A DNA stretch of 63,450 nt, the filler included, from Pelomyxa schiedti (Eukaryota; Protista; Evosea), in assembly GCA_020536535.1 (NCBI GenBank). It is 12 parts of 12 records of this genome, joined end to end, with 100 filler letters (N's around TTAATTAATTAA, not from the genome) between each part and the next. Parts side by side here need not be neighbours in the genome. Positions count along the whole stretch, not along the records: positions 19,383 to 48,047 come from JAHLWZ010001019.1; 11 more parts are not named here. The stretch is one strand, 5' to 3'. Made by a program: the position numbers and the translations under genes. Below the pieces are notes generated by a model. That model was not told the origin of the DNA, did no database searches, and saw only the letters and a program-made list of their open reading frames with translations. Shown here piece after piece: positions 1 through 63,450 of this stretch. Every line of letters starts with the position of its first letter. Positions within the stretch are counted from its first letter, which is position 1.

Positions 1-32
1 AAGTAATTAGGCCAACAAATACAAAAGCACAC

Positions 33-1106
33 CTCTTCAGAATGCAGCCTTTCTTCAAGGAGGTGTTCTTCAACTAGTTTTTCCAATGTACCCACTTGTT
101 GTTGCAGTGGAGGTATGTTCCTCCCATTGTTGCTCCCTGATGGGATCTCGGCTAGGCTCTTTGCAGCACCCCTGTGGCCAAGTTTGGCAGCCTTAACCAA
201 CCAATTGTGTGACTGCTCAACGTTGCAGTCAACACCAACACCATCCCTGAGACACACACCAAGGTGAAACATTGAAATTGAATCACCAGCGTCGGCACCC
301 ATCTGGTAATATCCAACAGCAGCTCTCTTGTCTGGTGGTGCTCCACAGTCTCCCCTTTCACAATACTCTCCAAGTTCCCCAAGTGCTTCTGGCTGCCCCG
401 CGAAATTGGATGCTACCTCCTTGAACAACTCACGAGCCTTTTTGGTGTTCAGTTGAACACCAATGCCCCTTTCATGACAATACCCAAGGAACACCTTGGC
501 CTTGCCACTACCAGAAAGCCCCGCAGCGGCGCCGTTGAGTAGTTGCACACCCTTTGCCACGTCCCTTCCCACGCCACACCCCCACAAGTAACACCACCCA
601 AGGTACGCCTGCGCAGGTCTGGCCTCACTGAGCTCTTGGAAGATCGCCACAGCCTTTGCCCAGTCCCTCTCCACGCCCTCGCCACGCAAATAACACACAC
701 CAATCCGCCATGTGTACCCCTTTGGCTTGGGGATCGAGGCGTAGATCGACGCAGCCCTCGGCTTGTCGCACTCCACACCCACGCCGTGCTGATAGCACCA
801 CCCGAGCTTAACCATCGCGCCACGGTCGCCCAAGTCGGCGGCCATGGTCCACGCCGACACCGCCTTGTGCACGTCGCAGATGGAACCACCATGACCAGTG
901 AGGGTGTCCTTGTAGTACTCGAACCCAACCAGGAACAGGCCACGGCCATCACGTGCAGTGGTGTACCAGCGCAGGGCCTCGTCGAGGTTCTGGGTCACCC
1001 CACGCTCTCCGAAGAGGTAACGCAGAGCCAGTTCACTCATTGCTTGGGTGTTGCCTGCGTCGGCCTGCCCGCGGAGGAAGTGGATGTCGGAGGGGCATGT
1101 TGCCAT
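33..1106 (-). CDS. Sel1-like repeat (SLR) protein, first exon; the gene continues past the window edge
   Basis: Manual translation from the ATG at 1106 gives MATCPSDIHFLRGQADAGNTQAMSELALRYLFGERGVTQNLDEALRWY...AADLGDRGAMVKLGWCYQHGVGVECDKPRA...LGYCHERGIGVQLNTKKARELF...SMFHLGVCLRDGVGVDCNVEQSHNWLVKAAKLGH. There are several LGxxYxxGxGV Sel1 motifs. The ORF is absent from the supplied track, probably because it has no stop in the window. Confidence 0.9.
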
Positions 1107-1169
1107 TTTTTATAACTTTTTCTTATGGTGTTGTTGTGACCGCAAGCCCCAACAAACTAATCACCATTG

Positions 1170-1390
1170 TTGGCTGCAATGTATGGTGGTGGTGTTGGCA
1201 ATACATCAGTTCCCTCGTTGAGAATGCCGACAGAGGCGACAGGGGGGGACTGGCCTGGTGTTACCACTACAGTAAACGTGGAGTGGACAAGGACCGGGAC
1301 AAGGCAATGCACCTGTACCGCGCCGTCCGCAACAGTCCAGGGTTGTCCTCGGTTGGGTGTCAGTTCTACAAGGGAATCGCGTGGCACATG
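1170..1390 (+). pseudogene. Sel1-repeat gene fragment, divergent from the 33-1106 gene
   Basis: ENADRGDRGGLAWCYHYSKRGVDKDRDKAMHLY...VGCQFYKG is about one Sel1 repeat, followed by a GTAAG donor. No clear start or continuation. Confidence 0.45.
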
Positions 1391-1522
1391 GTAAGCAACG
1401 AATTATTAATGAATACTAACATATTATATTTTCGGCAGACTGAGGCGGACATTTGGCTTCGAAAATGAGCAGAAACAAGGTGGTAAGAACAGTCACTGTT
1501 AGTCCTGCTGACATACTGTTAA

Positions 1523-2490
1523 CTAAACACAGGAAAAAAAAGAAACGAACCTGCTCGCTGGCTGAGATGCCACAACCGGAGTTTTCACGGCACCTGTTAC
1601 TGGGGGATCAACTATAGCTGGTTTAGTTTTGCTCTCTTTCAGCGTCAGATGGAACAACAATCGGTGTAAGGCCGTGTTCTGGTAAAAAAGTAAGTAAAGA
1701 AACAAGAAGTTTGTGAAACCGGCATCGATTTCCACCTGAGTCCTATCTCTTGATGGTGGGCAATTGGGATCAGAAAAGGAGTTCCCGATGTATGCATCCA
1801 TATCGAAAGTCGCATAATGTGGTGAATAAGGAGATGCCGGCTTACTGGGTGATACCTTTGCCTTAGCGGGTTGCTGGGGAGGTGTGTGTGGCTTCGACTG
1901 TGTTTGGGGTTGCGGTTTATTGGGCATCGGAGGTTGCACATGAACCTGTGGCAGTGACTGCGGTTGTGGCTGTGGGTGGCTCTGAATACGGCTGCAGCTC
2001 TGGTTGCAGTTGTCGCTTCGGGATGTGGGGCAGTGGCACAGTATCTAACTGAGGAAGTGGTGGCAGCGTGCTGCCAGCTGGTAATTTTTTGTTGCGGATC
2101 TGAACAGCAATGCCTTTTTGTATAGAACATTGAACTTCAGCACCGGGCAATGGGGGTATCTTGAAGCCGTGAGTGAGGTTTGAATGAATGAAGTACCGAG
2201 CCAGTAAATCAAATAACTTCTCCTGGGTGGCCACATCCAAATCTTTGTAAAGTTGTATGTATTCATGGGCAAGCTTTTCCGATTTTATTCTAATGTTTTG
2301 GACCACAGGGGATTCAATTACTTCCTAAATCCAGCTTTTCAATAAAAACGAAGAAACAAACACAAACCTTCCATGGTTTCACTGCTGACTGACTTCGCAG
2401 CAGGGTTCTGAACTGCAGGATAGCGTAGGTGGTAAATAATTCTGGCTTTGCAAAGGTAGTTGGCTTCAGTGCTGTTCTCTGCAAAACAGC
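1523..2490 (-). CDS. Hypothetical multi-exon protein with Pro/Gln-rich region
   Basis: ORFs 1917..2306 and 1523..1939 plus an upstream exon (~2370-2490) flanked by GT/AG. No recognisable domain. Confidence 0.4.
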
Positions 2491-3191
2491 TCAGTTCAAG
2501 CCACGTCAAATAAAAAAAAGGAAAGTGATGTTGGTGGCTCGAGTAACTTGGGGTGCACTGATAGGATAGGGGGCATTGCTGTGTTATTTTTTTTTTTTGT
2601 TTGTTAATTATGAAGCGTTTGGAGACTTGTCTGAATTTTCTTCTGTGATTTGCAGATCAGATAGAGGTGACAACATTCTCCAATTCAGTAGGAATACACC
2701 CCCTTGGCACAGACCACATTTGTGTGAAACGGAGCCACCGCAGCCTTGATGTGTTTACCACAAAAAACCTAGGCACACCCATCAAGAGCATCCATCAGCC
2801 AACACAATGGGAACAAAGTGATGTCGTGCAGCTTTCATGACCAAATTCAAACTTGAATTCCGCGATGCAGAATGATCACCCCAAAACAAAAGAAACAGGG
2901 GCCCCACGCAGAAACATCGAAGCATGAGCGGCCACCAAGCAGAGAAAAACCAAACGGCAGCTGTTCCTGCTGAGTCTTATGGTGCTGCTGCAAGATACAG
3001 GGATGAGCCCGATGATGAAAGTATGCCGTTGAAGATGCCGCCCTACCCTTTTTTTCTCACCATTTCGCTTGCTTCCCCCTTGCAACAACCAGTCGACTCC
3101 GTTTCAGACGGGGAGTACAAGCCACTGCAACATCGTCACAGCGCCGTGCGTGATCCCGATACCAGTGATGATGATGCCACGGGGTCCACCA

Positions 3192-3291
3192 NNNNNNNNN
3201 NNNNNNNNNNNNNNNNNNNNNNNNNNNNNNNNNNNTTAATTAATTAANNNNNNNNNNNNNNNNNNNNNNNNNNNNNNNNNNNNNNNNNNNN
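3192..3291. other. Artificial contig linker N44-TTAATTAATTAA-N44 (also at 7613, 10353, 12830, 15022, 19283, 48048, 51135, 53466, 55122, 61756)
   Basis: Identical 100-nt spacer with stop codons in all six frames, repeated 11 times. Sequences on either side are not necessarily adjacent in the genome. Confidence 0.98.
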
Positions 3292-3716
3292 GCAGCATTA
3301 ACGTGTGGATAGTGTGGATAGTGCACAGTTTCCATCCAAGTCCTTTCAGTGCATACCTTTATGAGCTTGAGGAAGGCTCCTGCCTGTCAGGCTGTCTCCC
3401 ACCCCTTTACTTCCTGGAGCACTTTTCCTCTGTGTCTCAAATAAGCAAGTCAGTATTTTGTGTGAAATCACTGGCATCACAGAGCCTGGTATTCTATGAT
3501 TGCAATGAACCACATAAACCACTGAGGGTGGTTAAGTGGGCCCCACAAATCCACAAAGTAGTTGGTGCACCAAGGTTTGTGATCCTCTCAACAAGAAATG
3601 AGATAAATGTTGCTGAGGCTGCCTGCAGCAATCCCACTGTTGTTCTCACAGTTAACACTTCCCCATTGGCAGTTCAAACTACTGTTACAATTAAAGGCAT
3701 CACCTCCTTCTGTTGA
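3292..3716 (+). CDS. C-terminal part of a lineage-specific protein, paralog of 3938-5329
   Basis: YELEEG...SVSQISKSVFCVK...YDCNEPHKPLRVV...VAEAACSNPTVVLTV aligns by eye with YEVEEG...TVCQITRSLFCIK...VDCNDTTTPLRVV...VMEAASNSVVLTV in the next gene. Confidence 0.75.
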
Positions 3717-3937
3717 GCAACTGGGGCATGTGCCTTTGCATAATTCCACTCAGTAGTTCTTTTGAATTTTGAAATTGTTGTGGTAAGGTTTGTCTTGGCA
3801 CATTCAGTTGTGGTAGTGAAGATCACCACGACCTTTGGCACTTTTCTATGTTGCGTTATTAACATCACCACTACCTTTGGCACTTTTCTATGTGATGTGT
3901 ATGCAGATTTTAATTTTTTGATTGCAGATTTCCATCA

Positions 3938-5329
3938 ATGAACAGCACTACAGTGTTTGGCCACCCCCTCATCGTTGAAGCCAAATCGCATTCCTATGAC
4001 CAGTTTCGCGCCCTGCTGATGTCATCACACCCTCGTTGTGGTGCTCAAAGCCCTGCAAGAGTCTTGTTCGCCATCCCACAATTTGCTGTTACCTCAACAT
4101 CCTCAACATCAACAACAACCTCCACAACACCAAGACCGACGACGTCGTCACCATCGTCGAACGCCGATTCCGTAGGCGTGCCAGGCTCGCCTTTCCTGCT
4201 TCAGGCCATGTGGGAGTTCCTCAATTGTGGGAGTGGTGGCGCCGGGTTCGGCGTCACAATTGGCGTTCGAAACAACGAGGGGGTGCTTCTGGGCCGCTGT
4301 GTCTTGCGCTTCGGCGTGTCGCCGCTCCTTCTCGGCGCCACCCAGCCACCTCCCATAATCCAGCAGAGCGTGTGGGGCGACCGGTGGATCGACGCGACGC
4401 GGTTCATAAGGCACTGCACCGTCCCGCCCACGAGCGGGTCTCCACCACCAAGCCGCGAGAAGGAGAGGTACTTCATGGTCGATGCAGGAGTGACCGGGAA
4501 GGAGTGGGACGTGCACTGGCGCGATGTGGTGATGTCCGACAGGCTGTGGGATGCCAACAGGAGGTGGTGGGTGTCTGTGCAGGGGAGGAAGATGACTGTG
4601 ATTGACCTGCTGAGGGTCTCTGCTGATGATGGTGGTGTGGATTGCACTGCGGCATCGAGGCACAGTGTTGTGGTTGGCATCCCAACGAGCTCAGGGAGGA
4701 GTATCGTTGAGGAGGTGGAGGTGAGCAAGATGGATCCTGAGTGGGCGTTGATCAGAAGCAAGTGTGAGGGGGAATCAACAAACACGCTGTTTGAGGTGGT
4801 GGATGTGGCTCAGACACATCGAAGTGGTGCATACACTGTGCTGAGCTCAACTTGTTGTTCGTTTCCATTCAGAGGAATTGAACAGTTCCTGATGAGGAGG
4901 AACAACAAGGGCGGAATCAGCAGCAATGTGTGGATTGTCAAGAATACCAGAAATGGACCAAGGACTCCTCCCACTCTGTATGAAGTTGAGGAAGGCATCA
5001 ACGGAGCACCCTCTGTTACAACTTCCATCTGCAACCTGGACCCTCACGCCACGGTTTGTCAGATAACCAGGTCACTGTTCTGCATCAAGCCTCCCACTTC
5101 ATTGAGCATTACAGTGGTTGACTGCAATGACACAACAACACCACTGAGAGTTGTTTCACTGGAATCACAGTCCACAAGGGTGTTTGGTGGATCAGGTTTT
5201 CTGATACTCTCCTCTGGTAATGAGGTCAAGGTGATGGAAGCTGCCTCTAATTCTGTTGTTCTGACAGTACATTCCAAATCACCAGGCTCATCACTTGAGA
5301 TTGAGAGTGTGGCACCCTTTGCACAATGA
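3938..5329 (+). CDS. Intronless lineage-specific protein (463 aa) with N-terminal DQFxALL...PRCG..SPARVL motif and probable beta-propeller-like C-terminus
   Basis: Long clean ORF. The N-terminal motif is shared with 55355-56512 (DQFVALGCLLVPRCGASSAGRVL). Confidence 0.85.
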   Translation: MNSTTVFGHPLIVEAKSHSYDQFRALLMSSHPRCGAQSPARVLFAIPQFAVTSTSSTSTTTSTTPRPTTSSPSSNADSVGVPGSPFLLQAMWEFLNCGSGGAGFGVTIGVRNNEGVLLGRCVLRFGVSPLLLGATQPPPIIQQSVWGDRWIDATRFIRHCTVPPTSGSPPPSREKERYFMVDAGVTGKEWDVHWRDVVMSDRLWDANRRWWVSVQGRKMTVIDLLRVSADDGGVDCTAASRHSVVVGIPTSSGRSIVEEVEVSKMDPEWALIRSKCEGESTNTLFEVVDVAQTHRSGAYTVLSSTCCSFPFRGIEQFLMRRNNKGGISSNVWIVKNTRNGPRTPPTLYEVEEGINGAPSVTTSICNLDPHATVCQITRSLFCIKPPTSLSITVVDCNDTTTPLRVVSLESQSTRVFGGSGFLILSSGNEVKVMEAASNSVVLTVHSKSPGSSLEIESVAPFAQ

Positions 5330-5741
5330 TGGCAATCTTCCACTGTGCTGTCATCACACCCATCTAATATAAATGTTAGAATTGACAAACATGCTTTTTC
5401 TCCATGGTTTTCTTACTTGAATTAAAAGGTGTTGGTCATACAACTGGATCTCTTGAATCTAGCTGAGTTTCTGGGTTTCTGTCTCTCACCACTGAGATTT
5501 CCTTGGTTCTTCCCCTTGGCCAGAGTTTCCTTTGATTTTTTTTGGAATGCTTTTACTTAAGGAACCCAATGAGTAGGATTGCGCAACAAGTTTCAACAAA
5601 CATTGCAATGGGCAAAAACCAGGATATGAACAAGGGATTCCCTTCATGTCCTTAAGTCGAGGAAGGCTCCATGACGTTTGATGCATCTACACCAATCCAC
5701 ACAGAATGTTTTCAGAAGATCAAGCATCCATAAACGTGATA

Positions 5742-6191
5742 ATGGGAGGTGCGCAACCACAACGTGGTACAGGTGCCACACTGGGGACCACCGACGACGA
5801 CGACTACTACGATCACAGTGTGAGTGGTGGGCACACGGAGCCGCACAGCCCCCCCATCGTCGACACTCCCTCGTCCTCACCGGCGTCGCCGCCCCCCGTG
5901 TGCGTGTTTTGCATGCAGCCCGCCGCCGACGCCAGGCTTCTGCGGTGCTCGCGGGTCGGACGCGGCTGGGGGCTCTGCGCCGTCCCTGCTCCTGCCCCTG
6001 CCCCTGCTGCCGCGCCGGACTCGGCCGAGCTCGCTCCTCCTCCTCGTGAAGTGCCAGTGTCAGTGGAAAGCATTGGGTGCGGGCCCGAGTTGGTGTCGAG
6101 GGTGGGCGTCGACGGGGGAGTTGCCAAACAGTATTATGGGCGCGAGAACACAGACAAGTATGCGCTGGGGTTGGGTACTACTACTGAATTA

Positions 6192-6224
<33 letters not shown>

Positions 6225-7612
6225 GTATAGAAGAGAAAATAGGTTTCATCTTATATAATATACTACAATGGGTAGCTAATGCTTGCGCGCAGGTGGATGT
6301 GGCATCTGGGGTGTGGGCGGTGCGTGGCAAGGGCCTTAAGGGAAGCTGTGGCACGCAACCAGCAGCGGGGAGATGGCGATAGGGTGGTATGTATGTATTT
6401 GTGGAATGCATGTGCGTATGTATGTGTATGTGTATGCATGGATGCTTAGTGTTGAATGCTTAGCTAATTAAGTATTGGTGCTGCTTGTGTATTGCGTGAG
6501 TGCGTGTTTTCGATTGATTGTATTCCTTAGTATACCAGTATAGAGTGCCCTTTGTGTGGGGAATACACCAATTTCCTAACTGGAGAAGGACCGGACAAGT
6601 TGTTGGTAATTGTAGCTTTTCTCTTTTTTTTCCCCTCTTGTAACCAATCTATAGAGAGTAAACTGTGGCATTTGTCAAAATCGGCCATTCAGTGTTTTTT
6701 GCTGCGATTGCCAGGGAATGTATTGTGACAATACCGCTTGTATCTCCAGTGCACACTCGAGTCCCACGTGTCATCAGGTAAGGTTTTCCAGCAAAAGAAA
6801 ACCGCCTGACCATACACAAAGGCCCACGCGATACAGGTTGCGGACAAAAGCTCATGGAGCTCCGTACCCTTCAGTTTCCTCCCCACTCCATTGAGTGTCT
6901 TCTAACAGAAAATGTAAACTTCCTTTAGTCAAGGCATCCCTGATAGGAACTGCCGCTGTTTCAGTCAGTGTGAAAATAAAAGTACTTTTCGTATCGTCTC
7001 TTGTAGACCTCACAGCGTGCAGTTTTCATATTGTGCATGGTTGCTTGCTTAGTTCCCATTATGTGACTAATTCTGGGTCAGGCCCAAGAGGTGACAAAGA
7101 AGGTGACATCATCGCGGCCAGAGAATCACTTGGTACTTGCACTATCCTTTACACACCAACCCACTCCGGACCTCATTCTCTTTTCTGTGGATCAACTCTA
7201 GCTCTTGACTTCTTTGTGCACGGTATTACTTGAGTTACTTTCAAATATTTCTCACCACAATAAGAGCAGGCTGACAGCTTTTCTCTGGAAACTTTGCAAG
7301 CCCTTTCATATTACAACCTTAAGTTGGTACAGACAAATTGCCAATCAATGCTTTCTAAAAGTACGGATCCAACCAGCACATTCAAGAATGCAACCGCGCT
7401 TTCATACTTGATGCTGAGATATGTGTTTATATATGAGCCGGGCCTTTTCCCTACCCCATCATACTCTGTCTATCCGTGGGAGTCACTGCTCGATGACTCT
7501 CGGCAGTGCACCTCCGAGGCACACAAGTTCCTGAAGGACATTCTGCACCAGGCTTCTTGCTCCCCTGCACCATCACTATCATCCATTGCACACTTCCTGT
7601 CTGGAGTTTGCC
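5742..7612 (+). CDS. TRIM-like protein: RING (with long insert) + B-box + possible filamin/Ig domain; 3' incomplete
   Basis: Spliced reading gives VCVFC ... WHLGCGRC (~6290-6325) ... ECPLC (~6545), then CGICQNRPFSVFCCDCQGMYCDNTACISSAH (B-box, ~6660-6755), then GTCTILYTPTHSGPHSL (filamin-like, ~7130-7185). Confidence 0.6.
6189..6219. repeat. (TAT)n microsatellite, intronic
   Basis: About 10 TAT units just after a GT donor at ~6175. Confidence 0.8.
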
Positions 7613-7712
7613 NNNNNNNNNNNNNNNNNNNNNNNNNNNNNNNNNNNNNNNNNNNNTTAATTAATTAANNNNNNNNNNNNNNNNNNNNNNNNNNNNNNNN
7701 NNNNNNNNNNNN

Positions 7713-7981
7713 ACTCGATCACAGCGCTGTGGTACGCAATACAAGGAACCGGAGGCACAATATCAGCATCCACATGCACCTCCCAGACCGTGTTTGACAC
7801 CATTCTATCAGTGTTCTCATCATGCAACGGAACGGTGGAATCATGCGTGGCGTACAATGACAACGGGAAGTACTGTGGAGGAACATCACTCGTGACATGG
7901 ACCAGCTACAAAGGCACCGAATACTTCCTGCAAGCTGCCGGCATGAATGGAGCAAAAGGAATGTTTGAAGTCACCCTTTCG
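7713..7981 (+). CDS. Exon encoding a PPC-like beta-sandwich module of a secreted/surface protein; 5' incomplete
   Basis: LWYAIQGTGGTISASTCTSQTVFDTILSVFSSCNGTVESCVAYNDNGKYCGGTSLVTWTSYKGTEYFLQAAG matches the WY...ASTC...FDT.LSV...CVA.ND...S.V.W....G..Y pattern. Ends at a GTAAT donor. Confidence 0.55.
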
Positions 7982-9054
7982 GTAATCTTCTTCCCCTCCA
8001 AACACAACTTTCTTCATTGACATTTAAAAAAGATGTAACATAGTGACATGCTTAACATTAATTATTTGTGAAGTTTGAAGTTTCAATGTACTTTCGATAC
8101 TTCTTTCCCATCACCTTTTGTTTGCAGAGAATTCGCAGCGGAGGTGGTTGTGGTGGTTGGGAGCTATTTGCGGCATTGAACCGGAAGTTTCCGAAACACT
8201 GGCAGCATGCGTAATCGTCATCATCTGTTGACAGGATTAGTGGGAAGTGGTAAGATTCATGCATACAACCTCCAGTAAGTGTTCTGCCAAGTGCGGGAAT
8301 GCTCACTATGCACGTTTGCGGAACTCGTCCAAAGCTACGGATTATATTGGTTTTACCCTACGATGGAGAAAACTACTGGATTGAGTGAGGAACACCTATG
8401 TTTTGGTTGAACTGTGCATACTGATTGGCTTCAAAGCCAATTTCCACCTCAGACTTATCACAGAATCGGTTTTATCAAGCCTAATTGTTAGTCAATTCAA
8501 TTTAAAAGTAGTGATTACATGAATCGAGGCAGTGAAACTAGGATTTACATAAATTCGCCAAGCAATGAAATTACTCAGAATTTCAGTCGTTTTAAAATCG
8601 ACCTATTGTTTGAATTAGAAGAAAGAGCTCAGAGGAAGCATAAACATAAACCTGCATTTCTGGCACCCACTGGCAGCATGCATCTTTGCATCAGGATTAG
8701 TGCGGAAACGATTGGAATCCTGCCTTACACATCTGACAAGCACGGCAATGCTAGATATGCGCAATTGCAGCTCCGGAAATCGTGAAATCCAGAGCTACGT
8801 AAAGCAGGATCAGTGCCAACTCTATTTACAATAGTTTTTGTGTACAGTTCGGTTGTATTTATTGTTTTATTGGCTCGCATTTTTGCTGTTGTATTGCGCC
8901 GAGGAACACTCACCTGGTATTTTGTTCCGCACACTGAGCAGCAAACCTACGTGCCAATTCCCACTCTAAACCGATTCTGTGATGATGATAGAGTGGGAAT
9001 TGAGGTGTGTCTGTGTCTGGATATTTATTTCAAAATAGAAAAGGGCCGCTGTAG

Positions 9055-10159
9055 GGGATGCTAAGCCCGTCTTATTTGTTGAATCAAGGCGAGCGGATGC
9101 CGCTGTCGTGCCTATTATCGGCAGCATTGTGACTGCCAGAGTGCGGCGTCTAATATTTTCAAATTTAATTGGCCACAATCAGATCACAAAAATACAACCA
9201 TTACGAGCAGTAGCCAGTATCCTGTGTGTGGCCGATAAACCTCTTCGCGAGAATTATGCTGGAATAATAAGGTATAAATGGCTACGGCAAGCAGTGCTGT
9301 GAAAAACCCGCCCATCGGGGATTTTCCCCGATGGGAGGTTTTTGGGAGGGGAGAAATCGGGGAGAAAGATTCTCGCTCAGTCTTTTTGTTGATCATCGAT
9401 CTCTAAATCGGAGTGATCATCGTTGTTTCTCAGGAAGAAACTAATAACCGAACGATCGAGAGATCATACCGAGCAACATGCTGCAGTTGATGTTGCAGCC
9501 ACTGAGGCAGACTGTGAGCGTATTTTCTCTTGGGAGGGATACATTCATAACAAACGAAGCAATGCTTTAAAACCAGCTTTGGTGGAAAAGATGGTCTTCA
9601 TTCACACAAACTTTGAGAAACTGTTTGCAGGTCCCCACATTCCCCCCTCCCAGGTTGAAGAGGTTGAATATGACGCTGAGGAACCCGAACCTAATAAAAC
9701 ATAAACAATTTGAACCTCGATCGAGAACAACGCAAAATCGATAACAAGGTTCGGGAGTGATCAATCTCATCAGATTGAAGACTCAGACTGTTAGTAGATC
9801 TCCCAAATCACTCCCAAAATTCACCCAAACCCTCCCATCGGGGAACTCTCCCAAAACACTCCCCGGGGGCATTTCCCAAATGGGAGAAAACAGCACTGAC
9901 GGCAAGTCCGACCGCACATATTTAATTGACTTCACCAAAGTATGCAAGATGTTCGAGCAACAGAAATTGATAAAGTAGAAATAGCCAAAGTTTTCAAACC
10001 TGGGGACATTGTCCTCACTGAAGTGGTGTGCTCTTCCTTGTTTAACAAAACAACAACACCTCACTTATCAACTGTTAGATTTCCCTTGGAGACGCACGAT
10101 CCTACTACCTTTCAACAGCCAAAAAAGGCCTGGGTGTTGTATCACCGCAGTCGTCCTGA
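9055..10159 (+). CDS. CSL4: Exosome cap subunit Csl4/EXOSC1 (S1-domain region; apparently partial)
   Basis: Exons read VVPIIGSIVTAR / ITKIQPLRAVASILCVADKPLRENYAGII / MQDVRATEIDKVEIAKVFKPGDIVLTEV / ISLGDARSYYLSTAKKGLGVV. DVRATE.DKV, F.PGDIV and ISLGD...Y.LSTA are Csl4 signatures. Confidence 0.85.
9292..9898 (+). mobile_element. Non-autonomous hAT DNA transposon (607 bp) with transposase C-terminal remnant
   Basis: TIRs CAGTGCTGT...ACAGCACTG; perfect 8-bp TSD ACGGCAAG at 9284-9291 and 9899-9906; subterminal GGGAG/CTCCC repeats; internal ATEADCERIFSWEGYIHNKRSNALKPALVEKMVFIHTN, the hAT dimerisation motif. Confidence 0.95.
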
Positions 10160-10799
10160 GATTGATATCAATTCCCATGTAGATCTTACTGAGATTCGTT
10201 CCCAACTGCTGTCCTGTGGTTGCCCTTGTGGGGTTCCAGAACAGAATTTGATTTCTGTTGAAAATTGTTCCGTTGTTTGGTTGTTTCCGCAATCAATCTT
10301 CGAAAACAAAGTTCGCAATGAGTACGTCGGGGGCAACGGATGGTGACAGCGGNNNNNNNNNNNNNNNNNNNNNNNNNNNNNNNNNNNNNNNNNNNNTTAA
10401 TTAATTAANNNNNNNNNNNNNNNNNNNNNNNNNNNNNNNNNNNNNNNNNNNNAATAGAGGGAGGGAATGAAGAGGTGAAGGGAGTCAAGGAGAAGCCGAG
10501 GAGTGGTCTGTTGCAGGAAAACCTGTGCTGACTGGTGTCAGCTCATGTGTTCCACTGATGGCAGTGGGTGGAATGGGAGGTATCCCACTGCATCCTCACC
10601 AGCTCCTTTTTTTCCTGTTGCATGCGATTCCTCAGGGTTTGCCTGTGAAGGAGAAAAGTGAACCTAATTATCAGAGGAAGGAGGAAGCAAGACAAACCTT
10701 TGAACTGCCGAGTTATTCCACATGCATCTGGAACTGCAACCAATCTTCAGGTTTTGATTGCCTCCGCAGAGAGCCACACAAGCCATCGACTCCATCAGG

Positions 10800-11050
10800 A
10801 AGGAACATTTCGGCACCCACAAAGGCGGCAGCGTGTGCTGCCGAGGGCCACATAGTGAACTTGTGATCCAGAATCCTCTCCAGCAATGTGTGCATGCACG
10901 GGAATGATTTCAGCTGGTAACCAAGCTCAATTGGTTTGGTCCTGACCTCTTCTTCTGTCTGGAAGAGGTTGATACTGGCACCACACAGAAATCTCCAGAG
11001 ACACATCCAATAGCCCAAACATCAGTCTTCACGATATTATACAAAGCCCT
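10800..11050 (-). pseudogene. Degenerate protein-kinase C-lobe fragment
   Basis: KTDVWAIGC (subdomain IX) continues only after a frameshift into LWRFLCG...LLERILDHKFTMWPSA (subdomain XI-like). Confidence 0.55.
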
Positions 11051-11479
11051 GTGAGAGGAGAAAGGTATTAGTTTTACCTGTGGTAACCTCAAGATGAACC
11101 TTTGAACTACAGTGGCACCACCTGTGTTCAGCTCTTTTCTTGCTGACGAGGCCTGGGTGCCAATTGTCTCTTTGTTTACGGATTTATCATGTACATGATT
11201 GTGAGAAGGAGTCCTGTGGCAAGTGCTTGAGCAACAAATATGATTACTGCCAGTGTATGTGTGCCGGAATCAGGACAAGTTGATACTGACATGAAACTAA
11301 GCAATACATGAGAAAAATAGGAGTAACGGTACTATACCCTGTCCCCACTATGAAACATGCGGCCATCTTAATATTGCATTAGAAAACCATAGAAGGAAAC
11401 AAATACACACAGAGTACGACAACAATTTGAGGGAACACTAAGAGCCACCCCCTGTGCAGGGAAAAAAAAAAAGCAACAG

Positions 11480-11810
11480 GTTAGGTGAGAAATGGTGGCA
11501 ACAGTGGGCAGTGAGTACTTCAAAAAGGAGGGATCAACAAGAAGTCAACTCCAGCTCCAGGAATTGCAAGAACAACCCAAAAGATAATCTGTATGCGATA
11601 AGTAGTGTAAAGAAAAGAGTGAGAGCCCAACATCATCACAAGCAGCTTCCCCATGGCCATGAATGTTTCCTGGCAACCCACAAGAATAGACCCGAGGGTG
11701 ACCACAGCGCAACAAGAAATCATAGTTACCAGCATAACCACAAAGAGATCGTGTGGTGCCAGACTGCTGGTGTATTCCGCAGGGCATCCCGTCAAGGGAA
11801 CAAAAAAATT
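11480..11810 (-). CDS. Exon with multiple hydrophobic (transmembrane) segments, possibly upstream part of the degenerate kinase gene
   Basis: LFVVMLVTMISCCAVVTLGSILVG...IIFWVVLAIPGAGVDFLLIPPF. Confidence 0.35.
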
Positions 11811-13274
11811 TGCCGCTTTTTGCTGGAAAAAAACCGAGTTGGTTTTTTGTTACATAAAAAAAGGTGGTTGATGATGAACACAGTTGCTGTAATGAAATAT
11901 AATTCTCTATCCCCCTTGTAACTGGTCCTCATACACATTATGCGGCGTCAATGAGAGTGTGGCCACCGCGTTGCACAAGTCATTGCCAAACAATCCAAAA
12001 GATGTCCCTCCTGGAAACCGATCCTAGGATCTCCTCATTTTAGCCCTGGAAAAAAAAAGTGCATTGTGAGATTATTATTGTTCTTTCTTGTTATGTTATA
12101 TCCCTCAAGAGCTGTGAGAGGGATCTAGGGGAGGTCTCCATCACCCAGGCCAGGAACCAAGTAAAAAAGAAATTAGAAGAATAACAGAACCTTAAGTCCA
12201 CTATCGTGCGTTTGGGGCTCACATAACTCTAATTTCGTGTTTTTGACACCACCCAGCAGATGAATGACATACATGACCAGTCTAGTTAGTGTAGACTGCA
12301 CTTTTTTTTCCTCCCTAGGATCGTGCTTTCGTTGCAGTCCTGACGGGTCGATATCTCGCCCACGTATTTGGCACTTTTAGCCTCACGTTGACGTAGTCAC
12401 GTCGTTTTTGGCCTCATTATGCTCATACTGCACGAGACCGTTGAATGTATTGTTTGTTTTTTGGTTTTTTGTTTTTTTTCGGATTTTTTTTTTTTTTGGG
12501 TGCCAATGTGGTCAATTTGCCTGTTGTTGTCATCTCTCAACAAATTACCATGGCCTTAAACGTTGTCGTGCGTTGAGACGGTGTTATGTTGTTTTTTTTT
12601 TTTTTTGGAATGGCTCAGTTGTTGTCCAGCGTGCCCCGCGAGTCCAACAACACAACACCGCTGGCATAAAGTGGTTTTGTTGACCACACAGCCCACAGCG
12701 ACAGCAACGACATGTGGGTTTGCTTTGCTCAAAAACCCGATAAATATTTATCAACATAAACAACGACACCTGACGCACAAAGAAGAGACCAAAAACAACA
12801 AGAACAGGCCAGGGCTACGATGTTTTGTTNNNNNNNNNNNNNNNNNNNNNNNNNNNNNNNNNNNNNNNNNNNNTTAATTAATTAANNNNNNNNNNNNNNN
12901 NNNNNNNNNNNNNNNNNNNNNNNNNNNNNTCAAGTGAGTCAGATATTCGGACCATGTGGGAAGCCCGTAGTAAACAACCGCGGTTCAACAGAGAATCCCT
13001 TTGGGCCCACGTTCTTCCACGGCTACAAGAACATCATCTTTGAGGTGGGCCACTTCCTCGGTCATTCCTACCAACCTCCTTCTTACTCATGTATATCACC
13101 AGGTCCTCCCCAACGGCCACTTGGCCTCGGTCTGCCTCTTCACCGACTGACCCTGACCCAACACGCAGGCCCCAGAGCCTTTTTTTTCTGTTCCATGTCC
13201 AGAATATAATATTATGGATCAATCTTTATTATTCGAAGTCACACCGAGCGCCCAATCAACACACCAACGCGCGA

Positions 13275-14716
13275 ATGTGGGGAGCAGACTGCTGGGACGA
13301 CGTAATAGCATCGTCATCATCGTCGAGCACGCGTGGGCGGTCACCGCCGCCTCGGCTCTCTTCCTCGGGGTCGGGCCTCCCGCGGTCACCCACCCCGCCA
13401 TCCCCGACATCGTCGTCGCTGTCGCGCAGTGGGGGTCGCCCGCGGTCGCCGCCATCGGCCAAGACCCCCCCGCCGCACCACCCCTCCTCCGCGTCGACAG
13501 CAGCAACAGCAACAGGAGGGGGCGGCAGGGGAGGGGCGTACCCGCCACTGTCGTCGGCCACCACAGCCACCGTAGCCACCACCACGACGCCCACTAGCAG
13601 CAGCACTACAACAGGGGGGGGCGACGACGGGGGGGTGCCAGCGACCTTCGAGGAGTTCTATGACCACTTGATGGGGGTATCGACGCGGCACATTGTTATG
13701 ACTGAGGCACCACTGCCCGTGTCGCCATCGTGTGCCACGTCGCCGTGCGTCCCCTTCGTTACCCATCCTTGATTGATACAACCTTATAATTATACATGTG
13801 TTGGTGTTGTGTACATTCTCTTATAAAACGAAGTGTAGTACGCCGAGTGAAGGGACTACGACCCACTCTGTATCTTCTTCTCATACAACGAGCGCCTCTA
13901 CTGCTACTGCTACTACTACTAGTGCAACCGCCAAGCCGGATGCCACCGCAGCGCACAGCAGCAGCAGCGTTGATGAGGGTGAAACAGACGAGTGTACAGT
14001 TTGTGGCGGGGAGATAGATGTACTGTCCCTGTCTCGTGGGTGCAGTGTTACGCCTTACCCGTGCGAAGGTCACCCATGCATGTGCAGGCAGCCCAGTTGC
14101 CATGTCGAGTACGTGCAGGTGCGATTACCTTTTTATGTACACAAACTTGCCAAAGTCCTTGACATTCTGCACAGAAAGGACCACAGAAAATGAAGGTCTT
14201 CCCATGTTGTTCCAAGTGCCTTGCACATGGTTTTTTCCCAGTTCCGCCATCTTTTTGTTCTGCCTAACTTCCATAGTGCTGTGGACAACCACCAACGATT
14301 TCATGAAGAAGCAACACCGGTATCGTGGAAAATGCCCCTTTTGCAAAGGTAACTTCTCATTGCCTCATTTTACCTTCACTCATTTTTTCTTACAGCCGAA
14401 TTCTGTCATGAAGACCTTGTTATTCTCTCATTTCCTCCGGTCAAGACTCCATCACCTCCTGTGTCTCTTCCTCCTCCAACAACCCCTCCTCCTAAAAAAC
14501 CACCACCACCCTCCAAGAAGAAGCACCACTAAAATCCAACAATTCGAGCACCACTTCACTCACCACTCCCACATCTTACTCACTTGTAAAAGGCAAGGGC
14601 CAAAAATAAACTGTCTCTTGTACACAACAAAACAAAAAGGGATAAGTATTAACAACAAGCTAGTTACTTCCAGTACTAGTACTGGCACTACTGTTTGCAG
14701 AAATGACCCTTGGTGA
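13275..14716 (+). CDS. Ser/Thr/Pro-rich protein with Cys/His-rich (RING-like) region
   Basis: The first exon is low complexity (MWGADCWDD...). Later exons carry ECTVCGG...PCEGHPCMC...CH...GKCPFCK. Confidence 0.5.
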
Positions 14717-15121
14717 TGGCGATGGTGACGAACCAGTACTGAGGCAGGTGGATGATGGTGATGATGATGGAGCACCCGTGCTGTTTGTTCTTGTGGATGT
14801 GGGCGCCCCTGTGCTGCTTGAGGGTGTTGTTGTGTTTGTTGGTGCCCCGGTGCTACTGCTTGTTGATGTGCTGGATTGGTTGTTTGAGGTTGCTGGTGCG
14901 GCAATGCGGGCCTGTATTAGTGTTTGAATCATGTCAGAACACTTGCCGGAAAGCTTGGTGGTCTCTAAGTCATGAGCAAAGAATAAATTCGGAGCAATGG
15001 TGATGGCTGTTGTTATGTGAGNNNNNNNNNNNNNNNNNNNNNNNNNNNNNNNNNNNNNNNNNNNNTTAATTAATTAANNNNNNNNNNNNNNNNNNNNNNN
15101 NNNNNNNNNNNNNNNNNNNNN

Positions 15122-18100
15122 TGTGACTCTGATGGCGGTGGTGGAACTGGGAACGACGTGACGAGTGCCTCCGTGGTGAATCGTGACATGTCGTGGTTGA
15201 GGCTGCTGCCAATGGCCTTGCGCCCTGGTGGCAGGAGTAGATCGTAGAACGTGAGTGCGAGTGCAAACGAGTCGCACTTGGAGTATGAGAACATGGTGCT
15301 TCCACCCCTCATGAGATTATGTGCGAGTGTGCTGAGTTCAGGTGGCATGGTGCCCACGTTGCCCCACGGTAGTGTGACGTGTGATATCATGCAGTCCAGA
15401 TTGGTGTTGAGGCACCGCTGAGCTTCCCCAAACCCTATCATTGTGACTTTGCTGGTTTCCGGGTCGACCAAAATTCTGTTTTCCTTGATGTCTCTGTGTT
15501 GTGATATCAGTGTTGTGAATTGAGAGAAGATTGCACCTGTGCGCAACGGAATTTGATTCGATGTGATGTACCGCCTTGAGTGCTTGCTTGAAAACGTTCA
15601 ATGTCACATCAACAATATTCGCCTGTGCACTTTGGTGAGAAAAGTGAAGACCGGAGGTTGCACACACAGGATCCAGGGTGGATAAAAATTTGGGCAGTGT
15701 GATGCCACAAAGAGGCAACAGAATCGCCACTGACTTGTTTAAAGCAAGGTCTCGTAAGAAGGACTGCTCTTTTGGAATGGCGTCAACAAATTCATCTGGT
15801 AACCTTATTGGGTGTGTTGAGCAGGATTCATCATGACTAAAAGAAGAAACCTTGGGATGATGATCGCACCCAACGGGTGAATCACATTCGGGTGATGCGG
15901 GATAGCAGACAGATTCATACACTCCACCATGTACTTCCGCCTCGGGATCGTATCCCCTTGTGTGTTTTCCCAGTTGAACGTAACTTTCATGATCATCTTA
16001 TTGGACAAGGATGCCGGTCTGGAAGAGGACAGTTCCGGTGTTGTTCCCTTGTATATCACCTGGAAGGCAATGCCAGAAGATCCTGATGCAAGGAGTTTAT
16101 CAAAGGTGAAGTCTGAAACACCGGCCAAAATAAGTGCTGACATGCTGCTGAGCTCTTCCTGTGGTGGCAAAGGAAATTAAGTCAGGGATAAGGACTCTTG
16201 AGCTATTCACCTTGAATCTTCTTGTATCTTCATCCAAATGTGCCTGCATGTTGTTTTTGTTAATTAATTAATTATGGCTGGAGGAATGGAATAAAAGGTC
16301 AAAAAACAAAAAAGACCTGCAGTATTCTCATTTGTTCTTCACGATTGTTCAGAGAGGCCTGCATGACTTCCTTATCATGTTGCAGTTGTCGAATAAGCCC
16401 TTCGTGCTGCCTATTTGTGGTTGACACCGCAATAACACTGTCACTTGTGTTGAGAGGGAGGGAAGATGCTGTGGTGGTGGGGAGTGCTGAGATGGCCTGA
16501 TCAGCACCCATCCTCTTGCTCTTTTCTGCGTTCATCATCCCAACAATCACTTCCAGAAGCCGTTGCTGTTTTTCTGAACTGATCGTAATCGGGAACGCCG
16601 ATACCAGAGCCTGTGTTGTGAACTGGCACATGTTTCCATTCATGCGGCTTCCAATAAACTTGTGTTCAGGTGGCAGGAAGGCATCATAAAACGTTAGCGC
16701 GAGGGCAAACGAGTCACACTTTGAGTACGAGAACATGGCTGCGCTGTTGGTCTTGATGAGGTACCGGAGAAGGGTGCTGAGCTCTGGTGGCATTGTGCCA
16801 GCATTGCCCCATGGTTGAGTGGTTGGTGAGACCATTGAGAGTGAGCTTTCTGGTTTCTGGGTCAACTAAGATGTTGTCTTCCTTTATGTCTCTGTGTGTA
16901 TTATTGAGGGAAGCATCCAGAAGGATGGGGGTTTATCGCGCACTTGTGGACAATCGAATTGGCTTCAATGTGGTGGACTGCCTGGAGTGCTTGTCTGAAA
17001 GTATCCACAGCCACTTCATCAATGTTTCCCTGCAAAAAACCGGAGGGATGAGAACCGCGAAGAATAGAATTGGATTGAATACGTACAAATGAAGACAAAA
17101 ATCGTGACAAGGGTATCCCACAAAAAGGCATGAGAAATGCAAGCGACCTGTTGACTGCAATTTCCCGGAAGAATGTTCTATCTTTTGGGAGGGATTCCAT
17201 GAAGTCATCCGGCAACCTTTTTTTTTTGGACAAGTTTGTTGATAAGAACTCGGGAAGTCAAGGAAGAAAAACCTTGGGATGACGATGGCACCCAACGGGT
17301 GAATCACATTTGGGTGATGCAGGAACGAAGCCAGAGTCACACACTCAGCCATGTACTTCTGCCTCAGGATCGTCTGCCTTTCTGTGCTCTCCCAGTTGAA
17401 TAAAACTTTCATCACCATCGTTGTTCCCTCTGTCATGGTTGATGCTTGTAGACTTGTTCCTCCTGGAGGTCCAGAAGTTGTGTTCCTGTGGAACTGCACC
17501 ATAAATGCAGCAGCACTTGCACCTGTTCCCAGGAGCCGACCCAATGTGAAGTCAGTGATATCTGCTGAAATCAGTGATGTCATTGACTCGACCATGCACT
17601 GTGTGTTGGTGTATTCATCAGAATCACAATAAGAGGTGGTACAAACCGACACAGAAGGACCTGGTATCTCGCCACGTCTTCATTGCATTTATTCTGCATT
17701 GCTCTCTTCTCATCTTGAAGCTGTTGTATCATCCTTTTTGCCTGCCCTCTTTATTGTGAGGATCCGTCACAAACACACAACAAACGACGAAAATGAAACC
17801 GTACTTCCTCCGCCTCTGACTCCAAGAAAGTAATTTGTTTTTTATGTTCTTCGATTTCCTGTGAAAGAACTGGGAGCATGAAAAAAAATAAAATGTCTAA
17901 TACCGATTGGTGTTTGGCACGCTCGTCCATCAGAATCTTTCTTGTGGCTTCTAATTCGGCGGTGATACCCCCTTTTGTTGTGTCGTTGCCACCCGGTCGT
18001 GCTGCCCCTTTCATTTTCGTGATGATTCCGCGAAGAGATGCTCTCATCGCATTTGCGATAACTTGTTTTTTGACCAATTTGTTGGCAGTACAAGACTCTA

Positions 18101-18740
18101 ATAATAACCCTCATCTGCCCAAACCAAGCCAGATCTTTGTTTCTTCAGACTTGGTCAGCTTTCCACCACGTATCTCCTCCAGAGTGATGCCAAGCTGTTG
18201 CATTGTGAACGTGGCCACATGTGGTGATGCTGACACCACTCCCAGGAAGTGTGTGCGTATGAAGGTTGCATCAATTGCATCACTGTAGTGGCTGAGTATC
18301 GCTTGCCACCCTGCAAGGTCGCTGTAAGAGCTTGGAGACAGCCGCGTGTCAAACATGGACACAACCTATTATTGGTGTAATTGCTGAAAGGGGATGGGAG
18401 CTGTGTTTTTGTTTGTTTTTTTAGGGAACACATACATCATCCAGGGGGATGTCAAAGGTGGAAAGAAGCCACCGTGCACATCGGTTCTTGCCAACAGAAA
18501 GAAGCCTGAACAAGAGAGCATTGTGATCCCTGTTGATGTGGTTGTACTGCAGGTTGAACTTGCAGATCACCCACTTGACGCTGCTGCTGGATGGAACCGG
18601 TGGGGACACGTCAGAAGTGAGGCACTGGCCCATGAACTGCGGAGTAAGCAGTGGGGAATCCTCCCCAACAGAGTGGATGAGGCGCTGCAGGACTTGCAGG
18701 TCATGCTTCATGAGATCTGTCAGGAGAGTACTCAGTTTGT
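15122..18740 (-). pseudogene. Ankyrin-like/helical region + coiled coil + two tandem atypical (PINK1-like) kinase domains; kinase 1 frameshifted; both ends incomplete
   Basis: Two copies of LG.G.SxxAF...VMKV.FNWE...KYM.EC..L....HHPNVIHPLGAI.IPRLPD.F...SxA.L.P.CG...H[RK]DIKE..ILVDPET...PWGN.GTMPPE...YSKCDSFALALTFYD. Kinase 1 lacks the DFG segment and shifts frame at ~16836. Kinase 2 has GFG instead of DFG. Confidence 0.75.
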
Positions 18741-18743
18741 TTA

Positions 18744-19282
18744 GGGGCACGTCCCTGAACCAACCAGGAAACCATAACTGGTTCACGCTGGCGCACTTTG
18801 TGTTTCATTGTCTCAAAGTGCGCCTGAGCGGACATTGAACACAAAGTGCGCCAAATGGGAACTTTGGCGAACCGACTCTGAAAAACCACGTGACACAAAG
18901 TGCGCCGCGGCGCACTTTGTGTCATGTCACTTTGACGGTGATTTTTTGGATTTACTAAAAATCATGACTAAATGGTGGGAATCGTGTGCCCCCAACGTTT
19001 TTTGTGTTGTACACTGGCTCAAACAACCGAACAACACGTTTTCCAGGTGAACCACAACACTCTACCACCACGAACACAAAGTGCCCCGACCGACCGGCGC
19101 ACTTTGTGTTTTTTGACTGGACCAACACCGTGACACAAAGTGCGCCATGGTGCCACTTGGTGCACTTTGTGTCCCGTCAATCGTCAGTCTCAAAGTGCGC
19201 CGAGTGGCGCACTTTGTGTTTTCTCAATGCCGATGCCGGGAAACGTGAACTTGTGAGTGTTCTGCTGATTGTCGCGCACTCT
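18744..19282. mobile_element. Probable DNA-transposon terminus with an array of ACACAAAGTGCGCC motifs in alternating orientation
   Basis: About 11 copies of the motif at 18790-19220, including a perfect 34-bp palindrome at 18891-18924. It begins TTA|GGGGCAC and abruptly truncates the coding region to its left. Confidence 0.55.
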
Positions 19283-19382
19283 NNNNNNNNNNNNNNNNNN
19301 NNNNNNNNNNNNNNNNNNNNNNNNNNTTAATTAATTAANNNNNNNNNNNNNNNNNNNNNNNNNNNNNNNNNNNNNNNNNNNN

Positions 19383-20257
19383 TAAGCGTTTCGTGAAGGA
19401 TTTTTTTAAAAAAGAATTAGTTTTTGGAATGGAACCTTGTTTGTAACCAGCAGCTACTGACTGTGACCGTGTGCCACCACTGCTCAACAACAAAAACCAT
19501 CATTCACAAGGGATATAGACAATGGTTATGGTGTGTGTGTCAGTGAGTGTTGAGGTGAGAGTGAGCAAAACAGAACAAAAAGAAAACCCAGCCAACAACA
19601 AAGGACCCCTTAAAAAAAAATCTTGAAAAGAAAAGTAAACAAACAAGCCCCCTACAATAAGCCAACATCACAACACGAGAACAGAAATATGAGCAAAAAC
19701 CACTTGCTTGCCACTCATTCAGGAAAGAAAATGGAAAATTTTTTTTTTTTTTTTGCCTCATCATCTGTGCTTCTTCCTTTTTTCTTTCTTTTTTTTTTTT
19801 TCCCCCCAGCATCATTTTGTTGCTTCTTCGTAATTCGCAGCCAGCCAGAGTCTGTCTTTCTTCTTCAAAGGAAGCCACCACACCACCAAGAACAAGTGGG
19901 TCTGCTCACTACAAGATACAAAGGGGGTGTAGCTCAATTGGTAGAGCGCTCGTTTTGCATACGAGAGGCAGGGGGATCGAAACCCTCCACCTCCATTAGT
20001 CTTTTCTTCTTCTTTTCCCGTTTTTTTTAAGGGGTCCTTTGTTGTTGGCTGGGTTTTCTTTTTGTTCTGTTTTGCTCACTCTCACCTCAACACTCACTGA
20101 CACACACACCATAACCATTGTCTATATCCCTTGTGCATGATGGTTTTTGTTGTTGAGCAGTGGTGGCACACGGTCACAGTCAGTAGCTGCTGGTTACAAA
20201 CAAGGTTCCATTCCAAAAACTAATTCTTTTTTAAAAAAATCCTTCACGAAACGCTTA
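19383..20257. repeat. ~237-bp near-perfect inverted repeat (19383-19620 / 20021-20257) flanking tRNA-Ala
   Basis: The arms are reverse complements. By eye there is one substitution (CATTCAC vs CATGCAC). The left arm runs to the contig start. Confidence 0.92.
19923..19995 (+). tRNA. tRNA-Ala(TGC)
   Basis: GGGGGTG/CACCTCC acceptor stem with G3:U70; D arm GCTC..GAGC; anticodon arm CTCGT-TTTGCAT-ACGAG; T loop ATCGAAA (A54, as in eukaryotic tRNA-Ala). Confidence 0.96.
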
Positions 20258-20294
20258 ATAGTAGCCATGGCGGTCACAGCGTGGTTATGTGCCA

Positions 20295-20366
20295 TCCCTG
20301 GTAGTATAATGGCTAGTATTTTCGCCTGTCACGCGAAAGATCGGAGTTCAATCCTCCGCCAGGGAG
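20295..20366 (+). tRNA. tRNA-Asp(GTC)
   Basis: TCCCTGG/CCAGGGA acceptor; anticodon arm TTCGC-CTGTCAC-GCGAA; T loop TTCAATC; downstream T-run terminator. Confidence 0.95.
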
Positions 20367-20502
20367 AGATATCTTTTTGGGTTTTTTTTTCTTTTGTGGT
20401 GGGAATGCCACAGGCATTAAAAAATAATAGAAAATGGAGCAACATCAGCAGCAGCAGCACCCTACTAGTCCTCGTTCAGTTCACAAGCGTGTATTGTATC
20501 AA

Positions 20503-20573
20503 GCACACGTGGTTTAGGGGTATAATTCTCGCCTGCCACGCGGGAGACCCGAGTTCGATTCTCGGCGTGTGCA
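20503..20573 (+). tRNA. tRNA-Gly(GCC)
   Basis: GCACACG/CGTGTGC acceptor; anticodon arm CTCGC-CTGCCAC-GCGGG; T arm CCGAG-TTCGATT-CTCGG; downstream T-run. Confidence 0.96.
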
Positions 20574-20778
20574 AGATCTTTTTTTCCCCTGAGTCTGCTG
20601 TACACTTTTTGCCTGCTCTGTAGCACTACTATGTTGTAGCCTGCACACAATAACAACCAAGAGTTGTATTTAGTTTTGTATTACCCACCCAAAAGAGACT
20701 CGCTTTGCTCGTGCCCTTTTGGGTGGTTACCTCTTTTCCCCTTTCTTTTTTTTTTAAAACCAACCACACCTTCGTTGG

Positions 20779-21183
20779 ATGTCGTCTCCAATCAAAGTTA
20801 ATACCAACCCCTCTGCGGACCTAGTGGGGCAGGCCAAGACGTGGCCAACGTGGGGCTGTGGTGTCTCGCGGTTCCCATGGACCTATTCAGGCACGGAAAC
20901 GGCTTACATGATATCGGGTGAAGTACGCACAATTCCGTTCGTTATGGCTGTTGTTTTAGTTTGGTGCTGTTGAGTCTCCTCTAATGAGCTCTTTCTTTCT
21001 ACCCAAGGTAGTGATAACGCCTGACGGAGGGGAACCTGTGACGATCAGGGCTGGTTACATGTGGACGTGCCCTGATGGTCTCAATGTGACCTGGGATGTA
21101 AAGGTGCTTTTTTTTTCGTTTGGGCAAGGTCCTATCTAAAAATGTGGCAGTCTCCTGTCAAGAAACACTACACGTTTGAGTGA
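20779..21183 (+). CDS. Cupin_3 / DUF861 (EutQ-like) small cupin, 3 exons
   Basis: MSSPIKV...WPTWGCGVSRFPWTYSGTETAYMISGE / VVITPDGGEPVTIRAGYMWTCPDGLNVTWDVK / SPVKKHYTFE*. WP.W.C..S.F.W.Y...E..Y...G and TWDV...V.KHY are family hallmarks. Confidence 0.88.
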
Positions 21184-21284
21184 AAGTTTCATGGTAACAA
21201 GAGAAGGCCAGCCTAACAAAGATACATGAATTACAAGATGTAATTCATTTATATTAAACATTTTTTTTTTTTTCAAGTGGTGAT

Positions 21285-24200
21285 TTAGTGACTACCAGGG
21301 GTGCTTTGTATCGTTATTGTGAAATTGGGTGCCAAATCCTTAAGAATTTTAGATTACTGAGAGGAGTTTTGTGGGAGGAGTGAGACAAACCTTGCTTTTG
21401 CAGCCTTTGTCTAAATCACCCTTTACAAATACGGTACTGTCCGCTACAAATAGGGTGTTGAACCAGAAACTAACAAGTTTGTCGGCATGGGCTGAAAATA
21501 TCTCTACGTTCACATCCCCACACATGTCGACTTCCTTTGGCAGTTGCAATTCGAATTGTACATCAGGGGCAGGTGATGCGGCTGTAACACTAGAAAACTA
21601 TATATTGCTCAGTACACACAAAGAAAAAAAATCCACCACCTTATAGAACCGCTTGTGTATCAATTTTCCTCCGTTTCGCACAGCAAGGTAAACACCTTTT
21701 ATGATTTTAGAGTTAGGGTGTTTGGACAGATAGTAACCTGCACGGAATGGGGAAGAAACAGGATTCAGGGTAACACCCGTTAGTGATCGAGTAATTTTGA
21801 TGTACTTTGGTCTGTCTGGATGGAAAAGCAAACTTCCAAAGTAGTGGACGTATCTGACTTGGCTGGGAATTGTTACACCCTGCAAAACAAGTTATTTCCT
21901 GATTTCTTTCACCAAGTGGATACCTTGCCGTCATGAGTACGAGCAGTTGCATAATGTTTCAGAGCTTCATCAATAGATGAGACTTGCCCTGAATACATAA
22001 GATAGCAGCATATCATTACACCTGTTCTGCCCTAGACACCATAAGAAGGTGGTAATGTGAGGGAGCACTTACTTTTCCCGCCTTGCAGTGAACTGCAGCT
22101 ATATTTGCTGGGTCTTCCTTTAGCCATGCATCCTAGAAAGTGTAAGTGCTAATTTCCCCCTTCTGAGATTTACGCAATCCTTGCAGAACATCTCCATCAA
22201 TTCAAAAGGTGGGGCACCATGATCAGAGAAAGGGAAAATCCCAACTGGGGAAATTAGCATGTCAATGGCTGCATTTTTATACCTCTGTTATAGAACATGG
22301 AAGGAGGGTAACTGCGTTCAGAACATCTGAGACAAAAAAGATGGTGAAAAAACCGTCTCCGATAAAATTATGAGAAAGCATACAAATTGTACACTTTGTA
22401 GTGAATCCCGTGCATTTGGTTGAGAAACCTGCACCCGGTTTATTAGGTGAACTACACATAAAAGCATACCTGAGCACTTCTGAATATGGGTTTCGTACTG
22501 CAGCTTCAAAGCCTGTGGCAGGGTAACCCATAGCAATTATCCGATTTGTGATATCTTACGAGGAATTAAGAATGGAGAGGAAAAAAGTAGACAATTTTAC
22601 AAGAGAGATCAAGATCAAAGCCATTGGCAACATAACGTCTCTTTTTTTTAGAAACAGCTGATCGCAGTGGATTAGACCATTTGCCATCAGATTTCTAATT
22701 GCAAAGTGAGAAGCTATGTTGGACAAATTCAGGAAACCTCGGTAGTATTTACAGTCAGTGTTTGAGTTACAGTAGTAGTTGGATGGGCTGGACCAGTTGT
22801 AGAAGCCACTGCAGATGACATTTCAGGTTCCTTTGCATTCTTCATTCTTCCCCTCTCTTTTTTCTTGTGGTGATGTTTGTGGCGTCTTCTCTCAGCATTT
22901 TCATCTATACTTCGTTTATGATGTCTTCCCTCAACTGGGTACTCTTCACCGAGGTTGTGGTGCAAAGTACCCAAATCACTTCTTTTTTCAAACTGAGCGT
23001 TCCTACTTCTATGCTTTTTGCCTCTACCCCTGCTGTGGCTTCGACTGCGACTATGGCTTTGGCTGCTGTAACTGCTACTGCTACTGAAGCTGCGGCTGCG
23101 GCTGCGGCTGCGCCCATGGTTATGGTTGCGATTGGGGCTGTGGCTCCCACTTAATTTATGCTTGGAAGACTTGTGTGCTTTCTTGCTTTTGCTTCTGTGT
23201 TTCCTTTTGTCCCTTGAAGTACTTCGACTTCTGCTTGGGCTTTGCACCACAGCGTTCCTGGTTCTATTTTCTCTTCTATTTTCAGCACCGGGACTGTTGC
23301 TCCTACTTTCGCTGTTACTGGGACTCCCAATAGGACTTCTGCTCCTGCTTCTGCTTCTGCTCCCATTCCAACTTCCTGCTTCCTCTTGCACAAATTGTTC
23401 TGCATCACTGTATTCGTCACTCCAGTCATCAGCACTGCTACTAACACTCCAGCTTCGACTGCTAGTTGCGCTGTCTGGCTCATCTTGTGGAATGGAAGAT
23501 AATGCACCCTTGTGAAGGTGCCTGTTGACCTGATCTGTATGTCTGCTCTTGGGCAAAAGTGAAACAGGATCTTCTCTATCATTTTTGGGGTGTTTGCTGT
23601 GCTTGTGCTTGGGTTCAGATAGCTTCTCATGGCTTATCTTTCTTATTCCACCACTTACATTTCCACTTGCGTCGTCAGCACTTCCTTGAGAACTACCACT
23701 CTCTGTATCAGTGGTGCTTTCATTTGTGTACCTCATGTCGGTGCCCTCCCACCAACCACTTGTGGATGAACTCACGCCCAGAGGTGGTGAAGTACTGCGA
23801 TGGGATTTTTGAGGTGAAGCAGCAGAAGTAGGTTGTATGCTCCCCTTGGAATTTGCTCTATTATTGCTCAGAGAGCCGGACACTACCAATGAATTATTAT
23901 TGGGTGTTCCAGTAGGATAATGCTGAGCCGTTGGCTGCTGAGTAGAAACGTAAGGAATCAAAGGCCTATCTCGAGTCTGAGTGATAGCCACTGTACCGGC
24001 CCTGGCCCTAGACGAAGGCTTTGGAATAGGGGTCACAACTTCAGGAGAGCCCACTCTGGCAACATTATGGTCTCTCCCGGGATCGATCTCGCGACCCCCA
24101 GAGCCCCCCCTCTCTCTTTCCTGATCACCTTCCCTGCCCCTGTCCCTGTCCCTCTCACGGTCCCTATCCCTGTCTCTGTCTCTCTCGCGGTCCCGCCCGC

Positions 24201-24771
24201 CGCCCCCACCTCCATCCCCGGAGCGCTCGCCCGATTTGTGCTTCCGTGGCGAGTCCCTCTGCGGCGGCACCTGCGGCTGTCGGACAAAGGACGAGGCCTT
24301 GGGGGTCGACGGCGCCGAGGACGCGGCGGCGAAGGCGGCCGAGAAGGTGCTGTGGTGCCCCGACCTCGGCGCCTTGACCGTCGAGTACTTTGGCGGCTGC
24401 AGCGACGCGCGCGACGGCGCCGGCGGCGGCGTCGGCGAGCGCGACGAGGCCTTCTTGCCCCCGCGGCGCGTGCCCCCCGTCGCCGCCGCGGCCCCCCGGC
24501 TCTGGCTGTGCGTGTGCTTGTGCTTATGCCTGCCGCTGCCGGTGCCGGTGCCGGTGCCGTGGGGCTGGCTCTCGTACTCGTCCGAGGCGCCGTCGCCGTC
24601 GCCCCCGTCGTGGGACTGGTGGGCGTAGTAGGCGGCGTTGTAGTGGTACTGCGGGTCGCGGTGGGTCGAGTGCTCGCGCCTCGACGTCGAGGCCGTGGCC
24701 GGCAGCAGGTCCGACGCCGCCGAGGTTGGCTCGGTGGTGGTGGCTGAGCGATGTCGGTGCGAAGACGACAT
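21285..24771 (-). CDS. PTEN: PTEN-family PIP3 phosphatase (phosphatase + C2) with ~680-aa low-complexity N-terminal extension
   Basis: VSKKKRRYVANGFDLDLS/YITNRIIAMGYPA...DHGAPPF...AAVHCKAGK/GRTGVMICCYL...GVTIPSQVRYVHYF...FWFNTLFV...DLDKGCK. The long ORF 22729..24999 splices in frame (GAG|GT...AG|AAATCT) into the PTEN start. Confidence 0.92.
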
Positions 24772-25090
24772 GCGATTACGGCGATGGTTTGGGGTGGTGT
24801 GTGCCTGGGGCCCGAGTGCTGCGTTTTTTTTGTTTGGTGTTTGGCGCTTTGCCTTTTTGCTTTTGCTTTTTTTAAATATTTTGGATTTACTTTCTTTTAC
24901 AAGTTTTCGTGTGGGACCAAAAAAGATGGTTCTGGGAAGCGGGGAAAAGGGGCAGAAAAAAGTGAAGTGCGAGAATACATGAAGAGGGAGAATCGCCATA
25001 CTGGCGATCCGTTACGGTCTCTTTCTTGCAACTAGCAATTTTCGCTCAAGTTTCGTGTTGGCGGTTTGGAGGTTTTTTTTTGTTTTGTAC

Positions 25091-26838
25091 TTAGTCCGTT
25101 GGCGGGAAGAGGGTGTGGGTATATTCACTATTCCAGTCCCGTTCGAACCTGGATAGAGCATCTTGTTGTATTGCTGGATCATTGCGGACAACCATAGTAA
25201 CCCCCGCGGTTGTTTGGAAGTAATCCGCAGTCCAGTTGTTGTTACTGATATAAACAGTGTTGTCTGTTACAAGAAATTTGGAATGGTTCACGCGAGTATA
25301 GGGTATTTGTTCGTCAATGCCGGTCATATCTGAAATAGAGTTAACTGTGGAAAAAAAGAAAAATTAAAAGTACCCGGAACAATGAACCATCTTGCAGTTA
25401 TGTTGTTGAGTGCATCAAGTGAACTTACATATTGGTACATGGCACTGTTGGTGGAGTTCCACAGTGAAACCAAAAGATTAACTTGCACTCCTCGATAAGA
25501 GGCTGCCCGTAAAGCATCGTCAATTTCGGGCCAATAATAATTGGTAGTTTGGTAAAGGGAAGCTGGTTGGTAATCCATGACTTCAATATCTAAAGAAAGC
25601 TGTCAGAGGGGAGATGACCTCATGTAAAGCTACTTATATACAGTGTGGCATTGTTTATGATATCCACTGTGGAAACGTCAGCGTGAGTACGGTGGGCTGT
25701 GCAGAATTGGGGTGGTGACATAGAAAAATACACTTCTGAAGGAGGTTGCGAATTGAATGAGACAAGTGCTGGATTTTCAGATGTGTAGGGTGTATCCACA
25801 ACAGTTGGCCACCTTCATTTATCTAAACAAAAGAGATGCAGTACTTCAGAAAATTGTACACAGATGGTATTGATCCCGTCTTTGCCACTTGCCACCACAT
25901 TTCAAACTCTTTAATTAAGTCTCCTGCCAGCTCTGGAGAGTCACGTACTAGAACGCCAAATTCTTTGACTACAGAGGGTGACTGAAGAATTTTAAACCTG
26001 TGATTGATACCTTGGGTAAGTGCACGCCAATCAGTATTGGCACTACCGACATAAAAGTGCCTTCCATCTACAATAATGAGCTTTGTGTGTAAAATCCCGT
26101 CGATCTAAATTGTAGTAACATAAGCAACTATTTTTAACAGGGGTAAAAAAGAAACACACTGGAGGGTTTAACTTTGTGAAATCAATTGACCTGACTTCTG
26201 CCACTCCTTCATTGGCCAACTTTTGCGAATCGTCATCGGGGAAACTAGAGTCAGGCTGGTTCTGCGCAAGTTATAAGCACTCGCATCCATTCTCAACCCC
26301 CGCCTCTACATCCAACATAGCCAACAAACAAAGAAATAATATCTATATACTAGCACATCGAGTATATATTTATACATAAAAAAAAAAAAAAAACCAAGAG
26401 GTACCTGGACTATTTGGACAGTGACACCCCTCTCATTATGGGCGGCCCTTATGAGCTCGTACACGTCGTAGCCCTCGTACCCACCGCACTCGGCCGGCCA
26501 CGCCATCCCGTCGGTGAGTGTCCAGTAGTATTCCGCGAACAGGATCGTCGACTTGGCGTTGCTGATCAGCCACACCCACGCGTCGTACGTGCTCGTTTCG
26601 CACGCCAGCTGCACCTGCTCCGGAATGCTCTCCACAATTTCGAATTGCCTAGTTTGGGGGTAAGCGTTTGTTGGCTTTTGGCGGGCGGAGGGAGGCGAAA
26701 GGAGAGCAAAAGGGGGTGTTGCGTATGGGTTCGGAGGTTGTGGTACGACGGTTGGTTGGCCTACGATTGACATGAGGCGAGTGGAACGACCAGGCATAGG
26801 CTTATAGCCACGGCCGTGATAACAGATCGCACGGCCAT
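25091..26838 (-). CDS. PLD3: Phospholipase D3/D4-family (PLD-nuclease type) secreted/lysosomal protein
   Basis: Signal peptide MAVRSVITAVAISLCLVVPLASC; IVESIPE; [34 protein letters not shown]; VMDYQP...YWPEIDDALRAA; PYTRVNHSKFLVTD...NNWTADYF. Confidence 0.92.
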
Positions 26839-27041
26839 TGGCTACGAGACGTGTTTTTTTTTTTGTTTCGTAGCGTCGGACCCAAGTTGGGTGTGATCGG
26901 GAGTTCCGTGAACGAGTTTTAAAAAACAGACTGATCAGATTTCCGGTTATGTGCTTGTGGAACTTTGTCTATGAGTCCAGATAGTAAGGTTGTTGCAGGT
27001 GAGTGTGGGTCTCGCTTCGTTGTGGTTGTACTACGGAAAAG

Positions 27042-29928
27042 CTAACGATGGAAGAAGTAATTCAGTGCGTGATCGGGCACGGTTTTCTCACCATGAGATA
27101 TGTGGAAGTACACCGGGATGTGGTAAGCAAAGGCCCAGCGTTTGGCCAGAGCCATTCCCTTGCGGAGCTGGCGCCTCGTGAATGAATTGTGGGACACACC
27201 GCACCTTATCAGGGTGTCGTAGTACATGTCGAGGCACTGGTCGACGTAGCGAGAGGCACAGCAGGAATCCACGAGGGACGCCAGGTCGGTGATTGGGTTC
27301 CCATAAGTCACTGTCTGCCAGTCAAACAGGCACAGTTGCGGCGGGCTGTGCCCTTTGTGCTGTTCGAGCAAGTCTGTGTTTTGTTTATTTCGCTTATTTT
27401 CATTTGCTTTTTAGGGTTTGTGTGGCTATTTTTATTATGGGTACCTGTGTCTAGGCTATTGGGGAGCAAACATAAGTTGTGTATCCAAAGATCACCTGCA
27501 AAATTGGTCAATAGGAGAACCAGTGAAAAATGACAAACCGTGCACAATGGAGTGTGGAGCCTGTGAGTGAAGCTTCTTAATTAATTTGGGAAGTTCAGTC
27601 TCATATTGCTTGCAAAAGGAGATTAGGTTAGAGCTGAATAAATGTCCACTTCTTTGGAACTTGTTAGTCTAAAACAATGACAATCAAGAAGTAAACTTTT
27701 TCCAATTGAATGCATAGAAACCCATTTTCATGACCATTTCTGCTATATTTGAAGGACTGTCAAATGGTTCCAACCACCCTACTTCAGGGTCGTCGGAATT
27801 GCCAAAGCCCTGTCATCAAATTAGTCAGTCTACAAATAAGAAAAGTTGTGCCGACAGGGTGCTCCCAGAATAATGCGTGGAATTCTGCAAGAGACTTCAC
27901 CATAAGTAACATAGTACTCAAGTCAACATCGGTTTTTCCAAACCTAGGTTTGTGCAATTAGTAAAATACTTTGTTCAGGCTACTACTCAAAGGACAGAGC
28001 ATTCTCTAAATCTTCTAGGATCTGGATACTAGATGGTGAAACAAATGCCGTTAAGTAGCACCTGGGCAAGCGTAATGAAATCTGGTGAAAAGTTTCGGAA
28101 TGGAAAGGGAATTATTTAGTACCAAACTTGGTGCCACTTTGAGGTAGAATAAGTGCTCTCTTTTGTAGTATGAAGAGAGGCAATCTTCTCGGTGTCTGTA
28201 AGGCATTTTAACAACTAACTTGTGGCTGGCAACACATCTCTCTTCCCCAGAATGCTAGTACAAATATACTTAGAATGATGAAACTTGTTTATGGGGATAC
28301 CGCGGCACAACGCAAATTGGACAGCCTAAAGACATGAGAGCGGAATCCTTTTCCACATCCGATTTTCTCGAAGTCCACATTTATAATTTTACAGTCGGGA
28401 TAGGATGATATCTGAAGGAATTTTAACACAGGTTTGGTTAACGGGTATCGGTTACATTGCCCGTGAGTAAAGAAATAACCATCTGGCAAGCGATATCAAT
28501 AAAGACAGGGCTATACAGTTTAGAAAAGTACCTGCTGACGCCCATCGTCACTATCCAGAGAACTGAAGTCCAAGAGTGGTGTACTTTCAACCACAGGAAG
28601 CAATAAATGATTAGCATTCATATATTGTAATATTTGAGGGTACTCTGCAAGGCAAGAGTGTGGGCTATGTTATATATAAAGGGGGAAACCTCTGTATACT
28701 TCAAGAAAGGCGTTCTTCTCTCTAATCATGGTGGATGATATATTCATATGAGAAGCCTCAACAACGAAGAAATGTTTATTGGCAAACCTATTACTATTAA
28801 ACTTGGCAGTTGGAACTGGAACATACATTGATTTGTCAAAGGGCATTTTAAAGTCAGATACTGTTTTACCATCTCGATTCAGTACCTGTGACTGTAAGCT
28901 CGTTCATCATCGAATTATACATACAATAATCTGATGGACAGTATCATCTGGAATAAAACCTCCAGTATCTTTGGGACCAATTCAGTTGGAACAATTGGAG
29001 TTTCACTACCTCCTCCAGAAAGTAGAAATAAATCAAAATTTCCTTTTAGTGGAAGAAAGGCCTTCCAGTCAATAAGAAGACAGAGAAAAGAGGCATACCT
29101 GATGATAATTCACTTATTTGAGCTGTTATTCTCTTGCGCATGTAGTGATACATTAGAACAGGAGCGCAGTGGTACAGTGGGTGATAACACTCAAATGTGT
29201 CAATCATCAACCAGCCACTTTTTTGGACCAGCAACTGACATAGATTGATACGGTGCTTGGACTCCAACCTACATCCATAATGGTGAATGAATCTCAAAGC
29301 GCCCTCCCTTCTACCGTGTACGTTTCAACTTTCTTGTAGCATAGTGGTTTGAACTAGGGGACATATACCCACCAATGACAGCAAACTGGAAATGGGATTG
29401 AGTTACCATACCTCAAAAAGAAAATACCCCATTCTTTGTCAGAAACGCTTTTGCTTGGTTCAGTGCATCAAGGTGTCCTATTGTTGTCACACATGTGCAC
29501 CCTCTTTTTTTTTTTTTTTTTTCAAGCATAATTATATTGAATTAATACCCACCAGGGTGTGGAGGACTGAACGTCCCAACAAAGAAAATCACAGCAGCCC
29601 TCTTATGTTCCCCAATATCCAGGGACCTCAGCTGCCCCAGGTCCAAATTATGGGTTGCAACAACGTCGTTGAGGCACCACAAATCGCAGTCACGCTCGCT
29701 CAGCACAACCTTCCAGTCGTTCCTCCCCCTCTCGATGTACTTAGATACCAGATCCTCCGACCGCCTGCTGGCAGCCCTCTCGTCCTCCTCCCAATGGGGC
29801 GGCGACCCGAAACATCGCTGGAACCCACGGAAATTCCTACGAAGTCTCGCGAAAACAACTGCAACCAAAAGCAGCGACGCAAGGCCCAAAATGCACCAGC
29901 ACAGCACCGCAACAAACGACCACCCCAT
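27042..29928 (-). CDS. Predicted fusion: N-terminal TM + NMNAT/NadD-type nucleotidyltransferase + EcKL/APH-fold small-molecule kinase
   Basis: NMNAT part: VGTFSPPHP/GHLDAL (HxGH), GGYMSP, HRINLCQL, NISSTMIRE, YPQILQYMNANHL. Kinase part: LVVKMP...KREHLFY...LPRCY...ILEDL...LAEFHA...VH/GDLWIHN...LFDWQ...GNPITDLA. The two are joined in frame via GT-AG introns 28531-28483 and 28455-28412. Confidence 0.8.
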
Positions 29929-30035
29929 CGGCCCAAATCACGAAACTTGAAGGTTACGGGAAACGAACTTGTTACAAAAAAAAGGGCTGAACAAAAAAAA
30001 AATACTCTTGATTGCTTGGAGGTATGGGCACACGT

Positions 30036-33000
30036 TTAACCAATAAAGAGGTTAACATTGCCTTCCTCTGCTGCTGCAAGGTACATAGCCACACCTCCAA
30101 TTTCCACACCATCGATGAGCTCCTCCTTTGCAACACCAAGAAGCTCCATTGCCATGCTGCAGGCAATGAACCGCACGCCGGCTTGCTTCGCGTTGTCGAT
30201 GAGCTCCTCAAGGGTGGCGACTTTGTGCATGGCCATCACGTTCTTCACCATTGTCCCGCCGAGTCCAAAGAAGTTCATCTTGCTCATTGCTCCTGGTCCG
30301 GCTGGAAGCATGTATCCAAACATGGAGTCCAACCACCCTTTCTTCACGGACACGGGTGTAATCTTACTCCTGGTTGTTTGTATGTAGTCAGTAAAACTAA
30401 GTCGAAGATATGGAGAATGATTACTTGATTACAGTAAGACCCCAGAACGTGAAGAACATAGTAACTTGGCTGCCCATTGCTGCGGCACCATTGGCAATGA
30501 TGAATGCAGCCATCACTGAAAGGGAGTTAGGAACGAAAAGGTAAATTCAATAGTACCTTTGTCAAAATCATTTGAGAATACTACAATTGTCTTCTTTTTG
30601 GAAGATATCCCGAGGGGCATATCAGGAAGAGATTGAAGAGCTGCTGCGGCTGAAGATGATGAGGTGGCAGTTGTCATTACAGCTCCAGCAGACCGCGCCG
30701 CACTTTGAGCAGCACTTGGACCTTTGTGAATAACTGCACGATGACCGTCCTTTGTTTTATCAAGGCTCAACAAGGAATTGCCGGTGCTCCGACACCAAGC
30801 AGGGAGGTCGTGTGCGAAGCCGCCGTCACTTGCTGTGATCGCAAGGCATTGCCCAAAGTTGAGATGAGATAATTCTTGGGCAAGTTTGAGTATGGGACCA
30901 GGGCACTGCATTCCCGTGGCATCAACCTATTTACTCATCAGAGAAACTTAGATAGTGAACAAGAAGCAAACCTCTTTTACAACAGTGACTGGTTCGGTAG
31001 GTGCCGCCGCAGAAGCTGATGTGAGTGGTTCTTGTGGTGTCTCAATAATTATCCCCTTTCGGATTGTTGCTCGGGTGCCCTGTGTAACCTGTTCCAACTT
31101 GACGAGGGTGTTCCCTGTACTTCGACACCAAACAGGAATGTCATTTTGGAAACTCGGATCACTGGCTGTCACTATAACAGTATCGCCAGGGTCCATGGTT
31201 GAAAAAGCTCTGGATGTTCGTATTATGGGAATAGGGCACTTGAGTCCAACTGCATCAATCTTCAAATGAATTAAGGTACGTTTTCATAGCCTCTTGCATA
31301 CCTCCTGTGGTGGTTTGGTGGAAACAACAACACCACCATTCACTTGAGACGAGGAAACTACTACACCAGAGGCAGACACGGAGCAAGAATCCGTGGTTGC
31401 CACATGGGTACCAACTACAGATTTCATCTTTCGAGCGTTAGAAGTCACCATACGACAGGGGGTACTTTACCCATTTCTTTGCGCCATTATCAGTAACAGT
31501 TACCCAAGTGCGGAAACCACCACTGAGATTAACAGCATTAAAACCTTTGTTGCAAAGAAGCCTAGTTGCATTGTATGACCTCAATCCAGTTCCGCATGCA
31601 ACAATGATCGTTCTGTCACGGGGAAGCTCATGTAACCGGGTTTGAAGTTCGGGTAAAGGAATATTGATGGAATTAATGATTTTCCCGCCAAACAACTCCT
31701 GGAGAACAGTGTAAAACAACAAGAAAAAAAATAAACTTGGCATACCTCTGGCTGCCGCACATCAAGGACAAATGTTTGGTGGACTTTAGCTTCATCATAC
31801 AATAGAGCCTTCAGTTCTTCAGCATGAATCTGGTTAAACTCCCCACGCAACAGATTGCTTGCAATAAAGCCAGCCATATTGACTGGATCTTTCGCGCTAC
31901 CGTAGGGCCTATACCATGACAGTGAGAAAGAAGAAAGATCTTGCAGAAAAGATTACGGTGCGTAGCAAAGTTCCAAGTCTTCCAAATCGAAGACAGTCAT
32001 ATGAGACCTAATGGCGACTGCCACTACATCAATTCTCTTGTCAACACCTTCACGTCCAAAGGCTTGAGCACCCAAAATTCGACCTAAAAAGTATTTGGTG
32101 TGGGTATGATATGAAGTACGGGAATTAAGCTGACCATCGGATGGATCGTACACCAATTTCATTGAAAGCATCTGCCCACCTATAATATATAAGCAAGGAG
32201 AGGAGAGCGACAAAAATACCAGGGTAATAGGAAGCGTGGTGCATTCCATGTGTGTACACCTTGTTGTACTGTCTATTTATCCTCTTCAGGGTTTTCTCGT
32301 TTTCACCTGTCATGGCGATTGTCATCCCAAAAACTTTGCAGACGGCGGTTCCCTATAACAATCAGCTCACTCATATAGTGGATTACCAAATTACTTGAGT
32401 GTTTTTGTACGTTAGTTTCTTCCCCTCAGTAAATAAGTTTGTTCCAACAATCCTTCCTTGCCTGTTGGCTGGTCCTGCCAACGGAATAAGAGTTTGAAAA
32501 CCTCCTATGTAGTCCTTCACCTACACAATCATGAAAAATCTTGCGTGGCTAAGAGTGCACACCTCAATAGCATCACCCACAGCATAGACGGATGGTGCAG
32601 ATGTCTCCAAATATTCATCGACAAGTATACCGCCACGTTCCCCGAGCTTGATGCCTGAGAGACGTCAATGCATGTAAGTCACTCAAAAAACGGCAACAGA
32701 CCAGCTTGCTTGGCGAGAGTTACTTCTGGCCGTACTCCAATGGCAACAACAGCAAAAGAACACATAACTTCCTCGCCGGTAGTCAGCTTGGCTATTACGT
32801 GCTACATAGATTAATACCTAACTTGGGGATAGAAAATTCATACATTGTCAGCCCCAGTAAAAGATGCAACAGTGCAACTTAAACGGAGGTCAACGCCTTG
32901 TTGAACCAACTCTTGATGCAACGGGTGTGTCATTTCTGGATCGGCAGCAACCATAACTTGATCTGCGAATTCAACCAGCATGCAAGGTAATTTTTGATCA

Positions 33001-33739
33001 ACGATGGCTTCAGCAACTTCCAATCCTATGTAACCGCCACCCAAAACGAGCACGGGAAGTGGCCTGAAGGGCATTAGTTAGACTTTCCCCAGAGAAAATA
33101 AAAAGACACACGGTGTCTGCGTTTTTGTCTCCACAACGAGTGCCTTGATGGCATCCATTGAAGGCACATCTCTAAGGAACCGGATACGAGGGTGATCAAT
33201 GCCTGGAATTGGGGGCTTTGTGGGAGACGCTCCAGGGCTGAGAATCAAAGCATCGTAATGCATTGTTGACTTGACCCCAGATGCAAGTGCTACAGCAGTT
33301 ATTTCCTTCCTCTCCGTGTCAATTCCAATGACCTCAGTTTTCATTCTAAGGTCCAACTGGAACTTACTGTGTACATTTCAAGTTAAACCAGACCAAGGGA
33401 AAAGTATAAGAAAAATTACAAACAAACAAAGATGTGGCGACGTGAAAACAAATAGAAAACATGCATTTTTCCGAAAAAAAAAAAAAAAAAGACACACTCC
33501 ACAAGAGACTGCGGGGTGGCTAGGAACAGCCTGTCCCTGTCCTTTATCTGACCGCCTATATGATACGCCAACCCACAGTTCGCGAAACTTACGTACTCCC
33601 CTCTTTCAAACAGCGTGATCTCGCACTTATCGGGACCCGCCATTCTCCTCAGCCGCGCCGCCGCCGACGCGCCCCCGGCAACACCGCCTACAATCACCAC
33701 TTGCTTTTTAGCCGCTGTCACTGTTGTTGTCGCAGACAT
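30036..33739 (-). CDS. CoA-disulfide/persulfide reductase (CoADR/Npsr) + rhodanese + TusA + TusA + DsrE2 fusion, ~15 introns
   Basis: IVGGVAGGASAAARLRR; SFANCGL; LGGGYIGLE; AVGD; PLAGPANRQG; GVDKRID; LELCYAPPYGSAKDPVN; rhodanese LDVR...ACGTGLRS...LSGG; TusA IDAVGLKCPIP and VDATGMQCPGP; DsrE VVFSNDFDKVMAAFIIANGAAAMGSQVTMFFTFWGL...IACSMAMELLG. Confidence 0.95.
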
Positions 33740-33957
33740 TGTGGTTTGTTGTGTTTAATCTTGTTGTGTTTGTTTGTTGTTGGTTTTTTTTTTTTTTTAT
33801 GTTTGTTATGTTTTCGTCCAATTTGTCTTTTTAATGTTTTTGATGCGGGGTGGCACGTTGCTGCTCCTGAAAAATTTGGCGTTTATGCTAATTTGATGTG
33901 AAAAAAAGAAAACCTCACTGCCGGTGTCGGAAAAACAAGAAAATGTTTGTTTGTTTT

Positions 33958-36357
33958 TTACACATCGTCTTCAGCGAGGAGGGAGCCTAGTGTGTTGGCC
34001 AAGGTGATATTGAGGCTCTCGGGGATTTTCTTGAGAGCTTCGGCGTAAGGGTCGTAGGGAGCTGAGGCGGCGTCGTTGCCGTCTTCCTCTATGACTTCTT
34101 CCTTGATGGTAAACTCCTTCATGAGGTTCCAATCGTCTGTTTGCTGCTGTTGCAGTAGCTCCTGTGATTGCTGCTGCTGCGGGTGTTGTGTTGGGAAGGT
34201 GCCTTGTGTGTCAGACGGTGTTCCCGGGGCGTCATCAAGGGAAGGTTCTGGTTTGATGGTTGCGGGCGCTGTGGAACTTGGATCGGGCTTGACAATGGCC
34301 GCTGTGGCGGCGGCAAATTCCGCTCTTTGTTCTTCAAGTGATGCGAGTTTTAGTCCGCTGGTCTTCTGTAGCCTTTCAATGTCTATTTTGGGGGAAAAAA
34401 AAAAAAGAAGAAGAAGAAGAAGGTTAGAATGTGGCTAGGAAAAGGTATTGTTAGTCTGCACCATGGGGACGTCTATCACGCAGTGCTAATTCAACAAGAT
34501 GTGGATGTACTTTCTCCTCTTTCTTAAATTTTGCCTTGAGGACGTCGCGACTGACTCCCGCGAAGTATTTTGACATTAGTGTGAAGTCAGTTCCTGTCAT
34601 CCTTAGAACCTTTTTTAAGTTAAGGCGAGTCTCCTGAAATTTGTACTCTATTAAGTTTAGGGAATGCAAGAAACATTGAAAAAGTCAGTTGTCTGCTCGT
34701 CAGTCCACCGCTTTGGTGCCTTCCTCCCTCTGTTATAACCATTTAATGAACGACTTCCAGTCCCATTCTCTATGATGGTAGTTGCATAATGCCGTGTAGA
34801 TGGATCATAATCTTGGTTTTCAGTCTCAACAAAAGCGATATTGTCTCCTGACACCTTGCAATTGTTAGAGCATTGAAGCACAGTCGAACTTCGCACCTCA
34901 AGGTGCCATTCATTTCGATCTTGGTCAGGAGCACTACCGGAGGGAGAACTCACAACTGCAGGTGCTGCTGAAGACCCAGAAGTAGTAGAAGTTTTTCGAT
35001 AGGCCGGCTCACCAAAAGCTTCAGAGAGACAGAAATCTTCAGTTGCCGCCGAACTGGCAGCAGCGTTCTCCGTACCATCATCTATATTTTCATCACTTCA
35101 CAATGAGTAAATGAAAAGAAGCAAGTACTATAGACCACTTATAAAGCAACTTAAGGTGAAATAAAGTGGGGCAAATACACAAGATTGGGAATTGGTCCTT
35201 GAGGGATATCAAAGGATGATGTCTTCTTGGGAGCAGTGTTTTGCGTTTCAACTTGCTCGAACACGTCAGAATTACCATTTTCCGGACCAGATTTGCTCTG
35301 AAGATATTCAGCTTGGAGAACTAAATAAATGGCAAACAACAACCATTGCAGAGCGAGCCGGTCTCCCTTCTCCAATGTGTGCCACCAGATCCTTCAATGG
35401 CCACAATGTCGTGTCATCTGGCAATGTGGGAATCGCTGTGGGCTCAATCATTCCCCCTTCTTCAACTTTGTTCTCATCAGGCTGCTCCTCTTCTGGTAGT
35501 GGTTTCGCCTTACGCCCTTTCCGTGAACCGTTGGTAGACTTCTTGAGCTTCTCAGAAATGCTGTTTCGCTTGGATTTTGCGGAGTCAGTTGACTTTGCTG
35601 AGTTCCTTGCCTTCTTGTGGGATTTTTCTGGGGACTCCTCCTCACGGTCTTTTGTGCGCTTTCCAGTAGCTTTCTTGTTCTTGCCTTTGCCTTGATTTTT
35701 CTCGTTCACAGTGCTGGTGACGGCCCCATCTTTCTCTTGCTGCAGTTGCTGCTGCGGGATTGGCACTGCATAGGTAGAATTTGAATCAAATTCGGCAGAT
35801 GGAATGACTTCATATCCAGTGGGCGGAGCTTCTTGCTCTTGTTCTTCATCACGAGGCCCAGAGAACTTGGCTTTTACTACCGGCAGAGATGGTGGTGGCA
35901 CTGGCATGGATTGTCCAGCAAGGGTTGGTTTCTTTGGCCTGCCTCTCTTTTTCTTTTTTGTAGGTGAGTCTTTTTCTTGTACCTCCTGGTTCTTCTTATT
36001 TTTATTCTTGTCTTTATCTTGGTCCTTATCCTTATCTTTACGGCTGCTCTTCTTCTTTTTGGTCTTGTCTTTGTCTTTGGGTGATTTGGTTGTCTTTTTT
36101 GATTGGCATTTTGTTTTGGGCTTGGAAGCCGCCGGCGTGGTGGTCGACGTGGTGGTGGTCGTGGTTGTGGTTGTTGTTGCAGTCGGTGTTTCAATTGTGG
36201 GAGGACTAGTAGGAAACAATACGTCGTCGTCCTCGTACTCCTCGCCTTGCTCGTCCTCGTCGGCAGTGCTGGCCTGGGCTGGCGTCGAGGGCGCGGAATC
36301 TGCCGTGATTGGGAATTTGCTGGGGTCGTTCGCCTTGCGTTTAATGGACGGCAACAT
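33958..36357 (-). CDS. BDP1: TFIIIB subunit Bdp1 (SANT/Myb domain) with long charged N-terminus
   Basis: RKAPKRWTDEQTTDFFN / VLRMTGTDFTLMSKYFAGVSRDVLKAKFKKEEKVHPHLVELAL. The GTDF.L....F..R....K.KFK.EEK pattern is typical of Bdp1. The start codon is uncertain. Confidence 0.8.
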
Positions 36358-36600
36358 AGCGCCTGCGGTTCGTGCTTGTGGGTTGGGTGAACAAATGATG
36401 TTTCCGGAAATTGGATCTGCTAGACTGCTGAGATGAGATACCATGAAGAGGCTGGAGCACCGGACTGCTACGTCCACAAGTTGATACAATGGATCCCGTG
36501 GATGGAGTGTCAGAGAAGGGGAACTCTGCCTGGACAAAGGAATTTTCCTTCAACTTCATTTTTGTTCGAGCCAGTTTCAAAATCAAAAGTTGAATAAAAA

Positions 36601-39600
36601 ATGACAGAGGTGCGGGGGAAAGCCGATGTACCGGAGGTTGCACGAGATCCGTGCGCAGCTAAGAAGGAGGAAGAGAGTGAAACAAAGCCATCTGTACAAA
36701 CACAAACGAACACCGTTACCGCCAGTACCACCGCCGCCGAGGAGGAAAAGGAAAACGGCACAAGCGATCTCAAATCTCCCACTTCCACGTCGGTTTCTAC
36801 GTCTCCGCCACCGCCGGCAAAAACGCCTACGCCGCCAGCTGCCGACGTAGAAATGACGCCCGAGAGTGCCGCCAGCGCCAGCACTACTTCCAGTTCCAGT
36901 ACCGCCAGCGCGAGCAACAACACGGCCAAGGTGACTACGACTACTGAGGGCGACAGGGCGGAAAAGGATAAGCACAAGCACAGGCACAAACATAAGCACC
37001 ACAGCGACAGCGATTCTCCAAGCCCGTCTAAAAGGGACAGGGAGAGAGACAGGGACAGGGACGGTGGCAGGACCAAGGAGAAGGGTGACCGTAAGAGAAA
37101 GCCTTCTAGGGAAAGGGAAAGAGACAGGGATGCTGAGAGAGATAGGGAAAGGAACAGGGAAAGGGAGTCCGACCGAGATGCGGAGAGAGACAGGAGGGAC
37201 CGTGAAAGAGACAGAGATAGGGAAAGAGACAGGGACCGAGATAGAAAAGACAGAAGAGATAGGACAAGAGATAGTGATGCCGCTGATAGAGACAGAGAGA
37301 GGGACAGGGAAAGAGACAGAGATAGAAATAGAGATCGTGACAGGCGAGACACTAGACAAAACAGAGACAGAGATTCCTCGAGTGAACCAGACAAAAAGCG
37401 CCTTCCCCCAGAGTCTCCCTCTACAACGGTGGAGGAGCGCAATCCTAAGCGATCTAGGACAGATAAACCTGTTGATCCAGTCAAGCCTGTTGTGCTGAGC
37501 CCCCAAAATGAAGCGAGTGAACTTCCTGATACTTACACTAGTGCTTCTGCCAGTGCACTGAAGGCAGGGAAATCACCTGTATCACTAGAAGAATTACTCC
37601 GCAGGAGAGATGAAGAACAGAAGCAAAAAAATAGACCCCTGTTTCTTTCTAAGAAGGAGAGAGAAGAATTAGCTCTCAGACAACATCAGGAGGAGCTTGA
37701 TCGGGTCAAACAAAAAGAGGATGAGCTCAAGCGAACTGTAAGACTTTTTCCTTCTTCTTCATCTCACATAGTACAGAGAACTGAATTTATTGAACAAGCT
37801 CGAAAGTCTTATGACAGGAAGGATCGCATGCGTGACAGAGACCGAGACCGTGAACGTGAAAGAGAACGTGAAAGGGAGCGCGAAAGAGAGCGTGAAAGAG
37901 ACTCGAAACATGATACCTCAACAACTACCGCAACTACCTCTGCACCCAGTGGTTCTGCAGCCCGAGAGCAACAGAAAGAAGTTGAGGCACTCAAGGCACA
38001 GTATCTTGGAATAAAAGCTCCAAAGAAGAAGGTGAACTCATTCTTAACATTAATTGATCACTGACTCTTCCACAGGTTTTGAAACCAAGTGAAAAATTCA
38101 AAAGTGCTCGTATTCTTGACTGGGATTTGTCTGATGATACCTCAAGAGATGCCAATCCACTATACAATGAGAGGTACTATTTGAAGGTGAGGGGAGGCAA
38201 TGTGTGATGGTGTGCATTGATGTTTATTTGTTTTTTCCTACTCACTTACTAACATTTCTGTGCACATCAGGCTTGCTGTTCGCCCCCTCTTTGGTCGTGG
38301 CTTCATTGCAGGAATTGATACTCAAGAACAGTTAAAAGTATACAAAGATACCCTCACTGACAAAGAAAGGGAGAATAGAAGGGACAGAAAAATTGCTGTT
38401 GCCACACCTTCTTCTTCTACAGCAACCACCACAGCTACTACAACCACTACTCCGTCGGTACCACCCCCACCTTCCTCTTCATCTTCCTCTTCCTCTTCCT
38501 CTTCCTCTTCATCTTCCTCTCACTCTCACTCTCACTCTTCCTCTTCATCTTCATTCTCCACTTCTACCAGTACTTCGGCAAGTGGAAAGCCAAGCTCCGT
38601 TTATGAAAGCCTTGCAGCAGAGCGGGCTAAAATTGATCGTCAAATGCGAGATATCAAACGACGGGAAATGGGTGGACCACATTGGTCTGAGAAGTCTTTA
38701 GCAGATATGACAGAGCGTGATTGGCGTATCTTCAAGGAAGATTTCAGTATAACTACCAAAGGAGGTTCAATTCCCAATCCCATCCGAGAGTGGCCAGAAT
38801 CTGGTTTACCAAAGTATGACTCTCTTTCGACAACCAAAACTGATTTTTCTTCAGGTTCCTTCTTGACAGCATAGCAAAAGCAAACTATGTCAAACCTACA
38901 GCTATACAACGTGCTGCTATTCCCATAGGGTTGCAGTTCAGAGATATCGTCGGAATTGCAGAGACCGGCAGTGGCAAAACGGCAGCATTTGTAAGTTTTA
39001 TTCTAGAATGCAATTATTTGAATGTAACATAACCCTTAGGTCATTCCAATGATGGTTTACATCAGTATTCTACCTAAAATGACCGTGGAGACTGAAATTG
39101 ATGGTCCCTATGCCCTCATTATGGCGCCCTCTCGTGAATTGGCACAACAGATAGAAATGGAAGTAATCAAGTTAGCTAGGTTCTCCACTGTCAGAGTTGT
39201 ATCCTTAGTTGGTGGGCAAGCAATAGAAGAACAAGCTTTTGCACTTCGTAAAGGATGTGAAGGTAAATGAACCTTTTCCAGTTTGTACTTTTAACTTTAT
39301 CTTCAGCCATCGTGGCGACCCCTGGAAGAATCAAAGACTGCATAGATCGTCGATACCTCGTTTTAAATCAGTGCAACTACGTTGTCCTCGATGAAGCTGA
39401 CAGGTACTTCGTTTTGCATTATGTTTGATTTACCAAATGAAAAGAATGATTGAAATCGGTTTTGAATCCCAAGTCAATGCTGTGCTTGATGCCATGCCTT
39501 CTACCAACCTCAAATCCGAAATAGAACAAGAGGCAGAGCGCCAAGAAGCAGAACAACTACGACTCAAATCAGAAGGAAGAGTTCTTTACAGGACAACGAT

Positions 39601-40357
39601 CATGTTCAGTGCTACTATGCCACCGGCCGTCGAGAGATTAGCCCGTAAATTTTTACGCCGACCTGCCTACGTTTATATTGGCAATTTTGGCAGACCTGTT
39701 GACTCCGTGGAGCAGCGAATTTTGGTTACACACAGTGATGCGGCCAAGCGTGAACATACTCTTGCAATTCTCGAGGAAGCTGCGCCTCCAATTATGATAT
39801 TTGTAAACAAGAAGAGGGAGGCTGATGCACTAGCTAAAATGCTTGAAAAACTGGGTTACAGAACTACAAGTTTGCATTCAAGCAGGACTCAAGAACAGAG
39901 AGAAATTGCTATGGACGGTTTCAAGGTTCCTTCCTTTTCTGTCATCTTTCCTTTTAGTAAAACGCTTCCAGGCTGGCAAGTTTGACGTTCTAGTCGCTAC
40001 CGACGTAGCAGGTAGAGGTATTGATGTACCAGGAATAACAAATGTCATCAACTACGATATGCCAAAGAGTATGTTTTTGTTGGTAATCAACTTAGTAACT
40101 AATTCCTACCCGCAGCCATTGAGGACTACACCCACCGTGTTGGTCGCACAGGACGTGCTGGACTTAAGGGAATTGCTACAAGCTTTGTTTCTCTTACTGA
40201 CAACACTGACATCCTCTACGACCTCAAGACCATGCTCGTAGCCACCAACAACCCAGTACCAACAGAGTTGGCCAATCACCCAGCAGCACAAACAAACCCA
40301 CGGGATGCTGGTGCACAAAAGAGCCGCCGTGACACCATCATCTTTGCCACGAGGTGA
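36601..40357 (+). CDS. DDX23: U5 snRNP DEAD-box helicase Prp28/DDX23
   Basis: RD/RE-rich N-terminus; P.SLEELL; [10 protein letters not shown]; [16 protein letters not shown]; [36 protein letters not shown]; [13 protein letters not shown]; DEAD; [15 protein letters not shown]; [11 protein letters not shown]; [12 protein letters not shown]. Confidence 0.97.
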
Positions 40358-40477
40358 CAACCAAACCACACAACCCAAGAGAGCACACAGTGCCCCATTC
40401 CCTATTGAAACGAAATAAAAATAAAGGAATACATACTTCCCAGTTGTATGCTTCTCTATTTTTTTTTCTTCTTATTA

Positions 40478-43473
40478 TCACACATTTCTTTGAAGTGGTG
40501 CTTGCAGTGGGTGAGACAGTACCACAACACTGCAAGGTTCTCTAACGTGATAGCACCGGGTGCGCATTTTGTTGGTCGGGTGGTGGTCAATAACATCTAT
40601 GCTTGTGATATTGTGAACCCCGGCGCGGAGAGCCACGCACTGCACGTTGATAATCGCCTTCTCGAATTTGGCAAGTTGCCTGATGTTTGGTGTTGGTTGG
40701 GGGGTGAGGGGCCGAAAGGAAAGAAGAAGGGTCGTGGGAGTACCCGATTTCTCTGGACTGTGACAGGAAAATTATGGGTGGGTCTTCTTTCACTCTGGGA
40801 AGAGGGTTTAATTAGTGGGGTTTGTTTGTTTGTTGTTTTGTTTATATACTTGGAGTTTTCCAGTACTAAGGAGAGGTTGCGAGTTTGATGGGTCATATTG
40901 GCCACACAAACATCTAGGTTGAATACAGCGTTTGGATATACCGGGGAAGGGTCTTCTAGGAGAAAATTTTTGTTTATTGGTATAAGGTTTTTGGGTTAGA
41001 ATGCATTCTGTTTAAGTTTGTCAACGTTGGCATACAATCAATAGAGACCATAATGTCTGCAAAGTTTGGTGCGTTAATGCGAACGTCGTGGCGTGATGTA
41101 ATAAGGCCTTGGCAGCAGGGAATTCCCCTATAATTTGCAGTAAGCTACAACATTAGTTACTACCAACATACCAAACGATTAAACCCTGAGTTAAGAGTAA
41201 GTGAAATGGGACAATGAGGGAAAAATGAAACGCACACCCAGAGTGGATGGGGTTTCACGAGAGATGGAGGCATTCTTGCTGTGGGGTCAGCCCCAAGTTT
41301 GACTGCTGGTGGAAGAGCATCAACTCGAACAGCAAATTCGTATTTGTCTGCTGGAGATATGGATAGAGGAAGATTGGACTATAAAGTATGAAAAAGAGTA
41401 GATCACATGAATAAACATACTCTGTTAACGTGAATTTTCAGCGGAGACGACTGTGTTCTATCCTCAAAGAGATGAATGTGCAGATCATGAATGGTGAGAG
41501 GAAGTGTGGGATGAGTATTTTCCATTGCTATAGACAAGTAATTTCTTGTGCACACTGTGGCTTTATGGGAGCTAATCTGTCAATAAGTTTTAAACACTGG
41601 TACCACAAATGGTTATCACCTTCAAGGGCATGAGAACACGGCAAGGTTGACGTACAAATCGAGGTTGCAGTGAGTTTTGCTCACGGGACCCAGTCTGGGG
41701 ATTCAGTATGTCTTCGAGGTTCTCGTCTGTTTAAGAGTTACAGTTGGTTAAAAGTTAAGGTTTGTAGCCTGTGGGAACATTGAACAGTGAAGATGTTATG
41801 GCTACAGAAAGAAGAAGGCGCCTATTGAGATACTTGTCCTCCACAATAACGGGAATTTCGAGGGGCATTATCATTTCTTCATTGAATGTGGACATTAGGC
41901 TCGCAGAGTCGATAGGGGTGGTCTTACCAACCTCCAGATGGGAGAGAAAAGAAAACTTCTTGAAGATTGCTTTTTGGAGCAGAACCCCTCAAGTTGGTAT
42001 TTTCACAGGCATTACCAGAAGCATTTGAGTTGCTTGGGCAATTCCCTTGGTGCAATGCCCTGTGGTATGTCTGGCTCTCCACAACTGACGGGGAAACCGT
42101 GATTGAGGCCAAAGGACTACGAGGCATTGCAGGGGATAATTCATCAGCAGGATGCTCAGTGAATACAATATCTGTTCTCAAAGTACGATAGAAGTCACAC
42201 ATCTGATTTTTGGTAGGTGCTCCAACTTTTTGTGGCAGAGTTATCACCAGGTAAAAACGCAGAAGCTCTCCTTGGAAATAATAAGGGAATCCAGTGATTG
42301 AAAAGAACTCAATTAACCTTGAATGAGGTTTTGTCTGGAATTTTGAATCGGCTGAGTTTCAAAATCAAAAAAGGAGGAGTCCGGGATGAATAGTGTCATA
42401 TCCCTGCAAGCCAACTGAGACGTGACAGAAGTCGAGTGAGAAAACTTACCCATAAAGCATTACTGCTTCTGTCCACTTTAAAAACCCAGAGCCAGAATAA
42501 CTAACCACAGACACTGGACTAGGGGAAACACTTGACCTCTTTTCTCGGTTGCTAATCCCTTCCTACAATATAATGTTATAACACACAAGGGCATAACTTT
42601 GTATAACAATAATAACACCCACAAACCAAAACAGGAAAAAAACAAAGCCAAATCCACAGACTAACTACATACTGGACTAGTCCCAATTGGAGGGGGAGAA
42701 GTAACACGGAAAGAAGTGGACAAAGTGGACTGAGAGGGCGTTGGCGGAGTGACCGAAGTAGGAGGTGTCGGAACTAAATTAGGGGATGGCGAGCCCGGAG
42801 CGCTCGTGTTCAGAGCCGGGGACGACGAGGGCGATGTCAGAGGAGAGCTCCAGTTCAGGTTGGAATTCCCGCCGCCGCCCCCGGGGATCGAAGGCGACGG
42901 CGACCTGGAGCGCGTCGCCAGCGGCGAGGGAGGCACCGGGGACGACGAGAGCGGCGACGGCGGCCAGAACTGGGCGGGCGAGAAGGACGAGTTGGCAGGG
43001 TCCAGGGGAGACGACGAGGAGGAGGAGGAGGAGGCGCCGGTGCCGCTCGCGGCGGCGGCGGAGGAGGAGGAGGACGAGGGGTCCGAGGGGGTGGAAGGGT
43101 CTGTGGAGCTCTCGCCCCCGTCGAGGGGCAGCTCGGTGGATATCCCGGAGGATGGGGCGGGGGCGTAGAACGAGGGCGGGGGCGGCATCCACGACGAGGG
43201 GGAGGAGCCGTCGCCGAACATGGAGAGAGAGGACGAAGAGGGGTCTGCCGAGGCCGCAGCAGAGGCCGCCCCTAGTTGCTGCTGCTGCTGCAGCGAGACG
43301 TTGCTTATGTCGAGGCTGGTGCAGCGGCGGTGGGACTTGGCGGGGACGCCGGGGGGAGGCAGGGCGATGGCGTTGAGGCCCACGGCCACCGACGGCTTCA
43401 GGAAGTGCGGGGTGCGCTTGCTGCCATTGGGCGCCGTGCCCGTCGGCGGCGGTGTCACTGGCTGCTGGCTCAT
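40478..43473 (-). CDS. Multi-exon protein with Ser/Pro-rich N-terminus and Ig-like C-terminus; possibly TRAPP subunit (Trs65/TRAPPC13/14-like)
   Basis: Many GT-AG-bounded exons. The last exon QLAKFEKAIINVQCVALRAGVHNITSIDVID and internal LSIAMEN...LTIHDLHI resemble TRAPP Ig-like domains. The family call is weak. Confidence 0.5.
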
Positions 43474-45616
43474 GATGGGTTGTAGTTTGTTTTCGTAACG
43501 GTTAATGTTGCGGGATGGGTGGGTGGTTACTGGAGGAGTGGTGTGCGCTCTCTGTATCTGCCTGCTGAACCTCAGGACCCTAAGTTCTCTGAGGAGATTA
43601 TTGGGTCCTCAGATACATTCCTAATCACTTTCGGGGAATCTGGAGACGCTCCGTTTCGAAGGCAGACTCTAGGACAAAATTGAGGGAAAGACGGGCCTGT
43701 TGGAGTTAATGCTGTTGGCGGCGAACGGAGGGCACACAGTTATTTTTCCCACTCAAGAATACATTGTGGGTACATATTTCTATGATGTACTACAGAAAGT
43801 CGCGGATCCACTTGGGGCTTTACTTGGTACATTTGACTTCCATTATTACCAGGCAAGTTCATAATGAGTTAATACTTTATGGACTACCTATTCTAGCATC
43901 TACATACCACTCCGAGGAAGTTCTTTTCAACAGGATCCATTATGGGGCTCTGCTCGGCCGCATTCCCTTATTACCAGGCACCCAGGTAGTACTCTATGAA
44001 CCATTCTCCTTATCTACATGCCAACTCCAAGGAAGTCACTTTCCACAGCTATGCGGGAGATCATTTACTTGAGAAAGCGATCACTGTTTCCTTGAGATTG
44101 GAGCCTGGATGCTTCTTCATTGCGGAACAGTCTCCCAGAAGTGCCTCTGCCAATTATGAAGGTTAGAATCAGCCCCTATTGCTTATGACTGACAAACAAC
44201 TCCCGATTCTGGTTCTCCATAGAAATCGAGAACATGTCTCAGTTGGGCAACATAGTGTTGGGACTGGCAGCAAGGTTTCAACATAAACTTGCGCTTGCTT
44301 CCAATAGCAAACTCCCACATGCACCCAAACTCCAGCCTCTACTCCCTTATTGTTGCAACTGCAAAAAAAAAATTCTGAAGTCGAAATTCAACGTTGTTAC
44401 TTCTACTTGCACCGACCGACTTCAAATCATAAAAAAAAACAAAACCAACAAACATCGTTGGCCGTCAGTATCCACACACACACAAACAACGTCAACCACG
44501 AACATACATGGCAACAAGAGAGTTGGTTGTTACTACAACCGCACTACACCTATAGATCTGTGCGCGCCCCCATTGTACAACAACGTAGTCACTCAGTGCA
44601 CGGTTTTTCCTCCCTCATTTTTACAGCACCCGACACCTCATACTCATACTCGTGTGTACTGTTATATGCCTTACGAAAATCGATTGTATCTCTTTCAAAG
44701 GTTTCCACCCATTCACAAATTAAGACTGCATATCTAACCAAAGCCTAGACTCAGGTGTGTTGTGAGTGATCTTTGGGTTCAATCTCAATCTCAATTCCCG
44801 CGAAGATTAGTGAATGTTTATGTTTACTTCGGAGCTGGCCTTACGTACGGTCGCTGCCCTGCTGCAGGTAACACTTATAATTTTGATGTGTTTGATAACG
44901 CCAAAACACCTTACAGTGATGTTGTGCCTATCCCCGCTTCTGGTTGAATGGCACTACCCTTGTCCCCATTGTTTTGTGATGCAAGAACTCTTCAGTTCTA
45001 AAGAAGTTCCTTGTACCTTTACTATCTGATGTACTGCTTCTCAGTCCCAGGCCTTATAAAAATGGACAAAACAAAATACTTTCCTTACGACCTTCCACAT
45101 GTGGATTGCGTCGAAGGGTTTTAATTGGTAGGCGAAACACCAGGAAAAAAAAACGGAGACTGCCTCTGGGGAGTGTCCCACAAGTGACTGGGGCCTGATG
45201 GCGACGGGGTGGTATGACACGCGGGGGGCACGACGAACATGTGGGGCGACTGGCGGGCCATTGACCACGAGTGGGCGCCGTACCCCGCGAGAAAAAGACA
45301 ATCATGGGAGCTGTTCAACGACCCACGGGATCGAAAAGATGCTGGGCAACGCGCACATGATGGAGAAACAGCCATTTTATGTGCTCTGTTGGCGGGTTTG
45401 TTTCGTTGCTTTTACTCTCTCTTGTAAGGCAGGCAAAATGGAACTGGCACAAAAAAGTGAAACAGATTCCCATACACAATGACGACACTCATAAAATTTT
45501 GCAGCTACTTGCGGACTTGTCAACGTCACGTAGTGTTATTCCCACTTTATTGGCCTGTGAGAACTCCTTCTCCATCAGGCAAATAAACGCGGATGACATT
45601 TGGACTGATGGCGCTT

Positions 45617-45812
45617 CTGTGTCTGGGATCCTCTGGTATTACTGATTATATACAGTAGTAACTGAATTGCCAAAACGACCAGCAAACTTACTTAGAGGAA
45701 TGACTTGTGACTTTTCTGGTTATCTCTGTGTCTGGGATCCTCTGGTATCACCGATTTCTTAACAGAAGTAATTAAATTACCAATAAGACCCGCGAACTTA
45801 CTTGGAGAAATG
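45617..45812. repeat. Diverged direct duplication (~109-bp period)
   Basis: CTGTGTCTGGGATCCTCTGGTAT...GACC.GC.AACTTACTT.GAG.AATGA occurs at ~45617 and ~45726. Confidence 0.75.
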
Positions 45813-47164
45813 ATCCCATCGGGCAACGTTCCAAAATTACTGAACTATGCGGCGTAAGCATGCGAAACCCCCCGTGTGTTTTATCAGGGTATGATGATGG
45901 TTTAGTTGGCGGCACTGTGAGGTAATAGCACTATTCTATCTACACACTGAAGAACACCACCAAAAATGACAATTCAGTTCTAGTCAATTTCGAGGCTTAC
46001 CAGTGAGTGGCATTTGCATCCAACACTCGCTGTCACTATTTCAGTTGGAATGAGTCTGGAGGAAAACGTCTTAAACAAGGATCGGCGTGCATTTTTTCAA
46101 AATTCAGGCTTTCAGCCAACAAAAGCAAGGGGGGAGTTGCACTTGATCCAGGGTACACAGACAGCCCTTTATGCTGGAACCTGGTTGAATGACAAGGTAT
46201 CTTCTGTTCGGCACTTTGGGTTTCTCATATTTCCTTAGCGAAACGGCTTTTGAATGTTTCAGTTCAGGTCGACCTTATGGTCTGTGCCTCTCTTTCACTT
46301 TAAAACACGAAATCAAATAACTTCATTAAAATGCGGAATTGTTTTGAGAGCCTGTACAATTACAATTGTGGGCATGTGCTGTGCAAGTGTGGTGCTATGT
46401 GGGTTTGTGTTGGGGATGTGTGTTGGTGTTATGGTGACAGTGGAGAAGAACAGGATTCGGAATCAAACAAGCGGAGCTGGCCCAGCCATAAAATGTCCAA
46501 CGGGGGGGTAACAAACAGCAGCAGTGCGCAACACGGGTCTGTGAGTGAGGGACTGTGCGTTCCAGCAACTGAAGTCACATGTGGCACTTTGTTGATTCAA
46601 GGAGCAAGGAGCGTTGCTTGAATTGGAATTTGGGTGGTCACGTTCAGAAGAGAAGAGAAAGGCCCTTTCATCAGTCACTTTTCTCCCAAGGCACACACAG
46701 GCACTTCTTTCTTTTTGGGGGGTTTTATTGGCATTCACACTCTCTCAGTGAGTGGGATTCCAACACACACACACGCGGCCTTTTTTGGGGGGTTTGAATC
46801 CCGTTGAGACAACCCGCCCAACAGCCCCCCTGCGACACCAAAGGCAGCACACCAAACCCCCGGTTCCACCAGACAAGTTGGGCCTTTGTCTGGGGTTGGG
46901 GGTTCGGCGTGCCACGCTCTGGGCAGCAAGGGGGTGGGTTGCTCGTGTGGGATTTTCGTGTGGTTGTGCTGTTGTTGTTGAATCCCTTCTTTTTTGGGGG
47001 GGTTGGAGAGAGCGTGTGTCACTTCTTTTTTGGGGGGGTGCCAAGTGCCTCTAAGTCTCATCATCATCGCACTCACGGGAACTCAACGGGAAGAGGGGTG
47101 CATGTTTAGTGCTTTGTGAGTTGTGGTGGATGTGTTGGTGAGACCAGTTGTGTGCTGAACCGGT

Positions 47165-48047
47165 GTTTCATCCTCATAATCTCTCTTGTGTTCTATTTTC
47201 GAGGTTAGACAGCCCGTACTTCCCGATTCTTAACAAACCTGAAGTTGTTGTTGAATCTGAAGCCAGTTGTCGAGCACTTGTTGATTGATTGTTACGCAGA
47301 TCGCAGACTTTGATTGACATTGCCAACAAACACCTTTGTGTGCCAACTGACCACCCGACGAAGGTGGTTCCGAGGCTGGCAAGAAAGTGGCTTGTTGCCC
47401 AATCATCTTGGTTGCTTTTTTGGGGGACTGCTGACATCTGTCACCAAGTCAGAAAAAAAAAAAGATGGAAGGAAATCAAGATCAAACCTGAAACAACAGG
47501 AGTGCTCTCCCTCATGAGGAATGAACGCAACATAACCAACTCGCAATACTTCGTGGTGCTTCGTCATCATTTCATCTCTTCTGTGTTCTGTTTTTCAAGG
47601 TTAGACAACCCAACATACTTTGTGACCCTTCAAACCTGAAGTTGTTGTTGAATCTGAAGCTATTGTCGAGCACCGTGTTGATTGTGCGTGATTGCAGACC
47701 CCTTGATTGGCATTGTCAACACCTTTGTGTGCCAGCTGACCACTCGACGAAGGTGGTTCCGAGGCCGGCAGAAAGTGGTTGATTGTGCTGATTGCCAATC
47801 ATCTTGGTTGCTTTTTTTTGAAAAAGGTCAGAAAAAGAAGGGAATTTAAAAGTGAAAATTGAACCTGAATCAACGGGGGTGCTCACTCGAATGAACAGAA
47901 AGAACACGGAGTGAGGTACCTCTTTCTCATCATCTCTCGTATGTTCTGTTTGTGAGTGAGTCATACAAGCATGCTTGGTGAATCTTGAATCTAACCTGAA
48001 GTGTAATCTGAAGCTGGTTGTGTCATCAAGCACTTGTCAATTGATTG
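47165..48047. repeat. Diverged tandem repeat, ~380-400-bp unit, ~2.3 copies to contig end
   Basis: AAACCTGAAGTTGTTGTTGAATCTGAAGC, ACACCTTTGTGTGCCA.CTGACCAC.CGACGAAGGTGGTTCCGAGG and CAATCATCTTGGTTGCTTTTTT recur at ~47235/47632, with a partial third copy at ~47993. Confidence 0.85.
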
Positions 48048-48147
48048 NNNNNNNNNNNNNNNNNNNNNNNNNNNNNNNNNNNNNNNNNNNNTTAATTAAT
48101 TAANNNNNNNNNNNNNNNNNNNNNNNNNNNNNNNNNNNNNNNNNNNN

Positions 48148-49425
48148 GTGGTTGTACTAGGCGTTGTTTCAGCACTTTTCTTTTCCTCACATGGGTGTGG
48201 AGGGGTGGTGTCGGGAATTGGTTGGTGACTGTGGGATTTGTGGGTTTGGGTGTGGTGTGTGAGGCTTGTTTGTTGGTGTTCTGAAGAGTTCTGATTGGAA
48301 GAATGGTGCTGGGTGGAATTGTGCCTGGAAGAGTAATGCGGGTGATCAGAATTGTTGGAATGATCAAGGGAATCATGGCGTGAAGAAGCAATGTGATTGT
48401 GGGCTGGTGAGTGATGGTTGTTGTGGTTGTGGGACTCAGTCTTTTTTGCTGAGTGTTGCATGTGTACATCAATGGATGCGAAGTACTCACTGGGAGGGAT
48501 GACTGTGTTGCTTCTTACCTGGTCAATCATATTCAAAAGGTGTCTCAACCTTTTGGAGTGTGAGTAGGAAGGAAGTGTTGCAGAATACGTACTTACCCTC
48601 TGGTCCAGTAGTCGGCTTCAGTTTTCCCTTCAGTGATGAGTTTCCACATTCTATCATCAGAGCAAAGAACAATTCCGGTAAGAATTCGGTCTGAAACAGA
48701 AGGTTGTTCCAGACCGATGTGCAGAGCCATGACAGAGTGAAGGTCAATGACACCCTTTGATAAGCAGTGGAATGAGTACTTAATGGTGATACAGTGGATG
48801 TACCTTTAGACAAGAAGGCGAGCCGGAAGCGTCTGAATAGTACTGCAATTGCGTCAAATCAGATAGCGAATTCTGAAACCACCTTTGCCATTACTTATTG
48901 AGAGTGTCAGATGGCATCATACTGCAGGTGTTACTATATTATGAAAATACAAGAATACCTTTGCAACATTGCCATCAAATCAATCGATCGTTCAACTCAC
49001 AAACAATAATAACAATTAGTATTTAATTAAAATTATAAATCTCGAATAATAATTGTACCAATAGTAATAGTCATTTAATTGTTGGTATCATAAACACAGC
49101 GAGATCTGTACCTTCTTTTCCAGTGAGATCCCTTCGCGTTTTTTCCCTGTAATATAAGCCACCCCCTCATCAGCAGATCTCCTTCGTCGACGACGTACCA
49201 CGGCCGCGTAAGGCGACGAGATCCCGGCGACGCCGATGCCGATGCCGACGCGGCCGACGACAGCGAGCCGGGCGACGACATCGCCGACGACGCGGCGCAC
49301 TCGTAGATCCTTGGCGGGGCCAAACATTTGCGAGGGAGAAGCCCCCTTTGCGATCGCGCGCACGTTGGGTTGATGATGGGATTATTAATACCGAGGGCGA
49401 CGAGGTCTTGATTTGAAACTTTCAT
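48148..49425 (-). CDS. PH-domain protein (partial; exon joins uncertain)
   Basis: LLMRGWLILQGKNAKGSHWKRR (PH beta1-2); KGVIDLHSV and RMWKLITEGKTEADYW (PH C-terminal helix) at ~48600-48765; His-rich tail. Confidence 0.65.
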
Positions 49426-51134
49426 GCGGTGAGAAGGTAAACGAGACGAGTGTCAGATGTGCAGAGTGGCCAAAGGGGAGGCCTGGGGGATACTATCGGA
49501 GAATGGCATATCAAGAGATCTTTTCTTGCCCAGTGAGGTGCAACATCCACCCTCATCAGTGAAAACAACTCGAGTTTTTCGGAGTGCAGATTTGCCTTCA
49601 ATCAACGTCAAGGCTGTAGTTGCCTGACAAAGGCATAACCGCCAGATCCAGGAATCAAAACGGTACCTCGGCAACCAAATTTCGTTTAAAGACAAAAAAA
49701 GCGAAGTTGATAAAAAAAACAAAAAAGACAAGCAACGAACCCCACAACAAACAAACAAACAAAAAAAAAAAACCAAGCCAACAACAAACAAACCACAGAA
49801 GTAACCTCCCCCTTGTTGTACAAAAAAGAACCAAACCGCCCACAATAAGAAAAAACCCAACACATGGAGAAGGCGTACCACCGCAGCACAGACCGTCGCA
49901 CTCCCGACGTTGTAGATCTAGATCCGGAGCCAACCAGCTCTAGATCTTCGCACTCTGATCNNNNNNNNNNNNNNNNNNNNNNNNNNNNNNNNNNNNNNNN
50001 NNNNNNNNNNNNNNNNNNNNNNNNNNNNNNNNNNNNNNNNNNNNNNNNNNNNNNNNNNNNGTGTTACTATATTATGAAAATACAAGAATACCTTTGCAAC
50101 ATTGCCATCAAATCAATCGATCGTTCAACTCACAAACAATAATAACAATTAGTATTTAATTAAAATTATAAATCTCGAATAGTAATTGTACCAATAGTAA
50201 TGGTCATTTAATTGTTGGTATCATAAACACAGCGGGATCTGTACCTTCTTTTCCAGTGGGATCCCTTCGCGTTTTTTCCTTGTAATATAAGCCACCCCCT
50301 CATCAGCAGATCTCCTTCGTCGACGACGTACCACGGCCGCGTAAGGCGACGAGATCCCGGCGACGCCGATGCCGACGCCGACGCGGCCGACGACAGCGAG
50401 CCGGGCGACGACATCGCCGACGACGCGGCGCACTCGTAGATCCTTGGGTTCGGCGCCGAAGCAGACGCCGCTTCAATCGTCGTGGCGGGGCCAAACATTT
50501 GCGAGGGAGAAGCCCCCTTTGCGATCGCGCACGTTGGGTTGATGATGGGATGGATTACCGAGGGCGACGGTCTTGATTTGAAACTTTCATGCGGTGAGAA
50601 GGTAAACGAGACGAGTCCAGTTGTGCAGAGTGGCCCCAAGGGGAGGCCTGGGGGATACTATCGGAGAATGGCATGGGGATATCAAGAGATCTTTTCTTGC
50701 CCAGCGAGGTGCAACATCCACCCTCATCAGTGAAAACAACCGAGTTTTTCGGAGTGCAGATTTGCCTTCAATCAACGTCAAGGCTGTAGTTGCCTGACAG
50801 AGGCATAACCGCCAGATCCAGGAATCAAAACGGACCCTCGGCGACCAAATTTCGTTTAACGACAAAAAAAGCGAAGTTGATAAAAAAAACAAAAAAGACA
50901 AGCAACGAACCCCACAACAAACAAGAAAACAAAAAAAAAAAAACCAAGCCAACAACAAACAAACCACAGAAGTAACCCCCCTTGTTGTACAAAAAAGAAC
51001 CAACCCACCACAACCACAATAAGAAAAAACCCAACACATGGAGAAGGCGTACCACCGCAGCACAGACCGTCGCACTCCCGACGTTGTAGATCTAGATCCG
51101 GAGCCAACCAGCTCTAGATCTTCGCACTCTGATC
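48928..51134. repeat. ~1.05-kb segment present twice (48928-49960 and 50061-51134) across a 100-N gap
   Basis: Both copies start GTGTTACTATATTATG and end CACTCTGATC, and differ by SNPs and indels. Confidence 0.93.
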
Positions 51135-51234
51135 NNNNNNNNNNNNNNNNNNNNNNNNNNNNNNNNNNNNNNNNNNNNTTAATTAATTAANNNNNNNNNN
51201 NNNNNNNNNNNNNNNNNNNNNNNNNNNNNNNNNN

Positions 51235-53145
51235 CACCTGATGCACGACGCGCTCCCGGCCAGCCCCGCGAACCGCACGTCCCAGTGCTTGGAGTGGCCC
51301 TCGGACGAGTCGATCGGGAGCTTGTCCACGACCGGCGCGTCGGCGACGGCGGTGCACACGAGCGCGACGAGGGGGAACAGCGCGTCGGCGACGCCGAACG
51401 CCCACACCACGTCGTCGCGGCACGGGCATATCTGGATCAGTGGGCGGTGATTTTTTTCCCTACAAAAAGTGCATCATCACCGCCCAAAATCACCGCCCGG
51501 GATGGTATTGATGACAGCTTGATGTCGGAGGTGTGCAGGGGAGGGCACCTCGAGACTGCCAAGTGGGTTGTTTCGAGGTTCGGGCTGAGGGAGAGCTGGG
51601 AGCTGGCGGCTCCGTTTGCGGCTGCAGTGTGTGCTGGGAAGCTGGAGGTGGCTCAGTGGCTGTGTGGGTCGTTTGGTGTTGGCTGGGCAATGAACACACT
51701 GGGGTGGAAGTACCCCAGTGGGTTCCGCTTTAAGGGTGACCTGGATACACTCAAGTGGTTGCTTGAGGTTTTTCCCGACACTTGGAAATGGGGAGGGAAG
51801 ATGAAACCAATGGGCCTTGCCAGTGGTGTCATGAACAACAAGAAGATTCCACTGAAGAGCCGCGTGGAGGCTCTCAACTGGCTCAAATCTCAGTTCCCAT
51901 TCGACCAACAAGCAATTCAACATCTCACTAACAAAATTTGGGAGCCAGAAGCACTGAAATGGATGATGGAAACTCACGCTGTCAAGCCAAAGAACGAGCG
52001 AACAGGGTCCTGGTTTCTTCACTCGTACTGGTGGAGAGAGGTTGAGGGTGTGAACTCTGTGGAGTGGCTTGTTGATAACTTCCCAATGGCACTCAGACCA
52101 TCAACGTTTTTCGACGCATGCAAGAACGTCAGCGACGACGTCCACTGCGTGAAGGTGCTGTCACAGGTTGTCACCCTCACTTCATCCAGCACAGAGAAGG
52201 CCATCTTGGCAGCGCTTGCCCATGGCAACGTCAGGATTGCCAACTGGTTAGAAGCTACATTCCACGTGATGGAGAGGAACGTGAGCACAGACTCAAAAAA
52301 GGCAAATTCTATGTTTGACAACTTATGCGTCCTTTCTCCCAACTATGGAGACACGAGAGCTGCGGAGTGGTTCTTTCAGCATGTTCCTGCCACCCTCATC
52401 AAGGAGAGCACCGTTGTCAGGGCACTCAGTTGGGCACAGTCGTCACTGCTGCTTTTGCTGTTGAGATTGTTCAACGTTCCCAGTGTGGTGCCTCCTGATG
52501 ACAAACCGTGGATCAATATCATTCGCTCTGCCCTTTCAACTTGCTGGAACCCTGTGCTGACACACATTGCTTCAAATGGTCTTGTCACTCCAGTGTGCGT
52601 TGCAAATCACATCTCAGAGGAGTCCTACGAGTACATATCCAGCAAGGTATTAAAAAGGCTGGTTCATGAGTTCCACATAACTGAAGACGTTGTTGATGTC
52701 TCCACAAAGTGTTCAATACTTGGGAGGTTGATGAGTTCTGGAAAAACCAGCTGTGCAGAGTGGTTCATCAAGCACTTTCACGTCACTTTTGAAGAGGTTT
52801 GTTGGCATTTAAGGATATTATCACTGTATTGATAATAATTAATTGCTTTCAAAGATGCTGCAAGAAATCAAATTGCGGGATATTTCGTTCCCAATGTGGA
52901 AGATGCTGCTGAGTGTGTTTCCACAAGTGACTGCCAACATTGTTGTTGAGAAGATGAGACGTGCAGTGCGGTCACCAGTTCACATTGAATTCGCAATGAG
53001 GAACCTTGGTCTCACCACAGAGCAAGTGACCAAGTGGATAGAGGAGGACCCAGTGTTCAGTGATACAGAGACTGCTACGGAGACGAAATTGTGGGCACAC
53101 AAGTTCACACGGGTTCACCCATCCACCAGTAAAAAAACCACCTAG
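51235..53145 (+). CDS. Lineage-specific degenerate ankyrin-like repeat protein (5' incomplete, 1 intron near 3' end)
   Basis: VCRGGHLETAKWVV, AVCAGKLEVAQWL, GDLDTLKWLL, ALAHGNVRIANWL repeats; C-terminal SSKV...GKTSCAEWFI...WKMLL..FP motif. Confidence 0.8.
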
Positions 53146-53565
53146 ATTACTCTTTTTTACACCAAGTAAGTTCTATAACGATGTTTTCTCGATGATGAGC
53201 TTTTGCTGTACGATTATTGGTGTGGGTGGTAGTGGGGCTGAGCTCATTTCTAGGGATCCACTTGGGTGTGGGACTGGTAACGATGCGTTTTCGTGGAAAA
53301 CAACGAATCAACAACAACATTTAATGGAAGGGCGAGCGGAGCAAGTCTGGGACTGCCCAAGTGTGCACACTTTTTATCGGGTTTATTAGTTTTCTCAGTC
53401 CAGAGACGAGGAACTGAGACGGAAAAAAAAGGCGTTTTCTACAAGACCATCGGCCACGGGGTGCANNNNNNNNNNNNNNNNNNNNNNNNNNNNNNNNNNN
53501 NNNNNNNNNTTAATTAATTAANNNNNNNNNNNNNNNNNNNNNNNNNNNNNNNNNNNNNNNNNNNN

Positions 53566-54312
53566 CAGCCAAGATGAGGTGGTCAATGTGGTTACGTATT
53601 CACTATACCCAGCCTTCCGCCACCACAACTTGAGTCTCACTCTCGCTGTACTCAAGAAGTTCCCTTTGAACCCTGCTGTTCATCACGATCTTTTTCTCCG
53701 TTTACTCGAGAAATGTGTTGAATCCCAAGTTCTGTACCACGTCAAAGAAGTACTGTCTCTTGCAGATTTCTCCCAGTCAGAAATGGACCAGTGCCTCGAC
53801 ATTTGCAGCTCCAATCCACTCTCAAGCAAAGTTGCCAAGTGGTTGACAATTTACTACACCTGCACAATACCACCACACAGTGTGGAAGCACTGCAACTGA
53901 CCATCAAAATGTTCATTGGGTTGCTTTCCAACAACAAACGTGGTTGTGCGGAGTGGCTCTTCCATTTGTTTGGCAGCTACATCTCACTTCCTCTTGTATG
54001 TCCATTTCCAATTTCTCCAAAACTCAAACAAACACACAGGTACAGGAGCGTGCACCTGATAATTTATCATCTCAGGTTGACTTGGCCACATGGAAAATGA
54101 TGTTGAGGCTGTTCCCAAACATCAACAGGGAAGTAACCATCCAGTTCTTCATGAAAGTTGGAGCAGCAACGACACTGCACGCCCAGTACACCATGAGCAG
54201 GCTTGGGCTCACTCTTGATGACATTGAACACTTCTGTCACGAGCACTCGAGTGAGACCAAACCAGAGGCACTCAGGTGGATCCAGGCCCAACGCCTTTTA
54301 CAGATAGACTAG
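53566..54312 (+). CDS. C-terminal fragment of the same ankyrin-like family
   Basis: SSKVAKWL...LLSNNKRGCAEWLF / VDLATWKMMLRLFPNI...LGLTLDDI. Confidence 0.75.
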
Positions 54313-54466
54313 GAAAAAAATTGGGACTTGGGGAAAAAACTAACTTAGTGACAACAAGGAAACACACATGAACACTATCGTGTTGCAGTGGTGTTAGAAG
54401 ACGTCTCACTCCATGCATTTCCGGTCTGTTGATTATTTTTCTTGATCAATTTAAAAATGTTGAGTA

Positions 54467-55121
54467 CGGACAAGGCTGCCAATGTAGACACTTCCACAAC
54501 GTCATCAACGGCAATTATAAAATCGGAAATGAAACAGCGGATCTTGGTGATCTCGCGCGTCGTTTGGGAGCAAGTTGTGGAGCCGTGGGTTCTGCGCCCG
54601 GCCATCGCGCGGCGCAAGTCGGACCGCGGGCTCCCGCGCCCCGTGGTGTCGTGCGTGTTCGGCACGGCGGAGGCCATGTTCCCCCTGGTGGCCCTGGCCT
54701 CCCGCGCCATGCTGTCCTCGCTGGCGTGGGGCACCAGGCTGTGCAACTCGGCGCACTACCGCGTCGTCGAGGACGCCGCCTCCGCGCCGAGCCCCAGGTG
54801 CGTAGCGTGGATAATCGCGAGGAGGATCAGGTCGTCGTCGTCGTCGTCCTCCCACAATGTGGACGGGGGGGAGCCGTCGACGGGGATAGGGAGGGCAGCA
54901 AGGCTTGCGAGGAAGAAAGCCAGGGAGCAGGTATCTGTGCTGAGGGGGCTGTGCATGGGCGGGCATCTGGTGATGGCCCAGAGGTTTGTGGAGAATGGGC
55001 TTGAGTGCTGGCCGGTGGATTTAGCAGAAAGGGAAGGGGATCACTCCGGGGAAACATTGCAAGGAGGAAAAAGGTTTTGGGCCTTGGGGGAAGAAACCAC
55101 ATCCACCAAGGAGTGCATGGA
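54467..55121 (+). CDS. N-terminal fragment of the same ankyrin-like family
   Basis: ISRVVWEQVV..WVL...VFGTAEAMFPLVAL.SR...SPRCVAWI...VLRGLCMGGHLVMAQRFV. Confidence 0.75.
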
Positions 55122-55354
55122 NNNNNNNNNNNNNNNNNNNNNNNNNNNNNNNNNNNNNNNNNNNNTTAATTAATTAANNNNNNNNNNNNNNNNNNNNNNN
55201 NNNNNNNNNNNNNNNNNNNNNCAAGATCCAGCTAACGGTGGCGATCTCCAAGGTGCAGATGAGCCAACACCAAACAGGGAGTTGGAGTGGCCCTCTCGAG
55301 GGTCATTTAGAGAACTGCCCACTACCCCCCGTGGTCACTTGTTTCCGCTACTGA

Positions 55355-56512
55355 GTGATGAGCTGCCGTCCGCTCCAGGGCCTTTGGGCCGTCGACCAGT
55401 TCGTTGCGCTCGGGTGCCTGCTGGTCCCACGGTGCGGGGCCTCGTCGGCCGGCCGCGTCCTGTCGGCGCCGCTGGTCTCCATGCTTGGCACGGACTGGGT
55501 GGTGGCGCCGCACCGCGTCGTGAGCTTCGTGTGCCACGAGCCCGGGGGCGGCGGGGCCTCGCCAGGGGGCACGTTCCGCCGCTACATGTGCTACCTGTAC
55601 GTGTCCCCCACGCTCGGCGTGCTCCCTCGCGGCGGGCCGAGGGTCGTGCCGGACGTGGGGTGCCTGCGCGGGTGGGTGGACCACGGCACCGCGATCGCGG
55701 AGCGGCGGCGCGGCCTCGGGGCGGAGCTGGGGATGATGGACGTGGGGACGGGCGCGATCCTCAGGGACATGGAGGACAACCCGGCCATCAGCACCAGCTC
55801 GAGGTGGGCGGTCGCGGCCGGCATCGAGTTCTACCCGATCGACGGGCGCGACGACGAGGACCTCTTGTGCATCTGGAGCGTGGCGAGCAGGGATGCCATC
55901 AGGCAGAAGCCGGTGATTGTGGACTATTCCACTTGCAAGATTGAACACGAAAGCTTCTGCACTCTGCAATTGAGAGGGAATTCCTCTGACGAGCTGATTG
56001 TGGGGTCTCTTTCGCAGCGGAAGTTCAAACTTACGTTTTGTGACTTGGCCCACACGTTTCAACACGGAGAACTTACCGTTTTGCGTTCTGAAACAGTTTC
56101 CCTTCTCCCGGAATTACCACGGTGCGTATACCTTGGCGGAATCTATATGGCAGATACACCAGATCCCAAGGTGTTGCTTTACGACCAACATTCTGAAGAG
56201 TTACAGTGCTGGACACTGAATGGTGAAGTAGTCTCCCAAAAAGCGGGTTTCCCTAAAGGGGGGATTACACAGCTGGACAGTACCCACTTTATTATCAAGG
56301 ACAAGATCTACGATATTGCGAACATAGCAGCCCCTTGCGTAACTAGTAAGTTTGGCCCCGCACTGCACTACACGCACGTAGGTAAGGAATTTGCTATGGT
56401 TGACCTAGATTCCAATGGCACTTGGACTGTCTTTGAGATCTTCTCCGAGGTCAAGCTTCTCCTACTGCACATCCCAAAACCCACCAGTATTCCCTATTTT
56501 TGCGTAGTATAA
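55355..56512 (+). CDS. Intronless lineage-specific 'PRCG'-motif protein (~385 aa)
   Basis: DQFVALGCLLVPRCGASSAGRVL and YVSPTLGV (cf. FGVSPLLLG in 3938-5329). Confidence 0.8.
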   Translation: MMSCRPLQGLWAVDQFVALGCLLVPRCGASSAGRVLSAPLVSMLGTDWVVAPHRVVSFVCHEPGGGGASPGGTFRRYMCYLYVSPTLGVLPRGGPRVVPDVGCLRGWVDHGTAIAERRRGLGAELGMMDVGTGAILRDMEDNPAISTSSRWAVAAGIEFYPIDGRDDEDLLCIWSVASRDAIRQKPVIVDYSTCKIEHESFCTLQLRGNSSDELIVGSLSQRKFKLTFCDLAHTFQHGELTVLRSETVSLLPELPRCVYLGGIYMADTPDPKVLLYDQHSEELQCWTLNGEVVSQKAGFPKGGITQLDSTHFIIKDKIYDIANIAAPCVTSKFGPALHYTHVGKEFAMVDLDSNGTWTVFEIFSEVKLLLLHIPKPTSIPYFCVV

Positions 56513-56680
56513 TAACTACTCATTTACACTGTTTCAACATGTCATTCGTTTCTCCCTGTGGCATCTTTATTCCCCTGCTTGTTCGATTTCCCAAAAGATG
56601 GGGAAAGTCAAAGCCTTGAGATCTCACCGAACGGGGAAAAATTTTTTTGTTTTTACGAACCAGATCAGTGATTCTCAGGG

Positions 56681-58476
56681 ATGCGAGTAGACACGTGTCC
56701 GGTGTTTGTCGTCGCCACCGTATTTGCGACATGTGGGTACCTTATATGCGTTGTTGCGGGGGTCTATGTTTGCAACTAACTCCAAAAAGTGATACATGTT
56801 GTTTATGGTGTCGTTGAGACTCCTCTGTCAGTCCACAGGTTTTTTTTCCTTCTAGAAATTGACTTTTATTAAGTTTATGTAGTTTCGACGTGTCCCTGTG
56901 GAGTGCTTCTGGAGACGCTTCAATTTATGATGTAAACCTCTGCTTACTGGTTCTTTTCCTAATTGATTTTTAGAAATATGTTAGACTAGTGCCAGATAGG
57001 CAATCAAAACGAGGAAGTTTCTGGAATATGCAGGTTCGTAAATAAAGATAGTTTCCTTGTCAATCCAATATATTCAAAGCCCGTGGATCTTGCCGATTGG
57101 CAAGTGGAGTTTTCGTTTAGAATACATGGTGTTAGCCCCACAGGTGCTGACGGCCTAGCATTTTGGTATGCTGATGAACCAGCTGTTCCAGGTGTGTCGT
57201 CTTATCAACATGCTCTTTTCAACATTTGAAAGGAACTCTTTTTGGCAACAAGGAACTATTCAATGGGTTGGGGGTTGTTGTTGATACATATGATAATGAT
57301 GGGAAGGTAAGTCTCAGTTCCGTTACAACTCTTAAGATCCCTGCAGGGTATCCACCCTTATATTTTTGGCCTAGTGAATGATGGGACACACAAATTTTCT
57401 GAGAGAGATCACGATCACAGGTCAGACTTTTTATTGTGTCACGCCCTATTCATCTAGTAGAGACCACACAGATCCCAGCTACAAGACTACTACTGACATG
57501 AACGATACTGGGGAGTTGAATGGATGCACAGTTAAACTTCGCAATCAAGCCATGCCATCTCTCCTTCAAATAACATACCTTAAAAAAACCCTAAGTGTAT
57601 GTTTTTCCCGTAATTTTCTTACCCATCAACTTTACATAGGTCAATTACAAACTCACAGCAAATGCCGAGTGGAAGCAGTGTTTTACTGTTGAGGATCTCA
57701 CTCTTGCACCTGGTGGATTCTTTGGGTTCAGTGCCGCCACTGGCGACTTGGCTGGTATATTCCTTTTTATATTAACGTAAAACCAATCTCTTTCAAGATA
57801 ATCATGATATTTATGATATTACCACTCGATCCTTCACTGACGAACCTGAAAAACCTCTTGGATGTGTGGATGCAACCAAGCTACGATCTGACATGAGCAA
57901 GCTGCAGCACAACATTCAAGCTGACCTGGCAATTTATGTTGATCCTCTCCATTCCACTATTCGCAAAACACAGTGAGTTGTGGCCCTTTCCATTCGAATC
58001 ATCACAGTGTTTAGGGAATCTCTGGACGTACTTGTTGACCAAGTGAAAGACATGGTCACATCCCTTGGTGGTGTTGTGCCTACTACCGGAACTCCACTCC
58101 CTTCAACCCCAACAAATCTCAATTCTTTGGATGCAACTGCGAAGGTAGGTCAACCAAGTCAGTCCTCCAGTTTGTCTAACTCAATGTTCACAGACAGTAC
58201 TATCACAGTTGACATCACAGAGCAACTCTCTGAAAGAAGCAACACGCGAAGCAGTTGACGCAGCAAGGAAAACGTTGAAAGAGCTTCAAAGTGTATGCAA
58301 CAAAAAAAAGCACTAATCACAGAGCTTATCTTCTTCAGATCTCCAAAAAGTCTTCCTCAGGCGGTGGTGGAAGTGTATTGAACTTTTTCCTTGGGCTGGC
58401 ACTGTTTTTCTCTGCCATTTATGCCGTATACCTGTTCTACAGACTGCGGCGTGAACGCTCAAAGAAACGCTTTTGA
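56681..58476 (+). CDS. L-type lectin cargo receptor (ERGIC-53/VIP36, LMAN1/2 family)
   Basis: Signal peptide; YVRLVPDRQSKRGSFWN; WQVEFSFRIHG...GADGLAFWY; FNGLGVVVDTYDND; GFFGFSAATGDLA/DNHDI; coiled coil; TM; C-terminal KKRF dilysine-type signal. Confidence 0.93.
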
Positions 58477-58594
58477 GCTTAATTTTGGGTAATACTCTAA
58501 TATAACAAAAATGGTTTGTTTTTTTCCCTTCATTTCTTGTTCACATCCTTTTTCAAAATGTCACTACACAGTCCATTTCAATAACAAAGAAAAG

Positions 58595-61500
58595 TCACGT
58601 TGGCAGATGACCAGATACAATGTCAAAAGCAAATTCAAGGCAGGAACCTCTCACTTCAAGCCACTCAATGTAGGTGTCGCTTCCTTGTGAGGAAAAATGC
58701 ACACAGTTGCTCTCAGGCTCTGTCAGTACTATGCCTCCAAATGTACCACTAACCCGATTGGCAATCACTGCACAAAGAGTTAATGTCCATCCAACACTAA
58801 TTAATAAGGGGCTATACAAATGGAGGATGGAGTCCAAATCACATTCACAGCCTTCCGCCCATGCATTAATAAACTGGGCATTCCTGGTGTGAAGCCGGTC
58901 TTCACGTAGAGCACCATTTCATTTCCAGTATCATTGGTTGGTTTGTAGTAAGCTGGAGTGTCAATCCTCTGTCGAGCTTCGCGGTCGATTCTGGTGTACT
59001 TCACATGAGCTGATGGGTCATTGATTTGCAGAGTGATGGTCTTGCAGAACCAGTTGTTACAGAGTGTGACCGAGGCTAGGTCTTTTTCTGGGGAGTTGAG
59101 CATACTGTGAATAGTGTACAGTTCATGTTGGTGATCACTGACTCCGTCCCAGACATCACTGAGTCCGCCTATATGTGCTAGATCATTGTAATCACCTTCT
59201 GTTGCTTTTTGTTGTTTGGTCATTAAGAAGAGGAATCGTTCGGCACTTACAGGAGTAATACACTGCATCATTTCCGATTATAACATCTCCGGTTGGGTCT
59301 GCTGTGAACATACATTGTATTCTCCCACCAATCATCTCAAAGACAGCCATGATTCTATTATTTCTCAAGCACACCTCATCAGTACTGTCATCGTCCATGT
59401 CCCACAGGAAAACCTCCGTTGAGACATTCTCACCACTGGATACTCTCCTTGCCCATTTAGCAGCATCAGCGTACACATTAGCGTTCTTAATGTGAGTGGA
59501 GAGTTTCAACTGCCATCCAGAAATCGGTCCTCCAAGGTAATCGTGCCAGCCAGTCTCAAATAGATTTGCCATAAGAACTACCCAAGCGGCTTGGCATAAC
59601 TCTTCACCAGAATTTAGAGAATTATACAAGCCACAGGTAGAAGAAACGTGAGCATGTGCGCCAGTCCAAGTCCGACCAAAGTCCTTGCCTCCCTGGGGAA
59701 AATTAGTTCCGTCTGTACTGTAGGGAAATTAAACAAACCTGTGTTGGGTGCACATAACTTGCCCAGTGTGCGTACCAAGCATTCCTTCCATACACTGGAG
59801 ACACACCGCCATACCCGTCAGCCCCGCCTATGGAGCCGAAAGTGCCGTGGTTTATGTGAATGTATGGGCCCCTCCACCCCCAGAGTCCGATAACATCCCA
59901 CAAAGAAATGGCCTGTATCCACGGATGAGTGCCAACGTAGTGCATTGTCCACCAATAGCTATCACGCGCAGATGGCATGATATATTGCCAGTCAGCAACA
60001 GCAGCTGGTTGTTCCCAATCATCAGCGTACACAATAAGTTGTTCCCAATCAGAGGAAAGTGCCAAATTCAGAAGTTTGTTTTTTATCATCCACCTGAAGG
60101 AAGTTCAGTCACTCCTTGATCAACTGATAGAGAACCTGTTTCCACCATGCATTGCATCAATGAATACTTCATCTCTAAAGACGACTTTGAGTTCGTCAGC
60201 TCCCTCCACAGTGTATACTTTGCGGGCATTGGGAGCAAAGGTCCCGTGATACCTCTCCTCAAGTACTACAATATCAACACCGCACTTCTTCCACACAGGG
60301 GCAATGTAGTCCAAAGTGTTTGCATCATTTGGCCACTCCCAGCACCTCTCTGGAATCCAAGCAGCACGCGAATCTCTTGAAAATGTATTGAAGAGCAGTT
60401 CTTTATGGTACTTGACACTCCATTCATTCATATCGTCATGAACAAAGGGCATTACATGTTGTGAGTAAGCTGAAGTCATAACACTCCAGGCCCCACAGTT
60501 TACGCCCGCTTTCATCCATTCTACGAACTCTTGGTCATGCCACAAAGCAGACTGTAAAAGTGGCCCACTAATGTGAAAATTGCCTGTTACTTTATGTGCA
60601 GCATGTGCCCACATCACATCATCAAAACCAGAGTGTTCAGGATCATCAGCACGGCCACGAAGAACATCTGTGTAAGAAAGTGCTTGATTCCCATGATTAA
60701 TGAATACAACCTTGAGTTTGGGCTTGGAGTGATCAAAAAAGGTAATGCATTACCTTGGCTGAATTTACTCGCATATCGGAGTTAACATACTGTACAGAGT
60801 CATATGGTCTCCCTTCAAAGGCAGTGTAGATTTCGAAGTTCATTCTCCAGCCTCTTTGAAATTCTTCAGGGAAGAGAGTGCTTGTTTCAAAGGATTGAAC
60901 ATCTGAGTTGGCCCACAGTCCCACCAGTTTGGTGTTATTTTTGACCCCACTTGATAAAAAGTAATCGCCTGATGCGTGACCATAAACAACTATGCAGTCA
61001 TCCCACTCGATAGCAGCCTGTTCATGGCTGTTAGTTTTGCCTATTTGAGGGAAAAATGCAATACCCTATAGGACTCCGAGCCAGGGCAACCGTCTCTACG
61101 TCCTCCTTGTTTGTAGTCCAGCAAAATAACCACATCCACCCACTGATCATCTCCATACTCATAGCCAAACAAATCAACGCGAAATTGAACAGAGTAGCTC
61201 CCTTCATTGTAATACACAGCCACAATATCCTGCCACAAGGAATGTTACTCACCCAACAATCCTATCACAAATCTGCCAACTGCATCCTCTCCACTTTCAC
61301 TCAAACTCACACATCCAAACCACAGCGGTTTCTCCACTGGAAGTCTCAAGCCCTACTCAGTCATTCTTTGTTGGCACAGACAACCAACCTTGTTTTCCGA
61401 GAAATCGTCATTGTCGTCGCCCCTTGGGTCGAGCATCTTGACGTGGTCCAAGCTCCACACCACACCGCTCCCGCCAGCTAGTCCCATAATTCCGTCCCCA

Positions 61501-61755
61501 CTCTCGCTCCCGATGATGGCATCGCACCGCGCCGTGCCGCATGAGTCACCACTACCACCGTCGGCACGTTCGTCGGCGAGGCCACCGGCAACAAGCACCA
61601 GCAGCACAACCGAACACAAAACTCCCGAGCCACTACTGATAGGACTCTCGTTCCCATTTGAGTTGTGTGCGTGATAGTGTCTATCAAGAAGAATTATTTT
61701 TGTTATTATTCCTATTTACAATCTTTCTGTGGTACAACGGCGGGTGATTCAAGGA
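58595..61755 (-). CDS. Glycoside hydrolase family 57 protein, intron-containing; 5' incomplete
   Basis: HGNQAL (CSR-1 H.Q); NFHISGPLLQ; SAYSQHVMPF; AAWIPERCW (catalytic Glu); IVYADDWE (acid/base Asp); ANLFETGWH. A hydrophobic segment lies at ~61575-61620. There is no in-frame ATG before a likely intron at ~61682-61720. Confidence 0.8.
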
Positions 61756-62047
61756 NNNNNNNNNNNNNNNNNNNNNNNNNNNNNNNNNNNNNNNNNNNNT
61801 TAATTAATTAANNNNNNNNNNNNNNNNNNNNNNNNNNNNNNNNNNNNNNNNNNNNTGTTGCGAATAAAATCATGCCGCAAATGAAATGGATGTCTTGTAT
61901 CCTAAGGAATTGTGGGAAGGTATCGCGTAAGAAAAAGTGATAGCATCGCTGCAAAAGTATCTGCGCTCGAAAAGTGTGTTATTCCCTTTTTTTTGTTGCA
62001 TGTAAAATGCTGATTCACTTCTATTCTGTTTATTGAATTGAATTCAG

Positions 62048-63450
62048 GTGTTGCTATGTGCGGGAAGTGTTGAACGATGATATATTTGCCGAACTGGCAG
62101 GCGCCTGTGGTCCCATGCTTAAGCTGAGGTCCTCAAAACTGGAGCTTGCAAGAGCATGGTTTCATCTTAAAAGTTCATGTTTTTTGTTTCCTTTTCTTTT
62201 GACAATGGTTCATCCTTATCAGGGAAGTATCCAATGAAACTCTGGAGCAACAATTCGAAGCTCTTGCAACTGAACGGAACTTTCTCACACCAGTTGATGG
62301 GTATCATTGTGCGCAATTTGAGGATATTATGTCTATAATAACCAACGGATTCTTGACTGATCGCAATGTATGCGTAACATATCCTCCCAGTTCATCATTT
62401 CCGTTTTAGAGAAGGTCTGGGCAAGGAGTCTCTGTGAATATTCACTGCCAAAATGCTATCAACTTCAGGTTTTATTTTATTTTATTTTAATTAGACATTT
62501 GAAGTTCCAACAGTGATGAGAATTTATTTTGCTTGCGCTGTCGAGTTAATGTTGGGAAAGTATTCCCGACTGATGAAAAAATTGAGGTTAGTTCTGTTTT
62601 CCAAAAGCCTCTATTGAAAGTACAAAAAAGGATCCCGCTTTGGCACTAAAAGTGCTTAAAGATGGATACCATAGTATCTCTCTCAAGAACAGCACTATTG
62701 TTGTCTACCACTCAAGGCAAATTTTGCCCAAGTACTTATTCTTATTCAAGGTTTGCACATAATTAATAAATTAATGCACATAATAAATTTTAAATGATCG
62801 CAGAAAGCTCGGAAAAGGGAATTGAGTCGGATTAACACACTGGAGGCTCTCCCTGATGTTGGGATTACTATCACTCAGCATAACGATACATTACACAAAT
62901 GTACAAACAAAAAAAACCATAAAAATACATCCAAATGACTGCTTGATAGGTCCACCTGCCGTGGGACGGGTTGCAATGACAAGTGATTTCATCTGTGTTC
63001 TATGCACCAACCCTATGTTCACTCATCACTGCATCATTACGCCAAGGCGGGAGATTATATGGAAAGAACTGATAGCCAGTGACATTCCGCTCATCCAGCG
63101 TATGGTTGAGTTTGCAGAAACTATAAAACTACGGTATGGTTGACCCACTATCCTGTCAATACCTTTATTCATTCTTCAGGTTTGAAGAGAAAGAGAAAAC
63201 CTCCACCAAAGCCCCACAGCAATACAGAATTGGATTTCTTCCCAACCCCGCAAACGAGTTAAGTCATTCTTCCCCATTCCCCAAACCAAAATCGCTGACA
63301 TCACGCACAGGCAACTTCACTGTCACCTGGTGTCCAGCACCAAGCTAGACATACTTGTACACTCCAAGGTGCTTCAGTCCAAGTGGGACAGCCTCAAGCC
63401 GCCCGAGTGGCTCCTCGACGCCCTCCGCCTCGGCACCCACTGCCAGGGCT
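62048..63450 (+). CDS. PARP-catalytic-like (ART fold, degenerate) + HIT (aprataxin/DcpS_C/HINT3-like) fusion; incomplete
   Basis: EVSNETLEQQF...GYHCA...IMSIITNGF / GQGVSV / LRCRVNVGKV / GYHSI...IVVYHSRQILPKYLF, then in frame NPMFTHHCIITPR...DIPLIQRM / YRIGFLPNP / QLHCHLVS. Confidence 0.7.

Follow-up and report, generated by a model that had tools for sequence, protein, structure and literature searches.

A Pelomyxa schiedti gene joining an NMNAT-like domain to an EcKL/APH-fold kinase: a candidate enzyme for two-step riboside salvage

The window, which is the whole 63,450-nucleotide stretch of joined Pelomyxa schiedti sequence that was analysed, contains one gene of this anaerobic amoeba at 29928-27042 on the minus strand. 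The gene has 18 exons, and its 17 introns are all of the GT-AG type with lengths of 39-75 nt (mean 48). The ATG is located at 29928 and the stop codon at 27042-27044. The translation built from the exon coordinates has 691 residues and is identical to GenBank KAH3743103.1 (P0001), which is annotated as "hypothetical protein" Pelo_15497. The product consists of a hydrophobic N-terminal helix, an NMNAT/NadD-type domain (approximately aa 108-320), a short linker, and an EcKL/APH-fold kinase domain (approximately aa 350-691). The reading frame is unbroken across the 18 exons, and the catalytic residues of both domains are all kept.

Exon 1 (29553-29928, minus strand as for all features below; aa 1-125, GC 0.56) carries the only ATG in frame. 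It encodes an N-terminal extension of about 100 aa and the first part of the NMNAT fold, as far as the HPG of the HPGH motif. Within it, aa 4-26 (29851-29919) form a hydrophobic helix with an Arg-rich flank, a putative signal anchor according to the Kyte-Doolittle profile and the alignment. The 19-residue mean reached its maximum of 2.81 at aa 8-26, directly followed by four Arg residues, and the corresponding maxima in four relatives were only 0.93-1.51. The predicted hydrophobic segment was therefore real, but in the family it is unique to the Pelo_15497 paralogue, and on sequence grounds membrane tethering is not a family property. With the positive charges C-terminal to it, the helix would keep Pelo_15497 anchored to a membrane from the cytosolic side.

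The remainder of the NMNAT part is divided among short exons. Intron 1 (29478-29552) splits HPGH as HPG|H and is removed in an X1 RNA contig. In the gene model it is followed by exon 2 (29428-29477, aa 126-142) and exon 3 (29315-29385), which bears the Y-x-S-P motif and K-L and whose donor was set by homologue alignment. Exon 4 (29099-29268) covers the H-R and D-x-x-E region, and its best PDB matches when searched alone were NMNATs (E = 0.017). Exon 5 (29010-29042) ends in ...LLSGG and, in the model, continues through exon 6 (28925-28968) to exon 7 (28827-28885), where a joint 28785->28825 (cut +2) was found in X1 and X2. Exon 8 (28690-28787) holds the ISSTxIR motif and Y299, and exon 9 (28532-28644) the C-terminal NMNAT helix and the linker; both were placed by the gene model and the alignment. 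The original prediction had found the motifs of this frame correctly, but it read through two introns, the in-frame 39-nt intron at 28788-28826, which is established by RNA joints, and the 41-nt intron 5 at 28969-29009. The altered CGAD motif "LLSGGGSE" proposed at the time was an artefact of this reading. It continues into intron 5 ('GSETPIV...'), while the spliced product reads LLSGG-D-TGGF with the usual G-x-D, and G232 and D234 are invariant across the family.

The connection between the two domains was examined in contigs from three single-cell transcriptome runs (X1, X2, and X3), all from one sample and one study, with the DNA run X4 for comparison. The sole in-frame stop between the NMNAT-like and kinase frames lies inside intron 9 (28483-28531, 49 nt). 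If this intron were left unspliced, the frame would end at TAA 28522-28520, 37 nt ahead of the ATG at 28482, close to the approximately 35 nt given earlier for separate genes. The joint 28482->28532, which skips the 49 nt, was present in X1, X2, and X3 alike, and so was the joint 28411->28456, which skips the 44 nt of intron 10 (28412-28455); X4 contained neither. Since both introns are spliced out, exon 10 (28456-28482), a 27-nt micro-exon that encodes aa 339-347 and starts with ATG, links the NMNAT-like frame to the EcKL frame. The GT donor at 28531, the two introns, and the micro-exon at 28482-28456 were thus predicted with the right coordinates. Downstream, exons 11-14 (28411-28301, 28254-28123, 28081-27987, and 27943-27856) and exons 15-18 (27809-27697, 27651-27539, 27495-27445, and 27373-27042) make up the kinase domain (27042-28411), and all of its seven internal introns are spliced in RNA contigs.

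These joints bear on the question of whether two genes are present, an NMNAT-like gene ending at TAA 28520 and a kinase gene starting at ATG 28482, which merely look fused because of read-through transcription or because they form an operon whose second message is trans-spliced at the AG preceding the ATG. The local sequence would suit such an arrangement: the in-frame stop comes 12 nt into the intron, the micro-exon opens precisely with the ATG and is directly preceded by an AG, and the gap is 37 nt. However, cis-splicing crosses the gap in three RNA runs, and relatives carry the fusion in uninterrupted ORFs with no Met at this position. We consider two genes highly improbable. An operon relying on a spliced leader added at the AG ahead of ATG 28482 was dropped, as the RNA is cis-spliced and neither leader sequence nor poly-A was reported as a loose end of the RNA contigs at 28482-28531.

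The RNA cover of the NMNAT part was less even. X1 RNA reached only the last 14 nt of exon 1, joined to exon 2, with a loose end at 29478, and the cover of exon 1 was otherwise almost nil. Four introns of this part were kept in X1 contigs (29386-29427, 29269-29314 in part, 28969-29009, and 28645-28689), each of which creates a stop or a frameshift. Retention of intron 5 gives a frameshift and a stop, but the frame and the invariant D234 need its removal. With intron 8 (28645-28689, 45 nt) kept, the X1 contig is contiguous over 28532-28785 and the frame stops at 28672-28670; the Y-x-x-aromatic-P spacing of the relatives needs this intron to be removed. Because of these four introns, no fully spliced ORF was found on one single RNA contig among X1-X3. 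Such findings could be expected of a non-productive or decaying copy, in which translation of the NMNAT part would not lead to the full fusion or intron retention would give mainly truncated products. Against this, none of the 18 exons breaks the ORF and every catalytic residue is kept, and these very contigs have their other introns removed, as is compatible with pre-mRNA in single-cell libraries of low depth (approximately 5x), whose contigs drop minor forms. A decaying copy is therefore very unlikely. The RNA joints, the identity to the 691-aa protein, and at least seven further fusions agree with the original proposal of one fused gene, and we are nearly certain that 29928-27042 is a single gene whose spliced mRNA encodes one fused polypeptide.

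All three Pfam profiles suggested for the protein scored above their gathering cut-offs. For the N domain, CTP_transf_like (PF01467) gave 47.1 bits against a cut-off of 21 (aa 115-292). Pfam found no match when the NMNAT exons were taken singly, and the Pelo_15497 locus escaped a six-frame genome search with PF01467 because its exons are too short. TIGR00482 (NCBIfam) gave 58.8 bits, under its equivalog cut-off of 112.45, and the relatives scored 36-62 bits. In alignment A1, the motifs GxFxPxHPGH, YxSP, HR, DxxE, GxD, and ISSTxIR were invariant, and H124-P-G-H127, S286, I289, and R290 were identical in five family members; Pelo_15497 contains ISSTMIR and YPQILQYM. Profile comparison of the N domain with the PDB returned NMNAT/NaMNAT entries only (A. 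thaliana 9rpk, 5.3e-17). The structure model had a mean pLDDT of 72, and its best 50 Foldseek matches in the PDB were all NMNAT/NadD, with TM values of 0.5-0.74. No PPAT, CCT/ECT, FMNAT, or HldE-type enzyme appeared among the PDB profile matches or the top 50 Foldseek matches. By sequence, the N domain is a divergent NMNAT/NadD subfamily, for which the same function is not assured.

The substrate side of this domain shows differences in detail. The loop after G-x-D is shortened relative to NMNAT structures, and the two positions aligned to the Trp residues of the A. thaliana enzyme remain aromatic (F/Y/W) in the family. The shortened loop, together with the score under the TIGR00482 cut-off, means that the acceptor may differ from NMN/NaMN. 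Nevertheless, with the sequence and fold matches confined to NMNAT/NadD, a pyridine mononucleotide is a better candidate than substrates of the choline or ethanolamine type, and on balance a transferase substrate of the NMN/NaMN type is slightly more likely than not.

The kinase domain was recognized by EcKL (PF02958; 53.1 bits against a cut-off of 22, E 4e-14) and APH (PF01636; 26.7 bits against 23.2), and DUF1679 also matched. The last exon alone matched EcKL at 6.9e-5, and it found just 16 proteins among 1.84 billion representatives. The EcKL-like motifs noted earlier were all located in the spliced protein: K400, E417, LED 450-452, the HGDxxxxN loop, and DWQ 599-601. Among these, the ATP-binding K400, its partner E417, LED, HGD 564-566, N571, and DWQ with the metal-binding D599 were invariant in alignment A1, and N235, D263, W264, and Q265 (domain numbering) were invariant in 12 sequences. 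A single-sequence search gave no PDB match for the domain; its profile matched APH-fold metabolite kinases, with the ACAD11 kinase domain as the best (4.9e-5) and FN3K and PsiK also found. The structure model (pLDDT 82, pTM 0.86) yielded 355 PDB matches at E <= 0.001 in Foldseek, and the best 50 of the 355 were all of the APH, ChoK, LicA, or PsiK type (TM approximately 0.5). Profiles and model agree that the kinase is a divergent member of the APH/EcKL fold. The P-loop ribosylnicotinamide kinase domain is absent, the kinase being EcKL/APH both by Pfam and by fold, and no NadR model was matched in the NCBIfam search.

The same NMNAT-EcKL fusion was found in at least seven further genes: two paralogues in the P. 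schiedti genome, two proteins, and three intron-bearing, collinear metagenome loci (L018, L026, and L030). One relative, from a different organism, is a 584-aa ORF without interruption on a contig that resembles a transcript, and another is a 585-aa metagenome protein. Pfam detected CTP_transf_like and EcKL together in P0001, P0003, and P0007, and also in P0020 (precomputed families); P0017 showed a TIGR00482 match at the N end in addition to EcKL. P0020 is read as one unbroken ORF from a contig of 1870 nt, and introns are present in its genomic copies. The scan of bacterial and archaeal genomes returned two weak NadD-like matches only and no fusion, and no large cluster of the ESM Atlas carried both domains. 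Judged by sequence, the fusion is a small family that recurs in a few related protists and has so far been seen only in eukaryotes. As the original prediction had it, no characterised protein with this architecture was found in the literature or in the large ESM Atlas clusters. Literature searches gave nothing on the Pelo_15497 protein, and the Pelomyxa genome paper and its supplements, in the parts searched, mention neither the protein nor the architecture. The three P. schiedti paralogues are only 33-43% identical, a divergence that suits substrate diversification better than a housekeeping step and counts against NAD salvage.

With these results in hand, we considered what the fused enzyme might do. 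The kinase would add a phosphate to a pyridine riboside, either nicotinamide riboside or nicotinate riboside, at its 5'-OH, and the adjoining domain would then move AMP from ATP onto the mononucleotide, giving NAD or NaAD. Such a scheme would be a NadR-like two-step salvage using a non-P-loop kinase. The genome contains a separate stand-alone NMNAT-like gene (L006), and neither NAPRTase nor NAMPT was detected in the incomplete single-cell assembly, which was searched exon by exon; riboside salvage would therefore fill a gap. A fused, membrane-held enzyme of two-step riboside salvage is the best overall explanation that sequence, models, and analogy offer, and we hold it tentatively, at somewhat less than even confidence. 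Taken by itself, the full salvage role, a predicted riboside kinase with an NMN/NaMN adenylyltransferase, is the likeliest one, at a similar or slightly lower level of confidence. To our knowledge, no riboside kinase of the APH/EcKL fold has been described, and a literature search for one was blank. The EcKL domain may represent a new, non-P-loop class of pyridine-riboside kinase.

The fusion could also be real and activate another alcohol, so that the kinase makes an X-phosphate and the NMNAT-like domain converts it to ADP-X; the product would then be a metabolite, a sugar, or a xenobiotic in a new adenylylated form instead of NAD. The very diverse alcohols used by EcKL/APH relatives, the position of the transferase well under the equivalog cut-off, its shortened substrate-side loop, the three diverged paralogues in one genome, and the stand-alone NMNAT all speak for this possibility. 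It is weakened by the exclusively NMNAT/NadD character of the N-domain matches and by the invariance of NMNAT-specific motifs beyond HxGH and ISSTxxR, and we regard it as a possible but distinctly less likely role than riboside salvage. The two reactions might also run the other way round, in the manner of CoA synthase, where PPAT acts before DPCK: the transferase would form NAD or NaAD, and phosphorylation of this dinucleotide by the kinase would give a product resembling NADP or NAADP. The sequence itself does not determine which reaction comes first, and both domain orders and both reaction orders occur in known transferase-kinase fusions (COASY, RibF, HldE, and NadR). NAD kinase matches, however, already exist in the P. 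schiedti genome, and we know of no APH-fold dinucleotide kinase, which makes the reversed order improbable. A product as yet unassigned to any such enzyme, perhaps a metabolite carrying ADP or else a phosphorylated dinucleotide (NAADP from NaAD, for example), with paralogues diversified in substrate, is a little less improbable but still unlikely.

When a kinase is fused to an HxGH nucleotidyltransferase, as in NadR, RibF, HldE, and CoA synthase, the pairing points reliably to two consecutive cofactor or nucleotide-sugar steps. EcKL substrates outside insects are almost all unknown, and the fusion supplies a testable hypothesis, NR/NaR. The Pelo_15497 sequence was already public; the new part is its reading, not the gene. 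The fusion may bring to light a riboside kinase of non-orthologous origin, or else an adenylylated metabolite not known before, in these anaerobic amoebae living with prokaryotic symbionts.

Compared with known systems, the N domain has its fold in common with the eukaryotic NMN/NaMN adenylyltransferases (A. thaliana NaMNAT 9rpk/9rpm, C. thermophilum 9iw1, and human NMNAT1-3) and with bacterial NadD, along with the motifs GxFxPxHxGH, SPxxxxY, HR, DxxE, GxD, and ISSTxIR. It differs from them in its low identity (approximately 20%), its score under the TIGR00482 cut-off, its shorter loop after G-x-D, and Phe/Tyr in place of Trp at the two aromatic positions, and Pelo_15497 further differs in the fused kinase and in the hydrophobic helix and approximately 100-aa extension in front. 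Its kinase has the Lys-Glu pair, HGDxxxxN, and the metal-binding Asp of D-W-Q, as do the EcKL/CHK-like/DUF1679 kinases (the insect ecdysteroid 22-kinase family) and the APH-fold domain of ACAD10/11, from which it is set apart by strong divergence and by the NMNAT fusion. In RibF/RibC (bifunctional FAD synthetase), HldE, CoA synthase (PPAT-DPCK), and LicA/LicC, too, a small metabolite is activated by a kinase together with a nucleotidyltransferase, of the HxGH or another type. The domain order of Pelo_15497, with the transferase at the N end and the kinase at the C end, recurs in RibF and COASY, and LicA is among the fold matches of the Pelo_15497 kinase. However, these systems have other kinase folds (riboflavin kinase, ribokinase, and P-loop) or, in LicA/LicC, separate proteins, and their transferases belong to other subfamilies with other substrates. 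NadR, the bacterial NMN adenylyltransferase and ribosylnicotinamide kinase, likewise carries an HxGH adenylyltransferase and, after it, a kinase on a single chain. NadR has a P-loop kinase and an N-terminal HTH, whereas Pelo_15497 has an APH/EcKL-fold kinase and no HTH, so that the likeness between the two is one of analogy and not of membership.

Positions 29928–27042 lie in eukaryotic DNA with very short GT–AG introns. The open reading frame of the fusion gene begins at ATG 29928, and its last exon closes with the stop codon at 27044–27042 (three-frame translation, minus strand). The exon model, assembled from coordinates alone, contained 18 exons and 17 introns of 39–75 nt (mean 48 nt). Its translation matched, residue for residue, P0001 (GenBank KAH3743103.1, 'hypothetical protein Pelo_15497 [Pelomyxa schiedti]'), and this identical database protein served as the query for the searches. 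The fused gene model and its sequence are already public under that hypothetical protein. The original prediction had joined the two halves through a micro-exon, and every element was present at the claimed sites on the minus strand: the GT donor at 28531, the 49-nt junction intron (28483–28531), the 27-nt micro-exon with an ATG at its start (28482–28456), and the 44-nt intron behind it (28412–28455). In the spliced model, the micro-exon joins the kinase in frame. With the 49-nt intron unspliced, the NMNAT-like frame would end at TAA 28522–28520, 37 nt ahead of ATG 28482. While the predicted junction introns held, an in-frame 39-nt intron (28788–28826, minus strand), revealed by RNA, had been overlooked. 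The GC content changes sharply within the gene: both long terminal exons (29553–29928 and 27042–27373) reach 0.56, the 16 internal exons 0.30–0.46, and the introns 0.36.

RNA evidence came from contigs of three single-cell RNA-seq runs labelled 'protist metagenome' (X1–X3). A fourth run, X4, covers the whole stretch and is probably the DNA source. X1–X3 share one sample, and a single study supplied all four runs; they were counted as a single source. RNA and X4 contigs were mapped onto 25800–31300. The joints 28482→28532 (skipping 49 nt) and 28411→28456 (skipping 44 nt) were each found in all three RNA runs, and both were absent from X4. Record 2 of X1 spans kinase exon 11, the micro-exon, exon 9 and exon 8. 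Beside these joints, a reading as two separate genes is hardly credible. A two-gene operon with trans-splicing at the AG preceding ATG 28482 was dropped, because no poly-A or leader-like loose end occurred at 28482–28531 among the RNA contigs. Also spliced in the contigs were the 39-nt intron and each of the seven introns inside the kinase block. Intron 1 is spliced as well, since a loose end of 14 nt at 29478 matched the last bases of exon 1.

The very RNA contigs that splice other introns retained four short ones in the NMNAT half; consequently, no single contig shows a fully productive fusion mRNA, at a depth of ~5x and with contigs hiding minor forms. X1 record 3 is contiguous over 29306–29478, so that intron 2 remains in full and intron 3 in part. 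X1 record 2 has no break from 28532 to 28785, keeping the 45-nt intron 8 and thereby a stop at 28672–28670. By depth arithmetic, it is contiguous over 28928–29025 too, so that the 41-nt intron 5 (28969–29009, minus strand) is kept, which shifts the frame into a stop. The pattern looks like partly processed RNA, though regulated retention is conceivable. Beside these transcripts we weighed a non-productive copy and consider it very unlikely; 29928–27042 is one gene encoding one fused protein, and both catalytic centres are intact. Read through, the start of intron 8 (28645–28689) gives G-F-P-L-Y-I-stop, which resembles the conserved aromatic-P-Q-I-(I/L)-Q-Y encoded by the next exon (28620–28644, E-Y-P-Q-I-L-Q-Y). 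This mimicry may be coincidental, or it may stem from a small duplication or a retention isoform terminating an NMNAT-only protein. At 27595 in exon 16, X1 record 1 carries C where the DNA has T on the plus strand (one contig, depth 6), which may reflect allelic variation, an error or editing.

The fusion family is conserved, with members seen so far in eukaryotes only. An exhaustive phmmer search of 1.84 billion representatives with the last exon gave just 16 matches at E <= 0.001, which makes the kinase subfamily a small one. Of the six long matches (>500 aa), four carried an NMNAT-like N-terminal half: P0001, its paralogues P0003 (Pelo_10954, 618 aa) and P0007 (Pelo_3998, 631 aa), and P0008 (567 aa). 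Pfam found CTP_transf_like and EcKL/APH in the first three, and the kinase half alone passed the threshold in P0008. The cluster of P0008 includes P0017 (585 aa, JGI metagenome, named at source as an NaMN adenylyltransferase), whose N end matches TIGR00482 and whose C half matches EcKL. A relative from another run, P0020 (584 aa), has both domains in a single uninterrupted ORF on a 1870-nt contig. Short introns interrupt the corresponding genomic loci, L014 and L015, and P0020 is thus independent support that a fused mRNA exists in another organism. The metagenome scan added three collinear loci with introns (L018, L026, L030). The fusion was not found among bacterial and archaeal genomes scanned at one per species, nor in large ESM Atlas clusters.

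In the alignment of five fused members, GxFxPxHPGH, YxSP, K-L, H-R, DxxE, GxD and ISSTxIR were invariant in the transferase. The altered motif 'LLSGGGSE' of the original prediction proved to be an artefact of reading through intron 5; its removal yields the family-invariant G232-x-D234, and the apparent deviation from the standard G-A-D motif vanishes. The N-domain profile matched only NMNAT/NaMNAT chains in the PDB (best A. thaliana 9rpk, 5.3e-17, full length), and the best 50 Foldseek matches of its AlphaFold model (pLDDT 72) were all NMNAT or NadD. Despite these matches the domain is divergent, scoring 58.8 bits against TIGR00482 (cut-off 112). Its loop after G-x-D is ~7 residues shorter, and Phe/Tyr replace Trp at two aligned aromatic positions. 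Activation of a different alcohol to ADP-X is a possible but doubtful reading. The kinase residues K400, E417, L-E-D, H482, HGDxxxxN, D-W-Q and D611 were likewise invariant. The kinase model was good (pLDDT 82, pTM 0.86) and showed a generic APH/choline-kinase fold (TM ~0.5). By profile, its closest solved relatives were fructosamine-3-kinase, PsiK and the kinase domain of ACAD11; searching the PDB with a single sequence gave no match.

As for the predicted membrane anchor, residues 8–26 of P0001 have a Kyte-Doolittle mean of 2.81, with several Arg directly after. The helix is encoded in exon 1, whose start is forced by a close upstream stop, a sole Met and the neighbour's poly-A site (near 29991–29993, minus strand), where the tail begins ~63 nt before the fusion ATG. 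The helix was not found in the four relatives compared. At the other end, all five fused proteins terminate in an invariant Arg (HR, RR, NR, KR, NR), with K, R, N or H in front of it. This Arg, seen in the alignment, may have a structural role or act as a conserved C-terminal signal, though not as a classical PTS1.

The genome also contains a separate stand-alone NMNAT-like gene (L006, G000:C133:9584-12820), which terminates directly after the NMNAT C-terminal helix, together with NAD kinase matches, NAD synthase and QPRT. NAPRTase/NAMPT were not detected in an exon-by-exon search of this incomplete single-cell assembly, where absence is weak evidence. The reverse order, in which the dinucleotide is phosphorylated, is unlikely. 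L009 (C310) is the paralogous fusion Pelo_3998. One further EcKL match, L011 (C171, 483-aa open frame), had no tblastn match to any of the five fused proteins. The multi-exon upstream neighbour (30036–31265, minus strand) encodes two TusA domains (Pfam 4.5e-20, 2.1e-14) and a DsrE/DsrF/DrsH-like domain (Pfam 1.5e-30), and its RNA contigs exceed the fusion gene's in depth by a factor of 10–30. This bacterial-style sulfur-relay fusion, possibly gained by the anaerobic amoeba through lateral transfer, may deserve separate study. In the downstream neighbour (25968–26160 and 26306–26797, minus strand), introns 25969–26010 and 26105–26159 were spliced in RNA; its 163-aa ORF (26306–26797) had no Pfam match. 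RNA cover was zero from 26536 to 26903. Three tRNA genes (Ala-TGC, Asp-GTC, Gly-GCC) lie within 650 nt at 19923–20573 on the plus strand.

No mention of the Pelo_15497 protein or of the NMNAT–EcKL architecture was found in the literature searched. The fusion offers an orphan EcKL kinase a substrate hypothesis that can be tested. The two domains would catalyse consecutive steps: a riboside kinase would convert NR/NaR to NMN/NaMN, and the transferase would adenylylate NMN/NaMN to NAD/NaAD. We propose this full scheme tentatively. Every test placed the transferase with the NMNAT type, and known bifunctional enzymes provide the logic; riboside kinase plus adenylylation would therefore be the likeliest reading. 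Fusing a kinase with a nucleotidyltransferase is a well-known concept, and it is the consecutive-step logic of NadR and RibF that is carried over here to the Pelomyxa fusion.
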